Below are positions 1 to 43,253 of a stretch of DNA of 43,253 bases, in pieces. Below the pieces are notes generated by a model. It had not been told where the DNA came from, searched no databases, and saw nothing but the letters and a program-made list of their open reading frames with translations. The first letter of the stretch is position 1; the number at the start of each line of letters is the position of its first letter. Origin of the DNA: a virus. Both the position numbers and the translations under genes were made by a program. The stretch lies in UHGV virus genome UHGV-0234047; one strand, given 5' to 3'.

Positions 1-132
1 GGCGCCCAGCCCAAGACCGTCATGGAGCGTCTGGGCCACAAGGACATCAAGACCACCATGGACCGTTATGTGTTTAACACGGAGAAAATGCAGAACGATG
101 CCATTGTAATCCTGGCAGATGCTATATCATAG
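1..132 (+). CDS. int: Tyrosine integrase, C-terminal 43 codons (partial; continues in phase from the ORF that leaves the window at 43253)
   Basis: Frame 1 reads GAQPKTVMERLGHKDIKTTMDRYVFNTEKMQNDAIVILADAIS then TAG at 130-132. RLGH..DRY is the C-terminal box with the catalytic Tyr of tyrosine recombinases. The window end reads ..HSHCLRHTHGTLLAEN (HxxR box), and 42180..43253 is exactly 358 codons, so the two pieces join in phase. Confidence 0.85.
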   Translation, partial: GAQPKTVMERLGHKDIKTTMDRYVFNTEKMQNDAIVILADAIS

Positions 133-134
133 CA

Positions 135-430
135 ACCTTGCCTACCACTCAAAAAAGCGTAGGCAAGAGGTAGGCAGAGCAACCAATAAAGATGTCAGAT
201 AGTCCGTCAATCCTTGGTTTTACGTGATAGTTCCACGACGGTTTCAACATGCACCGTAAGTCGATGTCAAAAAACCATGTGTGCTACACAATATTATAGC
301 GTAACTTATTATCTTTTAAAATAAGAGATTTTCAAGAAATAGAAAAACCAGAAGTACTATAGCGTAACCAAGCGTGTTATAGAAAAACTTGTGCAAGGTA
401 GGCAAATCGTAGTCACTGCCTACCAAATGA
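135..430. promoter_or_regulatory. Putative attP / integrase arm-site region. Five copies of G(G)TAGGCA(A/G) sit as two inverted pairs (138-146 with 160-167 and 170-178; 397-405 with 417-424) around two exact direct repeats TATAGCGTAAC (295-305 and 358-368).
   Basis: Repeats read directly from the sequence, immediately downstream of the int stop. This position and repeat architecture are typical of attP arm and core sites. Confidence 0.4.
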
Positions 431-475
431 GGCGGGCCCGGTATTCCGGAACCCGCCTGCATCATGATTTTTTCT
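429..475. terminator. GC-rich hairpin AGGCGGG-(cccggtattccggaa)-CCCGCCT followed by a T6 run; possible bidirectional terminator between int and the small minus-strand gene
   Basis: 7-bp stem at 429-435 and 452-458 with a nested CCGG-tatt-CCGG palindrome. The T-run at 468-473 lies about 10 nt from the stem, so the geometry is imperfect. Confidence 0.3.
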
Positions 476-653
476 TGTTCATAATCTGTTCACATTTGTT
501 TGATATATTCCATGTTTGGAATCATGTGTCTATCTTTTCTTTAACCCCATTGTCAACCGGCACATGTTTTCTCATAAACGAGGCCGGCAGAAAACTGTCA
601 GCCTCTCCTCTTTTTCAGAACATGCGCACCCGAACATTTGGTATCTGCCTCCA

Positions 654-830
654 TCACTCTCCGCCTTCCGCCTCCCCTATCCTGATGGCTAAATCCAAAA
701 CAGTAGCGGCTGTCTCGTCACTGATGAAATGAATATGATTCATCATAATATCATTTATAAGCAATCTCATTTCACAAAACATGTCCTCTGCCGCCTTGGC
801 AGACTGATATTGTACATAAGCTCCTTCAAT
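654..830 (-). CDS. Small hypothetical protein (58 aa; MIEGAYVQYQSAKAAEDMFCEMRLLINDIMMNHIHFISDETAATVLDLAIRIGEAEGGE)
   Basis: ORF with RBS GGGGAGG 8 nt upstream of the ATG. Protein-like composition. The (TA)8 tract lies just upstream and may carry the -10 element. Confidence 0.4.
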   Translation of the reverse strand: MEGAYVQYQSAKAAEDMFCEMRLLINDIMMNHIHFISDETAATVLDLAIRIGEAEGGE

Positions 831-854
831 CATAACTTTATACCTCCCCACCGT

Positions 855-870
855 TTATATATATATATAT
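855..870. repeat. (TA)8 dinucleotide microsatellite in an AT-rich non-coding stretch
   Basis: tatatatatatatata read directly. Confidence 0.9.
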
Positions 871-1002
871 ATAAACGCTTTTTTCGGTATTTTTCTCCAT
901 ACATTTTTTACTTGTGACAAATTCAGTAAGCATGTGGCTGTGAACAACAGTTCAATTTTCAATTAACATTGAGGTGTTTTTCGTTACTAATAACAAAAGA
1001 CG

Positions 1003-1030
1003 CCATTATGGCGCCTTAAAATTTTTCCAG
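1003..1030 (-). terminator. Probable rho-independent terminator of the lipoprotein gene
   Basis: CGCCAT-t-ATGGCG hairpin followed on the minus strand by a T-rich run (rc of ..aaaattttt.. and tcttttgtt), immediately 3' of the lipoprotein stop. Confidence 0.4.
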
Positions 1031-1046
1031 TTAACAATTAAACCTG

Positions 1047-1448
1047 CTACTTTTTTGTCACAGAAATCACAGTTCCAGTGAATGCTTCTGTTTCTTCCAG
1101 TTTTCCTGTATAAACAACAGAAACCGTATCTCCTTCTTTGACAGAAGATAATCCTTCTGGTTTTTCTCCTTCAAAGCTAAGAACATAATCCACTCCATCC
1201 CCATCGGTGATAACAAACATAAAATCCTTAATGTCACTGATAGTACCTGTAAGAGTGGATTCTTCTTCAGCCATTCTATTTTCACCGCTTTTAGTGGAAG
1301 ACACATCAAGCGTACTTTCCGCTATCGAAGTGCTAACTATCTGTGTAGGCGCTGCGGAAGATACTTCACCTTTCTGTGCGGAACATCCCACAACCAACAT
1401 CAAAGTTACACAAGTAGCTACAAATACATTTCTTTTCTTCATTATCAA
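1047..1448 (-). CDS. Secreted lipoprotein of unknown function (moron next to attP)
   Basis: N-terminal signal peptide with lipobox LMLVVGC-S. RBS AGGAGGA upstream. A Ser/Thr-rich linker is followed by a beta-rich domain. Confidence 0.8.
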   Translation of the reverse strand: MIMKKRNVFVATCVTLMLVVGCSAQKGEVSSAAPTQIVSTSIAESTLDVSSTKSGENRMAEEESTLTGTISDIKDFMFVITDGDGVDYVLSFEGEKPEGLSSVKEGDTVSVVYTGKLEETEAFTGTVISVTKK

Positions 1449-1624
1449 ATCCTCCTTTTTATAATTTCATAATATTAGACGTATTGTCTTTCAAAAAAGT
1501 TGCAGATTTTAAAAAATTTTTTTAAGTTATCTTTTTATTTTTCCTATTCATACTTTGTCTATATTTAGTCGATATAATATTTTCGTAGATGTCACCATCT
1601 ATGCCCCCGAATATTTTGTACATG

Positions 1625-1655
1625 GATGGGTCTGGTCCTATGGACTAGACCCATC
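1625..1655. repeat. 13-bp inverted repeat GATGGGTCTGGTC / GACTAGACCCATC with a 4-nt spacer and one mismatch
   Basis: Read directly. It lies at the edge of a GC-rich patch (about 1600-1850) inside otherwise AT-rich non-coding DNA. Confidence 0.7.
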
Positions 1656-1929
1656 TCCTCTGTTATCCCCATCCTTATCTGGCATCAGTGTCACCACTCG
1701 AACACGTACCGTCGATTTGCCATGTCGTATTCTTCTGCAATCCGGAGCACACCCCTGGCATCCGTAATCATGCACTTGCCCTCGTCGCTGCCCTTGACTG
1801 GACAGAGTACGAAGCCCTCGCCGGCGGGGTATTCTATAAATTGATATTAACAAGACATCTGTCAATATTTGAACAAATATGTTATAAAATGTAGTTTTTC
1901 GCAATTTCACAAATGGTGAATTATTTTTC

Positions 1930-1966
1930 ACTTTCTTATTGATTTTCAGAAAAAATGGGTTATAAT
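1930..1966 (+). promoter_or_regulatory. Candidate sigma70-type promoter (TTGATT-16-TATAAT) for the two-gene module. A TGCGTA-N14-TACGCA inverted repeat lies just downstream (1984-2009) and is a candidate autoregulatory operator.
   Basis: Hexamers read directly. About 100 nt upstream of the RBS at 2051-2056. Confidence 0.35.
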
Positions 1967-2065
1967 AAAGTTACATATAGTTGCGTATTATTAAGTAAAG
2001 ATACGCACAGGTCAGTGCTGTCTTACATAAGATAAAGTGCCAGCGATATTTAGGAGGTGATACGT

Positions 2066-2239
2066 ATGGCAACAAAGAGCTTCTTGAAAGATATCAAAAT
2101 ACAGGATAAGCAACTTGCCCATACATTTGTGGAAGCATTAGGCCAAGCAGAAATTTCCAAGTATAAGCAGGTACAGTTAACGCGGACGTGTACAGAACTT
2201 ACAGGAGATAAAATCAAAGAATTCTTTGATAGAAAATAA
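2066..2239 (+). CDS. Small protein (57 aa), first gene of a two-gene module. Possible divergent RHH-type antitoxin-like partner (weak resemblance only).
   Basis: ATG at 2066 preceded by AGGAGG at 2052-2057. The TAA stop at 2237-2239 is 1 nt before the ATG of the next gene, which suggests translational coupling. Confidence 0.55.
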   Translation: MATKSFLKDIKIQDKQLAHTFVEALGQAEISKYKQVQLTRTCTELTGDKIKEFFDRK

Positions 2240-2240
2240 C

Positions 2241-2867
2241 ATGCCACAATTTGCAACGAAAACACATTTTATACAGATTAAATTAAATGAACTAATAGAG
2301 GCCATAGGAGAGGAAAAAGTAAAATCAATCCTCTCCTCTTTCGTGTGTCCTCTTAATAAGGATGTGGAAGACTTTTTGCGAAATAAAGCTATTGTGTTCT
2401 CTGCACGCAATTTTGCAAAAACGAATTTGGTGTTTTGGGAAACCGATGATAAAAAGGCGATGGAGTTAGTTGGATACTATGCCATTGCATCAAAAGTTAT
2501 CTGTATTGACCGCGGATCCGTTAGCAGCAGAGAGGCGAGAAAACTCCGTGAACATGGGATTTTTAACGAGAAAACCAACCAGTACATGGTTTCTGCGCCA
2601 TTAATAGGACAATTGGGGAAAAATTTTGCCAATGGAAATGATTGTCTTATTTCCGGTACAGATTTATTACAAATGGCAATCGAAAAAGCATATTTAATCC
2701 AAAACGAAGTCGGTGGAAAGTTTGTTTATCTGGAATGCGAAGAAGAAGAAAAATTAATACGATTTTATGAGAAAAACAAATTTAAGGTCTTTGGTAGAAG
2801 GAAACTGGATGGAGATGAAACAAATATTAAAGGAAAATGTTTAGTCCAATTGTTTTGCATGTTATAA
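2241..2867 (+). CDS. GNAT-fold acetyltransferase-like protein (208 aa), second gene of the module
   Basis: C-terminal ..NEVGGKFVYLECEEEEKLIRFYEKNKFKVFG.. matches GNAT motifs A and B (FYEKxGF). The N-terminal ~90 aa are unassigned. Confidence 0.6.
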   Translation: MPQFATKTHFIQIKLNELIEAIGEEKVKSILSSFVCPLNKDVEDFLRNKAIVFSARNFAKTNLVFWETDDKKAMELVGYYAIASKVICIDRGSVSSREARKLREHGIFNEKTNQYMVSAPLIGQLGKNFANGNDCLISGTDLLQMAIEKAYLIQNEVGGKFVYLECEEEEKLIRFYEKNKFKVFGRRKLDGDETNIKGKCLVQLFCML

Positions 2868-2871
2868 GAAG

Positions 2872-2909
2872 AAGGGGACGCTGTAATAGTGTCCCCTTCG
2901 GCATTTTTT
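2872..2909 (+). terminator. Rho-independent terminator of the two-gene module
   Basis: 8-bp stem AAGGGGAC / GTCCCCTT with an 11-nt loop, then cggcaTTTTTT, 5 nt after the stop. Confidence 0.7.
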
Positions 2910-3038
2910 CGTAATAGTGTTTTACAACATAGTGAGAAAGTACATCTATGGATGTGCCGTTGCGTGGTTTCCATTTTAGCTCGAAGTTGAAGATTTCATT
3001 TAGTAGCTCCCTTATGGTCCGGTATAAGTGTTCTCAGC

Positions 3039-3827
3039 TTAAAACTCCCCTATGTACTGTTCGCCCTCCGGCGCCACATACATGGCGCATTCCAGCGGAT
3101 GCCCGGCCCGTGGCTCAAAGTAATAATCCTTACCGCCAATTGCATGCCAGTTGGTCAGAGCATATCCATCTGAGTTAAAATAATATTTGTGATGGTTTAT
3201 AATCTGCCAGCACTCCTTGTAATACTCTGTGGTGCTGTATGCATACCACCAGCCATTACTATCATGGTGCCAGCCCACCTCATACTCCGGCTGCTCTACC
3301 AGCGACCAGTCAGGACGTCCATATCCGTCAATCCTGCTGTTATCTAAGCTGTACTCCTTACAGCATACTGCTCCGCCATTGGTAACCACCTCACTGCCGT
3401 CACTGGTGTTGCCCTCAATGGTCCTAACCTTGGTCATGGTGACCTCATAGACGATGCCTGTATGACAGATGCGCTGGGAGTTTTTAAAAAATATCTGGTC
3501 CCCCGGCTGTGGGCTGTCCTTGTGATACTGGCCCTTGGTCTTATAGTATTGTGCGGATGTGGGAGTGTAGGCGGAGAATCCACCACCCAGAAGCTGCTGC
3601 GCCGCTACCCGGCCAAAAGCCTGCACAAAACACCAGTCCACAAACATGTCACACCACGGCTGCCCCTGGAGAGATGGGTACAGGTCCCTGGCATACTTGG
3701 TATAATTGCTGCTGCCAGCATTCGCGGTCTTGCTGTCAAGCTGGCTGTTACTACGTTTCTCCAGATATCCAATCTCCTGGTGAGCAATTGTTAAAACCTT
3801 ATCTATTGATTTCATGTTTTCCTCCAA
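3039..3827 (-). CDS. Endolysin: N-terminal CHAP-type peptidase/amidase plus C-terminal cell-wall-binding repeats
   Basis: Cys...His pair of the CHAP domain (QPWCDMFVDWCF ... ICHTGIVYEV). The C-terminus has aromatic GW/YY repeats (GWHHDSNGWWYAY..KYYFNSDGYALTNWHAIGGKDYYF) typical of choline-binding/CW_binding_1 repeats. Last gene of the late operon. Confidence 0.85.
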   Translation of the reverse strand: MEENMKSIDKVLTIAHQEIGYLEKRSNSQLDSKTANAGSSNYTKYARDLYPSLQGQPWCDMFVDWCFVQAFGRVAAQQLLGGGFSAYTPTSAQYYKTKGQYHKDSPQPGDQIFFKNSQRICHTGIVYEVTMTKVRTIEGNTSDGSEVVTNGGAVCCKEYSLDNSRIDGYGRPDWSLVEQPEYEVGWHHDSNGWWYAYSTTEYYKECWQIINHHKYYFNSDGYALTNWHAIGGKDYYFEPRAGHPLECAMYVAPEGEQYIGEF

Positions 3828-3881
3828 TTAAAAAATAAGGCCCGGGACCACTCCCAGGCCATGAAAAGTTGTGGCGTCACA

Positions 3882-3899
3882 AGTTGCGATATCGCAACT
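3882..3899. repeat. 18-bp perfect palindrome AGTTGCGATATCGCAACT. Copy 1 of a recurrent GTTGCGATATCGCAAC motif; other copies at 29195-29210, 42145-42160 (1 mismatch) and the 12-mer core at 11843-11854.
   Basis: Read directly. Contains an EcoRV-like GATATC core. Three to four copies of a 12-16-mer in 43 kb is far more than chance predicts. Confidence 0.9.
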
Positions 3900-4101
3900 A
3901 CTCCTTTTCGTCGTCTACGCCATTATTGTTACGGTCACTTGGGCCGCCTACACCGCTCTGGTGCTTACCCGGATGCGGCGTGTCTGTTGGTGCATCATAC
4001 AGGTATGGGGTGGGCTGTTTTTCCTTCAGGTCTGGCCCCTCTGCCAGGTATCCCCCATTTCCCGGAATATGCGCTGCATGTTTTCCTGTTGATTCTGTCA
4101 T
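3898..4101 (-). CDS. Hypothetical small protein (67 aa), Gly/Pro-rich
   Basis: ORF between the holin-like gene and the endolysin. No recognisable motif. Confidence 0.3.
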   Translation of the reverse strand: MTESTGKHAAHIPGNGGYLAEGPDLKEKQPTPYLYDAPTDTPHPGKHQSGVGGPSDRNNNGVDDEKE

Positions 4102-4187
4102 AATATGTACCTCTCTTTCCTTTTTTTTTGGGTTGATAAGTTTACCGCCATTACCCTAACGGCCGGGAGATAGCGGACCACCTCCTT

Positions 4188-4367
4188 CTATTTCTGTTTA
4201 CTTTTTTCTGACTGCGTGCCAAAGTAAAACCCTACAATCATTGTAAAAATAGTCAAAAACTGTTCCCCGGTAATCTCACCGGCGCAAGTAAGGGCAATAA
4301 ATCCACCTGTTAAAGCTAATGTCATAATGGATTTAACATCAATCAGTTTTGCAAGCTTATCTTTCAT
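4188..4367 (-). CDS. Putative holin (59 aa; MKDKLAKLIDVKSIMTLALTGGFIALTCAGEITGEQFLTIFTMIVGFYFGTQSEKSKQK)
   Basis: Not in the ORF track (under 60 aa). Two predicted TM helices and a charged C-terminal tail. RBS AGAGGA. The ATG at 4365-4367 is 3 nt from the stop of the upstream gene. It lies just upstream of the endolysin. Confidence 0.5.
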   Translation of the reverse strand: MKDKLAKLIDVKSIMTLALTGGFIALTCAGEITGEQFLTIFTMIVGFYFGTQSEKSKQK

Positions 4368-4370
4368 GCA

Positions 4371-4676
4371 TTATTCCTCTCCTTCCGGCCCTGTTGGAAG
4401 AGCCATTATTTCTTCGTATAATTTCGTTCCAACACCATTGCCATGGAGGGCGTGGTACTGCTTATACACATCCTCAATCGACTGTTTTACATATATCGGG
4501 CAGTAATGCAAATCATCATGATACTTATTATATACTCTGATGATTTCTGCCCGGAGCAGAGCACGCACTCCATTCCTGCTGGCCATAACTTGACTATACA
4601 GATATGCTATGACCGGGACAAATGCACTGCACACCCATCCCGGCCATGAACTTTTAACGTATTCAAATAGCTCCAT
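4371..4676 (-). CDS. Small membrane-anchored protein in the lysis cassette (101 aa; one N-terminal TM helix)
   Basis: Hydrophobic segment WVCSAFVPVIAYLYSQVM. Translationally coupled to the holin-like ORF. Confidence 0.5.
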   Translation of the reverse strand: MELFEYVKSSWPGWVCSAFVPVIAYLYSQVMASRNGVRALLRAEIIRVYNKYHDDLHYCPIYVKQSIEDVYKQYHALHGNGVGTKLYEEIMALPTGPEGEE

Positions 4677-4687
4677 CTCTTATCCTC

Positions 4688-5110
4688 TTAAAATAATTTA
4701 TAATACGGCCGCTCCTCGCCCCACCACCAATACCGTAACCAGTCATCCAGCACGATTCCGGCCAGACTTACCGGCATCCAAAGCAGGCAGTACTGGGGAC
4801 ATACCTGACCAAGGATATTACCCCGCATATTACTGTAATCCCATATGCCCCAGCCCAACCACAGGTTGACCACACAACCGGTCAGAAACTCCAACAATGT
4901 AATCAGGGCAGCCCCCAGAAGTATCTGCTGCCATAGTGGCATATCCCAGGGGAGTACCTCGTTAATCAGGCCCAGACCGATAAAACACAGGCCACCCAGT
5001 ATAAACATTGTCCAATGACTATACCCGCGCCACAGTAACTCTAAGGCTATGTACAGCAGTCCTCCCATGCTCCACAGTGTGGCATACTTATTAACTCGTC
5101 GGCGTACCAT
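4688..5110 (-). CDS. Integral membrane protein (140 aa, about 4 TM, Trp-rich) in the lysis cassette
   Basis: Hydropathy pattern read from the translation. Lies between the tail genes and the lysis genes. Confidence 0.5.
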   Translation of the reverse strand: MVRRRVNKYATLWSMGGLLYIALELLWRGYSHWTMFILGGLCFIGLGLINEVLPWDMPLWQQILLGAALITLLEFLTGCVVNLWLGWGIWDYSNMRGNILGQVCPQYCLLWMPVSLAGIVLDDWLRYWWWGEERPYYKLF

Positions 5111-5825
5111 TATCCACCACCATCTCGGCTGCTATCTGTGTCAGATATGTCTTAAGCACCTCGCTCCGGTACTCTTCCGGCACATCCGCACCATAAAAGA
5201 TTTCCTGGACCTCCTCAGCGGTCTGGCAGCCGGCAATCCACATGTTAATGGCATTGCAGTACGTGGTGTGATAGGACACATGCCACATGGCCGCCTGGAT
5301 GATGGCCTGCATGTCTGCTGCGCTGTAATACCTACAGGGCTGCCCATCAGCGTGATACTCCAACTGCGCTGCACCGGCACTTATCTGACTCAGTTTGCCA
5401 AATAGATTAATCTGGTCGTGCTCCGTCAGGCTGTAATGTTCTGTTGTGCCGTCTGACAGGGTGACATTTACGCCATGGTATACAATCTGTTCGCAGGCCG
5501 CTGACATCTCTGCTTTCTTAGCAGCCCGTACCTCTGCCAGTGTCGGCACATATGGTTCTGGCGGTTCCACTGGTTTCGGATGGGCTAGGGGTGTATAAAC
5601 ACTCCCGTCATTGGATAGCCACACTGTGTTTCCGTCCTGCTTCCAGACAGTATCATAGCCGTGCAGGGTGGTAGCCTCTGTACCATCATTAGTATAGATT
5701 GTAATGTCGCCCCATATATCCGGGATTGCATCAGCAAAAGCGATTTTCAGGACATTGGCCGATTCTGGCCGGATGCCATTGATTTCATACCGTCGTTCTT
5801 CCTTTCCAATTCTGATCTTTTCCAT
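5091..5825 (-). CDS. Phage structural/accessory protein (244 aa), possibly a tail-fibre-associated or assembly protein
   Basis: RBS AAGGAGTG. Position directly downstream of the tail fibre gene. No diagnostic motif. Confidence 0.55.
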   Translation of the reverse strand: MEKIRIGKEERRYEINGIRPESANVLKIAFADAIPDIWGDITIYTNDGTEATTLHGYDTVWKQDGNTVWLSNDGSVYTPLAHPKPVEPPEPYVPTLAEVRAAKKAEMSAACEQIVYHGVNVTLSDGTTEHYSLTEHDQINLFGKLSQISAGAAQLEYHADGQPCRYYSAADMQAIIQAAMWHVSYHTTYCNAINMWIAGCQTAEEVQEIFYGADVPEEYRSEVLKTYLTQIAAEMVVDNGTPTS

Positions 5826-6010
5826 GGGTTCACTCCTTTTTTATGAATTATAAAAGGCCCTTGTGGGGCCCGGTTTACGAGTTGCTTACTGTGCTCAATA
5901 CCAATTCTGGGTCTAACGGAGGAGCGTTATATCTGGATACAGATGGCAGATTAAAATTCGTCACATCAGATACACATACTGTCTACGCTTTGGATTGGCA
6001 TAGCTTATAG

Positions 6011-6649
6011 TTATCTTGCATCCCACTGTGTCCACCCTCCATTGATACGCGCATACGATCTGGTAAAGACTTTCGATTCACCCACTGATAAGGCCAGTTG
6101 TACCCCGTAATCAGTCCCAATGGTAAGGCCCATAACCAATCCATTTCCATATCCCGTTATGCCCTGTGCATATGGGCTATGAGTTGTGTTTGTCCCCCAT
6201 GTCCCAAAAGTGATTGTATTGGTGGTGTCCGTTAAAAAATCCAGGTCAGGTACTAAACTTGATAGAGTGCTCTTATCGTACTTATTGGTATTGAGCACAG
6301 TATAAAGGTCCATCAATTTCTTGCCCTGGGCAGCCGATAAAGGAAGGTTGGCATTGTCAGTTACACAGTTATTGACTATATCTCCAACAAATGAGACCAG
6401 CTTAAAACCGGCCTTAACATTGCGCATGAATTTTATCAGCGGCATCTTTGAAACAAAACTAGCCAGGAGGGTTGTCTTGCCGGTTATGCCATCTACGGAT
6501 CCAGAGGCATCAAACTCAGGTGCGTCAACACTATCACTTATTTCTTTCATGCCAGCATCTATAATGTCCATATTTTCATTGATAATCCCAACGGATATAT
6601 ATTCATTTCCTGCTGGCTTCTTGAGTTTTAGGTTGGTAGTCTCATTCAT
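6011..6649 (-). CDS. Tail fibre / receptor-binding protein (XkdV-like position)
   Basis: The N-terminus MNETTNLKLKKP is a recurrent tail-fibre start. It follows the baseplate J and DUF2313-like genes, and the C-terminus is Gly/Thr-rich. Confidence 0.6.
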   Translation of the reverse strand: MNETTNLKLKKPAGNEYISVGIINENMDIIDAGMKEISDSVDAPEFDASGSVDGITGKTTLLASFVSKMPLIKFMRNVKAGFKLVSFVGDIVNNCVTDNANLPLSAAQGKKLMDLYTVLNTNKYDKSTLSSLVPDLDFLTDTTNTITFGTWGTNTTHSPYAQGITGYGNGLVMGLTIGTDYGVQLALSVGESKVFTRSYARINGGWTQWDAR

Positions 6650-7187
6650 TTAAATTCACCGTCCTTATTTCATCCCAGGTGTATGCAGCTGCCTGGTTCC
6701 ATGTTATCTTTGATACATCATTCCATGTATTATAGACGTACTCATATACCACGGCCAGATGTGCCGGCTTTATTTCTTCAATTGTAATCTTGAGGTCAGA
6801 CATGTTTCCCGGAATGCCAAGTGTGCCAACAAACTTAATTGTGAATTTTCCATTAGCATTGTCTTCAATGACCTCCACTTCTCCGTTTGAATACTGGCTG
6901 GCCGTATCAATAATCATCTGCTTAGTGGTTGTTCCGATTCCCGAAATCTTAGCCTTGATTCGTTCGCGCCGGAAGGTATCCGACTTGGATATATCCACAT
7001 CAATATCCAACAGTTGTTCATATCTGTTCAGCATATGGCTGGCCGTGTTAACAAAGCATTCTGCAATGATTGTACTCAGACTGACATCCATCATTTCTGT
7101 CACATCCGAAAGGATTGCCTGTAAGGTATTCATTGTAACATTCGAATCATAATAATCTGGCAGCAGTTTAACCAACTTCAAGTGCAT
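6642..7187 (-). CDS. Tail/baseplate protein (XkdU / DUF2313-like position)
   Basis: Size and order directly after the baseplate J-like gene, matching the conserved PBSX-type baseplate cluster. Confidence 0.5.
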   Translation of the reverse strand: MHLKLVKLLPDYYDSNVTMNTLQAILSDVTEMMDVSLSTIIAECFVNTASHMLNRYEQLLDIDVDISKSDTFRRERIKAKISGIGTTTKQMIIDTASQYSNGEVEVIEDNANGKFTIKFVGTLGIPGNMSDLKITIEEIKPAHLAVVYEYVYNTWNDVSKITWNQAAAYTWDEIRTVNLNE

Positions 7188-8196
7188 CCACCTCCGACAA
7201 TGTTATCGTTCCGATAATCGGTATCTGTTTTTCACTTATCGTTACGTTTCCTGTCCCGGAATTAAGCCTGAAATTGTCAAAATCCTCAACTCCTGGAATA
7301 TCCAGAAGGAGACTTCCCAGTTTCGCATAGCTCACACGATACGTTATAAATGTCATTTCCTTCAGGAATGATGTCAACTCTTCCTTAAATGCCGATTTAA
7401 CCTCTGAAATTGTCTTACTTCCATCCAAAACGACATTGGCTGATATATTAATAGGTAATGCTTCCGGACTGGATACCGTAACTGTAGCCCCGATTGGACG
7501 CACCGTTTCAATGTGCTTTAAAACTGTAGCGGGCAGTGCGGAAGAAATATTTTTGTCATCATCTACCACCAGGACCGTCACAGTTCCGGGACCGTTATCC
7601 AACGGAAATACTTTTGCATCCCCCACACCGGCCACCTCCAGGGCCCACTGCCTATAATGATAAGCATTACCTGATGTAGCCGGCCGTTTTATCTTTGCAT
7701 ATAGCCGTTCCCGAAAGGCGTCATCCGTTTCAGCATCCGTCCCCGGCGTATCAATTCCTCCAAGCGTCGCCGTGACATTAGATATATTGGATATGGGCTC
7801 CATATTTCCGCTGTATTGGTTTCCTATTTCCCCTGGGGTCTCGCACGTGATTATATATTCATTCTCATTGCGCTTACCAGTAACGTTATAAACAAGCCCA
7901 TTAATCCCCCATCGAGTACCATTTTCAATCGCCGTTGATGTCGTCATTATTCGCACGGCCGCAGTTGCTTCTTTCCTGGTCAGTCCATAGGTTGCGGCCG
8001 CTCTATCAAGATAATCCCCTATCGCCGTGTCAGCAAATACCAGGTCAAAGAAATGATCTAGTTGAAATTGCTGCTGTGCCAGGAAATACGCACACGGTGC
8101 CAACGCATCATATATGATACTTCCTTCACGTTTGTCCACTTCGTTGGGGACTTTATCCAGCATCCCCCGCAATATTTCTTCGTATGTCGCGCTCAT
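7168..8196 (-). CDS. Baseplate J-like protein (XkdT-like)
   Basis: 342 aa, in the position and with the composition of baseplate J family proteins of contractile-tail phages. Confidence 0.75.
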   Translation of the reverse strand: MSATYEEILRGMLDKVPNEVDKREGSIIYDALAPCAYFLAQQQFQLDHFFDLVFADTAIGDYLDRAAATYGLTRKEATAAVRIMTTSTAIENGTRWGINGLVYNVTGKRNENEYIITCETPGEIGNQYSGNMEPISNISNVTATLGGIDTPGTDAETDDAFRERLYAKIKRPATSGNAYHYRQWALEVAGVGDAKVFPLDNGPGTVTVLVVDDDKNISSALPATVLKHIETVRPIGATVTVSSPEALPINISANVVLDGSKTISEVKSAFKEELTSFLKEMTFITYRVSYAKLGSLLLDIPGVEDFDNFRLNSGTGNVTISEKQIPIIGTITLSEVDALEVG

Positions 8197-8585
8197 ACTG
8201 ACACCTCCTTCTCTATTTCCACGTCCCCATAAATACTGGATACATTAAAAGTGCACCGGCATATATCTTCCTTAAACTCAAAATCAAATCCGTCCACCTC
8301 TAATATCCTGTCGTCCAGCAATAGCACTTCCTGAATCATCCGTTTCATCTCAGCGCGGACATATGGACGCTCCTCTCCAATCAGTTCCTTCCACGCAATC
8401 CCATACTTAAAGCTGTAGATGGGGTATTCATATTGTTCTGTGGCAAGCACCTTATATATAGCCTGTTTCAGTGATTCCAGGCCATCCACAAAGCTTTCTA
8501 TCTTCTCAGCAGAAAGTTTATACGTCCTATCATAAAAATTCTGTTCCTGGAGCACCAGTGACGTTGTAAGTTCTGTCATACTCAA
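8193..8585 (-). CDS. Baseplate wedge protein (gp25/W-like, XkdS position)
   Basis: 130 aa, gene order. Confidence 0.5.
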   Translation of the reverse strand: MSMTELTTSLVLQEQNFYDRTYKLSAEKIESFVDGLESLKQAIYKVLATEQYEYPIYSFKYGIAWKELIGEERPYVRAEMKRMIQEVLLLDDRILEVDGFDFEFKEDICRCTFNVSSIYGDVEIEKEVSV

Positions 8586-8857
8586 CCTCCTATCTGATAA
8601 GGTTTCCCGATAATCTCCAGAACGTAGTATTCCCGACCACCATCATTACGCAAAAGCCGAACCTTGTCCCCGGATACAAGCTTCCCTTTCATATTCCCGG
8701 AAACCATACTCATAGGCAGGGGGAGCGAACCGACCATGATTGACGTTCCGTTGTAAGTGCCAAGCAGTACGGATGTGGGCTTTCTGGCCTTCATATAATT
8801 GTCCACGATTGCCTTGATTGTGGATAAAAGCTCATGTGCTGTATTCTTATCACTCAT
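8582..8857 (-). CDS. Small baseplate/tail protein (XkdR position)
   Basis: 91 aa, gene order. Confidence 0.45.
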
Positions 8858-9803
8858 CTGCCATCACCTCCACGGACATGGTATGGATAGGAAGGAACTC
8901 ATGGGTCACTTTCTTTACAATCAAACGGCGGTTCAGGTTGATATCCTCTATGCTGCCATAAATACTGTTCCCAGCCCTCACCCGGAGGTCCCCCAGGCAT
9001 TCCAATTTCAATGTTTCCTTCTCATGGTTATACAGTTTCAATAGGTTATTGGCACGCTCCTGGGCCTTCGCCGCGTTATCAATGCCAGATTGGGAAGATT
9101 CAAGATACTGTAACAGTCCATAACGATTGACTGATTCTTGGTCAACAGCTGTTCCAATATCAATCTGTCCGCTTGACTCGTTTTTCCAGACCACTTTAAT
9201 ACGGTTATAAAATTCATCATCTACGGATTTCTCCCAGCTGTATCCGGTGCATAAGCTCGCGTCTCCCAATACAAGCGGAGTTTGAAGATTGCGCATGTTC
9301 CATAAGCACACAGAACCATATTCATCCCTTAAGCAATACATCTCCTGTGTACCAAGTAACGTATCTGATATGGCCTGTACGATATGGTCAATCCATGTTT
9401 TTTCATAATCGGCAATGGCCGGAAGGACGTAGCCTGGCTCCTCCATGGTCCCCGGTTTTAGCGACAGGAAGGCGCACATATTCTGGGCCAGGTTCCTGAG
9501 CGTGCCATTTTCCAGGACTACTATATCCTTGTGCTTTGCGTAGCGCAGCTGGTCATACGCTTTAACCTTAATAATACCGCTCTCATCACCGGATACTTTA
9601 AAAGCCGTACCAAAAAAAATGCCATCATTCTGGTCATTATCTGTCAGACGGACAACATCACCATTTTGCAGGGTAAGCCCATTTTTAATATACGACACCT
9701 CCAGACTGCTTGCGCCATCGTTGAGGACATCTGACCACGATATTTCTGTGCACATGTCGGATATGTCATATATGTAACCTTGTGTTTCAACCAATAGCTC
9801 CAT
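8850..9803 (-). CDS. Tail protein (late control gene D / XkdQ-like)
   Basis: 317 aa, position between the LysM protein and the baseplate genes. Confidence 0.55.
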
Positions 9804-9811
9804 GTCGCCTC

Positions 9812-10474
9812 CTATGTCGGTATGCTCAACACTTGCCCCACACTTATAACATTGGGGTTTGCTATGCTATTAGCAGACGCAATTTTAGGATACTGTGCTC
9901 CGTTGCCATAGTATTTTTTTGCAATCCCCCAAAGCGTATCGCCTGATTGTACCGTATGTGTCTTATTATCGGTCACTGCCGGATTTACAGCCTCGCTATT
10001 GGCGGCTGTATCCTCTTGTTTAACCGTAGCTGTCGGGGTTTGGACCGCTATATAACGTTTACTTGCACCCTTGTACTCCATCAAGGTCAGGGATATGTAT
10101 TTATCCCCTTCCTCCCCTGCTTTTTCAATGACTTCTACGCTCTTTACCAATACTCGCATGCTGATATCGTCTGTAATGTCATTGGATGCTATAAATCTGA
10201 TAGGCTTTTTATTCTTTTGGGCCTTTTTAAACATCTTTTCATAATAGTCTGCATCTGACCTTGCGCCAGGCTCCACATACTGGTAATCCTGGCTGGGGAA
10301 CTCCGCCTCAAAACTGTATTCCTCCAGTTCGCAATAGGAAGGGATGGAGACCTGCCCTGTGCCAAGCACCTGGTAGGTCTCCACGTTTAGGTTTCGCGTC
10401 CGTTTGATTTCCTCCGGATTGGCCGGAAGCTTGTATTTCTTGCTTCCATATTTGAAATACACGGAGTATGACAT
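9812..10474 (-). CDS. LysM-domain tail protein (XkdP-like)
   Basis: C-terminal LysM motif [47 protein letters not shown]. Lies directly after the tape measure gene. Confidence 0.75.
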
Positions 10475-12441
10475 TATGCCGGCACCCCCTCTGGAGCGGT
10501 TGCAATCACATCCTTAAGCTGTTCTACCACGTGGCTCATGACACCGTCCGTATCCGCTTCCTTCGTGATTGGTCCGCTGAACTCCACCTTGATATTCGGG
10601 GCAAGGGTGTTCTGTGCAATCCTGGCCACGTAATCACGCTCCGCCAGCTTGCGCATCCACTCAATATCTTCTTTATCGTCCTTTTCAACTTTCATGGCCC
10701 CGCCTTTTCCGGTCCCTTTTACAACGGCCGGATTTCCACCCGTGGCAAACTGGTCCCAGCCCTTGTCATTGCCGCCCAAGTCCGGTACGAAACCAGAAAG
10801 AAAATTAGAAGCTTTATTACCAAGTTCGGCCCCCTTTTTATATCCTTTCGCTGTCATAGCGGATACGTCCATAAGCTCAGGCTGCTTAATGTATTCTTTC
10901 CAGCCACTTTCATCCTTGATGGATTCCATCTTGCTTTCAATGCCTGATTTAAAACCTTCAAGGCCCGATGTGATGTCTACCGTAACACCGGGAATCTTAT
11001 TGATTATATTTTCAATCGCCTTGGCCATGTTGATAACATAATCTATACAGGTCTTAGCCATGTTGAGAAAAAGCATCTGGACAGCCGCCTTTGGCTTAGT
11101 AAACACATTGCCCAGAAAATTTCCCAGCATTGCCAGCCCGTTCCATATTGGGAAAACGAATATGTTAAACAGATTGGCGGCCAGGAATCCAAACGCGCCA
11201 CCAATTAATCCGGTCGCACTTATGGATGTCCCTGCAAAATGATTGACGGCGGCCACCCCAGCATAAAATGCAGCAATCAATAGGATGATGGCCCCAATAA
11301 CCATCGTAATTGTAATATTGCAGTAAGTCAAAGCTGCATTAAGCCCATTCTGAGCCCATTCCAGCATGAATACGGCTGCACAAGCAGCCCAGTCAGCTGT
11401 CGCTTTCAATGCCATAGCCGCAACATTCTTCAACGTGGTCAGCCAGGCAATCCCCGCCGTCGCGTTGTACACCAACCAAGCCCCAGCCAGCCCCAACACG
11501 ATGGGCACAAGAATGTCCAGATGGTCTGCAACCCACCCAATCCCATCCAAAAGGGCATCAAAACCGGCCGCAGCCATATAAACCAGCCCTGTCAGATTCA
11601 TGATTGCGGCCTGCCCCATATCGGAATTAAGCATGGCGTTAGCTTTTTCAAATACTCCACCAAAAGCCTGCATACCAGCTCTCTTTATCTTGGTCCAGAC
11701 ATCCGCAAACGTCATGGGCATCTGGGCGAACTTTCCGTTAATATCATCCGCCGCGTTAAACATTGCATTCTTGATAATGTCAGCCGTAATAGCCCCGTCC
11801 GATGACAGTTCCTTTAACTCTCCTTTGGTAACGCCAAGATACTGCGATATCGCATTTGCTACCATCGGCGCATTTTCCATAATCGACCGGAACTCGTCTC
11901 CTTGAAGCTTACCTGCTGCCATTGCCTGTGTCAGCTGGAGGAAGGCCGAATCCTGTTCTCCCTGGCTGGCGCCTGATACCTTAAGGGATTTCTGTAAGAG
12001 TTCCGTAAATCCAAGAGCTTCCTCATTGCTTCCAAATGCATCGCCCGCCAGCATCTTCATTTTGGCTGTTGCGTTTGCCATCTCTACATAACTACCCCTT
12101 GACCGGTCAGCAGCAGCGAACACCGCCGCCTGTAAGGCCTTCTGCTCCTCTAGGCTTCCTGTAATCATGGAAAGGCGCGCGCTGGTATTTGTATACGTAT
12201 CCGTCAAATCCATGCCCTTCTTTGCGGCCGCCAGGCTCAACACGGTTCCGATTAGCTTAGTTAGTCCAGAATTGGCCCTGCTCGCTGCCACTCCAGTATT
12301 GCTTAACGATTGGTTATATACATCCGTTCCCCTACTTGCCTTCCTTACGGATTCCTCTGCCTTATTGGTACCTGTCACAATCTTATTAATCGTTGTGCTA
12401 TAGCCATCGAATAACTTAAACATAGCACGTAACGTTGCCAT
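10474..12441 (-). CDS. Tail tape measure protein
   Basis: 655 aa, Ala/Gly-rich, with hydrophobic central helices and the ..LQLTQAMAAGKLQGDEFRSIMENAP.. block typical of tape measure proteins. Lies downstream of the chaperone gene. Confidence 0.85.
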   Translation of the reverse strand: MATLRAMFKLFDGYSTTINKIVTGTNKAEESVRKASRGTDVYNQSLSNTGVAASRANSGLTKLIGTVLSLAAAKKGMDLTDTYTNTSARLSMITGSLEEQKALQAAVFAAADRSRGSYVEMANATAKMKMLAGDAFGSNEEALGFTELLQKSLKVSGASQGEQDSAFLQLTQAMAAGKLQGDEFRSIMENAPMVANAISQYLGVTKGELKELSSDGAITADIIKNAMFNAADDINGKFAQMPMTFADVWTKIKRAGMQAFGGVFEKANAMLNSDMGQAAIMNLTGLVYMAAAGFDALLDGIGWVADHLDILVPIVLGLAGAWLVYNATAGIAWLTTLKNVAAMALKATADWAACAAVFMLEWAQNGLNAALTYCNITITMVIGAIILLIAAFYAGVAAVNHFAGTSISATGLIGGAFGFLAANLFNIFVFPIWNGLAMLGNFLGNVFTKPKAAVQMLFLNMAKTCIDYVINMAKAIENIINKIPGVTVDITSGLEGFKSGIESKMESIKDESGWKEYIKQPELMDVSAMTAKGYKKGAELGNKASNFLSGFVPDLGGNDKGWDQFATGGNPAVVKGTGKGGAMKVEKDDKEDIEWMRKLAERDYVARIAQNTLAPNIKVEFSGPITKEADTDGVMSHVVEQLKDVIATAPEGVPA

Positions 12442-12453
12442 CTGCCCGCCTCC

Positions 12454-12633
12454 TTACATCTTCATTTTTGCGGCCTGTCTCTTTTCTTCCTTAACTCTCA
12501 AATCAATACTGGCATAGACTAGTGCACGCTCCCGCCGGCTCATAGACTCCAGAGCCGATGGGAGTAAATGGAGCTTTTGCAGGGCAAAGTGAGAATAGTT
12601 AAGTTCTGCATCGCCCTGCTCTATCAGTTTTTT
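12454..12633 (-). other. Putative -1 programmed frameshift extension of the tail assembly chaperone. Slippery heptamer A_AAA_AAC (rc of 12627-12633), then a 57-codon stop-free -1 frame ending at TAA 12454-12456, which is 12 nt before the tape-measure ATG.
   Basis: Translated by hand: ..EEAKN then LIEQGDAELNYSHFALQKLHLLPSALESMSRRERALVYASIDLRVKEEKRQAAKMKM-stop. Classic G/GT-type arrangement of tailed phages. Confidence 0.55.
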
Positions 12634-13025
12634 GCTTCTTCAATGTCGTCATTGATATCTTTATCAAGTCCAGACAGCTCCTGTACTTCCTGCATGAGCT
12701 CGGCATACTCCCCGATATACAGCATTTTGGTTAATAACTTTGCCTCGCCGATTACACCGTACGCTTTTTGCAGCTCATCACTTTTTAAGTCTGGCTCAAC
12801 TACGGCTGCCGCAACTAATTCCTGATTATATGCTACCCTGTCAAAGTATTCGACACCCTTTTTATCCTTTTTTGTGTGCTTGCGTATAATCTGTTCGTTC
12901 TCATCCTGGCCAATTGGTCGAATGACAAACGGAACTGTTTTCCCGTTTTCCTGGAATCGGTCAGACACACATACTTTCCTGTTTTCTGCCTTTATAGGAT
13001 TTAAGAATGCTTTTAAACTGCTCAT
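12624..13025 (-). CDS. Tail assembly chaperone (XkdN-like), 0-frame product
   Basis: 133-aa acidic protein between the tube gene and the tape measure gene. RBS AAAGGGG. Confidence 0.6.
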   Translation of the reverse strand: MSSLKAFLNPIKAENRKVCVSDRFQENGKTVPFVIRPIGQDENEQIIRKHTKKDKKGVEYFDRVAYNQELVAAAVVEPDLKSDELQKAYGVIGEAKLLTKMLYIGEYAELMQEVQELSGLDKDINDDIEEAKN

Positions 13026-13043
13026 ATTTCATTACCCCTTTCG

Positions 13044-13076
13044 TCAAAAAAAAAGAGAGGTCAACTCCCCTCTCTT
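13044..13076 (-). terminator. Rho-independent terminator/attenuator after the tail tube gene
   Basis: 8-bp stem AAGAGAGG / CCTCTCTT with an 8-nt loop, followed on the minus strand by T9 (rc of aaaaaaaaa at 13044-13052). Confidence 0.7.
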
Positions 13077-13551
13077 ACCTCATATTTTCTGGAAGCACGT
13101 AACTCTCCAGCTCGTCAACATCATCAAATGTAAAATCGGAATCCGTTGTGTTTAAATCCTCGCTTCCATCCTCCAGATATGCAACCGGGACTTTCGCCAG
13201 AATGCAATTACGCATCACTACAGTACGCCTGCCTATTGTGCTTCCCGTATCCTCGTTTGTGGTCTGGATGCTAATCTGGGGCGTCTTTCCTTCTTTGATG
13301 TACTGCTGGTAGATTGCCAGGGCCGCCGGGCTAACATTGTACATTGTTACAGTACCCTTTCCCTCGGCTCCAACCACTTTATGCTGCTTCATTCTGTGAC
13401 CGAGAAGCTTCTTTGCAATCACTGTAAATTCAATGTTTGCTTCGATTTTGGACAGTTCAAAAAAGTACCTATTCTGTCCATCCGTGGTTATGTATGCACT
13501 GCCTTCGCTGCCAGTCACCAGGTCGTTAATTTTTGTGTAATTTCCTGCCAT
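13075..13551 (-). CDS. Tail tube protein (XkdM-like)
   Basis: 158 aa, immediately downstream of the sheath gene. Confidence 0.8.
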   Translation of the reverse strand: MAGNYTKINDLVTGSEGSAYITTDGQNRYFFELSKIEANIEFTVIAKKLLGHRMKQHKVVGAEGKGTVTMYNVSPAALAIYQQYIKEGKTPQISIQTTNEDTGSTIGRRTVVMRNCILAKVPVAYLEDGSEDLNTTDSDFTFDDVDELESYVLPENMR

Positions 13552-13562
13552 TATGCGCCTCC

Positions 13563-14612
13563 TTATGAAAGATTAACTGTTATATAGATTTTCTCAACAC
13601 TGTCAACAGGCTGTATGGCGGCAGTCACAAGGACTGCGTCCGAATCTGTTCCGGCCGTAATTACTACATCATTCGTTTCAAAGTTCTGGATGGCCCCCAT
13701 ATTCTGGAGTGTGTTAAAATAATCTACCAACGCCGCCTTAAGAAGTGCCCGCCCATCATCGTTGTTGTTTACCTTTCCCACATAGTTACTTTCAAAAATA
13801 GTAGTGATGTCATTTGCAATATTGTCAATGGTACGGATGACCCGGTTCTTCGTGAACATCTTCCCCTTCTCCACCGTGACTGTGGTGAGGGAATTGATGT
13901 CATATACCGCTGTTACGTTCTGCGCACTGTCAGCCTTGAATATGAACTTCCCCGCCTTAATTGCTGTCTCCATCTCGGTTTTTGTCATCCTGGGGCTGAC
14001 ATCAATCGCCCCAGCATAAGTCATTCCCGTATTTGAAGTGGTAATACTTGCCCCGGCAGTTGCGCCCGCCACCCATGCGGTAGTCTCTGCTGCCGTCAAT
14101 GTTGTGCTGTCAGACATCACGACTCCCTGCGAGACATTTATAATTCCCTCGCTATCCGCTACATGATTGGCGAGGACGGCCTGGCATTTAACCCCCTCAT
14201 CGTCCCTCATAGCCTTAATCCAGGTCGCAATCGCTGCCTTGTTGGCGCTCGCTGTTTCCGGCGTTGTATCATAAGGATAGCACAGAGTGTTAAACTGCAC
14301 CGTTTTTAATTTCGTAAGCGCTGCATTAACCGCCTCTGTATTATGTGTTTTCGGCAACTTGTAAATCAATACCGTCTTAGCCTTTTTCAGCGCTTCTGCA
14401 GCCAGCTTCTTATCATCTGCTGTTGCTTTCTCTGGATATGCCTGCTCCGTAGCGGTGATGGTATACATCTGTCCATCCTTTCCTACCGTCATTTCCTGTA
14501 GGATAACTACGGTTCCCCTATCTCCCGGGGTAATGGACAATGGCTCATTTGTCCGGATATTTATGTAGGCTCCGGGCAGTACCTTGTTTTGGGATTCCCA
14601 TGTACCTGCCAT
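13563..14612 (-). CDS. Tail sheath protein (contractile tail)
   Basis: N-terminus MAGTWESQNKVLPGAYINI.. matches the conserved tail sheath start (..PGVYI..). Lies upstream of the tube gene. Confidence 0.8.
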   Translation of the reverse strand: MAGTWESQNKVLPGAYINIRTNEPLSITPGDRGTVVILQEMTVGKDGQMYTITATEQAYPEKATADDKKLAAEALKKAKTVLIYKLPKTHNTEAVNAALTKLKTVQFNTLCYPYDTTPETASANKAAIATWIKAMRDDEGVKCQAVLANHVADSEGIINVSQGVVMSDSTTLTAAETTAWVAGATAGASITTSNTGMTYAGAIDVSPRMTKTEMETAIKAGKFIFKADSAQNVTAVYDINSLTTVTVEKGKMFTKNRVIRTIDNIANDITTIFESNYVGKVNNNDDGRALLKAALVDYFNTLQNMGAIQNFETNDVVITAGTDSDAVLVTAAIQPVDSVEKIYITVNLS

Positions 14613-14615
14613 AGG

Positions 14616-15035
14616 TTACTCCTCCTTTATGTCTGTGTTCTGTGACATAGTTCGCATTTTTCTGCCTGTTGTTTCCAAATATTCTCTATAAGCAACCTCA
14701 AACATAAAATGCAGTATATTGTCCGTAATATTAAAGTTCCTGTTTTTGATTTTAAAATCCTCTATGCGTAATCCGCGCGTTAAGTCCTGGGCGATTTCCC
14801 AGCATTCTTCTTTTATATCGCATCCACCACGCTGCGCCGTCTCAGGAAAATAAGATACATCTACGCTCACCGTGTTTTCCAGTCTGCCATTGATTCCGCT
14901 TAATGGATTCTGTCCATAAAAAGATACCAAAAAAGAGGGTCTCACAAATTTTTGCGGGGCACCTTCCTTATATACGGGGCATTCCCGGACCGCCTTTAGC
15001 CCGGATGCGATATTTTTATACAATTTACTTATCAT
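14616..15035 (-). CDS. Tail completion / terminator-like protein
   Basis: 139 aa, between the HK97 gp10-like gene and the sheath gene. Confidence 0.45.
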   Translation of the reverse strand: MISKLYKNIASGLKAVRECPVYKEGAPQKFVRPSFLVSFYGQNPLSGINGRLENTVSVDVSYFPETAQRGGCDIKEECWEIAQDLTRGLRIEDFKIKNRNFNITDNILHFMFEVAYREYLETTGRKMRTMSQNTDIKEE

Positions 15036-15453
15036 GCCGCCTCTGTACCGCCTTTACCTCCTTTTCAAACTCCTTCTCCAGCTGTTTTCCGGCGTAAATC
15101 ACAGCGCGCTCTAAAAGGTGGTCACCCTTTTGACTCTTTACATATCCGGTGGTATTTCCATCGTCATCAACTGTCCTATGACCATAATTTACAAAGCTTG
15201 CATATTCCGCACTATTTACCAGGACTTTAGTTACTCCTCCGCCCTTTGACTTCACCGCTGGAGCCGATTTCCAATTCTTGCGATACCACCCAGTAATGAC
15301 TGGAGAGTTGTTCTTCGCATATTTTATACCATCGCTAACTGCCCGGTTGAGCACTCGGATATCAATTTCCCGGATGTCCTCCACCATCGCCATCAATTCT
15401 TTCCGGAATTCATCAATTGCTTTTTTATTGGCATTATAGTTGATATTACTCAT
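15025..15453 (-). CDS. HK97 gp10-family head-tail component
   Basis: 142 aa with a ..SAEYASFVNYG.. segment typical of gp10-like proteins. Gene order. Confidence 0.55.
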   Translation of the reverse strand: MSNINYNANKKAIDEFRKELMAMVEDIREIDIRVLNRAVSDGIKYAKNNSPVITGWYRKNWKSAPAVKSKGGGVTKVLVNSAEYASFVNYGHRTVDDDGNTTGYVKSQKGDHLLERAVIYAGKQLEKEFEKEVKAVQRRHDK

Positions 15454-15785
15454 GCATCGTCATCTCTCTTTATCTCACACTGCCATTGGTACGTGTATGG
15501 ATGGCATTCGCCCAGTGATACCTCGATTGTTTTTCCGGTTCTTAGCGTTATTACAATCCTGTCCCCTTCTCGTATATCCTCTTCCAGTCCACAAAATAAC
15601 TTATGGCTGTTCTGGATAGACGGGGCGGGTGAACCGGTGGCAACCTGGCCGGATGAACTGTAACGGCACGGCCTTCCAGTTGATATTTTCACAGTTTTCT
15701 GCTTTGTGAGCCTGTCGACCTCAACCTCTTGCCACCTGTACACGTCCATTGTGGCGTCGTACATTGCCTCATACGGATTATACAT
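15450..15785 (-). CDS. Head-tail joining / head closure protein
   Basis: 111 aa, gene order. Confidence 0.5.
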   Translation of the reverse strand: MYNPYEAMYDATMDVYRWQEVEVDRLTKQKTVKISTGRPCRYSSSGQVATGSPAPSIQNSHKLFCGLEEDIREGDRIVITLRTGKTIEVSLGECHPYTYQWQCEIKRDDDA

Positions 15786-16131
15786 ATCCTCTCAACCTCC
15801 TATGCCTACGCAGGCCTTTCTTATCGCTCTCTGTTAGGTTATAAATGCTTGCCTTGGTATTGCCGTCCGTCTGGGACCAGGTGATACTTCCGTCACCTTC
15901 TTTGATGCTGGCGACTTCAGGACGGTACCCCGTCCCATTGGCCGCCTCATAATCAATGATACCCTTGGCTTTCTTGCGAATAATTGGTTCCAAGATGTTA
16001 GGAATGCTTTCCTGGTCAAGATTACAATAATCACAGACCGAAAGAATGACATCGGAAATGAGGATATCCCGCGTATCATCCATAATGCCCAGATTATTCT
16101 TCACTGCCGTTTTCATTTCCGATATTGTCAT
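15778..16131 (-). CDS. Head-tail connector (gp6-like)
   Basis: 117 aa, immediately after the major capsid gene. Confidence 0.55.
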   Translation of the reverse strand: MTISEMKTAVKNNLGIMDDTRDILISDVILSVCDYCNLDQESIPNILEPIIRKKAKGIIDYEAANGTGYRPEVASIKEGDGSITWSQTDGNTKASIYNLTESDKKGLRRHRRLRGYV

Positions 16132-16142
16132 TCTATTTGCCC

Positions 16143-17147
16143 CTATCCCAGTTTGTGTTTAAATGCTACAATCCGAATCTGCTTCGGCTCATAGACTGGA
16201 TTCCAGTTTTTCGGGTCGGCCAGTTCAGTCCTGGACGGTCCCTCAGTTTTTGCGACAGAGGCACTGGTAAACGCGATGCCGCGCGGATGAAGTATACTGG
16301 TCCGTCTGTTAATCAGATAGTCCACGCCTGAGCCTTTGCGTTTCGCGCGGTCAGTCTCTGTCGGCACAAATCCTACCGGGTTACCATTACCTAAGGCCAC
16401 GGCCCCATTGCCAAACAGGTATGTCGTATATACACCGCTTGCAACTGGGCAGCCGTCATCCACAATGACACGCTTTCCCTGATAGGTACCAAAGGCAACA
16501 TCATTGGATGGCTGCACTGTGTCAATCAGGTTCTGTTTCTTCAGGTATGCCTCCGTAGCGCTATGCATACAGACACCAGTCAACTGCGCCTTGGCGTCTC
16601 CCAGCTTCTGTTCCGCGTCAATAAACGCGCTACCGCTCCAATTTGCTGCTGCCCCAGATTTGCCCGAGATATCCAGAAGGTTGCTTTCCAGCCTGGTTTC
16701 TGCGGGCGGCGCGCCAGAACCTCCTGCTGGTACGGTCCCGAAAATACCATTCAGGACTGCAATCAGTTCTTTCTGCATATCCCTGGCCCAGAACTGTGCC
16801 ACCAGCGTAGCAATGGCTGCCATAGGGTCTGAACCTGCCAATGCCGCGGACAAATCTGTAGCACTCCACATCTTAGCACGCCGGATAATGGCTGCCACAT
16901 CCTTGCTGGAAGAAATCTTATTGTCTGTCAGGTCTCCCCCCTCAATCACCTGCTCGGATTCGCCCGTCAAGTCCTCGAAGAATGGCATGTTGACAGTTGG
17001 AGCTGCCTGAGATGCAAGCGCGTCAAATTCGCTGTTATTCGTGATAATACCGCACTGCAAAAGCGCAGAAAGCTCCATGGTCCTGTTGATTACATAAGGA
17101 TTAAAAAGTTCGGGGACGATAACGTCCTGTAAAGTTGTTCCTGGCAT
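16143..17147 (-). CDS. Major capsid protein
   Basis: 334 aa, follows the scaffold gene. Composition typical of HK97-fold capsid proteins. Confidence 0.8.
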   Translation of the reverse strand: MPGTTLQDVIVPELFNPYVINRTMELSALLQCGIITNNSEFDALASQAAPTVNMPFFEDLTGESEQVIEGGDLTDNKISSSKDVAAIIRRAKMWSATDLSAALAGSDPMAAIATLVAQFWARDMQKELIAVLNGIFGTVPAGGSGAPPAETRLESNLLDISGKSGAAANWSGSAFIDAEQKLGDAKAQLTGVCMHSATEAYLKKQNLIDTVQPSNDVAFGTYQGKRVIVDDGCPVASGVYTTYLFGNGAVALGNGNPVGFVPTETDRAKRKGSGVDYLINRRTSILHPRGIAFTSASVAKTEGPSRTELADPKNWNPVYEPKQIRIVAFKHKLG

Positions 17148-17171
17148 TTAATCACCTTTTCCTTTCATGTG

Positions 17172-17759
17172 TTAAATAGTTACGCCGGCAGCTGAGGCCA
17201 AAGCCTTCGCCTGCGCCGGATTTTCACGAAGCAGTTTTCCCTGCTCAGTGAGGTTAAAACTGTCTTTTGCAAACGGATTCCTGGAAGGAGGTGTCCCTCC
17301 GCCGGCCGGTTTGTAATCGGCCCCTGGTTCAGCCTTGAACAGGTGCGGGGATGACTCTTTCAGCGGCTTTACTACATCATCAATCCCAACCGGGTTCCCT
17401 TCCTTGTCAAATGTGAATTTATCAATTCCGCCCTGTTTATAGATGATGTAATCCGCATCAACCACGCCCGCCTCTTTCAGTTTGTCTTTCAGGGCGTATT
17501 CCTTCCGGGTATTGGCTGCCGTTGCCTCCAGTATTGTTACCTTTTCCTTATACTCCTTGACCTGCTTCTGAAGCTCCTCGTTGTCCGCATTGCTCTTTTT
17601 CAAGGTATCAATCGTGGTATTTGCCTCTTTCAGCTTTCCATTTACCTCGTCAAACCGCTCCTTCGGCACAAACCCCTTAATGGCTTCATTCCAGATATCC
17701 ATTACGGCCTGTGCCTGCTCCTCAGATAATCCTTTTGCTACTAATTCTTCTTTTTTCAT
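17172..17759 (-). CDS. Scaffolding protein
   Basis: 195 aa, highly charged (K/E-rich) with coiled-coil character, between the MuF-like gene and the capsid gene. RBS AAAGGAG. Confidence 0.7.
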   Translation of the reverse strand: MKKEELVAKGLSEEQAQAVMDIWNEAIKGFVPKERFDEVNGKLKEANTTIDTLKKSNADNEELQKQVKEYKEKVTILEATAANTRKEYALKDKLKEAGVVDADYIIYKQGGIDKFTFDKEGNPVGIDDVVKPLKESSPHLFKAEPGADYKPAGGGTPPSRNPFAKDSFNLTEQGKLLRENPAQAKALASAAGVTI

Positions 17760-17880
17760 GTATTTACTCCTTTCGATTCATCTCCACTTGTTATCCCGGT
17801 CGTGTCCGGTGATGTCTCCCTCTTTATCGCCTGGGATACCAGGAAGGCGAAAAAATAACACTCAGGATAGTCCTGTGTGC

Positions 17881-18066
17881 TTATACCTCGGTTATAGTCT
17901 GTATTTCTCTTGCCCTAATAAAAACGGCCTTCCCTTCCGGTGTATTGCATATAGCGAATCCAGGCTCCTCACAAACATCATTAGCCCACACAGCTAAATC
18001 CTCTGGACTTTTTTCAGTCTCAACCGTGATTTCCCTGTTCCCTGACAATCCAATTTTGTATAACAT
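17881..18066 (-). CDS. Hypothetical small protein (61 aa)
   Basis: ORF in the head module; no motif. Confidence 0.3.
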   Translation of the reverse strand: MLYKIGLSGNREITVETEKSPEDLAVWANDVCEEPGFAICNTPEGKAVFIRAREIQTITEV

Positions 18067-18098
18067 AATCTCCCTCCAATCCTACATGCTGTTGTTTA

Positions 18099-18329
18099 TC
18101 AATCTTCTATATACTCACCCAGGCCCACAATGTCCCCCTTCCTGCACGCCAAGCGCAAACCACTCTTGCAGGTTATCACAATATACTCATTTGGCCCCAG
18201 TACTTCATTATCCAGAATCGCCATCATTTCTTCAAAGGAATTATCTACCTGCAAGGCATATCCATTGGACATGAAAATCTCAAGTCTCTTGGCTTCGGAA
18301 TACATTCTTGTTCTATGCCTCCTTTGCAA
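18099..18329 (-). CDS. Hypothetical small protein (76 aa)
   Basis: ORF in the head module; no motif. Confidence 0.3.
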   Translation of the reverse strand: MQRRHRTRMYSEAKRLEIFMSNGYALQVDNSFEEMMAILDNEVLGPNEYIVITCKSGLRLACRKGDIVGLGEYIED

Positions 18330-19329
18330 ATCGCGTTTTCCACTCTTTATATGTCATATCTGCCGGAACATCCACATACTTCCCAGTTCTAGGGTCTCTG
18401 GCCACACGGGTCATGTCGGACGTATCTGTGCCATCATAGTACGGAAAATCTGTACACCGGCAGAAACAATGGAATGGTGGCATGTTCTTCCCTGTGATAG
18501 CCTTTTCCACTTCATACACTTTTCCGTCTAAGTCCCCGCAAATATCGCATGTCTTGCTGTCCAACGTCGCCAATATCTGGTACTTCTCCACGCCATCTGC
18601 CTTGTACCCGGCATGCGTGGCTTCGTTTATCAAGAAAGAACTTTCTGTGTGGAGCAAACGATAGGCGTCAAACTTCTTCGTGTTCATTTTCTTAGCAAAA
18701 TCCGATGCCAACGTTTGAGGATTCTTCCCCTGCACCATCATAGTTGTAAGGGATTCCATCAACTGTGTTTGCAAATATTCCTTCTGTTTCCATATACGCG
18801 CGGAGAAATTAGCGCCATTAAACGGATACTTCAGCAGCTCTTCCACAGCAGCAGGGTCAACTTGCGCGAATGCTGAATGAAAACCCTTGTGCTGGTCGAT
18901 GTTGTACCATGTCCTATAATAGCTGTCGGCATATACTTCCTGCATTGCTTTCTCGCCGCTGGTCTGATAATCAATCGCATACAACTCGCGCAATAAGGCA
19001 TCAATCTGCACTTCCAGTGCCTGATATCGTGTAATCCTAGCCTTGATGGACATGTTGTTGACGGTCTGGTTATATTTCCCAATATTATCCATCGCGAGTG
19101 TTATAAAGTCTTCCAGTTCCCCCAGCTCTTCTTTACTAAGCCTTACTTGCGCTGCTGCATAGGACAGTCCATTTTCTTTCGCGTACCGAAAGTAGAATGA
19201 TTCTATGGCTTTCTGCAACTCGCGCTTTGTCTGGTTAAATGCTTTTTCCAGTTTGGTATAGTACCGGTTGACCTGCATTTCTCCGGCCTTATAGGTCTCA
19301 AGCTGCCGCTTTTCCCAATAATCCATCAT
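18313..19329 (-). CDS. Head morphogenesis protein (Mu F / SPP1 gp7 family)
   Basis: 338 aa, directly after the portal gene. C-terminal CDICGDLDG...FHCFCRC motif as in the MuF/gp7 C-terminal domain. Confidence 0.8.
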   Translation of the reverse strand: MMDYWEKRQLETYKAGEMQVNRYYTKLEKAFNQTKRELQKAIESFYFRYAKENGLSYAAAQVRLSKEELGELEDFITLAMDNIGKYNQTVNNMSIKARITRYQALEVQIDALLRELYAIDYQTSGEKAMQEVYADSYYRTWYNIDQHKGFHSAFAQVDPAAVEELLKYPFNGANFSARIWKQKEYLQTQLMESLTTMMVQGKNPQTLASDFAKKMNTKKFDAYRLLHTESSFLINEATHAGYKADGVEKYQILATLDSKTCDICGDLDGKVYEVEKAITGKNMPPFHCFCRCTDFPYYDGTDTSDMTRVARDPRTGKYVDVPADMTYKEWKTRFAKEA

Positions 19330-20738
19330 TCATCACCGCCCTGTCCTTCGCCATCCAGAGACTTTTGTGGGAACATATCGGATATTTCTTTTTTACCTTC
19401 TTCCTCCTGTTTCTGAAATGCATTCCAGCTTCGCTCAAAATCCTCCACCCACGGATGTTTGCGAACAATATCCTCATCCGCAATCACACCCTTACTCTGG
19501 GACGCTATCTGTGCCTCCTCCAGGTCGTTCTTAACACTGGTCCTGGTCCAAGTCTGGATGACGGTGTCATCCTTGATTGGTATGCCCATTACCCGGCAGG
19601 CGCAACGGATGAACCGGCCAAAGCCTATCTTAAATTCCGTCTCCATAAGCCCCGCCTTGAGTTCCAGCAGGGAATACAAAAAACCCAGGGCCACGCCTGA
19701 ACTGTTCCCAAAGTTCTGAGGGTCCGGGTCAATGCCTTGGCCCTGCTCGAAGATGCACTTCCGGGTCGTGGCTAGTAGCTCCTTGCGGGCCTCCACTGGA
19801 AGTTCAATGGTCAGCGTGGATACACCTGACTTATCTTCTGTTCCTTCACTTTCAATCTGAATTGCCTTGTAGTCCTTAAGCTCCCGCAGGAACTGTCCTA
19901 AATCTTCCCCGCCGTAATTCGTAAGAACAAAAATGACTTCCTGGATATCTTCCAGGTCATTAACAAAACCGCTGAATACCCCGCAATATACATCAATCAG
20001 GGGCTTGATATCGTCCAGGTCGCCTGTTCCCGTGTTATTATTGAAGAATGGAAAAAATGGCACCTCTCCAATGTCGTGAGGAAATTGGTTGACCAGATTG
20101 GACTTGCCATCCGTGTCAATCAGCGTGAAGGAGCGGTATGGCATCAGTCCATCATCCACACTGCTTCCAGCCCGTACTGCATAAGCCTGACACTCCCTGT
20201 CGTTCCAATATTCATATACATCCAGTTCTTCCCCCTCATCATTGATATCATGATAACAGCGGAGCACGCCCTTTAACTCCCTCTCCAGGCTCTTACCCCA
20301 TACCGGTATGACCTCTCCCGGCGGAACCACTGCATACTTATATCCATTTGAGGCCTTATCTTTCCACAAATGTATCCATCCTACCGATGCGTTAGAGGCA
20401 TCCACACATAGGTCTTTGCAGGTCTTTGCGTATTTATCTCCCAGAAACGCGGTAAGGGCCTTATTGGCTGATTTGTCCCCAAGGTCAAACAATGGCGGAG
20501 CCGTAAACATGTAGGATGCCTTTTGGTTGACTAGGAGTCCATGAAAGTTAAACGGAATCCTGTTGTCCGCATTGCGCAGCGGATTCTCTCCTGGGTCCGA
20601 TTCCTTCTTTTTAGCCGGCTTGAAAAGTATATCCGTTTTATTCTTATAATACCGGTTAGCCGTCTCCTGCCGCATCAGGAAATCACCATGTCCCGCCGTG
20701 TACTTCTTAATCAGTTTTTTCATTACTTCCAGTTCCAT
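19326..20738 (-). CDS. Portal protein
   Basis: 470 aa, directly downstream of terL, with an acidic C-terminus. Confidence 0.85.
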   Translation of the reverse strand: MELEVMKKLIKKYTAGHGDFLMRQETANRYYKNKTDILFKPAKKKESDPGENPLRNADNRIPFNFHGLLVNQKASYMFTAPPLFDLGDKSANKALTAFLGDKYAKTCKDLCVDASNASVGWIHLWKDKASNGYKYAVVPPGEVIPVWGKSLERELKGVLRCYHDINDEGEELDVYEYWNDRECQAYAVRAGSSVDDGLMPYRSFTLIDTDGKSNLVNQFPHDIGEVPFFPFFNNNTGTGDLDDIKPLIDVYCGVFSGFVNDLEDIQEVIFVLTNYGGEDLGQFLRELKDYKAIQIESEGTEDKSGVSTLTIELPVEARKELLATTRKCIFEQGQGIDPDPQNFGNSSGVALGFLYSLLELKAGLMETEFKIGFGRFIRCACRVMGIPIKDDTVIQTWTRTSVKNDLEEAQIASQSKGVIADEDIVRKHPWVEDFERSWNAFQKQEEEGKKEISDMFPQKSLDGEGQGGDE

Positions 20739-20748
20739 GTTCTCACCT

Positions 20749-22143
20749 CTATTTCATGACTTTCATACCGCTTCCTTTATTACAATTTTCCGCAACTCCC
20801 GTTGTTGCATCTTGGGCATCATCGTGCCTGTTCTTCCCTTCCCGCTGGTATTTTATCATCGCATCATAGTATTCAGGCCAACGGTTCTTCCAATCCTCCG
20901 GGAAATAAATATGCTCCATTACCCAGGAAGAGTTGGAGTATATCCTGGCCTGTTTATTATGCGTCTGCGTGAACCACTTTATTGTAGTGTAATTGCTGCC
21001 CAGTTCCTGCTCCAGGATGCGGCGCACATTACGCGCAAACCCGCGGCCGCCATTGTTGGATTCTATTCTCGCCACATTTACAGAGCCCGCCAGCAGCATC
21101 TTAGCCGTTACTGGTTCTGTAATCTCCATCGGCTCCTTTGTGTACAACACATCAAGCACATAGGCCTCATTTGCGAATGTAACGCCATAGTTGATGCTGC
21201 ACAGGTAATCTCCACCGGTATCCGCCGTATCAGTATAGTTGCGTATCTCCTTGAACTGAGGCAGTTCCCCGGAATAGGTCTTAAAGCTGGTATACAGCCT
21301 GCCCTTCAGGTCAATCGGCTCCTGCTGGTAGTTGGCTGATGCAATGTCGGCGCCCATAGCCTTAATCTTGGCTTCGTAGGACTTCCTTGACAAGACTTCA
21401 GAGCATAGCATTGTCCCGTCATCCTGCAAGGCCTTCATGGATATATGCCGAATCTTGGCCCCGGCCTCCTTAAAGTGTTCCAGCGCCCGGCCTGCCAGGT
21501 CATCACTTGCCCAGCGGGTCATAATGATGATAATTTTCCCGCCTTCCTCCAGACGCGACAGCATTGTGTCCGTAAACCAGGTCCAGTGTTTCTCCTTAAT
21601 CAGCTCGTTGTTGGCCTCCTCGGCGTTCTTGATGAGGTCATCGATGATGAGCAGCGTGGCACCAAATCCAGTAGCCGTGCCGGTTGGGGATGTAGCAAGG
21701 TAATTGTTGTATCCACCCTCCAGGCTCCAGAGGTTCATGGCGCCGTCACCACGCTTTATGGATACCCCTGGGAAGATATCGGAGAATACAATCCGGTTCT
21801 CATCTGCTTTCTCCTCCTGGATGTCGTTGCGGACGTTCTTTGAGAACATGGTGGACAGTGTCTCGTTGTAGGAGCCGGTCATGATTTTCTGCTTCTGGTC
21901 ATTGCCAAGTACCCACTCAACCAGCAGACCGGCCGTGCGGCTTTTTCCGTGCCTGGGCGGCTCATTTACAACCATTACCTCGTCATCTGACTGGATAAAG
22001 TCCTGGAACTCGCTGCAGAGGTCAACCAGGTACTTCCTGTCCTCTTTGTAGAAATCAGGAGCCTTTAAATGGCAATAAAAAAAGAACTCGCGCCGTGCAA
22101 GCTCTATTTTCGCCCCTCTGATTATGGTCTCTCTATCCACCAT
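20749..22143 (-). CDS. terL: Terminase large subunit
   Basis: Walker A-like VVNEPPRHGKSRTAGL. C-terminal nuclease region with conserved acidic residues. Overlaps terS by 11 nt. Confidence 0.9.
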   Translation of the reverse strand: MVDRETIIRGAKIELARREFFFYCHLKAPDFYKEDRKYLVDLCSEFQDFIQSDDEVMVVNEPPRHGKSRTAGLLVEWVLGNDQKQKIMTGSYNETLSTMFSKNVRNDIQEEKADENRIVFSDIFPGVSIKRGDGAMNLWSLEGGYNNYLATSPTGTATGFGATLLIIDDLIKNAEEANNELIKEKHWTWFTDTMLSRLEEGGKIIIIMTRWASDDLAGRALEHFKEAGAKIRHISMKALQDDGTMLCSEVLSRKSYEAKIKAMGADIASANYQQEPIDLKGRLYTSFKTYSGELPQFKEIRNYTDTADTGGDYLCSINYGVTFANEAYVLDVLYTKEPMEITEPVTAKMLLAGSVNVARIESNNGGRGFARNVRRILEQELGSNYTTIKWFTQTHNKQARIYSNSSWVMEHIYFPEDWKNRWPEYYDAMIKYQREGKNRHDDAQDATTGVAENCNKGSGMKVMK

Positions 22144-22684
22144 GTATCAGCTTCTTCAGTTCTTCGGTTGTCAGGCCGGCGTACGGGTTATTGATACCGA
22201 CCTGGCCAGATAGCTCCAGCTTGTCCTTAAACATACCCAGGTGCCTGCCAAGCATCTCCAGGGCCTTAAGCTTATCGGACAATTTATATTTCTTGATATA
22301 TCCAACAAACTCCTTATCCTCTCCTGCCCCTTCGAAATAATCCACCACTTCCAGCCCTGCAATACAGGCAGCCGTGTCATCATCAAGCATCGATATATCC
22401 ACTGGTTTTCCGCTATCGTCAAACAGCTTCCGGATGTCGAAGAAACCCAATTTCGTCAGTTCCTGCAGCACCCTGTCCTGGGTAATCTCGGTACGCTTCT
22501 CGCGTTCCTTCATACGTTCATCAATATAGGCCACAACGTTAGTATTTGTTAGTAATTTACTTCCATTTACCCTTGCGGACTCATCCTTCCTGACCTTTGG
22601 ATATGCCACCTTGTAGGCCCTGGTGGCATTAAGGTCAATCAGGTATTCATCTGCAAATATCTTCTGTTTTGGCGTTAATGCCAT
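22133..22684 (-). CDS. terS: Terminase small subunit
   Basis: N-terminal MALTPKQKIFADEYL.. is a characteristic TerS start (Terminase_2-like). ATG at 22684 with GGAGGTG 6 nt upstream. The track's longer start is TTG. Confidence 0.85.
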   Translation of the reverse strand: MALTPKQKIFADEYLIDLNATRAYKVAYPKVRKDESARVNGSKLLTNTNVVAYIDERMKEREKRTEITQDRVLQELTKLGFFDIRKLFDDSGKPVDISMLDDDTAACIAGLEVVDYFEGAGEDKEFVGYIKKYKLSDKLKALEMLGRHLGMFKDKLELSGQVGINNPYAGLTTEELKKLIHGG

Positions 22685-22718
22685 CTGGCTCACCTCCAAT
22701 CGTTTTGGTAAAGAAAAA

Positions 22719-22745
22719 GAGCCGCCCGGAGGTGGCCCCTAATCA
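22719..22745 (-). terminator. Probable rho-independent terminator of the membrane-protein moron
   Basis: GCCGCC-cgga-GGTGGC stem (one G.U pair) followed on the minus strand by tcTTTTTcTTT, between the moron stop and terS. Confidence 0.45.
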
Positions 22746-22764
22746 TCGCCTTTTATATGATAAA

Positions 22765-23395
22765 TTATGGCTTTTCTTCCTCATCTATCATTTCAAGAAC
22801 TCTTGTCACAGCATATATATTGAACAGTTGAAAAATTGTAGAAACGAAACTAACTGTCCTCCACAGTATTATTCCAATAAAAATAAAATAAACCGCAATT
22901 AAACTTACTGCAATCACATTATTTACTATCATGTTTAAAAATAATGTAAAACTGTCAGGCAAACAAAACATCACTATTTTCATAATCAATGTTACAATTA
23001 TCGCAATAACATACAATAGCATTAAATATACAAAATTCTCATTGATATCTTGTAATCTACTCTTTTCTCCTCCGTCACATACTTTTGTGTCTTTTAGAAG
23101 TTGAAGTAACATCTGTTTATTCATAAAGGCTTGTAGCAAGGAATATCCAGTGAAAATCACTCCGAAAAGTGCTAGTGAAACATTTAAAATAGCATCTATA
23201 CTTTCTCTGAAAATAGTGACTGTTTCTTTATGAATTCCGACTATGGAACCGAGGATACAACATATAACTACTAATATCCATCGTGATTTCCTATTCTTCT
23301 TTTCAACTTTAAGAGCTTTGATTGCTTTAAAAAGTAACTTTTCAGAAGGTTCAGATTGAAGTAATTGTTCAATATTATCAAGATTTAAATTATCC
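22765..23395 (-). CDS. Multi-pass membrane protein of unknown function (AT-rich moron; about 210 aa, 4-5 TM)
   Basis: Strong RBS GGGAGGGGG, ATG at 23395 (MDNLNL..). Local GC content is clearly lower than in the flanking late genes. Own promoter and terminator. Confidence 0.65.
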
Positions 23396-23461
23396 ATAAT
23401 CATCCCCCTCCCAATTCCACAAATCTTACAAAAACACATCCACATCTTCTCTTCGTAACCA

Positions 23462-23490
23462 CAGTATAGAACAAATGTTCGATTCTGTCA
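23462..23490 (-). promoter_or_regulatory. Consensus sigma70-type promoter for the moron (TTGACA-17-TATACT on the minus strand)
   Basis: rc of 23485-23490 is TTGACA and rc of 23462-23467 is TATACT, with a 17-nt spacer. Confidence 0.5.
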
Positions 23491-23755
23491 AATTAGAATA
23501 TTTAATGAGTATAAGCTACTCATAATAAAAGGACACCCTATCTCTAGGATGCCCTAATCGTATCTGGAAAACATCATGGGGGATAAAACCAGATACCTCA
23601 CCGCTTGCATACCCTGCGGCATTGTCCCGTAATGTACGGGTCTGTCTTATGAGGGATTACACAATACCGGTTAGTCAGCCGCCAGGGTGTGACACCTGGC
23701 GGCCGTTATTTGTGAGGAGGATGCTTCCGCCCTCTGGCTTCCGCATGATAACATA

Positions 23756-24241
23756 TTAGCACTTTTCTTCGGGACATTGGGGGACATTTTCAAAAAATCT
23801 TAAATTTCGTTTCTTACAGCTATCTTCCGTAAACTTCACCCGCCTCTTCGGAAACATCCGGTTCATGGCCTGTGCCACCTTCCACCAAGGCAGGCCATCT
23901 ATGTAATACAGACGGAACATGGTCCGCACCTCGCTCTTTGGTATGCCCTGTATATATTCCTCCGCCTGGCAGGTCAGCTCCAGCAGTTCCGCCTCCTTAC
24001 GCGCCAGAAGCTGCCTGTACCGCTCCCTCAGCCGCTGCTTCCGGTAATGCTCCGGCACGGGGTATCCCGTGACCTTAATGCTTCCTATCGTCCCATCCCG
24101 CCTTGTACCCTTCACCGTATCTGATACCTGGTGCGGCTCCTCCAGGAACCTGTCCAGCTTCTGAATCCGTCGCCTTATGTCCTTTATCTCCTCTTTCATC
24201 TCGCAATACTGTATCAGCACCTCCTTGTCCATCGGCATCAC
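23756..24241 (-). CDS. ArpU/RinA-family late transcriptional activator (sigma-region-4-like)
   Basis: 161 aa, immediately upstream of the terS/packaging region. ..FRLYYIDGLPWWKVAQAMN.. resembles the region-4 HTH of ArpU/RinA-type regulators. Confidence 0.5.
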   Translation of the reverse strand: MMPMDKEVLIQYCEMKEEIKDIRRRIQKLDRFLEEPHQVSDTVKGTRRDGTIGSIKVTGYPVPEHYRKQRLRERYRQLLARKEAELLELTCQAEEYIQGIPKSEVRTMFRLYYIDGLPWWKVAQAMNRMFPKRRVKFTEDSCKKRNLRFFENVPQCPEEKC

Positions 24242-24537
24242 CTCCTCTTCCGCTTATCCCTAGATACCACAATCGGTATCCTGCCCAAATCGTGCCCGCA
24301 TCCCTTCAATACTTGCGTCACCCTGTCCCATTCATCGGCCAGTTCTGGCGCGTTCCCATCCTCCGCCCTGACAAAGGTATATCGCTTTTGGTATAGGATA
24401 CCCACATCACTGTAATGCTCTATCTGCTGCCGGTGCCGGATGCCCAGCATTACCATCAGTTCCGCTGCTCTGTACCGGCCGTCGTATTGGCCACAATCAT
24501 ACAGGTCGTAGTACACAGGTTTTGATGCCACGTACAA
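24238..24537 (-). CDS. Hypothetical protein (99 aa)
   Basis: Its stop overlaps the ArpU-like ATG by 4 nt (ATGA coupling). Confidence 0.4.
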   Translation of the reverse strand: MYVASKPVYYDLYDCGQYDGRYRAAELMVMLGIRHRQQIEHYSDVGILYQKRYTFVRAEDGNAPELADEWDRVTQVLKGCGHDLGRIPIVVSRDKRKRR

Positions 24538-24712
24538 TCACTCCCTTCGGCGGCTCCCGCAGCTCCGGAACCGGGCGCAGGCTGGTGTACATATAGGCCG
24601 GCGCCGTCCGGATGCGCTCCTTGATGGCCTCGTCGGCCTGGGCGGCCAGGGCCTTGCTGCGGTCGATGCGGCTGACCTTGGACTGCTTACTGCCTTTCTT
24701 TATCATAAACAT
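24500..24712 (-). CDS. Hypothetical basic protein in a GC-rich island (70 aa; MIKKGSKQSKVSRIDRSKALAAQADEAIKERIRTAPAY..)
   Basis: ATG at 24712 preceded by GGAGGA. The frame was chosen by hand and the gene model is uncertain: the track's 107-aa ORF looks like a chimera of this ORF and the zinc-ribbon ORF. Confidence 0.25.
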
Positions 24713-24836
24713 CCTCCACCCATTCCAGTGGTTCTCCACAATCTTGACAATAGTCTTGCCCCATCTCAACCTTGCCGGCACAGTTAGGACACTCATACAT
24801 AATGCCATGTTCCATTTCAAGCTTTATTTTAGCCAT
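24687..24836 (-). CDS. Zinc-ribbon small protein (49 aa; MAKIKLEMEHGIMYECPNCAGKVEMGQDYCQDCGEPLEWVEDVYDKERQ)
   Basis: CxxC..17..CxxC motif; translated by hand. Confidence 0.4.
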   Translation of the reverse strand: MAKIKLEMEHGIMYECPNCAGKVEMGQDYCQDCGEPLEWVEDVYDKERQ

Positions 24837-24866
24837 CCTTCTTGTCCTTTCAAAATCACACAAATG

Positions 24867-25034
24867 TCAGTTTTCCTTATTTTTGTGTGGAAATTTTACC
24901 TTATACGGACATCCCTGTATCCCGTCTCTTTGGCAGTCGATTTCTTTCTTTGATATAACCTCCGACTGTAAAACGCAAGACGTACAAGTCTTATTTTTAA
25001 AACAATTATTGCAGTCACATATTTTTGTACACAT
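24867..25034 (-). CDS. Cys-rich small protein (55 aa, 9 Cys; MCTKICDCNNCFKNKTCTSCVLQSEVISKKEIDCQRDGIQGCPYKVKFPHKNKEN)
   Basis: RBS GAGGTG 6 nt upstream of the ATG. Not in the ORF track (under 60 aa). Confidence 0.45.
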   Translation of the reverse strand: MCTKICDCNNCFKNKTCTSCVLQSEVISKKEIDCQRDGIQGCPYKVKFPHKNKEN

Positions 25035-25240
25035 CTGTTTCACCTCACAAATCCTAATCTACTGCCCTGTAGATAAAGGGCAAATACAAAAGTCCCATAA
25101 TGTCGTCAACTACCCTCGGCTGTATCTGGTGGTATATTAATAGCTCCAAACCTTGCCATACTAAAGCAAGCACTATGTACCACCAGCATGTTTTTAATAT
25201 CTTATCCACTGCCAGTTCCTCCGTTTAGTAAATATTAATT

Positions 25241-25405
25241 TTATCTGCTACTATCCTGCTCGCGGAAACTGTTGCAGAAAAATACTTCATGGATTCTTTC
25301 GTGCGTGATCGTCTCGCACTCACGGCAGTTATACCGTTCGCAGTTTATAACTGCACAATCTCTACATAGACACATATCCTCTGTTTGTTTACTGCACTTT
25401 GCCAT
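25241..25405 (-). CDS. Cys-rich small protein (54 aa, 9 Cys; MAKCSKQTEDMCLCRDCAVINCERYNCRECETITHERIHEVFFCNSFREQDSSR)
   Basis: Strong RBS AAGGAGAAAGGA. Not in the ORF track. Confidence 0.5.
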   Translation of the reverse strand: MAKCSKQTEDMCLCRDCAVINCERYNCRECETITHERIHEVFFCNSFREQDSSR

Positions 25406-25423
25406 TCCTTTCTCCTTAAAACC

Positions 25424-25888
25424 TTAATTTTCCAACATCGGCAGCATTGCTGGCATCTGCCCCGTCTGGTATGCCATCTCAATCTGCGGTGCAATCCATT
25501 CTCCAGCCGTCCGTCCATCTGGCAATACAATATCGTACAAAAACTCCCGCTCCACCGTGCTGATACCAGCCTCCACCGCCTCCAGCTTAGCCTTGACAAT
25601 TAAATACAGTGCCCTCCAACGGCTTCGGCAGGCTTGCTCCCATGCAGTATGCGCCGCATCATCCGCCCGGCGTTGCCCTCGGCCCGGAGTATACCAAAAT
25701 TCTTTCGCTGACTTGTCTGGGAGAGGAAGCAGAAATCGAATCTGCCGCCCGGACATTGTAAATCCGATAACCGCCATATTAGCTTTGTATCCGCTCACAA
25801 ACTGTTCTGCTCCGTGTGTTTGAACAAGCTCTTCTATATTTGCCTTCGTCCGTGCCACGGATACCGTAGTTTTTTCAGCATATGCCAT
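25424..25888 (-). CDS. Hypothetical phage protein (154 aa)
   Basis: ORF with a basic, Trp-containing C-terminal half; no motif. Confidence 0.55.
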   Translation of the reverse strand: MAYAEKTTVSVARTKANIEELVQTHGAEQFVSGYKANMAVIGFTMSGRQIRFLLPLPDKSAKEFWYTPGRGQRRADDAAHTAWEQACRSRWRALYLIVKAKLEAVEAGISTVEREFLYDIVLPDGRTAGEWIAPQIEMAYQTGQMPAMLPMLEN

Positions 25889-25923
25889 CTTGTACCTCCT
25901 TCTCTATCAAATGTTAATTTAAA

Positions 25924-26109
25924 TCATTTCATGATAAATCCATCTTCTGTTACGATTTCTTCGCAATTTGCCTTGCACACTGTGCAATCTGAATGATATG
26001 AACAGTCCATAACACAAGGTTTCCCTTGCGGTCCTTCTATTGTGCACTCTCCGTTCTTATTAAGTTCTTGGCATACAAAATTGCCGCATCTGATTCCTGC
26101 ATTTTTCAT
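25924..26109 (-). CDS. Cys-rich small protein (61 aa, 9 Cys)
   Basis: MKNAGIRCGNFVCQELNKNGECTIEGPQGKPCVMDCSYHSDCTVCKANCEEIV.. Its stop overlaps the MTase start region. Confidence 0.5.
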   Translation of the reverse strand: MKNAGIRCGNFVCQELNKNGECTIEGPQGKPCVMDCSYHSDCTVCKANCEEIVTEDGFIMK

Positions 26110-26840
26110 GACGCACCTCCGTCAAATTTGAAATCTACCCTATCAAGGGCAATGCGATAGTTTACAGTATCTTTTTCTATCCCTATGTACTCCCGGCCCA
26201 GCTCCTGGCAGGCCACACCTGTTGTATTGCTCCCCATGCAGCTATCTAAAACCGTATCCCCAGAATTGGTGTATGTGCGGATAAAATACTTACATGCCTC
26301 TAATGGTTTTTGGGTCGGATGCAGCCTCTCACGCTGTGTATCCCATTTAAACCGCAAAACATCGCGAGGATAACGCTCCGTGCTCCCTCCTCCTGATATG
26401 CCAGTTCGTGTCTTACCATAATTGCTGCCATCGCTTACATGCTTGGTATAGCTGTGTACTGGACTATGTCCGGTTGTTATCTGCGGATTATAAGTAGGCA
26501 GATGCTTATAAAATATCAGTACATTTTCATGGCACTTCATCGGCATTTTAGCGGCATTCAGATGTCCAGTACCCTTTGTTTTTTCAATAATCCATTCATA
26601 CCTGTACATTTTCAGATTACTGCAGGCGAGCACCTTATCAAATGGGGACTGTGCCCAAAGAGCTATACACCCATTGTTTTTAATAATCCGGCTGTAATGC
26701 TCCCACAACCGTTTAAGGTCAATCACGCAATCCCAGCCATTGCGGGTTGTCCCATAGGGTAAATCTGTAAAAATCATATCTATGGATTTATCTTGTATAC
26801 CCGGAAGAATGTCCAGGCAATCTCCTAAAAATAATTCCAT
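26106..26840 (-). CDS. DNA methyltransferase (N6-adenine/N4-cytosine, beta-class), orphan
   Basis: Motif IV DLPY in ..IFTDLPYGT.. near the N-terminus and the AdoMet motif ..VLDSCMGSNTTG.. near the C-terminus, so the target recognition domain lies between them. No adjacent restriction endonuclease. Confidence 0.9.
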   Translation of the reverse strand: MELFLGDCLDILPGIQDKSIDMIFTDLPYGTTRNGWDCVIDLKRLWEHYSRIIKNNGCIALWAQSPFDKVLACSNLKMYRYEWIIEKTKGTGHLNAAKMPMKCHENVLIFYKHLPTYNPQITTGHSPVHSYTKHVSDGSNYGKTRTGISGGGSTERYPRDVLRFKWDTQRERLHPTQKPLEACKYFIRTYTNSGDTVLDSCMGSNTTGVACQELGREYIGIEKDTVNYRIALDRVDFKFDGGAS

Positions 26841-27085
26841 GCGTTCAAGGGGCCGCTGCAGCTTTCATCCGGATAGCCCGGCCTCCCTCCTTAATCACTT
26901 AAATAACGATATAGTGGATGTGCGCCAGACCGGAACCCCTGGCCGTATGGTCCTCCATTATCTCTCCATAGGCACATCCGCTGCTGGTCTTACTGGTTGT
27001 GCATACACCAGAGCCATGCCAGCTATCTTTACGCAGTCACGGTCCTGCGAATCAGGTACCGGTATGCGCTGCTGCGTTATAAGCA

Positions 27086-27373
27086 TTATACGGGCATCTG
27101 GTATGGACAAGGACTCCCCAGGTAACACCGGTCCATAAGCTCCTCCGCTTCACCGTTCTCCAGCGCTTTAATAGCCATCTCGTAAGCCTGTATCTGCCTC
27201 TCTGCCTCTGCTATAAAATCTATCTTGTCAGGTATCGTGTTTCCGACAATACCTGTACGCACCATTTGCTCCCATCCCTTATCTGTGGTTTGGTAGCGGT
27301 ATGTATTAATGTGTTCTTGTAATATCGCAATTGCTCTTTGTCTATCTATCATCCATCTACCTCCATGCGCCAC
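27086..27373 (-). CDS. Hypothetical protein (95 aa)
   Basis: ORF; no motif. Confidence 0.4.
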   Translation of the reverse strand: MAHGGRWMIDRQRAIAILQEHINTYRYQTTDKGWEQMVRTGIVGNTIPDKIDFIAEAERQIQAYEMAIKALENGEAEELMDRCYLGSPCPYQMPV

Positions 27374-27651
27374 TCAACATCCCATTTGATTCTCTGCCCA
27401 CAGTGTCCGCAATATGGATAGCCTGAATTAACCCCTTCACCGCAAGATGGACACAATCCGATATTCTCTTTGTCTTTAATAAAACATCTTTCATCCTCTG
27501 GTTTTTTTGCTATCTGTTTCTGTAGAGCTGATATGACAGCCTCAACATTTTTCAATGGTATATGTCTAAATGACTTAACCTCTTGGCATCCCATCAATTT
27601 TGCATTTTTAACTACCATTGATAGGTCTTTCGCGATTCCTTCTTCAATCAT
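27349..27651 (-). CDS. Zinc-finger small protein (100 aa)
   Basis: C-terminal CPSCGEGVNSGYPYCGHCGQ (CxxC..CxxC). Confidence 0.5.
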   Translation of the reverse strand: MIEEGIAKDLSMVVKNAKLMGCQEVKSFRHIPLKNVEAVISALQKQIAKKPEDERCFIKDKENIGLCPSCGEGVNSGYPYCGHCGQRIKWDVEWRMEVDG

Positions 27652-27833
27652 CTCTCTTCCTCCTGATGCATTTCGTCATATTGGTACTGTAAACGGCATT
27701 CTTTACAGGTTCCGTAAGGTTCTCCATCTCCACCCATGGTTCTTAATCCGGCACATAAGCCTTCTTCCATCCCTGGATATTCAAATTTGGTCATATAGCA
27801 ATGAGCAATCGCATCTTCAATCCTTTTTTTCAT
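27648..27833 (-). CDS. Cys-containing small protein (61 aa)
   Basis: ..GTCKECRLQYQ.. Confidence 0.4.
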   Translation of the reverse strand: MKKRIEDAIAHCYMTKFEYPGMEEGLCAGLRTMGGDGEPYGTCKECRLQYQYDEMHQEEER

Positions 27834-28152
27834 CTTCCTTTATCTTTTTGTATTCCCAATCCAAAAGCAGCCGCTCTTTGACCGGAATCCATCTCATACG
27901 TTTCGTTAGTTCTGATACTTCCTGGCATTTTTTGAGATAAAGCTCGTCTACTTTGGGAGCAATATTTTCATAATCCCTTAATTTTCTGGTTATATCTTGT
28001 AAGATACATCCGCAGTCTGCATCATCATAGTGCACCCACCTCTCAGCGATATCAAAAATATTGTAGGCTCCCTCCGGATCTGCTGGAACTCTATATAATA
28101 TCTGCTCCCAATCTTCGACACCAACGTCAGCCTCATGTGTTAATCTTTCCAT
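27817..28152 (-). CDS. Hypothetical acidic protein (111 aa)
   Basis: ORF; no motif. Confidence 0.45.
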   Translation of the reverse strand: MERLTHEADVGVEDWEQILYRVPADPEGAYNIFDIAERWVHYDDADCGCILQDITRKLRDYENIAPKVDELYLKKCQEVSELTKRMRWIPVKERLLLDWEYKKIKEDEKKD

Positions 28153-28162
28153 AAGCTCATCC

Positions 28163-28765
28163 TCACTTTAAACTCCACCATATTTTCTGGTTCTTTCCGT
28201 ATCCAGTTGCATATATTTTTACATCCATCTTAGCCTTGGCTTTCATGAGCTCAGACCGTTTAATCCCATCATCATCCGCCCGCTGCATAAGCTCAACCGC
28301 ACTTACCTGGCCACCTTTCAGGACTTCACGTAGGAACGATTCTGCCCGGTCATATTCTGTCTGGCCAAGTCCGTCCACTACATCCTTAATCCTGGCTGTC
28401 TGCACTGTATTGGCCTGGAGCTTATTGTATATGGCCTGCTGCGAATCTGCCAATTCTGATATTTGAGTCTTGATGGATTGAAGCTCCTTAAAGATGTTTT
28501 CAAGTATCTTCACTTCCCCTCCGGATGTAATCTGGGTCTTTTCGATTCTTTCTGGCTCTATCTCTAGTTTTTCACATATCAGGTCCCGGACCGGCTCCGG
28601 TACCATATTGTTTTTCCGCAGACTGCATATATAATTTCTGGAACGTCCTATGGAGTAACCAAACTTCTCCATGGTCATACCTTTAGCCTGTATCATCAAA
28701 ATAAGCTTGTCTACATCAATCTCCACTCTGTTCAATTCCAATATCTCCCCCTTCGTGCGCTGCAT
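28163..28765 (-). CDS. HTH-containing hypothetical protein (200 aa)
   Basis: ..MTMEKFGYSIGRSRNYICSLRKN.. looks like an XRE-type HTH. The true start is probably an internal Met, because the track start overlaps the upstream gene by 50 nt. Confidence 0.45.
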   Translation of the reverse strand: MQRTKGEILELNRVEIDVDKLILMIQAKGMTMEKFGYSIGRSRNYICSLRKNNMVPEPVRDLICEKLEIEPERIEKTQITSGGEVKILENIFKELQSIKTQISELADSQQAIYNKLQANTVQTARIKDVVDGLGQTEYDRAESFLREVLKGGQVSAVELMQRADDDGIKRSELMKAKAKMDVKIYATGYGKNQKIWWSLK

Positions 28766-29837
28766 ATAGCATCTTATATGCTTCCAGCGCCATCATATGT
28801 TTGGTGTAATAATACGGCTGTTTTTCTATCCAGGCCGGCCCCATCCGGTCCAGCTGCTCCTGTTCAGCTTTTATCATGCTTTGCAACATAGCTTTATCGT
28901 AAGTCTCCAGGGTTCCATAGTCCTTGGCCTCTTTAGGTTCCTCCGGCCTATGTAACGAGCTGTTGCACTCCCACTCACAATTCCCATGCTTGACACACTC
29001 CCAACAACATTTACAGCCGCAATCCTCACCTGTACCAGGGGTAAGTTTATATACCTCCTCCAGGGTACATTTAAATTCTGGCCTGTGAATACACTTCCCG
29101 GACTTCTCTGGTTCTTTCGGTAAACCGCTGCCCTCCTCAGCCCTTTCCGTTTCCTGTGATACTTCTGACTGTGATTCTGGTATCGGTTTTTCTTGTTGCG
29201 ATATCGCAACGGGTTGTTCCCGCTCCGGTTGTGCTGGCTCTGGCAAGAGGTCCTCCGCAGATATCGTATAGGTTTGCTTCTCTGGCTGACTGGATTGCAT
29301 CTCTGCCCTGGCCTGAACCGATGCGGCCACATCTTTCGGATCCACGCCGGGGAAATCCGTCAGTTCAATCTGGCCAGGCATCTCAATATACGGTATCTCT
29401 TTGGGCTTTCTCATTTCCCTGATTTGTACCACAGTCATATCAGGGGTGACCTGTTCAAGCTGCTCCGCATCCAGGCTTAACATTTCCTGGAGCTGAGACT
29501 TGTTAAAATCCTTGTATTTTTCGTCCAGGATTGGGCTATTCCCATCCACGGAAAACTTGTCATTGCGTGACATATACCGGGATGTTGTGGAAGTGCTGAA
29601 TCCGAACCGGTCCTTTGCATATTCATATACATCTTTAAATCCGGCCTCTTGATATAGCTCTTTTGTATAAACGCATTTGAGGTAATAGCCTATTGCAATA
29701 ACACTCCTGGCCGCTGACTTAAGATTAGCACGTATGTAAATTTCTGCATCTTCCAGGCTGACTCCCTCATACCATTTCCGTGCTGATGTTGATTGTGTCG
29801 GTTCTGTCTCCTGCGTGCTGGTTGTTAATTCTTCCAT
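28716..29837 (-). CDS. Phage early protein (373 aa): folded N-terminal domain, E/P/Q-rich low-complexity linker, Cys-rich C-terminal segment (..CGCKCCWECVKHGNCEWEC..)
   Basis: ORF read directly. The 16-bp palindrome copy 2 lies inside this gene at 29195-29210. Confidence 0.55.
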   Translation of the reverse strand: MEELTTSTQETEPTQSTSARKWYEGVSLEDAEIYIRANLKSAARSVIAIGYYLKCVYTKELYQEAGFKDVYEYAKDRFGFSTSTTSRYMSRNDKFSVDGNSPILDEKYKDFNKSQLQEMLSLDAEQLEQVTPDMTVVQIREMRKPKEIPYIEMPGQIELTDFPGVDPKDVAASVQARAEMQSSQPEKQTYTISAEDLLPEPAQPEREQPVAISQQEKPIPESQSEVSQETERAEEGSGLPKEPEKSGKCIHRPEFKCTLEEVYKLTPGTGEDCGCKCCWECVKHGNCEWECNSSLHRPEEPKEAKDYGTLETYDKAMLQSMIKAEQEQLDRMGPAWIEKQPYYYTKHMMALEAYKMLYAAHEGGDIGIEQSGD

Positions 29838-29868
29838 GGCTCCTCCTTCCCTTTGGTTTCATATATTT

Positions 29869-30162
29869 CTAACCAGTTACATGCGGCCCTGGTTTCTTGT
29901 CTATTATCAGAATGTAGTCCCGCATTTCAGTATCCTCCACGATATAATCATCCCCCATCTTATACAGGCGCATGTTATCAAGCTGCTCATTGTTCATCTT
30001 GCACCAGAGGAAGCTTACACGGAGTATTGCCCTCATATACGCCCTCCGGGCAAGGACTTCGTCCCTGTTCATAGGGATTGCGTGGTATCCATCTTTCCCA
30101 GTATTAACCCTGTATCTTGCCAGTATCGCAGCCTCCTGCTCCTGTATCTCCATCCTTATCAC
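29869..30162 (-). CDS. Hypothetical protein (97 aa or shorter)
   Basis: ORF; overlaps the upstream gene, so the start is uncertain. Confidence 0.35.
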   Translation of the reverse strand: MIRMEIQEQEAAILARYRVNTGKDGYHAIPMNRDEVLARRAYMRAILRVSFLWCKMNNEQLDNMRLYKMGDDYIVEDTEMRDYILIIDKKPGPHVTG

Positions 30163-30685
30163 CGCCTAACGTAAGACCATTGGCAGCCTCACCTATGCGC
30201 TGCCCTAACCGTCCACCGCATTCCTTTATTCCTGCAGGTATCACCTCTCCCTGCCGTATCCTCTCCAATTTTGGCTTGTACGAATCCCGGAAAAATGCCC
30301 GTTCCGCCATGATATTCTCACTCTGGCACAGATTCTGCCACCCCATATTCCTCACCACGCTCCTGCATGGCTCCGGAAGGCTATTCAGTGCCTGCGACTC
30401 ACGCATGTACCCATAAGTTCGTATGGCCCTTAGCACCATTCCCCAGGCATCGTCCATGCTCAGTACCTCTGTCTCCCCTGCACACAACCTGCGGATGTCT
30501 GATATGGTTGGGGGATACGGACTGCTTGCCATATGCTGTTGTACTGCCAGGCTGGCCTGCCGGTATGGCAAATCCCGGAGCATCCCATACCAGACATCAA
30601 ACGCATCCGCATCTGGTATGAAGGCAGGTTGTGCATATACCGCCTTTAATCCTTTCACTATCGTTTTAAATTCTTCTCGTTCCAT
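30104..30685 (-). CDS. Replicative-helicase loader/inhibitor-like protein (SPP1 G39P-like N-terminal domain)
   Basis: MEREEFKTIVKGLKAVYAQPAFIPDADAFDVWYGMLRDLPYRQASLAVQQHMASSPYPPTISDIRR follows the G39P-type pattern (..AY..F......VW...L.DY.......A.......FPPSI.DI). The C-terminus is Gly-rich. Confidence 0.55.
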   Translation of the reverse strand: MEREEFKTIVKGLKAVYAQPAFIPDADAFDVWYGMLRDLPYRQASLAVQQHMASSPYPPTISDIRRLCAGETEVLSMDDAWGMVLRAIRTYGYMRESQALNSLPEPCRSVVRNMGWQNLCQSENIMAERAFFRDSYKPKLERIRQGEVIPAGIKECGGRLGQRIGEAANGLTLGGDKDGDTGAGGCDTGKIQG

Positions 30686-30694
30686 CCTCTTCTC

Positions 30695-31561
30695 CTACCA
30701 GTTATCTACATCACTTACCCTGTTTTGTATTCTCTCCTGGGATGTCTGGCTTTTCTGGACATGGGGACTATCCTGGGCCTTTGACAGCCAGTTGTTGATG
30801 AATCGGCGTATCCCCTTGACAGTCTTGCGTCTCGTCGGATTGCTGTCAAGCCATCCCTTCATCTTCCTCAGCTCCTGCATGATGTCCACTGCTGGATACA
30901 GTTCCACCCATTCCGCATAGTCCTTGTCATAAACAGGGTATTCAGTCTTATCATTTAGTGTAAAAGAAATAACCTGTAGCGCATCAGACGGTTTATCCGG
31001 CTGTGTGCATGATATATTTACTTTACTTTTCTTTACTTTACTTTTCTTTACTTTACTTTCCTTTAGGGATTCTTCCTGAGATTTATCCGGGTTTTTCCTG
31101 GAATTACTATCGTTTTTCCTGGAAAAATTTAAAGATGGGTTCACTTTAATAAAGGATTCCGTCTCCGCTTCATCCAAAAGCCAGAAACCCTTTATTTCAA
31201 TGGGGTTCTTTTTGGCCCGTTCCTTTACGGCCAATTGGAACCTTTTCTGTATCCCGGCAGAGGTCAAGATAGTGTCCGACTGAAAAAGTGTGTCATTAAA
31301 CAGTGACCGTTCCAATAAGAATTTCAAGACCTGCTTCACCTTGTCCGGGCTCATGCCTAAATCATCTGACGTGATAAACAACGCATCATCATCAAACTTG
31401 ATATAATAGCCTGCCCGGTAAATCTCACAAAGAAGGTATAAGTATATTGCTATTCCATCCGCCCCATACCGGGCCTTTAATATCTTAACCTTCTTATCCG
31501 CAAAAAAATTAACATCTAAAGGAAAGTAGTCAATACCCGCTTTCTGGGGCCTCGGCATCTG
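30695..31561 (-). CDS. Replication initiator / replisome organizer (DnaD-like)
   Basis: The N-terminal ..GIDYFPLDVNFFADKKVKILKARYGADGIAIYLYLLCEIYRAGYYIKFDDD.. block is typical of the phage replisome-organizer N-terminal domain. The start is probably MPRPQK at 31561. Contains internal iterons. Confidence 0.65.
   Translation of the reverse strand, partial: QMPRPQKAGIDYFPLDVNFFADKKVKILKARYGADGIAIYLYLLCEIYRAGYYIKFDDDALFITSDDLGMSPDKVKQVLKFLLERSLFNDTLFQSDTILTSAGIQKRFQLAVKERAKKNPIEIKGFWLLDEAETESFIKVNPSLNFSRKNDSNSRKNPDKSQEESLKESKVKKSKVKKSKVNISCTQPDKPSDALQVISFTLNDKTEYPVYDKDYAEWVELYPAVDIMQELRKMKGWLDSNPTRRKTVKGIRRFINNWLSKAQDSPHVQKSQTSQERIQNRVSDVDNW
31017..31061. repeat. 3 x 15-bp tandem repeat TTTACTTTACTTTTC (third copy has 1 mismatch), each built of TTTAC/TTTTC pentamers, inside the initiator gene. 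A further 12-bp direct repeat GTTTTTCCTGGA lies at 31091-31102 and 31112-31123, next to an AT-rich tract.
   Basis: Read directly. The repeat encodes KSKVKKSKVKKSKV in the protein. Confidence 0.85.
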
Positions 31562-31569
31562 CCAATCAC

Positions 31570-31911
31570 CTACTTCCTTTCGACCTCCCGGCCGGCTTCC
31601 CATTCCCGGAAAATCTGTATCCAGTCCTCCAGTCGCATGGTTGCCAGCCACTCCGAGCGGTCCCTACGGTGGAACACTACTGGAAGCTCACCTTCCCGCG
31701 CATCCCTTACTGACTGCTCCACGGCATCCAGGATATTGAGCCGTTCCACCCGTTTACATTCAATATGCATCCCTGGAAGCCCCACCACATCCGCGGAGCC
31801 GTCTGCCCCACAGAACTGCTGCCCTCTACGGCAGGCATATCCATACCCTTTTAATATCCCGGCCAGCTCCCGCTCACCGCGTTTGCCTTTTTCCCTCTGT
31901 GATTTTCCCAT
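31570..31911 (-). CDS. Holliday junction resolvase, Hjc-like PD-(D/E)xK nuclease
   Basis: GKRGERELAGILKGYGYACRRG...DVVGLPGMHIECKR matches the Hjc-type pattern (G..ERel...L...G..v.R...S.......D..........IEvK). Confidence 0.6.
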   Translation of the reverse strand: MGKSQREKGKRGERELAGILKGYGYACRRGQQFCGADGSADVVGLPGMHIECKRVERLNILDAVEQSVRDAREGELPVVFHRRDRSEWLATMRLEDWIQIFREWEAGREVERK

Positions 31912-32028
31912 AACCGCTCCTTTGAAGGACGGGGCGGCGGTCAGAAAGCAATGGTTTGCCGCCCCTTAAATACATCCGGCATTTAATACCGTGACATATT
32001 ATATTTGTCCGGAGGATAAAGCACTGAA

Positions 32029-32781
32029 TTATCCGATGATTGTAATTCGGCTGCTGATTGCCTTAGGCATATCCATCAAGGCATCTGTCAAATATCTCTT
32101 GATATTCGAAACTGCCTCGTTCTTCCAGATTCCGCCTTCTGCCTCAATCAGTTTAAAAATCGGTATGTCATTATTCTCACCAATTCTGAAAACAAACTTA
32201 CTGGCTGGCTGACCAACCTCCTGGAAAGTCCTATAAGGAATCAGCTCCACCGGGTTTGGTACGATGGCTGCCGCCTTTGTTGCCACTCCCACAGTCATAG
32301 TAGCAACCTGTGTCCGACCGTCATCCGAAAAGCTCTGGTCATTCTTCTTTTCAATATTCCCAGCCAGTTTCATAACTGCCTCCAGGTCCGTACTGTACTG
32401 GAAGTTTGCCTGCAGGGATATCATGAAATTCTCCTGGTCGTACCATTTGTCAAACCGATACTCGGATGTCTCAGCCTCAGTCTCAAACAGGCACTCCCTC
32501 CTACGCTCCGTATCCAATTCAGATATCAGCTTAACCTTCGTGGGGCTCACGATATGTATAATCATATCGCCATCCGGGAATTCCCGGCTACAGCTGCCGA
32601 TGTAGTCTACAAGTGACGACAGGGTTGTGGCAGTGATGGAATCTGCCATTTCCTGTGCATCATACCGTTTCAGGCTCTTGTTGGCATAAGTCTTGCCACA
32701 TATCTCAATGACCTCAGTTTTTTCGTTCTCCCGTGCCAGCTCCTCCACATGCTCCAATGCTGCTTTTAATCCTTCCATCAT
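32029..32781 (-). CDS. Hypothetical phage protein (250 aa)
   Basis: ORF; no motif. Confidence 0.5.
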   Translation of the reverse strand: MMEGLKAALEHVEELARENEKTEVIEICGKTYANKSLKRYDAQEMADSITATTLSSLVDYIGSCSREFPDGDMIIHIVSPTKVKLISELDTERRRECLFETEAETSEYRFDKWYDQENFMISLQANFQYSTDLEAVMKLAGNIEKKNDQSFSDDGRTQVATMTVGVATKAAAIVPNPVELIPYRTFQEVGQPASKFVFRIGENNDIPIFKLIEAEGGIWKNEAVSNIKRYLTDALMDMPKAISSRITIIG

Positions 32782-32802
32782 CTTTCCTATCTCCTTTTCT
32801 TT

Positions 32803-33234
32803 TTATTGGTTAGCCGCTGCCCTTAAATCAATCGGGCCTTTGCGGGGTTCCTCGTAAATTTCTCCCGTTTCCGGGTCAAATGTCTGCGCCGGCTTCCGTA
32901 CTTCTGTATAGGCCGCAGCTGGCGCCGCTGCAACAGATGTTACCTGGGGACGGTCGCTTCCATACTCGGACATCTCAATCCGGCCCGTATTGAGATCCTG
33001 GCCCACCAGGAATACCGTTTCTGATTTCTGGAATCCGGCCAGCTTGGTCTTGACCTCAAATTCAATGTCTATGGTTCCCCTGCTCCCTGGCTTGAACTTT
33101 AAATTAATCGTCATTCCGCGCGCCGCCGCAGGATCCATGTTTGGGTCCAGGATGTTCCGGCCTATCTGGGCCAGGGCCATTGTAAACTTTTCGGCCAGCT
33201 CTCCCCCGGCAATGTTGTCAAATGTGATTGCCAC
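32803..33234 (-). CDS. Hypothetical protein (143 aa), possibly a ssDNA-binding accessory protein of the recombination module
   Basis: Position next to recT; no motif. Confidence 0.4.
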   Translation of the reverse strand: MAITFDNIAGGELAEKFTMALAQIGRNILDPNMDPAAARGMTINLKFKPGSRGTIDIEFEVKTKLAGFQKSETVFLVGQDLNTGRIEMSEYGSDRPQVTSVAAAPAAAYTEVRKPAQTFDPETGEIYEEPRKGPIDLRAAANQ

Positions 33235-33263
33235 TTAATCACCTCCTTCCTCAGATTGTTTCA

Positions 33264-34160
33264 TTATGAAAAGAAATTGTCTGCAACATCATTGCTCTGC
33301 TCAGGCTGAACAGTCTGCTCCATGGCTTCCTGTCCCTGTGATCCAACCTCCGGTTCCGGACTCACTGCCGGCTGCTCCGCAGCTATATTGTCCATATCTG
33401 TCTCCACATAATCCTTGGTTCCATCATCGTGGATGACAGCCATATCCGCATCTATGGCCTGTACCAGGTCAATGCTCATAATGCCCCATTTACTAATGAG
33501 CTGCCGGAGCATCGTCTTGTATGCCATACCATCAAAATCCTTTGCCCAGAATGTCCACTGTGTCCCTTTTTCCAGGTCTTTCTTGTATCCTGGGCTATAT
33601 TTCTTGGCATGGGCTACCATTTTGCTCCTGCTCCAATACATAGCCTTGCGGAACCCGTTTACATACTCAAACATGGCATAGTATCCAATCGTAGTGGCCT
33701 GTTCACGAAGTACTTCATCCTCAATCAATCTGACCTCTATTTCCTCATTCAGTGGGTCAAATCGAACCAGTTCCCCCTCCTTGATTGCAAGAACATTAAG
33801 TTTTTTATACTGTCCACTCCGGATAGCCAGCTGGATATACCCTTTATAGCCAAGCTGGAACTGTGCTTCCTTGGCTCCCTTGCTTCTGTTGTCATATGGA
33901 ACCATGTAAAACTGTCCTAACTGTGGACTGGGTGAAAGATTAAGGGATTCGCCTAATAGTGCTGCACTCAATATACTGGGGTTTGTGCACTCCTGCAGTG
34001 CGGGGGTGGCCTGAACCGCAGATACAATACTGGAAATAAACCTTGCTCCATTTTTTCCACCGATTATACTGTTAATCTGATTCTTAACTGCATCCTGCGC
34101 AAGGTATGCAGTCAATCCCTGTTTCTGGATCCTGCTTGTTAAACTGTTTCCTACTGCCAT
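33264..34160 (-). CDS. recT: RecT-family single-strand annealing recombinase
   Basis: 298 aa. The conserved RecT core ..FYMVPYDNRSKGAKEAQFQLGYKGYIQLAIRSGQYKK.. paired with a YqaJ exonuclease. Confidence 0.85.
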   Translation of the reverse strand: MAVGNSLTSRIQKQGLTAYLAQDAVKNQINSIIGGKNGARFISSIVSAVQATPALQECTNPSILSAALLGESLNLSPSPQLGQFYMVPYDNRSKGAKEAQFQLGYKGYIQLAIRSGQYKKLNVLAIKEGELVRFDPLNEEIEVRLIEDEVLREQATTIGYYAMFEYVNGFRKAMYWSRSKMVAHAKKYSPGYKKDLEKGTQWTFWAKDFDGMAYKTMLRQLISKWGIMSIDLVQAIDADMAVIHDDGTKDYVETDMDNIAAEQPAVSPEPEVGSQGQEAMEQTVQPEQSNDVADNFFS

Positions 34161-34175
34161 TGTCTTATCCTCCTC

Positions 34176-35084
34176 TTACTGCTTCGGTACCGGCTCAAAC
34201 CGGATACCGTTGGTTTTTAAAAAGTGCTTAAGTGCTGCCGCCTGTCCTGTTGTCACATACACCCGGAAATCAATGATATTCACTGGATTTTCCACGGTCT
34301 CCATCCTGGGCTGCCGGACATCGGACTTGATATCAGGTTTTGTATCTGGTATTGGTTTTTCAGCCTCACGCTTTCCTGCATTGATTACTTCCTGGGCCTC
34401 TGCCTTTATCCTGGCATCGCGCTCCGCTTTCTTTCTGGCCTGTTCCGCTTCATATTCCTTTCGTTTCTGTGCTGCCGCTTCCAGACGGTTCCGTTCTGCC
34501 ATTGCGGCGCCAATATCATAATTCCGAAGGAAAACCTCCTTCATATCCCCGGCGTATGGGCTGTCCACCTCATTCAGTATAGCCAGGCCCTCGTCAACCC
34601 GCTGGATAAGAGCGGTTATTTCCTCTTTGATGGACTTCATGGTGGTGGAAGTCAGGGCATATTCTGGTTTCATTACACGTTCAAAGGGTAGATATTTTTC
34701 GATATCATGGATATTTGCGTCATAAAAGTCCCGGACCTTGGCTGTCTTTTCCTCGCGCTGGCGACGCTCATAATCTTTAATCTGGCCATCTATATTATCA
34801 ATGGCTTTCCGAACAATACCCTCAATGTCCTTTACTTCTCTCCCGAACTGTTCATCTGGCGCCAGGAGCTTCTTCCTGACTTTCGTCCGGGTTCCAGTCA
34901 AGGCTTCTATAAATTTATTAAGCTTGGCCTTATCTGCCTTAGCCTGCTTGATGGTTTCATCCGTGTACACAGACGCAGCATACTCATCCGCAGCAATTGA
35001 AACCTCTGCCTTAAGTTCCTCATAGTTCCATTCGATTTTCTGGACAAACCCATCTTCCTGCGGGTTGTAAATTTTCAGTTCCAT
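34176..35084 (-). CDS. DUF1351-like phage protein of the recombination module
   Basis: 302 aa, coiled-coil-rich (RRQREEK.. / AERNRLEAAAQKRKEYEAEQARKKAERDARIKAE). Lies between the YqaJ and RecT genes, as DUF1351 genes do. Confidence 0.5.
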   Translation of the reverse strand: MELKIYNPQEDGFVQKIEWNYEELKAEVSIAADEYAASVYTDETIKQAKADKAKLNKFIEALTGTRTKVRKKLLAPDEQFGREVKDIEGIVRKAIDNIDGQIKDYERRQREEKTAKVRDFYDANIHDIEKYLPFERVMKPEYALTSTTMKSIKEEITALIQRVDEGLAILNEVDSPYAGDMKEVFLRNYDIGAAMAERNRLEAAAQKRKEYEAEQARKKAERDARIKAEAQEVINAGKREAEKPIPDTKPDIKSDVRQPRMETVENPVNIIDFRVYVTTGQAAALKHFLKTNGIRFEPVPKQ

Positions 35085-35091
35085 CCCTCAC

Positions 35092-35754
35092 CTATATCGC
35101 CGGGAGAATCAGATCCGGCCTGCGTCCCGTGACCACACAGTCCCAGAACCGCCTTTCGGCCTCAACCAGATACTTGATGTCCTCCTCAACGTCCTTTCGC
35201 TCTATAAAATAATGTTTGGTTGTAATCCGCAACTCCCCGCCCCATTCGCTTTTGAGCTGGGCTTTAAGGACTGCAAAATCATATTCCGTCACGGCCAGGT
35301 AATGCAGCGCCTGACAGAAATAATTATCCGGTATCCGGTCACGCCACTTCTCACGCTGCATGCTTTGCAGGATATTGGTGGTCTTTATTTCCAGGATTCC
35401 GCGGCGACCATTCTTATCCACAAGCTCGCCATCCAGGGAGGCATGCATCCACGGATAGGCCGTATTTGTAAACATGTTATCCTCGTCATAGGTCACTCGG
35501 TATTGTGGATAATCCATGGCGAATAAGGCTCTCAGATGTTTTTCCGCTTCGGTACCATACCTGACGTATTCCCGGTCCGATATATCCTCCGGAATAACCA
35601 AGCCACGTTTTTCTTCCCAAAGCTGCACATTGTCTTTGTAAGGGTTCAGCCCTACGCAAGCACTGGCATCAGAGCCGCCGATATGCCCCTTACGTCCTTC
35701 CAGCCATTCCTCCCGGCTTTTAAATATGCGCTTGCTTACTGACATCTTGTTCAC
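35092..35754 (-). CDS. YqaJ-like viral recombination exonuclease (lambda Exo family)
   Basis: ..GHIGGSDASACVGLNPYK.. and the downstream E...K PD-(D/E)xK residues. Confidence 0.85.
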   Translation of the reverse strand: MNKMSVSKRIFKSREEWLEGRKGHIGGSDASACVGLNPYKDNVQLWEEKRGLVIPEDISDREYVRYGTEAEKHLRALFAMDYPQYRVTYDEDNMFTNTAYPWMHASLDGELVDKNGRRGILEIKTTNILQSMQREKWRDRIPDNYFCQALHYLAVTEYDFAVLKAQLKSEWGGELRITTKHYFIERKDVEEDIKYLVEAERRFWDCVVTGRRPDLILPAI

Positions 35755-35905
35755 CTTCCAATCTCATTAACTTCCCGCAGTTTGGACACGGCGTAATCTC
35801 GCCCAGCAGGGACCAGTGTCGCAGGCCACAACTGCATACCATTGTAAAAAATGGTGCTGTAATCTTTACATGGCTGCTTGGGTAATACTCAGGCCGGGCC
35901 ATCAT
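35720..35905 (-). CDS. Zinc-ribbon small protein (61 aa)
   Basis: ..CSCG...CPNCG.. Confidence 0.4.
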   Translation of the reverse strand: MMARPEYYPSSHVKITAPFFTMVCSCGLRHWSLLGEITPCPNCGKLMRLEGEQDVSKQAHI

Positions 35906-36198
35906 TGCACCATATGATTCAGCTGGTCCGCCACTTCTTGAACGAGAGCCTGATATTCTTGGACGTTTTTTCCAATCTCATGTTTTAAAAGGCTCTGTAT
36001 TCCATTTATAACATCCTCATTAACTCCAGCATCTCTTAAATCAACATGTACACAGGAATCGGGTGACACCAAAATGATATTGATTTTACTGCCTTCCAAT
36101 ATGCCCAGGGCCTTTAAACGGGTCCCTAATTTACTTAATGTAGCTGTTGTGTTATTCATTACGTTTACTAATTCATTTTTACTTAATTCTTTCTTCAT
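35902..36198 (-). CDS. Hypothetical protein (98 aa)
   Basis: ORF. Confidence 0.4.
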   Translation of the reverse strand: MKKELSKNELVNVMNNTTATLSKLGTRLKALGILEGSKINIILVSPDSCVHVDLRDAGVNEDVINGIQSLLKHEIGKNVQEYQALVQEVADQLNHMVQ

Positions 36199-36248
36199 CT
36201 TGTAATCCTCCGATATCTCCCTTATAATAAGGGTGTGTTGTTTTTTAG

Positions 36249-36482
36249 TTATTGGACCTCTTCGCGGTTGCCGCCGCCGGGGTCCTTTTTTCTCCTTCGG
36301 AGCTCAAATAGATATTCCATCAGCTCCGCCACTTCCGTTGCTGTGTACAATGCATCCGGATTATGTTTAGCGCACTCGCTTATATATCCGGTGACTCTTG
36401 GGAATGCCGCTTCAAAGTCTTGGCACCCAGATTTCTTTATGTAATTCAGCGCTGTCAGCTTCTTGACCATCTTTTTTCTCAA
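36249..36482 (-). CDS. Hypothetical protein (77 aa)
   Basis: ORF. Confidence 0.4.
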   Translation of the reverse strand: MRKKMVKKLTALNYIKKSGCQDFEAAFPRVTGYISECAKHNPDALYTATEVAELMEYLFELRRRKKDPGGGNREEVQ

Positions 36483-36497
36483 TCATTTCACCTCCTC

Positions 36498-36764
36498 TCA
36501 CAACCTCACGCCCATGGCCAGCGCCATAATCCACCCAGTTGCCACCACCATCCCGCCCATCAGGATGACCGCCGGCACAATCCGCTTAGCTGCCCTCATG
36601 ATTGGGCCGTCCCGGCGTCTCCTGCGGTGCCGCACCTCAATCACCCGCTCCCTACCCATGACATGGGTCAGTGCTATGGTAGCCGGTCCTACAAAATCCA
36701 CACGCCAGCCGGGATACTGGACCGCTGCCTTAGCACGGATGGATAACTCAGTTACTTTTGTCAT
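36498..36764 (-). CDS. Hypothetical protein with a C-terminal TM helix (88 aa), GC-rich
   Basis: ORF; RRRRRD stretch followed by a hydrophobic tail. Confidence 0.35.
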   Translation of the reverse strand: MTKVTELSIRAKAAVQYPGWRVDFVGPATIALTHVMGRERVIEVRHRRRRRDGPIMRAAKRIVPAVILMGGMVVATGWIMALAMGVRL

Positions 36765-36966
36765 TGGCTTGTCCCTCCTTCCTCTATTTCGGCTACCGGA
36801 TACGTCATAATAAATCGTTCCAGGTCACTCCCTCGTATCTTCCGCTGGCCCAGGAGCAAAGACGGAAGCTTCTTTGTATTGATAAGCTCATACACCTTGG
36901 TTGGATTAACCCTGAGAACGCCTGCCGCCTCCTTGACTGTGTATATTGGCTTGTAAGGCTCCACCA
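36761..36966 (-). CDS. Excisionase-family HTH DNA-binding protein (candidate Xis / transcriptional regulator)
   Basis: ..YTVKEAAGVLRVNPTKVYELINTKKLPSLLLGQRKIRGSDLERFI.. matches the excisionase/MerR-like HTH pattern. The likely start is MVEPYK at 36966 (the track start is 70 nt further upstream). Confidence 0.55.
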
Positions 36967-36987
36967 TCGCTTTTATCCTCCTTCCTC

Positions 36988-37203
36988 TCATAGTCCCTGC
37001 ACGGATACCACCGTGTCCGCTCCGGGCACTGGCCATGCCGGATTCTGAATAATCGAATTCCTCACAGTTAATATCGTGTCAGTATTCTTTCTAAGAGTTT
37101 CAGAATCAATGTCATTACGTTTGGAGTCCTCTGCAAGTAGTATCACCTGTTCGTAGAGGATTTCTTCTATTTCTGTAATCTTACTAACAGCCATTTCTCT
37201 CAC
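36988..37203 (-). CDS. Hypothetical protein (71 aa)
   Basis: ORF. Confidence 0.35.
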   Translation of the reverse strand: MREMAVSKITEIEEILYEQVILLAEDSKRNDIDSETLRKNTDTILTVRNSIIQNPAWPVPGADTVVSVQGL

Positions 37204-37227
37204 CTCCTTTCCCAGTTGACATATTGT

Positions 37228-38031
37228 TTACACTGCCTCGCGATATACTACAGTACATGTTTTCTGATTGCCCTTAGAATCCACGTAAGGGATTCTGGCG
37301 GGATAAAAATTTTCTATCAGCCACAGTCTCACATCTTCCAATACGGTTGGCTTATACTGTACTGTCACATCTTCATGCCCATTCCGGCTGAACGCTGTGG
37401 TAACAATCTCACTGCTCGGAATATGCAGCTTTTTAATGATGGCACTTACGGCCTGATTGTGAGGCTTCCCGCTGGCAGAGTAGATACCAAGTTCCTTGGC
37501 TATCTCTGTACAGTCATAGAGCTTTGGCATGTCCTCTTTATCTGTAAGGAGCGGTGCTTTGACTTCATACCCTAAATCTGTGTACAGCCGTTTTACCTCT
37601 GCCGCCACATATACCGGTTCCACCCTTGCCTTCTCCAACGTGCTCATGACATTCTTCACCATCATGTTGACGGAAGAAAGCGGCAGGCGTTTGGTCTTGT
37701 CCTGCTTCGGTATCTCATAAGAACCAGTCTTACGGAGGGATGGCAAGACTTCATCAAATACCCAGGATTCAAAACGTTCTGCTGATTCCAGCTTGCTGTG
37801 GGTGATGAGACGATACATGTCGCCTTCGGGGATTAATGCTACTTCCTGACCACCCTCTTTAAAGCTGTCGTGTTTCACGACACCCTTGCAATGTCTTGCA
37901 ATTGCGTCTCTGGGATTGCTGTAGCCCAATGCGTTGGCTACATCTTTTCCTACAAAATAAATTTTTCCTTCAATCTCTACAGTCCGTATCTGCCCGAACT
38001 CGGCGTTGTTAAAAATCTGTAGATGGTTCAT
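37228..38031 (-). CDS. Antirepressor (Bro-N domain plus KilA-C/ANT domain)
   Basis: The N-terminus ..FNNAEFGQIRTVEIEGKIYFVGKDVANALGY.. is a classic Bro-N domain. A C-terminal KilAC-like region follows. Confidence 0.8.
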   Translation of the reverse strand: MNHLQIFNNAEFGQIRTVEIEGKIYFVGKDVANALGYSNPRDAIARHCKGVVKHDSFKEGGQEVALIPEGDMYRLITHSKLESAERFESWVFDEVLPSLRKTGSYEIPKQDKTKRLPLSSVNMMVKNVMSTLEKARVEPVYVAAEVKRLYTDLGYEVKAPLLTDKEDMPKLYDCTEIAKELGIYSASGKPHNQAVSAIIKKLHIPSSEIVTTAFSRNGHEDVTVQYKPTVLEDVRLWLIENFYPARIPYVDSKGNQKTCTVVYREAV

Positions 38032-38171
38032 TTTATGTATCCTCCTTGCTTGTCTTTTTATCCCCCTCGCTTTATACTGTACTTACAGGGTCCCGCCAGG
38101 GCCGAGTAATAAAGAAAGGAGATGAGGATGCTATGACATGGGATGAGGCAAAAAATTTCACATGAAATGAT

Positions 38172-38462
38172 TTGTCCAATTTCAAATGGGAAGATATCGA
38201 ATTGGATAAATACGAAATTCTAGCCAAGGCTGAGAATGGTTCTGTTGTTTTGCCACCTGATATTAGAGAGCAGTTACTATCTCTATGTACTGAAATTCCA
38301 GAACTCCATGAGAAAAAAGCTTCTAAATCAAGTATGAAGACCATTTCCGATTTTCTCTCAGTGGTATCATTGCTTTTGGATATAGCCAAAAAAGCTAATG
38401 ACCTTGGTCTAGGAATTATGCTAAAACAGCTTATGGATTCACTTTCTTCTTATCTGCGCTAA
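38172..38462 (+). CDS. Hypothetical protein (96 aa; TTG start) or part of a gene interrupted by an in-frame TGA. An upstream in-frame ATG at 38133 is followed by a TGA at 38163.
   Basis: The ORF runs antisense to the general direction of the region; the call is uncertain. Confidence 0.25.
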   Translation: MSNFKWEDIELDKYEILAKAENGSVVLPPDIREQLLSLCTEIPELHEKKASKSSMKTISDFLSVVSLLLDIAKKANDLGLGIMLKQLMDSLSSYLR

Positions 38463-38643
38463 GCTTTAACTGATGCAATAGCAAAAATTCAATAATGATT
38501 AATAAATGGAGCCGCGTGATTGCCCGCCAGCAGTCATCAAAGCTCTGTTCAATTACATATTTTGCGCTACACTTTTCCGAATATCGCTTCCTTCCTAAGA
38601 TGTTTACCTTCTTACAGGGAGCGATATTTTGATTTTTGTTCAT
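38431..38643 (-). CDS. Hypothetical small protein (70 aa, several Cys)
   Basis: RBS AAAGGAGGGTGA upstream of the ATG. Overlaps the 3' end of the plus-strand ORF, so only one of the two is likely to be real. Confidence 0.3.
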   Translation of the reverse strand: MNKNQNIAPCKKVNILGRKRYSEKCSAKYVIEQSFDDCWRAITRLHLLIIIEFLLLHQLKLSADKKKVNP

Positions 38644-38725
38644 CCTCTTTCACCCTCCTTTTCATAGTTGACACACGCATGTGATAGTGGTATAGTTGTT
38701 TTATCGAACGTGTGTTTGTTTCCCC

Positions 38726-38950
38726 TTATGTTTTGTCACATTTCGTGTCATTGTTGTTAAAAAAAATAACCTGGACACTTTTATGGTAATACTTGGCAAT
38801 ACGAATTTTTATTTCATCTCGCGGTATCCTACTACCATTTTCATACATCGACAAAGCTGACTTGCTGATTCCTACAGCTTTTGCAACTTCTTCTTGGGTT
38901 TTTTCACCCCTTAGTTGTATAAGACGTTTAGAAATAGCTTTGGCATCCAT
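38726..38950 (-). CDS. XRE-family HTH regulator (Cro-like, first gene of the early leftward operon)
   Basis: ..KAISKRLIQLRGEKTQEEVAKAVGISKSALSMYENGSRIP.. is a canonical XRE HTH. ATG at 38950 with AAGGAGG 7 nt upstream. Confidence 0.8.
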   Translation of the reverse strand: MDAKAISKRLIQLRGEKTQEEVAKAVGISKSALSMYENGSRIPRDEIKIRIAKYYHKSVQVIFFNNNDTKCDKT

Positions 38951-38956
38951 AGACAT

Positions 38957-39109
38957 ACCTCCTTTCTAGGCTGACACATTTCGTGTCTATTTATGTTATA
39001 TCACTGTATACACTTTGTGTCAATACTTAAACCAATATTTCGTTACAAAATGTGTCACTCCCCTTTACATTGTTCACATTATGTGATATTATTTAGTTAG
39101 AAACGAGGT
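38957..39109. promoter_or_regulatory. Genetic switch region with divergent promoters and operator repeats. Minus-strand TTGACA-17-TATAAC (about 39002-39030). Plus-strand TTTACA-17-TgaTATTAT (about 39056-39092). Operator-like palindromes GACAC-N5-GTGTC (38967-38981) and TCACA-tta-TGTGA (39075-39087), plus GTGTCA half-sites at about 39016 and 39051.
   Basis: Hexamers and palindromes read directly between the divergent XRE genes. Confidence 0.55.
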
Positions 39110-39115
39110 GTGAAC

Positions 39116-39460
39116 ATGGGAGACTTTAATAATATTTTTAAATCATTACGACAAACTCGTGGATATTCTCAAGCAGACTTATCAGAAGCCTTGGAGATTT
39201 CAAGAAGTTCTATTAGTATGTACGAAAACGGTAATAGAGAGCCAGATTTTGAGACTTTAGAAAAAATTGCTGATTTCTTCAATGTGGACATAGATTATCT
39301 TTTAGGAAGAAAAAAGACCACTACCACCATTCTACCTGAGAAAAAGGCTTATGAACCAACATATGAAGATATCCAGAGCCTTATTGCCCGAAACGGAAAA
39401 AAACTCACGGTCGAACAAAAACAGGATATCATCAGAACTTTATTATCTGATGATGATTAA
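39116..39460 (+). CDS. XRE-family HTH repressor (CI/ImmR-like lysogeny repressor)
   Basis: ..LRQTRGYSQADLSEALEISRSSISMYENGNREP.. is an XRE HTH. Followed directly by an ImmA-like peptidase gene. ATG at 39116 with GAGGTG upstream. Confidence 0.8.
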   Translation: MGDFNNIFKSLRQTRGYSQADLSEALEISRSSISMYENGNREPDFETLEKIADFFNVDIDYLLGRKKTTTTILPEKKAYEPTYEDIQSLIARNGKKLTVEQKQDIIRTLLSDDD

Positions 39461-39475
39461 AAGGAGTGGTTTTGT

Positions 39476-40186
39476 TTGGAACAATGTGATTTTTTTCGCA
39501 TTATTTTAAGTACATATGAAATATGCGACATTAGAAGCTTCCCTATTGATTGTATAGAAGTCATTAAAAGATTAAAGATTCCTCTATTTAAGTACTCTGA
39601 GCTATCCGCCAAAAAGGAGCGGGAATGTTACAGGGTAAGCAATGATGCCTTTAAATTAAAAGGGAAAATTTATTACAATGATGCTTTCCCGTATATTTAT
39701 CGCCAACGCTTTACGTTAATGCACGAAGTTGGTCACATACTATTGGGGCATGTTGGAGATACAAAAGAAAACGATGATGAAGCTGATGCATTTGCCAGCC
39801 ATTTCCTGGCTCCACGGATTATGATACATAAATATGGATACCGGGATGCAGAACAACTGCATGATGCTTTCGGTCTGTCCTATCAGGCATCTAACAGAGC
39901 TTTGATGTCCTACAAGGAATGGTTCCGCAACATCTCCTACAGCGTAACCAGAAAGCCCACAGAACCAGAATTACAGCTGGAGCATATTTTCTTTCCAGAG
40001 ACAAATATTATTCCGCTCATGGAAGGTATTGTCCAATCGGCCAGGGGGTGTTATACTGAAGGGGGTGAGGATGGCTACTCCGAATTTGATGAACGTTCTA
40101 ATTTTATGCGTTTCTTAAGCAAATGGCACGGAGACCGTGGCTTTAGCCTTGCAGAAAACAAATGGCTTTACGGGAATGATTTATAA
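39476..40186 (+). CDS. ImmA/IrrE-family zinc metallopeptidase (anti-repressor protease)
   Basis: HEXXH motif in ..LMHEVGHILLGHVGD.. Gene order immR-immA as in ICEBs1 and prophage ImmR/ImmA modules. Confidence 0.8.
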   Translation: MEQCDFFRIILSTYEICDIRSFPIDCIEVIKRLKIPLFKYSELSAKKERECYRVSNDAFKLKGKIYYNDAFPYIYRQRFTLMHEVGHILLGHVGDTKENDDEADAFASHFLAPRIMIHKYGYRDAEQLHDAFGLSYQASNRALMSYKEWFRNISYSVTRKPTEPELQLEHIFFPETNIIPLMEGIVQSARGCYTEGGEDGYSEFDERSNFMRFLSKWHGDRGFSLAENKWLYGNDL

Positions 40187-40233
40187 GAAATAGCTTATTT
40201 TAATAAATAAACACGCATAAAGCTAAGGAGGAT

Positions 40234-40794
40234 TTGCTTGTGAAAAAAATGAAGGTATTTATTACATCCGTTCTTCTATCATCTGCGTTAAGCATAACTG
40301 CACTGGCAGGGGGATGGAAACAGGACGATATTGGATGGTGGTATCAGAATGATGATGGCAATTATCCTGCCGAGGTTTTAAAACAGATTGATGGCCTGTG
40401 GTACTACTTTAACAATTCAGGGTATATGCAGATTGGTAATGTTCAATTTTCTGATGGATGGCTCAATTTCCGACCGGATGGAAGTTGCTCCAACCCCATC
40501 AGTCAGACGGATGGGATTCCAGTTCGTGCGCCCGGTGCTGGCTGGATTGCCTACAATGGTATTCCAACATCTACATCTATGGCAAACGAAATTATAGACG
40601 GACGTGTAGTTCTGCACAATGGGGTTTACTGGATGTCACCTGATTTTTATAATGACCTAAAAAATCTAGTTGAGCAGGAAGAGCCAGTAAAAAGAGAATC
40701 CACTTCCGCTCTCCAACCAGGGACTAAAGTGGACTTTTCTGGCGGATACAGTGATGGTGATTATGACGACGAATATGACGATGCGGATTACTAA
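40234..40794 (+). CDS. Secreted protein with cell-wall-binding (choline-binding-type) repeats and an acidic C-terminal tail (lysogeny-module moron)
   Basis: Signal peptide MKVFITSVLLSSALSITALA. Repeats GWKQDDIGWWYQNDDGNY / GLWYYFNNSGYMQIGNVQFSDGWLNF. The C-terminus is DGDYDDEYDDADY. RBS AAGGAGG. Confidence 0.7.
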   Translation: MLVKKMKVFITSVLLSSALSITALAGGWKQDDIGWWYQNDDGNYPAEVLKQIDGLWYYFNNSGYMQIGNVQFSDGWLNFRPDGSCSNPISQTDGIPVRAPGAGWIAYNGIPTSTSMANEIIDGRVVLHNGVYWMSPDFYNDLKNLVEQEEPVKRESTSALQPGTKVDFSGGYSDGDYDDEYDDADY

Positions 40795-40837
40795 CTCAAG
40801 CATACCGTAACAAAAAGTAATGGTTATGATTTAAAGG

Positions 40838-40906
40838 CAAGAAGCCCACGGAACCGGAGTTGCTTTAGACTCGCAGAGGATAAATGGCTCTATGGGAATG
40901 ACTTAT
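40838..40906 (+). pseudogene. Remnant of an immA-like gene. It matches two separated 3' segments of the 39476..40186 gene (39951-39972 and 40141-40186), including a paralogous ..FRLAEDKWLYGNDL-stop ending.
   Basis: aagcccacggaaccggagttgc resembles aagcccacagaaccagaattac. tttagactcgcagaggataaatggctctatgggaatgacttatga resembles tttagccttgcagaaaacaaatggctttacgggaatgatttataa. Confidence 0.5.
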
Positions 40907-40969
40907 GATTAATCAGCCTATGGCTTTTTAATAAAATTCGGCTTAGCCGTTAACTTAGGAGGAATGTGT

Positions 40970-41329
40970 ATGAAACAGAAATTAAGCAAATGTCTACTTA
41001 TCTCATTTATATTAGGTGTATTATACCTGATATATTCGGCCACATACTGGTCAGGTGCCGCTGGGAGCGGAGCGTCTACTGCTGAACAGCTTGGTTCCGG
41101 TTTAGCTACTGCAATAGTAATGCCTCATCTTGTATTTACTGCGCTTGCCGTGATTTTTAATGGATTAGGACTCTTCATGAAAAAGCGCGGATTTGCTTTA
41201 ACTGGAGCCATACTCTATACAGTTGCTTTAGTATTATTCCCAGTTTATTTTATGTTTGTAATCATACAGATGATTTTATCATATGTCGGATTTGCCAGAA
41301 TGAAAAAAGAAACTAAGCAGACAAATTAA
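40970..41329 (+). CDS. Small integral membrane protein (about 119 aa, 4 TM)
   Basis: RBS TAGGAGG. ATG at 40970 (MKQKLSK..). Four hydrophobic helices. Confidence 0.6.
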   Translation: MKQKLSKCLLISFILGVLYLIYSATYWSGAAGSGASTAEQLGSGLATAIVMPHLVFTALAVIFNGLGLFMKKRGFALTGAILYTVALVLFPVYFMFVIIQMILSYVGFARMKKETKQTN

Positions 41330-41350
41330 ATATTTTGAGAGGTCCTACAA

Positions 41351-41983
41351 ATGAAAAAAAACATTTTATTAGTTTTAACATTACTTGCCATAGTTCTATC
41401 TGGATGTGCCGCACCAGCTGCTACTGCCCCAGACAACTCTGCTGAACTGGAAAGTCTTACAGCTCGGGTAGACGAACTCGAAAAAGAAAACTCAAATTTA
41501 AAGGCCCAGTTGGAAGCCACTACGGAAGCTGAAACCACCGAAGCGGCATCTGCATCTGGTTCTGTATTAGCAATTGGTGAAGAAGGCACATTAAAAGACT
41601 GGTCCGTCGTGGTCACAAATGCTGAAATAACGGATTCCATCAAAGAAAATGATTATTATGGTTTCTCTCCAGAAGAGGGAAACAAGTATATAGCCATTGA
41701 TGTAACCGTATCCAATAACGGTAAAAATGCTGCGAATTTTTTACCGAGTTTCGGTATGGGAGATGATGTCTCAGCAAAAGTATTGTATCAAGGCGACTAT
41801 GAGTTTAGTGCGACTAATTTACTCGGATACAGTAAGAGCCTTTATGATACAAGCGTCAATCCGTTATCCACAAAAAGCGGCATAGTAGCATTTGAAATAC
41901 CTGATGCAGTGGCATCCGCTGATGAGGAACTCATATTAGTAATCTCCGCTGGTAAAGATAATTTACAATTCAAAGTTCGTTAA
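41351..41983 (+). CDS. Lipoprotein with an N-terminal coiled coil and a C-terminal DUF4352-like beta domain
   Basis: Lipobox LSGC-A. Coiled coil LESLTARVDELEKENSNLKAQLEA. The C-terminal pattern ..WSVVVTNAEI....YYGFSPEEGNKYIAIDVTVSNNGKNA..F..............Y....E.P resembles DUF4352. Confidence 0.65.
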   Translation: MKKNILLVLTLLAIVLSGCAAPAATAPDNSAELESLTARVDELEKENSNLKAQLEATTEAETTEAASASGSVLAIGEEGTLKDWSVVVTNAEITDSIKENDYYGFSPEEGNKYIAIDVTVSNNGKNAANFLPSFGMGDDVSAKVLYQGDYEFSATNLLGYSKSLYDTSVNPLSTKSGIVAFEIPDAVASADEELILVISAGKDNLQFKVR

Positions 41984-42144
41984 AGCAAGCAAAAAGCCCC
42001 AGGAGCTACCAACTCCCAGAGCTTCTCACATAGATTTCTCTTACCGGGTCGCCCCAGAAAAATATAATTAATTACCCTAAGCAAGTAAATTATATCATTC
42101 CTGGAGCGTCCTGGCAAGGGGCGTATTAATTTTACCCAAAATCC

Positions 42145-42160
42145 GTTGCGGTATCGCAAC
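42145..42160. repeat. Copy 3 of the recurrent palindrome (GTTGCGGTATCGCAAC, 1 mismatch), 20 nt upstream of the int start
   Basis: Read directly. Confidence 0.85.
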
Positions 42161-42179
42161 AACACAGGAGGAATGATAT

Positions 42180-43253
42180 ATGGGACAGTTAAGAACAAGG
42201 AAACGTGGCTCCACCTGGGAATGGTCCTTTGAAGGGGCCAAAATCAATGGAAAGCGGAACCCCATCAGCCAGGGAGGGTACCGCACCAAGGCCGAGGCCA
42301 TCACTGCCGGCACCCAAGCCAAGGCCGAATATGACTCTGCCGGCCGCAGGTTTACCCCTTCGGACATCAGCATGTCCGATTATCTGGATTACTGGTATGA
42401 AAACTATGTCAAGGCCAACCTTGCGCACAACACCCAGGTGGGCTATGAGCGTTTAATCCGTGTCCACCTCAAACCGGCATTCGGAAAATACCGGCTGGCA
42501 TCATTGGAGACAGATGTTATCCAAAAATGGATTGATGGAATGAAGCGTCAAGGCTATTCCAGGAGCATGGTTAAAAATACATTATCCTGCCTGTCCGGCG
42601 CCCTGGGGTATGCGGTATATCCCTGTAAATACATCAAGTATAATCCCTGTGATTATGCCAGGATACCGAAGATAGTTATGTCTGAGAAGGCCAAGGCACA
42701 CACAGAATATATCTGCGTCAAAGAGGACTTTGCAGCCATCATTGAGCGCTTTGGCCCGGATAGCAATTTCTATGTGCCACTCATGACTGGATACCACTGT
42801 GGTACCCGCCTGGGGGAGACTTATGGTATTGACTTGCTGCATGACGTAGATTTCGAGCACCACACCATAACCATCCGGCACCAGCTTGCCAACGAGGGTG
42901 GAAAGTGGTATTACCGGTCACCAAAATATGATTCTGTCAGAACTATAAAAATCCTACCAGAGTACGAGAAAATACTGAAAGCAGAAATCCGTAACCGCAA
43001 AAAGAACATGCTCCGGTACGGCCAGTATTTTACAAAGACGTTTCAAATGGACGATAGCTTAATCTTTCAGGCTCCTGCCAACGTCAAAATTGTTGGCAAG
43101 GAAATAATGCCAATAAGCACCAAAGAAAACGGCGAGCTGCTTACCCCTTACTCATTCAAGTACTGCGCCAAGGTTATCCATGAGGAATTGGGAAACCCAT
43201 TATTCCACAGCCATTGCCTACGTCATACTCATGGCACGTTGTTGGCGGAGAAT
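42180..43253 (+). CDS. int: Tyrosine integrase (N-terminal 358 codons; the ORF leaves the window and continues at 1..132)
   Basis: RBS AGGAGGA, ATG at 42180 (MGQLRTRKRGSTWEW..). N-terminal SAM-like core-binding domain (..YLDYWYENYV..). Catalytic Arg in ..TGYHCGTRLGETYGI.. and the HxxR box ..HCLRHTHGT.. near the window end. Confidence 0.9.
   Translation, partial: MGQLRTRKRGSTWEWSFEGAKINGKRNPISQGGYRTKAEAITAGTQAKAEYDSAGRRFTPSDISMSDYLDYWYENYVKANLAHNTQVGYERLIRVHLKPAFGKYRLASLETDVIQKWIDGMKRQGYSRSMVKNTLSCLSGALGYAVYPCKYIKYNPCDYARIPKIVMSEKAKAHTEYICVKEDFAAIIERFGPDSNFYVPLMTGYHCGTRLGETYGIDLLHDVDFEHHTITIRHQLANEGGKWYYRSPKYDSVRTIKILPEYEKILKAEIRNRKKNMLRYGQYFTKTFQMDDSLIFQAPANVKIVGKEIMPISTKENGELLTPYSFKYCAKVIHEELGNPLFHSHCLRHTHGTLLAEN

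What the first reader, a model, noticed from the sequence alone, without database searches (positions are those of the whole stretch)
12454..12635. Programmed -1 ribosomal frameshift at A_AAA_AAC at the end of the tail assembly chaperone gene
The 0-frame chaperone ends ..GCA AAA AAC TGA. The heptamer A AAA AAC is a canonical X_XXY_YYZ slippery site. After a -1 slip the frame stays open for 57 codons (LIEQGDAELNYSHFALQKLHLLPSALESMSRRERALVYASIDLRVKEEKRQAAKMKM). It stops at a TAA 12 nt upstream of the tape-measure ATG, inside that gene's RBS (..TAAGGAGG..). Filling precisely the gap between the chaperone and the tape measure is the conserved G/GT arrangement of tailed phages. No ATG-initiated ORF covers this interval.
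Basis: partly seen in the sequence, partly recalled or inferred. Interest (0 to 1): 0.55.

Follow-up and report, generated by a model that had tools for sequence, protein, structure and literature searches.

The report
Tail chaperone -1 frameshift site
This prophage's tail assembly chaperone gene carries a well-conserved signal that makes a few ribosomes slip back one base and add a 57-residue tail, the ordinary "G/GT" trick of long-tailed phages, which genome annotation has missed here.

Summary
On the minus strand, a 133-aa XkdN-like tail assembly chaperone (13025..12624) ends GCA AAA AAC TGA. The heptamer A_AAA_AAC (12633..12627) lies in a 16-nt overlap with a -1 frame. That frame stays open for 57 codons and stops 12 nt before the tape-measure ATG.

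In 33 of 35 related loci (38-100% identity) the heptamer sits in the same phase, followed by a conserved 50-67 aa -1 extension. The other two records have one extra A and read as a single in-frame fusion. The loci found by sequence scan were selected with the chaperone body only.

The least-constrained codon position shifts by one base at the heptamer. A hairpin starts 7 nt downstream (dG -18.7 kcal/mol) and recurs with compensatory changes in 21 of 23 distinct relatives. No conserved start codon could express the extension separately.

This is a new, unannotated member of the known G/GT class of programmed -1 frameshifts, in a PBSX-like contractile-tail prophage (chaperone 100% identical to an Enterocloster protein). 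It is ordinary biology. Its value lies in annotation: several PHROG "unknown function" families are fragments of this extension. Frameshift efficiency and the ribosomal mechanism are inferred, not measured.

The parts
13075..13551 (-). Tail tube gene (158 aa), immediately upstream of the chaperone
   Evidence: Pfam DUF2001 phage tail tube protein, 9.6e-33. The sheath gene 13563..14612 lies upstream of it (Phage_sheath_1).
12624..13025 (-). 0-frame tail assembly chaperone ORF ('G'-like product, 133 aa), including its TGA stop at 12626-12624
   Evidence: Pfam PF08890 Phage_TAC_5 (XkdN-like TAC), 2e-36. phrog_389, 4e-39. 100% identical to P0001, 'phage tail assembly chaperone [Enterocloster]'. 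Homologous to B. subtilis YqbN, PDB 3KLU.
12640..12642 (-). TGA stop in the -1 frame that closes that frame upstream. It limits any shift to the 16 nt at 12639..12624.
   Evidence: Frame translation.
12627..12633 (-). Slippery heptamer A_AAA_AAC in phase A|AAA|AAC (P-site AAA Lys, A-site AAC Asn)
   Evidence: All 7 heptamer columns are invariant in the 21-sequence alignment and show 0.0 divergence, while upstream third positions diverge 0.56. Present in phase in 33 of 35 related loci. 119 of 120 chaperone homologues end (A/V)-K-N or (A/V)-K-N-X.
12620..12626 (-). 7-nt spacer (UGAUAGA; its first three bases are the 0-frame stop)
12579..12619 (-). Predicted stimulatory hairpin (GCAGGGCGAUG...UUUGCCCUGC)
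   Evidence: dG -18.7 kcal/mol, z -3.24. Top 1.8% of 48-nt windows on this strand. 21 of 23 distinct relatives have a hairpin here with z <= -2.7. 90% of cells paired against 38-54% in slid controls, and 5 of 9 pairs change on both sides.
12457..12627 (-). -1-frame extension ('T'-like segment, 57 codons, LIEQGD...AAKMKM). Base 12627 is read twice in a tandem slip.
   Evidence: Conserved in relatives with motifs KKLIxQGD, HFALQKL and RERAFxYASIDLR. Variation peaks at third positions of the -1 frame, and the phase switches at the heptamer. Hits phrog_10943, 20560, 5646 and 33439.
12454..12456 (-). TAA stop of the -1 frame, abutting the tape-measure Shine-Dalgarno GGAGG (12453..12449)
10474..12441 (-). 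Tape measure protein gene (655 aa)
   Evidence: Pfam TMP_3, 1.2e-49.

Best explanation
This is a programmed -1 ribosomal frameshift of the phage G/GT type. Most ribosomes translating the XkdN-like chaperone gene stop at TGA 12626-12624 and make the 133-aa chaperone. A minority pause over A_AAA_AAC (12633..12627) when the hairpin 7 nt downstream (12619..12579) resists unwinding. These slip back one base and continue in the -1 frame for 57 codons to TAA 12456-12454, giving a 190-aa fusion whose junction is ...DIEEAKN-LIEQGD... if both tRNAs slip. By analogy with lambda gpG/gpGT, the shared N-terminal part would coat the tape measure protein made from the next gene. The extension would recruit the tube protein, so that tube and sheath polymerise around the tape measure. 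Neither product would stay in the virion. Shown here: the signal, its exact placement, its conservation, the coding status of the extension in the -1 frame, and the conserved hairpin. Inferred: that the shift is ribosomal, its efficiency (expected to be low, in the per-cent range), and the protein partners.
For: Anatomy. Gene order is sheath, tube, XkdN-like TAC, 170-nt 'gap', tape measure, then LysM, YqbQ-like, sheath initiator and Baseplate_J.

The IMG/VR and genome loci were picked with chaperone residues 1-122 only. Of 35 related loci, 33 have A|AAA|AAC in phase, a 13-49 nt overlap and a 50-67 aa -1 extension. These include phages of Geobacillus, Clostridioides, Streptococcus, Lactobacillus, Brevibacillus and Psychrobacillus at about 40% identity. 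The +1 frame closes within 0-31 codons, mostly fewer than 8.

In a frame-agnostic analysis, divergence by 0-frame codon position is .25/.18/.56 upstream and .18/.49/.26 downstream, and the switch falls in the sliding window containing the heptamer.

The heptamer is invariant although its Lys, Asn and Ala/Val/Ile codons could vary synonymously.

Hairpin evidence. One example of compensation is GCAGGGC/GCCCUGC in the window against GGAGGGC/GCCCUCC in Jimmer2.

Two records with one extra A encode exactly the predicted fusion in a single frame: EJ-1 ORF55, and P0003/L033 with ...EEAKKLIKQGD....

A_AAA_AAC is a proven low-level -1 site in an E. coli IS cluster (PMC4066793) and the predicted g-t shift site in the haloarchaeal virus HCTV-2 (PMC5009743). 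In the C. difficile myovirus phiCD508, the XkdN-like gp57 and the small unknown protein gp58 (presumably the neighbouring ORF) were both absent from virions by MS (PMC11948020).
Against: There is no direct evidence of the fusion protein from this or any XkdN-type phage in the literature held. In E. coli, A_AAA_AAC is much less shift-prone than A_AAA_AAG, because re-pairing from AAC to AAA is non-cognate, so efficiency may be very low. The hairpin arms encode conserved residues (QGD and FALQ), so part of their conservation is protein-level. The register of the hairpin shifts by 1-7 nt in the most distant relatives. Three lineages (MismyG, jlb1, AQ113) show no convincing hairpin. The structure model of the fusion was of low confidence (pLDDT 46), so it gives no structural support for a T-domain function.
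Confidence: 0.88

Rival explanations
1. Transcriptional slippage. RNA polymerase adds one extra A in the A6 run, so a fraction of mRNAs encode the fusion in a single frame. The protein outcome is the same but the machinery differs.
For: The site is a homopolymer run. Two database records carry one extra A that fuses the frames: L033 has A7 within the run, and EJ-1 has an extra A just upstream of it. Conservation of the run and of the extension fits this model equally well.
Against: Six A's is short compared with the runs used for productive transcriptional slippage in bacteria (about 9; this rests on my own knowledge of T. thermophilus dnaX and IS elements and was not checked in a held paper). 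The invariant C completes a canonical X_XXY_YYZ heptamer in the right phase. A hairpin 5-8 nt downstream that is conserved and covaries is the classical ribosomal stimulator, and it has no obvious role in polymerase slippage.
Confidence: 0.06
2. The interval encodes a separate small protein, initiated on its own at ATG 12543 (29 aa) or at a non-canonical start, as many annotations imply.
For: A 29-aa ATG ORF exists with a GGAG 3 nt upstream. Gene callers have produced 44-100 aa stand-alone proteins for this segment (51 representatives), and four small PHROG families match it. B. subtilis annotates a small gene, xkzB, next to xkdO, described as 'uncharacterised' (PMC9406221).
Against: The Met is absent in phiC2, MismyG, L024, L027 and L032. 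Conservation and -1-frame coding constraint begin right at the heptamer, 28 codons before that ATG (windows +0..+44 and +30..+74). The GGAG-to-ATG spacing of 3 nt is too short, and in the window both elements are base-paired in a -22.9 kcal/mol hairpin. The called 'starts' differ from one representative to the next, and many sit at query residue 7-8. The -1 relation to the chaperone and the short overlap are universal.
Confidence: 0.04
3. The interval is a non-functional spacer, a pseudogene remnant or a sequencing error, and the open frame and heptamer are coincidental.
For: A single in-phase heptamer in a 5-codon overlap has about a 3% chance.
Against: 33 of 35 loci from different genera keep the heptamer, the frame relation and the extension under purifying selection. 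Four IMG/VR contigs (L007, L008, L009, L012) have a junction identical to the window's over the 9 bases before the stop, the stop and the 12 bases after it.
Confidence: 0.01

Closest known systems
Phage lambda gpG / gpGT programmed -1 frameshift (Levin, Hendrix & Casjens 1993; Xu, Hendrix & Duda 2004, 2013, 2014; summarised in PMC5009743)
   Same: Two overlapping frames lie between the major tail or tube gene and the tape measure gene. The second frame has no start of its own. A slippery heptamer sits near the end of the first frame. The result is a short product plus a C-terminally extended fusion. The arrangement is conserved despite low protein similarity.
   Different: There is no sequence homology: the chaperone here is Pfam Phage_TAC_5 (XkdN-like). 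The heptamer is A_AAA_AAC, not G_GGA_AAG. A conserved downstream hairpin is predicted here. The tail is contractile (sheath plus tube). The extension is shorter (57 aa).
Phage P2 E / E+E' (contractile-tail phage with a G/GT-type frameshift; mentioned in PMC5009743 as having 2-3-fold higher efficiency)
   Same: Myovirus context: the chaperone pair lies between the tube and tape measure genes, with a -1 shift.
   Different: Different protein family and host phylum. The slippery sequence was not compared here (not tested).
B. subtilis PBSX XkdN / skin-element YqbN (PDB 3KLU) with the small neighbouring gene xkzB
   Same: True homologues of the chaperone (phmmer 3e-10). YqbN also ends ...EEAAKN. 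The gene order matches (XkdK sheath, XkdM tube, XkdN, XkdO tape measure, XkdP LysM, and so on).
   Different: The Bacillus DNA was not examined here, so the presence of the heptamer there is inferred only from the A-K-N terminus.
IS1 insA-insB' (-1 frameshift at A_AAA_AAC) and the HCTV-2 g-t site
   Same: The same heptamer. In bacteria it is a proven low-efficiency -1 site (cluster A_AAA_AAC_1, PMC4066793). It is also predicted as the g-t shift site of a haloarchaeal siphovirus (PMC5009743).
   Different: The IS cluster has no established stimulator, whereas a conserved hairpin is predicted here. The proteins are unrelated.
E. coli dnaX (A_AAA_AAG plus downstream hairpin plus upstream SD)
   Same: An A-rich heptamer with a hairpin a few nucleotides downstream.
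   Different: No upstream Shine-Dalgarno-like stimulator is seen here. The last base is C rather than G, so much lower efficiency is expected.

Membership tests
G/GT-type tail assembly chaperone frameshift (Xu, Hendrix & Duda 2004) | Chaperone gene located between the major tail (tube) gene and the tape measure gene | tested here: met
   Tube 13551..13075, chaperone 13025..12624, tape measure 12441..10474.
G/GT-type tail assembly chaperone frameshift (Xu, Hendrix & Duda 2004) | A second open frame overlaps the chaperone's 3' end in the -1 (or +1) frame, fills the gap to the tape measure gene and lacks its own conserved start | tested here: met
   16-nt overlap and 57 codons ending 12 nt before the ATG. 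The only ATG ORF covers 29 aa, and its Met is not conserved.
G/GT-type tail assembly chaperone frameshift (Xu, Hendrix & Duda 2004) | A slippery sequence inside the overlap, in the correct phase | tested here: met
   A|AAA|AAC at 12633..12627 is the only such motif in the overlap.
G/GT-type tail assembly chaperone frameshift (Xu, Hendrix & Duda 2004) | The arrangement is conserved among diverged relatives | tested here: met
   33 of 35 loci, with the other 2 fused in-frame. The coding phase switches at the heptamer.
G/GT-type tail assembly chaperone frameshift (Xu, Hendrix & Duda 2004) | Both the short and the extended proteins are made, in a fixed ratio | not testable with these tools
   Needs a western blot, MS or a reporter assay.
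G/GT-type tail assembly chaperone frameshift (Xu, Hendrix & Duda 2004) | Both products are required for tail assembly and are absent from mature virions | not testable with these tools
   Indirect support only: the phiCD508 XkdN-like gp57 and the small gp58 were not detected in virions by MS (PMC11948020).
Pfam PF08890 Phage_TAC_5 (XkdN-like tail assembly chaperone) | Match to the family profile above the gathering threshold over its full length | tested here: met
   125.3 bits against a cut-off of 27, covering profile positions 1-135 of 135.
Canonical -1 programmed ribosomal frameshift signal | X_XXY_YYZ heptamer in the 0 frame | tested here: met
   A_AAA_AAC.
Canonical -1 programmed ribosomal frameshift signal | Stimulatory RNA structure starting about 5-9 nt 3' of the heptamer | tested here: met
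   7-nt spacer. Hairpin dG -18.7 kcal/mol, z -3.2. Conserved with covariation. Absent in 3 low-GC lineages.
Canonical -1 programmed ribosomal frameshift signal | The shift is made by the ribosome, not by RNA polymerase, and depends on the heptamer and the structure | not testable with these tools
   Needs mutagenesis and cDNA sequencing.

The most novel reading that the evidence does not exclude
The whole XkdN/YqbN chaperone family of Firmicutes contractile-tail phages and PBSX-like elements may rely on one invariant shift site, A_AAA_AAC. By E. coli rules this site is a poor one, because tRNA-Asn must re-pair non-cognately. If efficiency in these hosts depends on the state of tRNA-Asn (for example queuosine modification or charging level), or on P-site-only slippage before AAC is decoded, then the ratio of chaperone to fusion, and hence tail assembly, would be tuned by host physiology rather than fixed. 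The data here do not exclude this, but nothing supports it directly.
Probability: 0.08. Interest if true: 0.5.

Novelty: new member of a known kind. Interest (0 to 1): 0.25.

Why it matters
The value is mainly for annotation. The 190-aa fusion is missing from the NCBI annotation of this chaperone (a 133-aa protein only) and from all but one of the 9 phage records inspected, the exception being EJ-1, whose extra A makes a single ORF. The extension is variously left blank, called as a small hypothetical ORF, or placed in PHROG 'unknown function' families (10943, 20560, 5646, 33439). The rule 'XkdN-like chaperone ending (A/V/I)-K-N on A_AAA_AAC, then read on in -1' would correct these in bulk. 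It would also give anyone engineering PBSX-, diffocin- or phage-tail-like particles from Firmicutes the full parts list. Biologically it confirms that the G/GT strategy, here with a conserved hairpin stimulator, extends to this large family of contractile-tail elements. That was expected.

Tried and rejected
- Megablast of the tail module against phage records found no match.
- NCBIfam and Pfam have no model for the extension.
- Alignment-based search for related loci failed because no stretch was conserved enough, so I used the single chaperone body instead.
- Rfam and the tRNA scan of the whole window found nothing.
- No promoter-like site lies in 12300-13200, so there is no sign of a separate transcript for the extension.
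- The AlphaFold model of the natural in-frame fusion P0003 with a 10-row alignment had mean pLDDT 46. I therefore ran no fold search and draw no structural conclusion about the T segment beyond a weak helical prediction.
- Xu et al. 2004 is not in the held library. I could not check whether XkdN-type phages were in their list.
- Literature searches pairing XkdN, YqbN or PBSX with frameshift returned nothing relevant.
- The exhaustive search with the extension alone gave 51 mostly tiny stand-alone ORFs. Its few longer hits turned out to be error-ridden read-throughs or upstream -1-frame translations, not informative fusions.
- A +1 shift is rejected because the +1 frame closes after 7 codons in the window.
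- No upstream SD-like stimulator is present in the 30 nt before the heptamer.
- Other in-phase heptamers in gene-end overlaps of the window (A_AAC_CCC and T_TTA_AAG) are judged to be chance.

Full report
**What is in the sequence**

The following is on the minus strand. A 133-aa ORF (13025..12624) ends GCA AAA AAC TGA. It matches Pfam Phage_TAC_5, the XkdN-like tail assembly chaperone, over the full profile (2e-36), and also phrog_389. It lies directly after the tail sheath gene (14612..13563) and the tail tube gene (13551..13075). It lies 182 nt before a 655-aa tape measure gene (12441..10474).

Downstream come a LysM protein, a YqbQ-like protein, a sheath initiator, Baseplate_J and a Mu gp48-like protein. 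Upstream come a tail terminator, a capsid protein and an SPP1-type portal. The window is therefore a PBSX/skin-like contractile-tail prophage. The chaperone is 100% identical to an NCBI protein named 'phage tail assembly chaperone [Enterocloster]', annotated as 133 aa only.

**The frames**

The heptamer A_AAA_AAC occupies 12633..12627 in phase A|AAA|AAC. The -1 frame is closed by a TGA at 12642-12640, so the two frames overlap for only 16 nt and the heptamer is the only slippery motif there. From the C of AAC the -1 frame runs 57 codons (LIEQGD...AAKMKM) to TAA 12456-12454. That stop abuts the GGAGG of the tape measure gene, whose ATG follows 12 nt after the stop. The +1 frame closes after 7 codons.

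**Is it more than chance?**

Within the window alone the case is only moderate. In-phase X_XXY_YYZ heptamers occur at 0.58% per codon, and 3 of the 37 long minus-strand ORFs taken as genes have one in their 0/-1 overlap. The decisive evidence is comparative.

A tblastn search with the predicted fusion found 53 phage records. Nearly all of the 40 listed matched in two pieces, meaning two frames. I then collected 26 further loci from IMG/VR and from genomes, using only chaperone residues 1-122 so that the junction played no part in the selection.

Of 35 related loci at 38-100% identity, 33 have A|AAA|AAC in the same phase, a 13-49 nt overlap and a -1 extension of 50-67 aa. They include phages of Geobacillus, Clostridioides, Streptococcus, Lactobacillus, Brevibacillus and Psychrobacillus, and prophages of Hungatella, Caproiciproducens and other Clostridia. 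The extension carries shared motifs (KKLIxQGD, HFALQKL, RERAFxYASIDLR, and often a basic tail).

The two exceptions carry one extra A, which puts both parts in one frame. They are the EJ-1 record (ORF55, 198 aa; GAAGAAAGC against GAAGAAGC in its near-twin MismyG) and a metagenome contig with A7 (P0003/L033). Both encode exactly the predicted fusion.

Among the 120 best chaperone homologues, 119 end (A/V)-K-N or (A/V)-K-N-X. B. subtilis YqbN (PDB 3KLU) ends ...EEAAKN.

**Is the extension coding, and in which frame?**

I used an ungapped, frame-agnostic comparison of 14 relatives anchored on the heptamer. Mean pairwise divergence at 0-frame codon positions 1/2/3 is .25/.18/.56 over the 230 nt upstream and .18/.49/.26 over the 147 nt downstream. 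The most variable position therefore moves from 0-frame position 3 to 0-frame position 2, which is position 3 of the -1 frame. The switch occurs in the sliding window that contains the heptamer. A protein-guided codon alignment gives the same picture, with 5149/4257/8175 differences. All seven heptamer bases have zero divergence, although the Ala/Val/Ile, Lys and Asn codons could vary.

**Stimulator**

Seven nucleotides after the heptamer a hairpin forms (12619..12579). Its dG is -18.7 kcal/mol, its z-score is -3.24 against dinucleotide shuffles, and it is in the top 1.8% of all 48-nt windows on this strand. Twenty-one of 23 distinct relatives fold a hairpin at the same place with z <= -2.7. 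Distant ones build it from different sequences: GGAGGGC/GCCCUCC in Jimmer2, GGUGGAGAG/CUCUCCACC in phiOH2, and a perfect 15-bp stem in L027.

On a 21-sequence alignment, the 9-bp outer stem is paired in 90% of cells, against 38-54% when the partner is slid by 1-3 columns. Five of the 9 pairs show changes on both sides, and no shuffle out of 500 reaches the observed covariation score.

There are caveats. The stem arms encode conserved residues. The register drifts by 1-7 nt in the most distant phages. Three lineages (MismyG, jlb1, AQ113) lack a convincing structure. No upstream SD-like element is present.

**Rivals**

- *Independent initiation of the extension* is unlikely. The only start codon gives 29 aa, and its Met is missing in several lineages. 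Coding constraint begins at the heptamer, 28 codons earlier. In the window the ATG and its too-close GGAG are paired inside a second hairpin. The exhaustive protein search with the extension found only 51 representatives among 1.84 billion proteins, nearly all 44-100 aa with inconsistent starts, which looks like a gene-calling artefact.
- *Transcriptional slippage on A6* would give the same protein. It cannot be excluded by sequence. It is disfavoured by the short run, the canonical phased heptamer and the conserved downstream hairpin.
- *Chance or error* is excluded by the conservation.

**Comparison with what is known**

Low-level -1 frameshifting that links a tail chaperone to a C-terminal extension is 'widely conserved among long tailed dsDNA phages' (PMC5009743). 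Lambda G/GT is the prototype and P2 is a contractile-tail example.

In E. coli, A_AAA_AAC is much weaker than A_AAA_AAG because AAC-to-AAA re-pairing is non-cognate. It is nevertheless a proven -1 site in an IS cluster (PMC4066793), and it is the predicted g-t site of haloarchaeal virus HCTV-2. A weak site suits a product needed in small amounts.

I found no paper in the held library that links XkdN/YqbN-type chaperones to frameshifting. [quoted passage not shown] Xu et al. 2004 is not held, so I cannot say whether this family was in their survey.

**Verdict**

This is a new, unannotated member of a well-known kind. The family-wide invariance of the heptamer and the covarying hairpin are neat and useful for annotation, but not surprising. 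What remains unmeasured is the product itself, the efficiency, and whether the ribosome or the polymerase makes the shift.

Noticed in passing
window 13051-13076 (- strand): A terminator-like hairpin plus T-run (AAGAGAGGGGAGTTGACCTCTCTT followed by T8) overlaps the stop of the tail tube gene and ends 26 nt before the chaperone ATG. It may be a partial terminator that lowers chaperone and tape-measure transcription relative to sheath and tube.
   Followed up: no
window 12529-12564 (- strand): A second strong hairpin lies inside the -1 extension (dG about -22.9 kcal/mol for the 56-nt segment). It pairs the only internal ATG (12543) and its GGAG. It is conserved in the closer Lachnospiraceae-type relatives, with a stem-perfecting change in L012 (CCGGCGGGAG to CCGAUGGGAG, which costs an R-to-W change), but not in distant phages. 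Its function is unknown.
   Followed up: partly
L001 (Streptococcus phage EJ-1, AJ609634.1) about 1800-1815; L033 1890-1900: The EJ-1 record has one extra A (GAAGAAAGC) compared with its near-identical relative MismyG, which makes ORF55 a single 198-aa chaperone-extension ORF. A Logan metagenome contig has A7 instead of A6 and TTA instead of TGA, with the same effect. Each is either a sequencing error or a genuine fusion-only variant.
   Followed up: partly
protein databases: PHROG families 10943, 20560, 5646 and 33439 ('unknown function') match the frameshift extension, so they are probably fragments of it. Separately, many XkdN-like chaperones are named 'phage portal protein' in NCBI and GenBank records (for example PVJ1, phiCDKH02 and Hungatella MAGs), which looks like a propagated misannotation.
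   Followed up: partly
window 9812-9866 (- strand) and the last 67 nt of ORF 28163-28765 (- strand): Two other in-phase X_XXY_YYZ heptamers lie in gene-end 0/-1 overlaps. A_AAC_CCC sits at the end of the LysM gene, whose -1 frame is the frame of the next gene. T_TTA_AAG sits at the end of ORF 28163-28765, with only a 6-codon -1 extension. Both are judged to be chance.
   Followed up: no
L033 975-1439; L003 (phiC2) 1239-1496: Some relatives carry an extra small gene inserted between the tube and chaperone genes: a weak SHOCT hit in L033, and the hypothetical phiC2p15. The window has only the terminator-like hairpin at that position.
   Followed up: no
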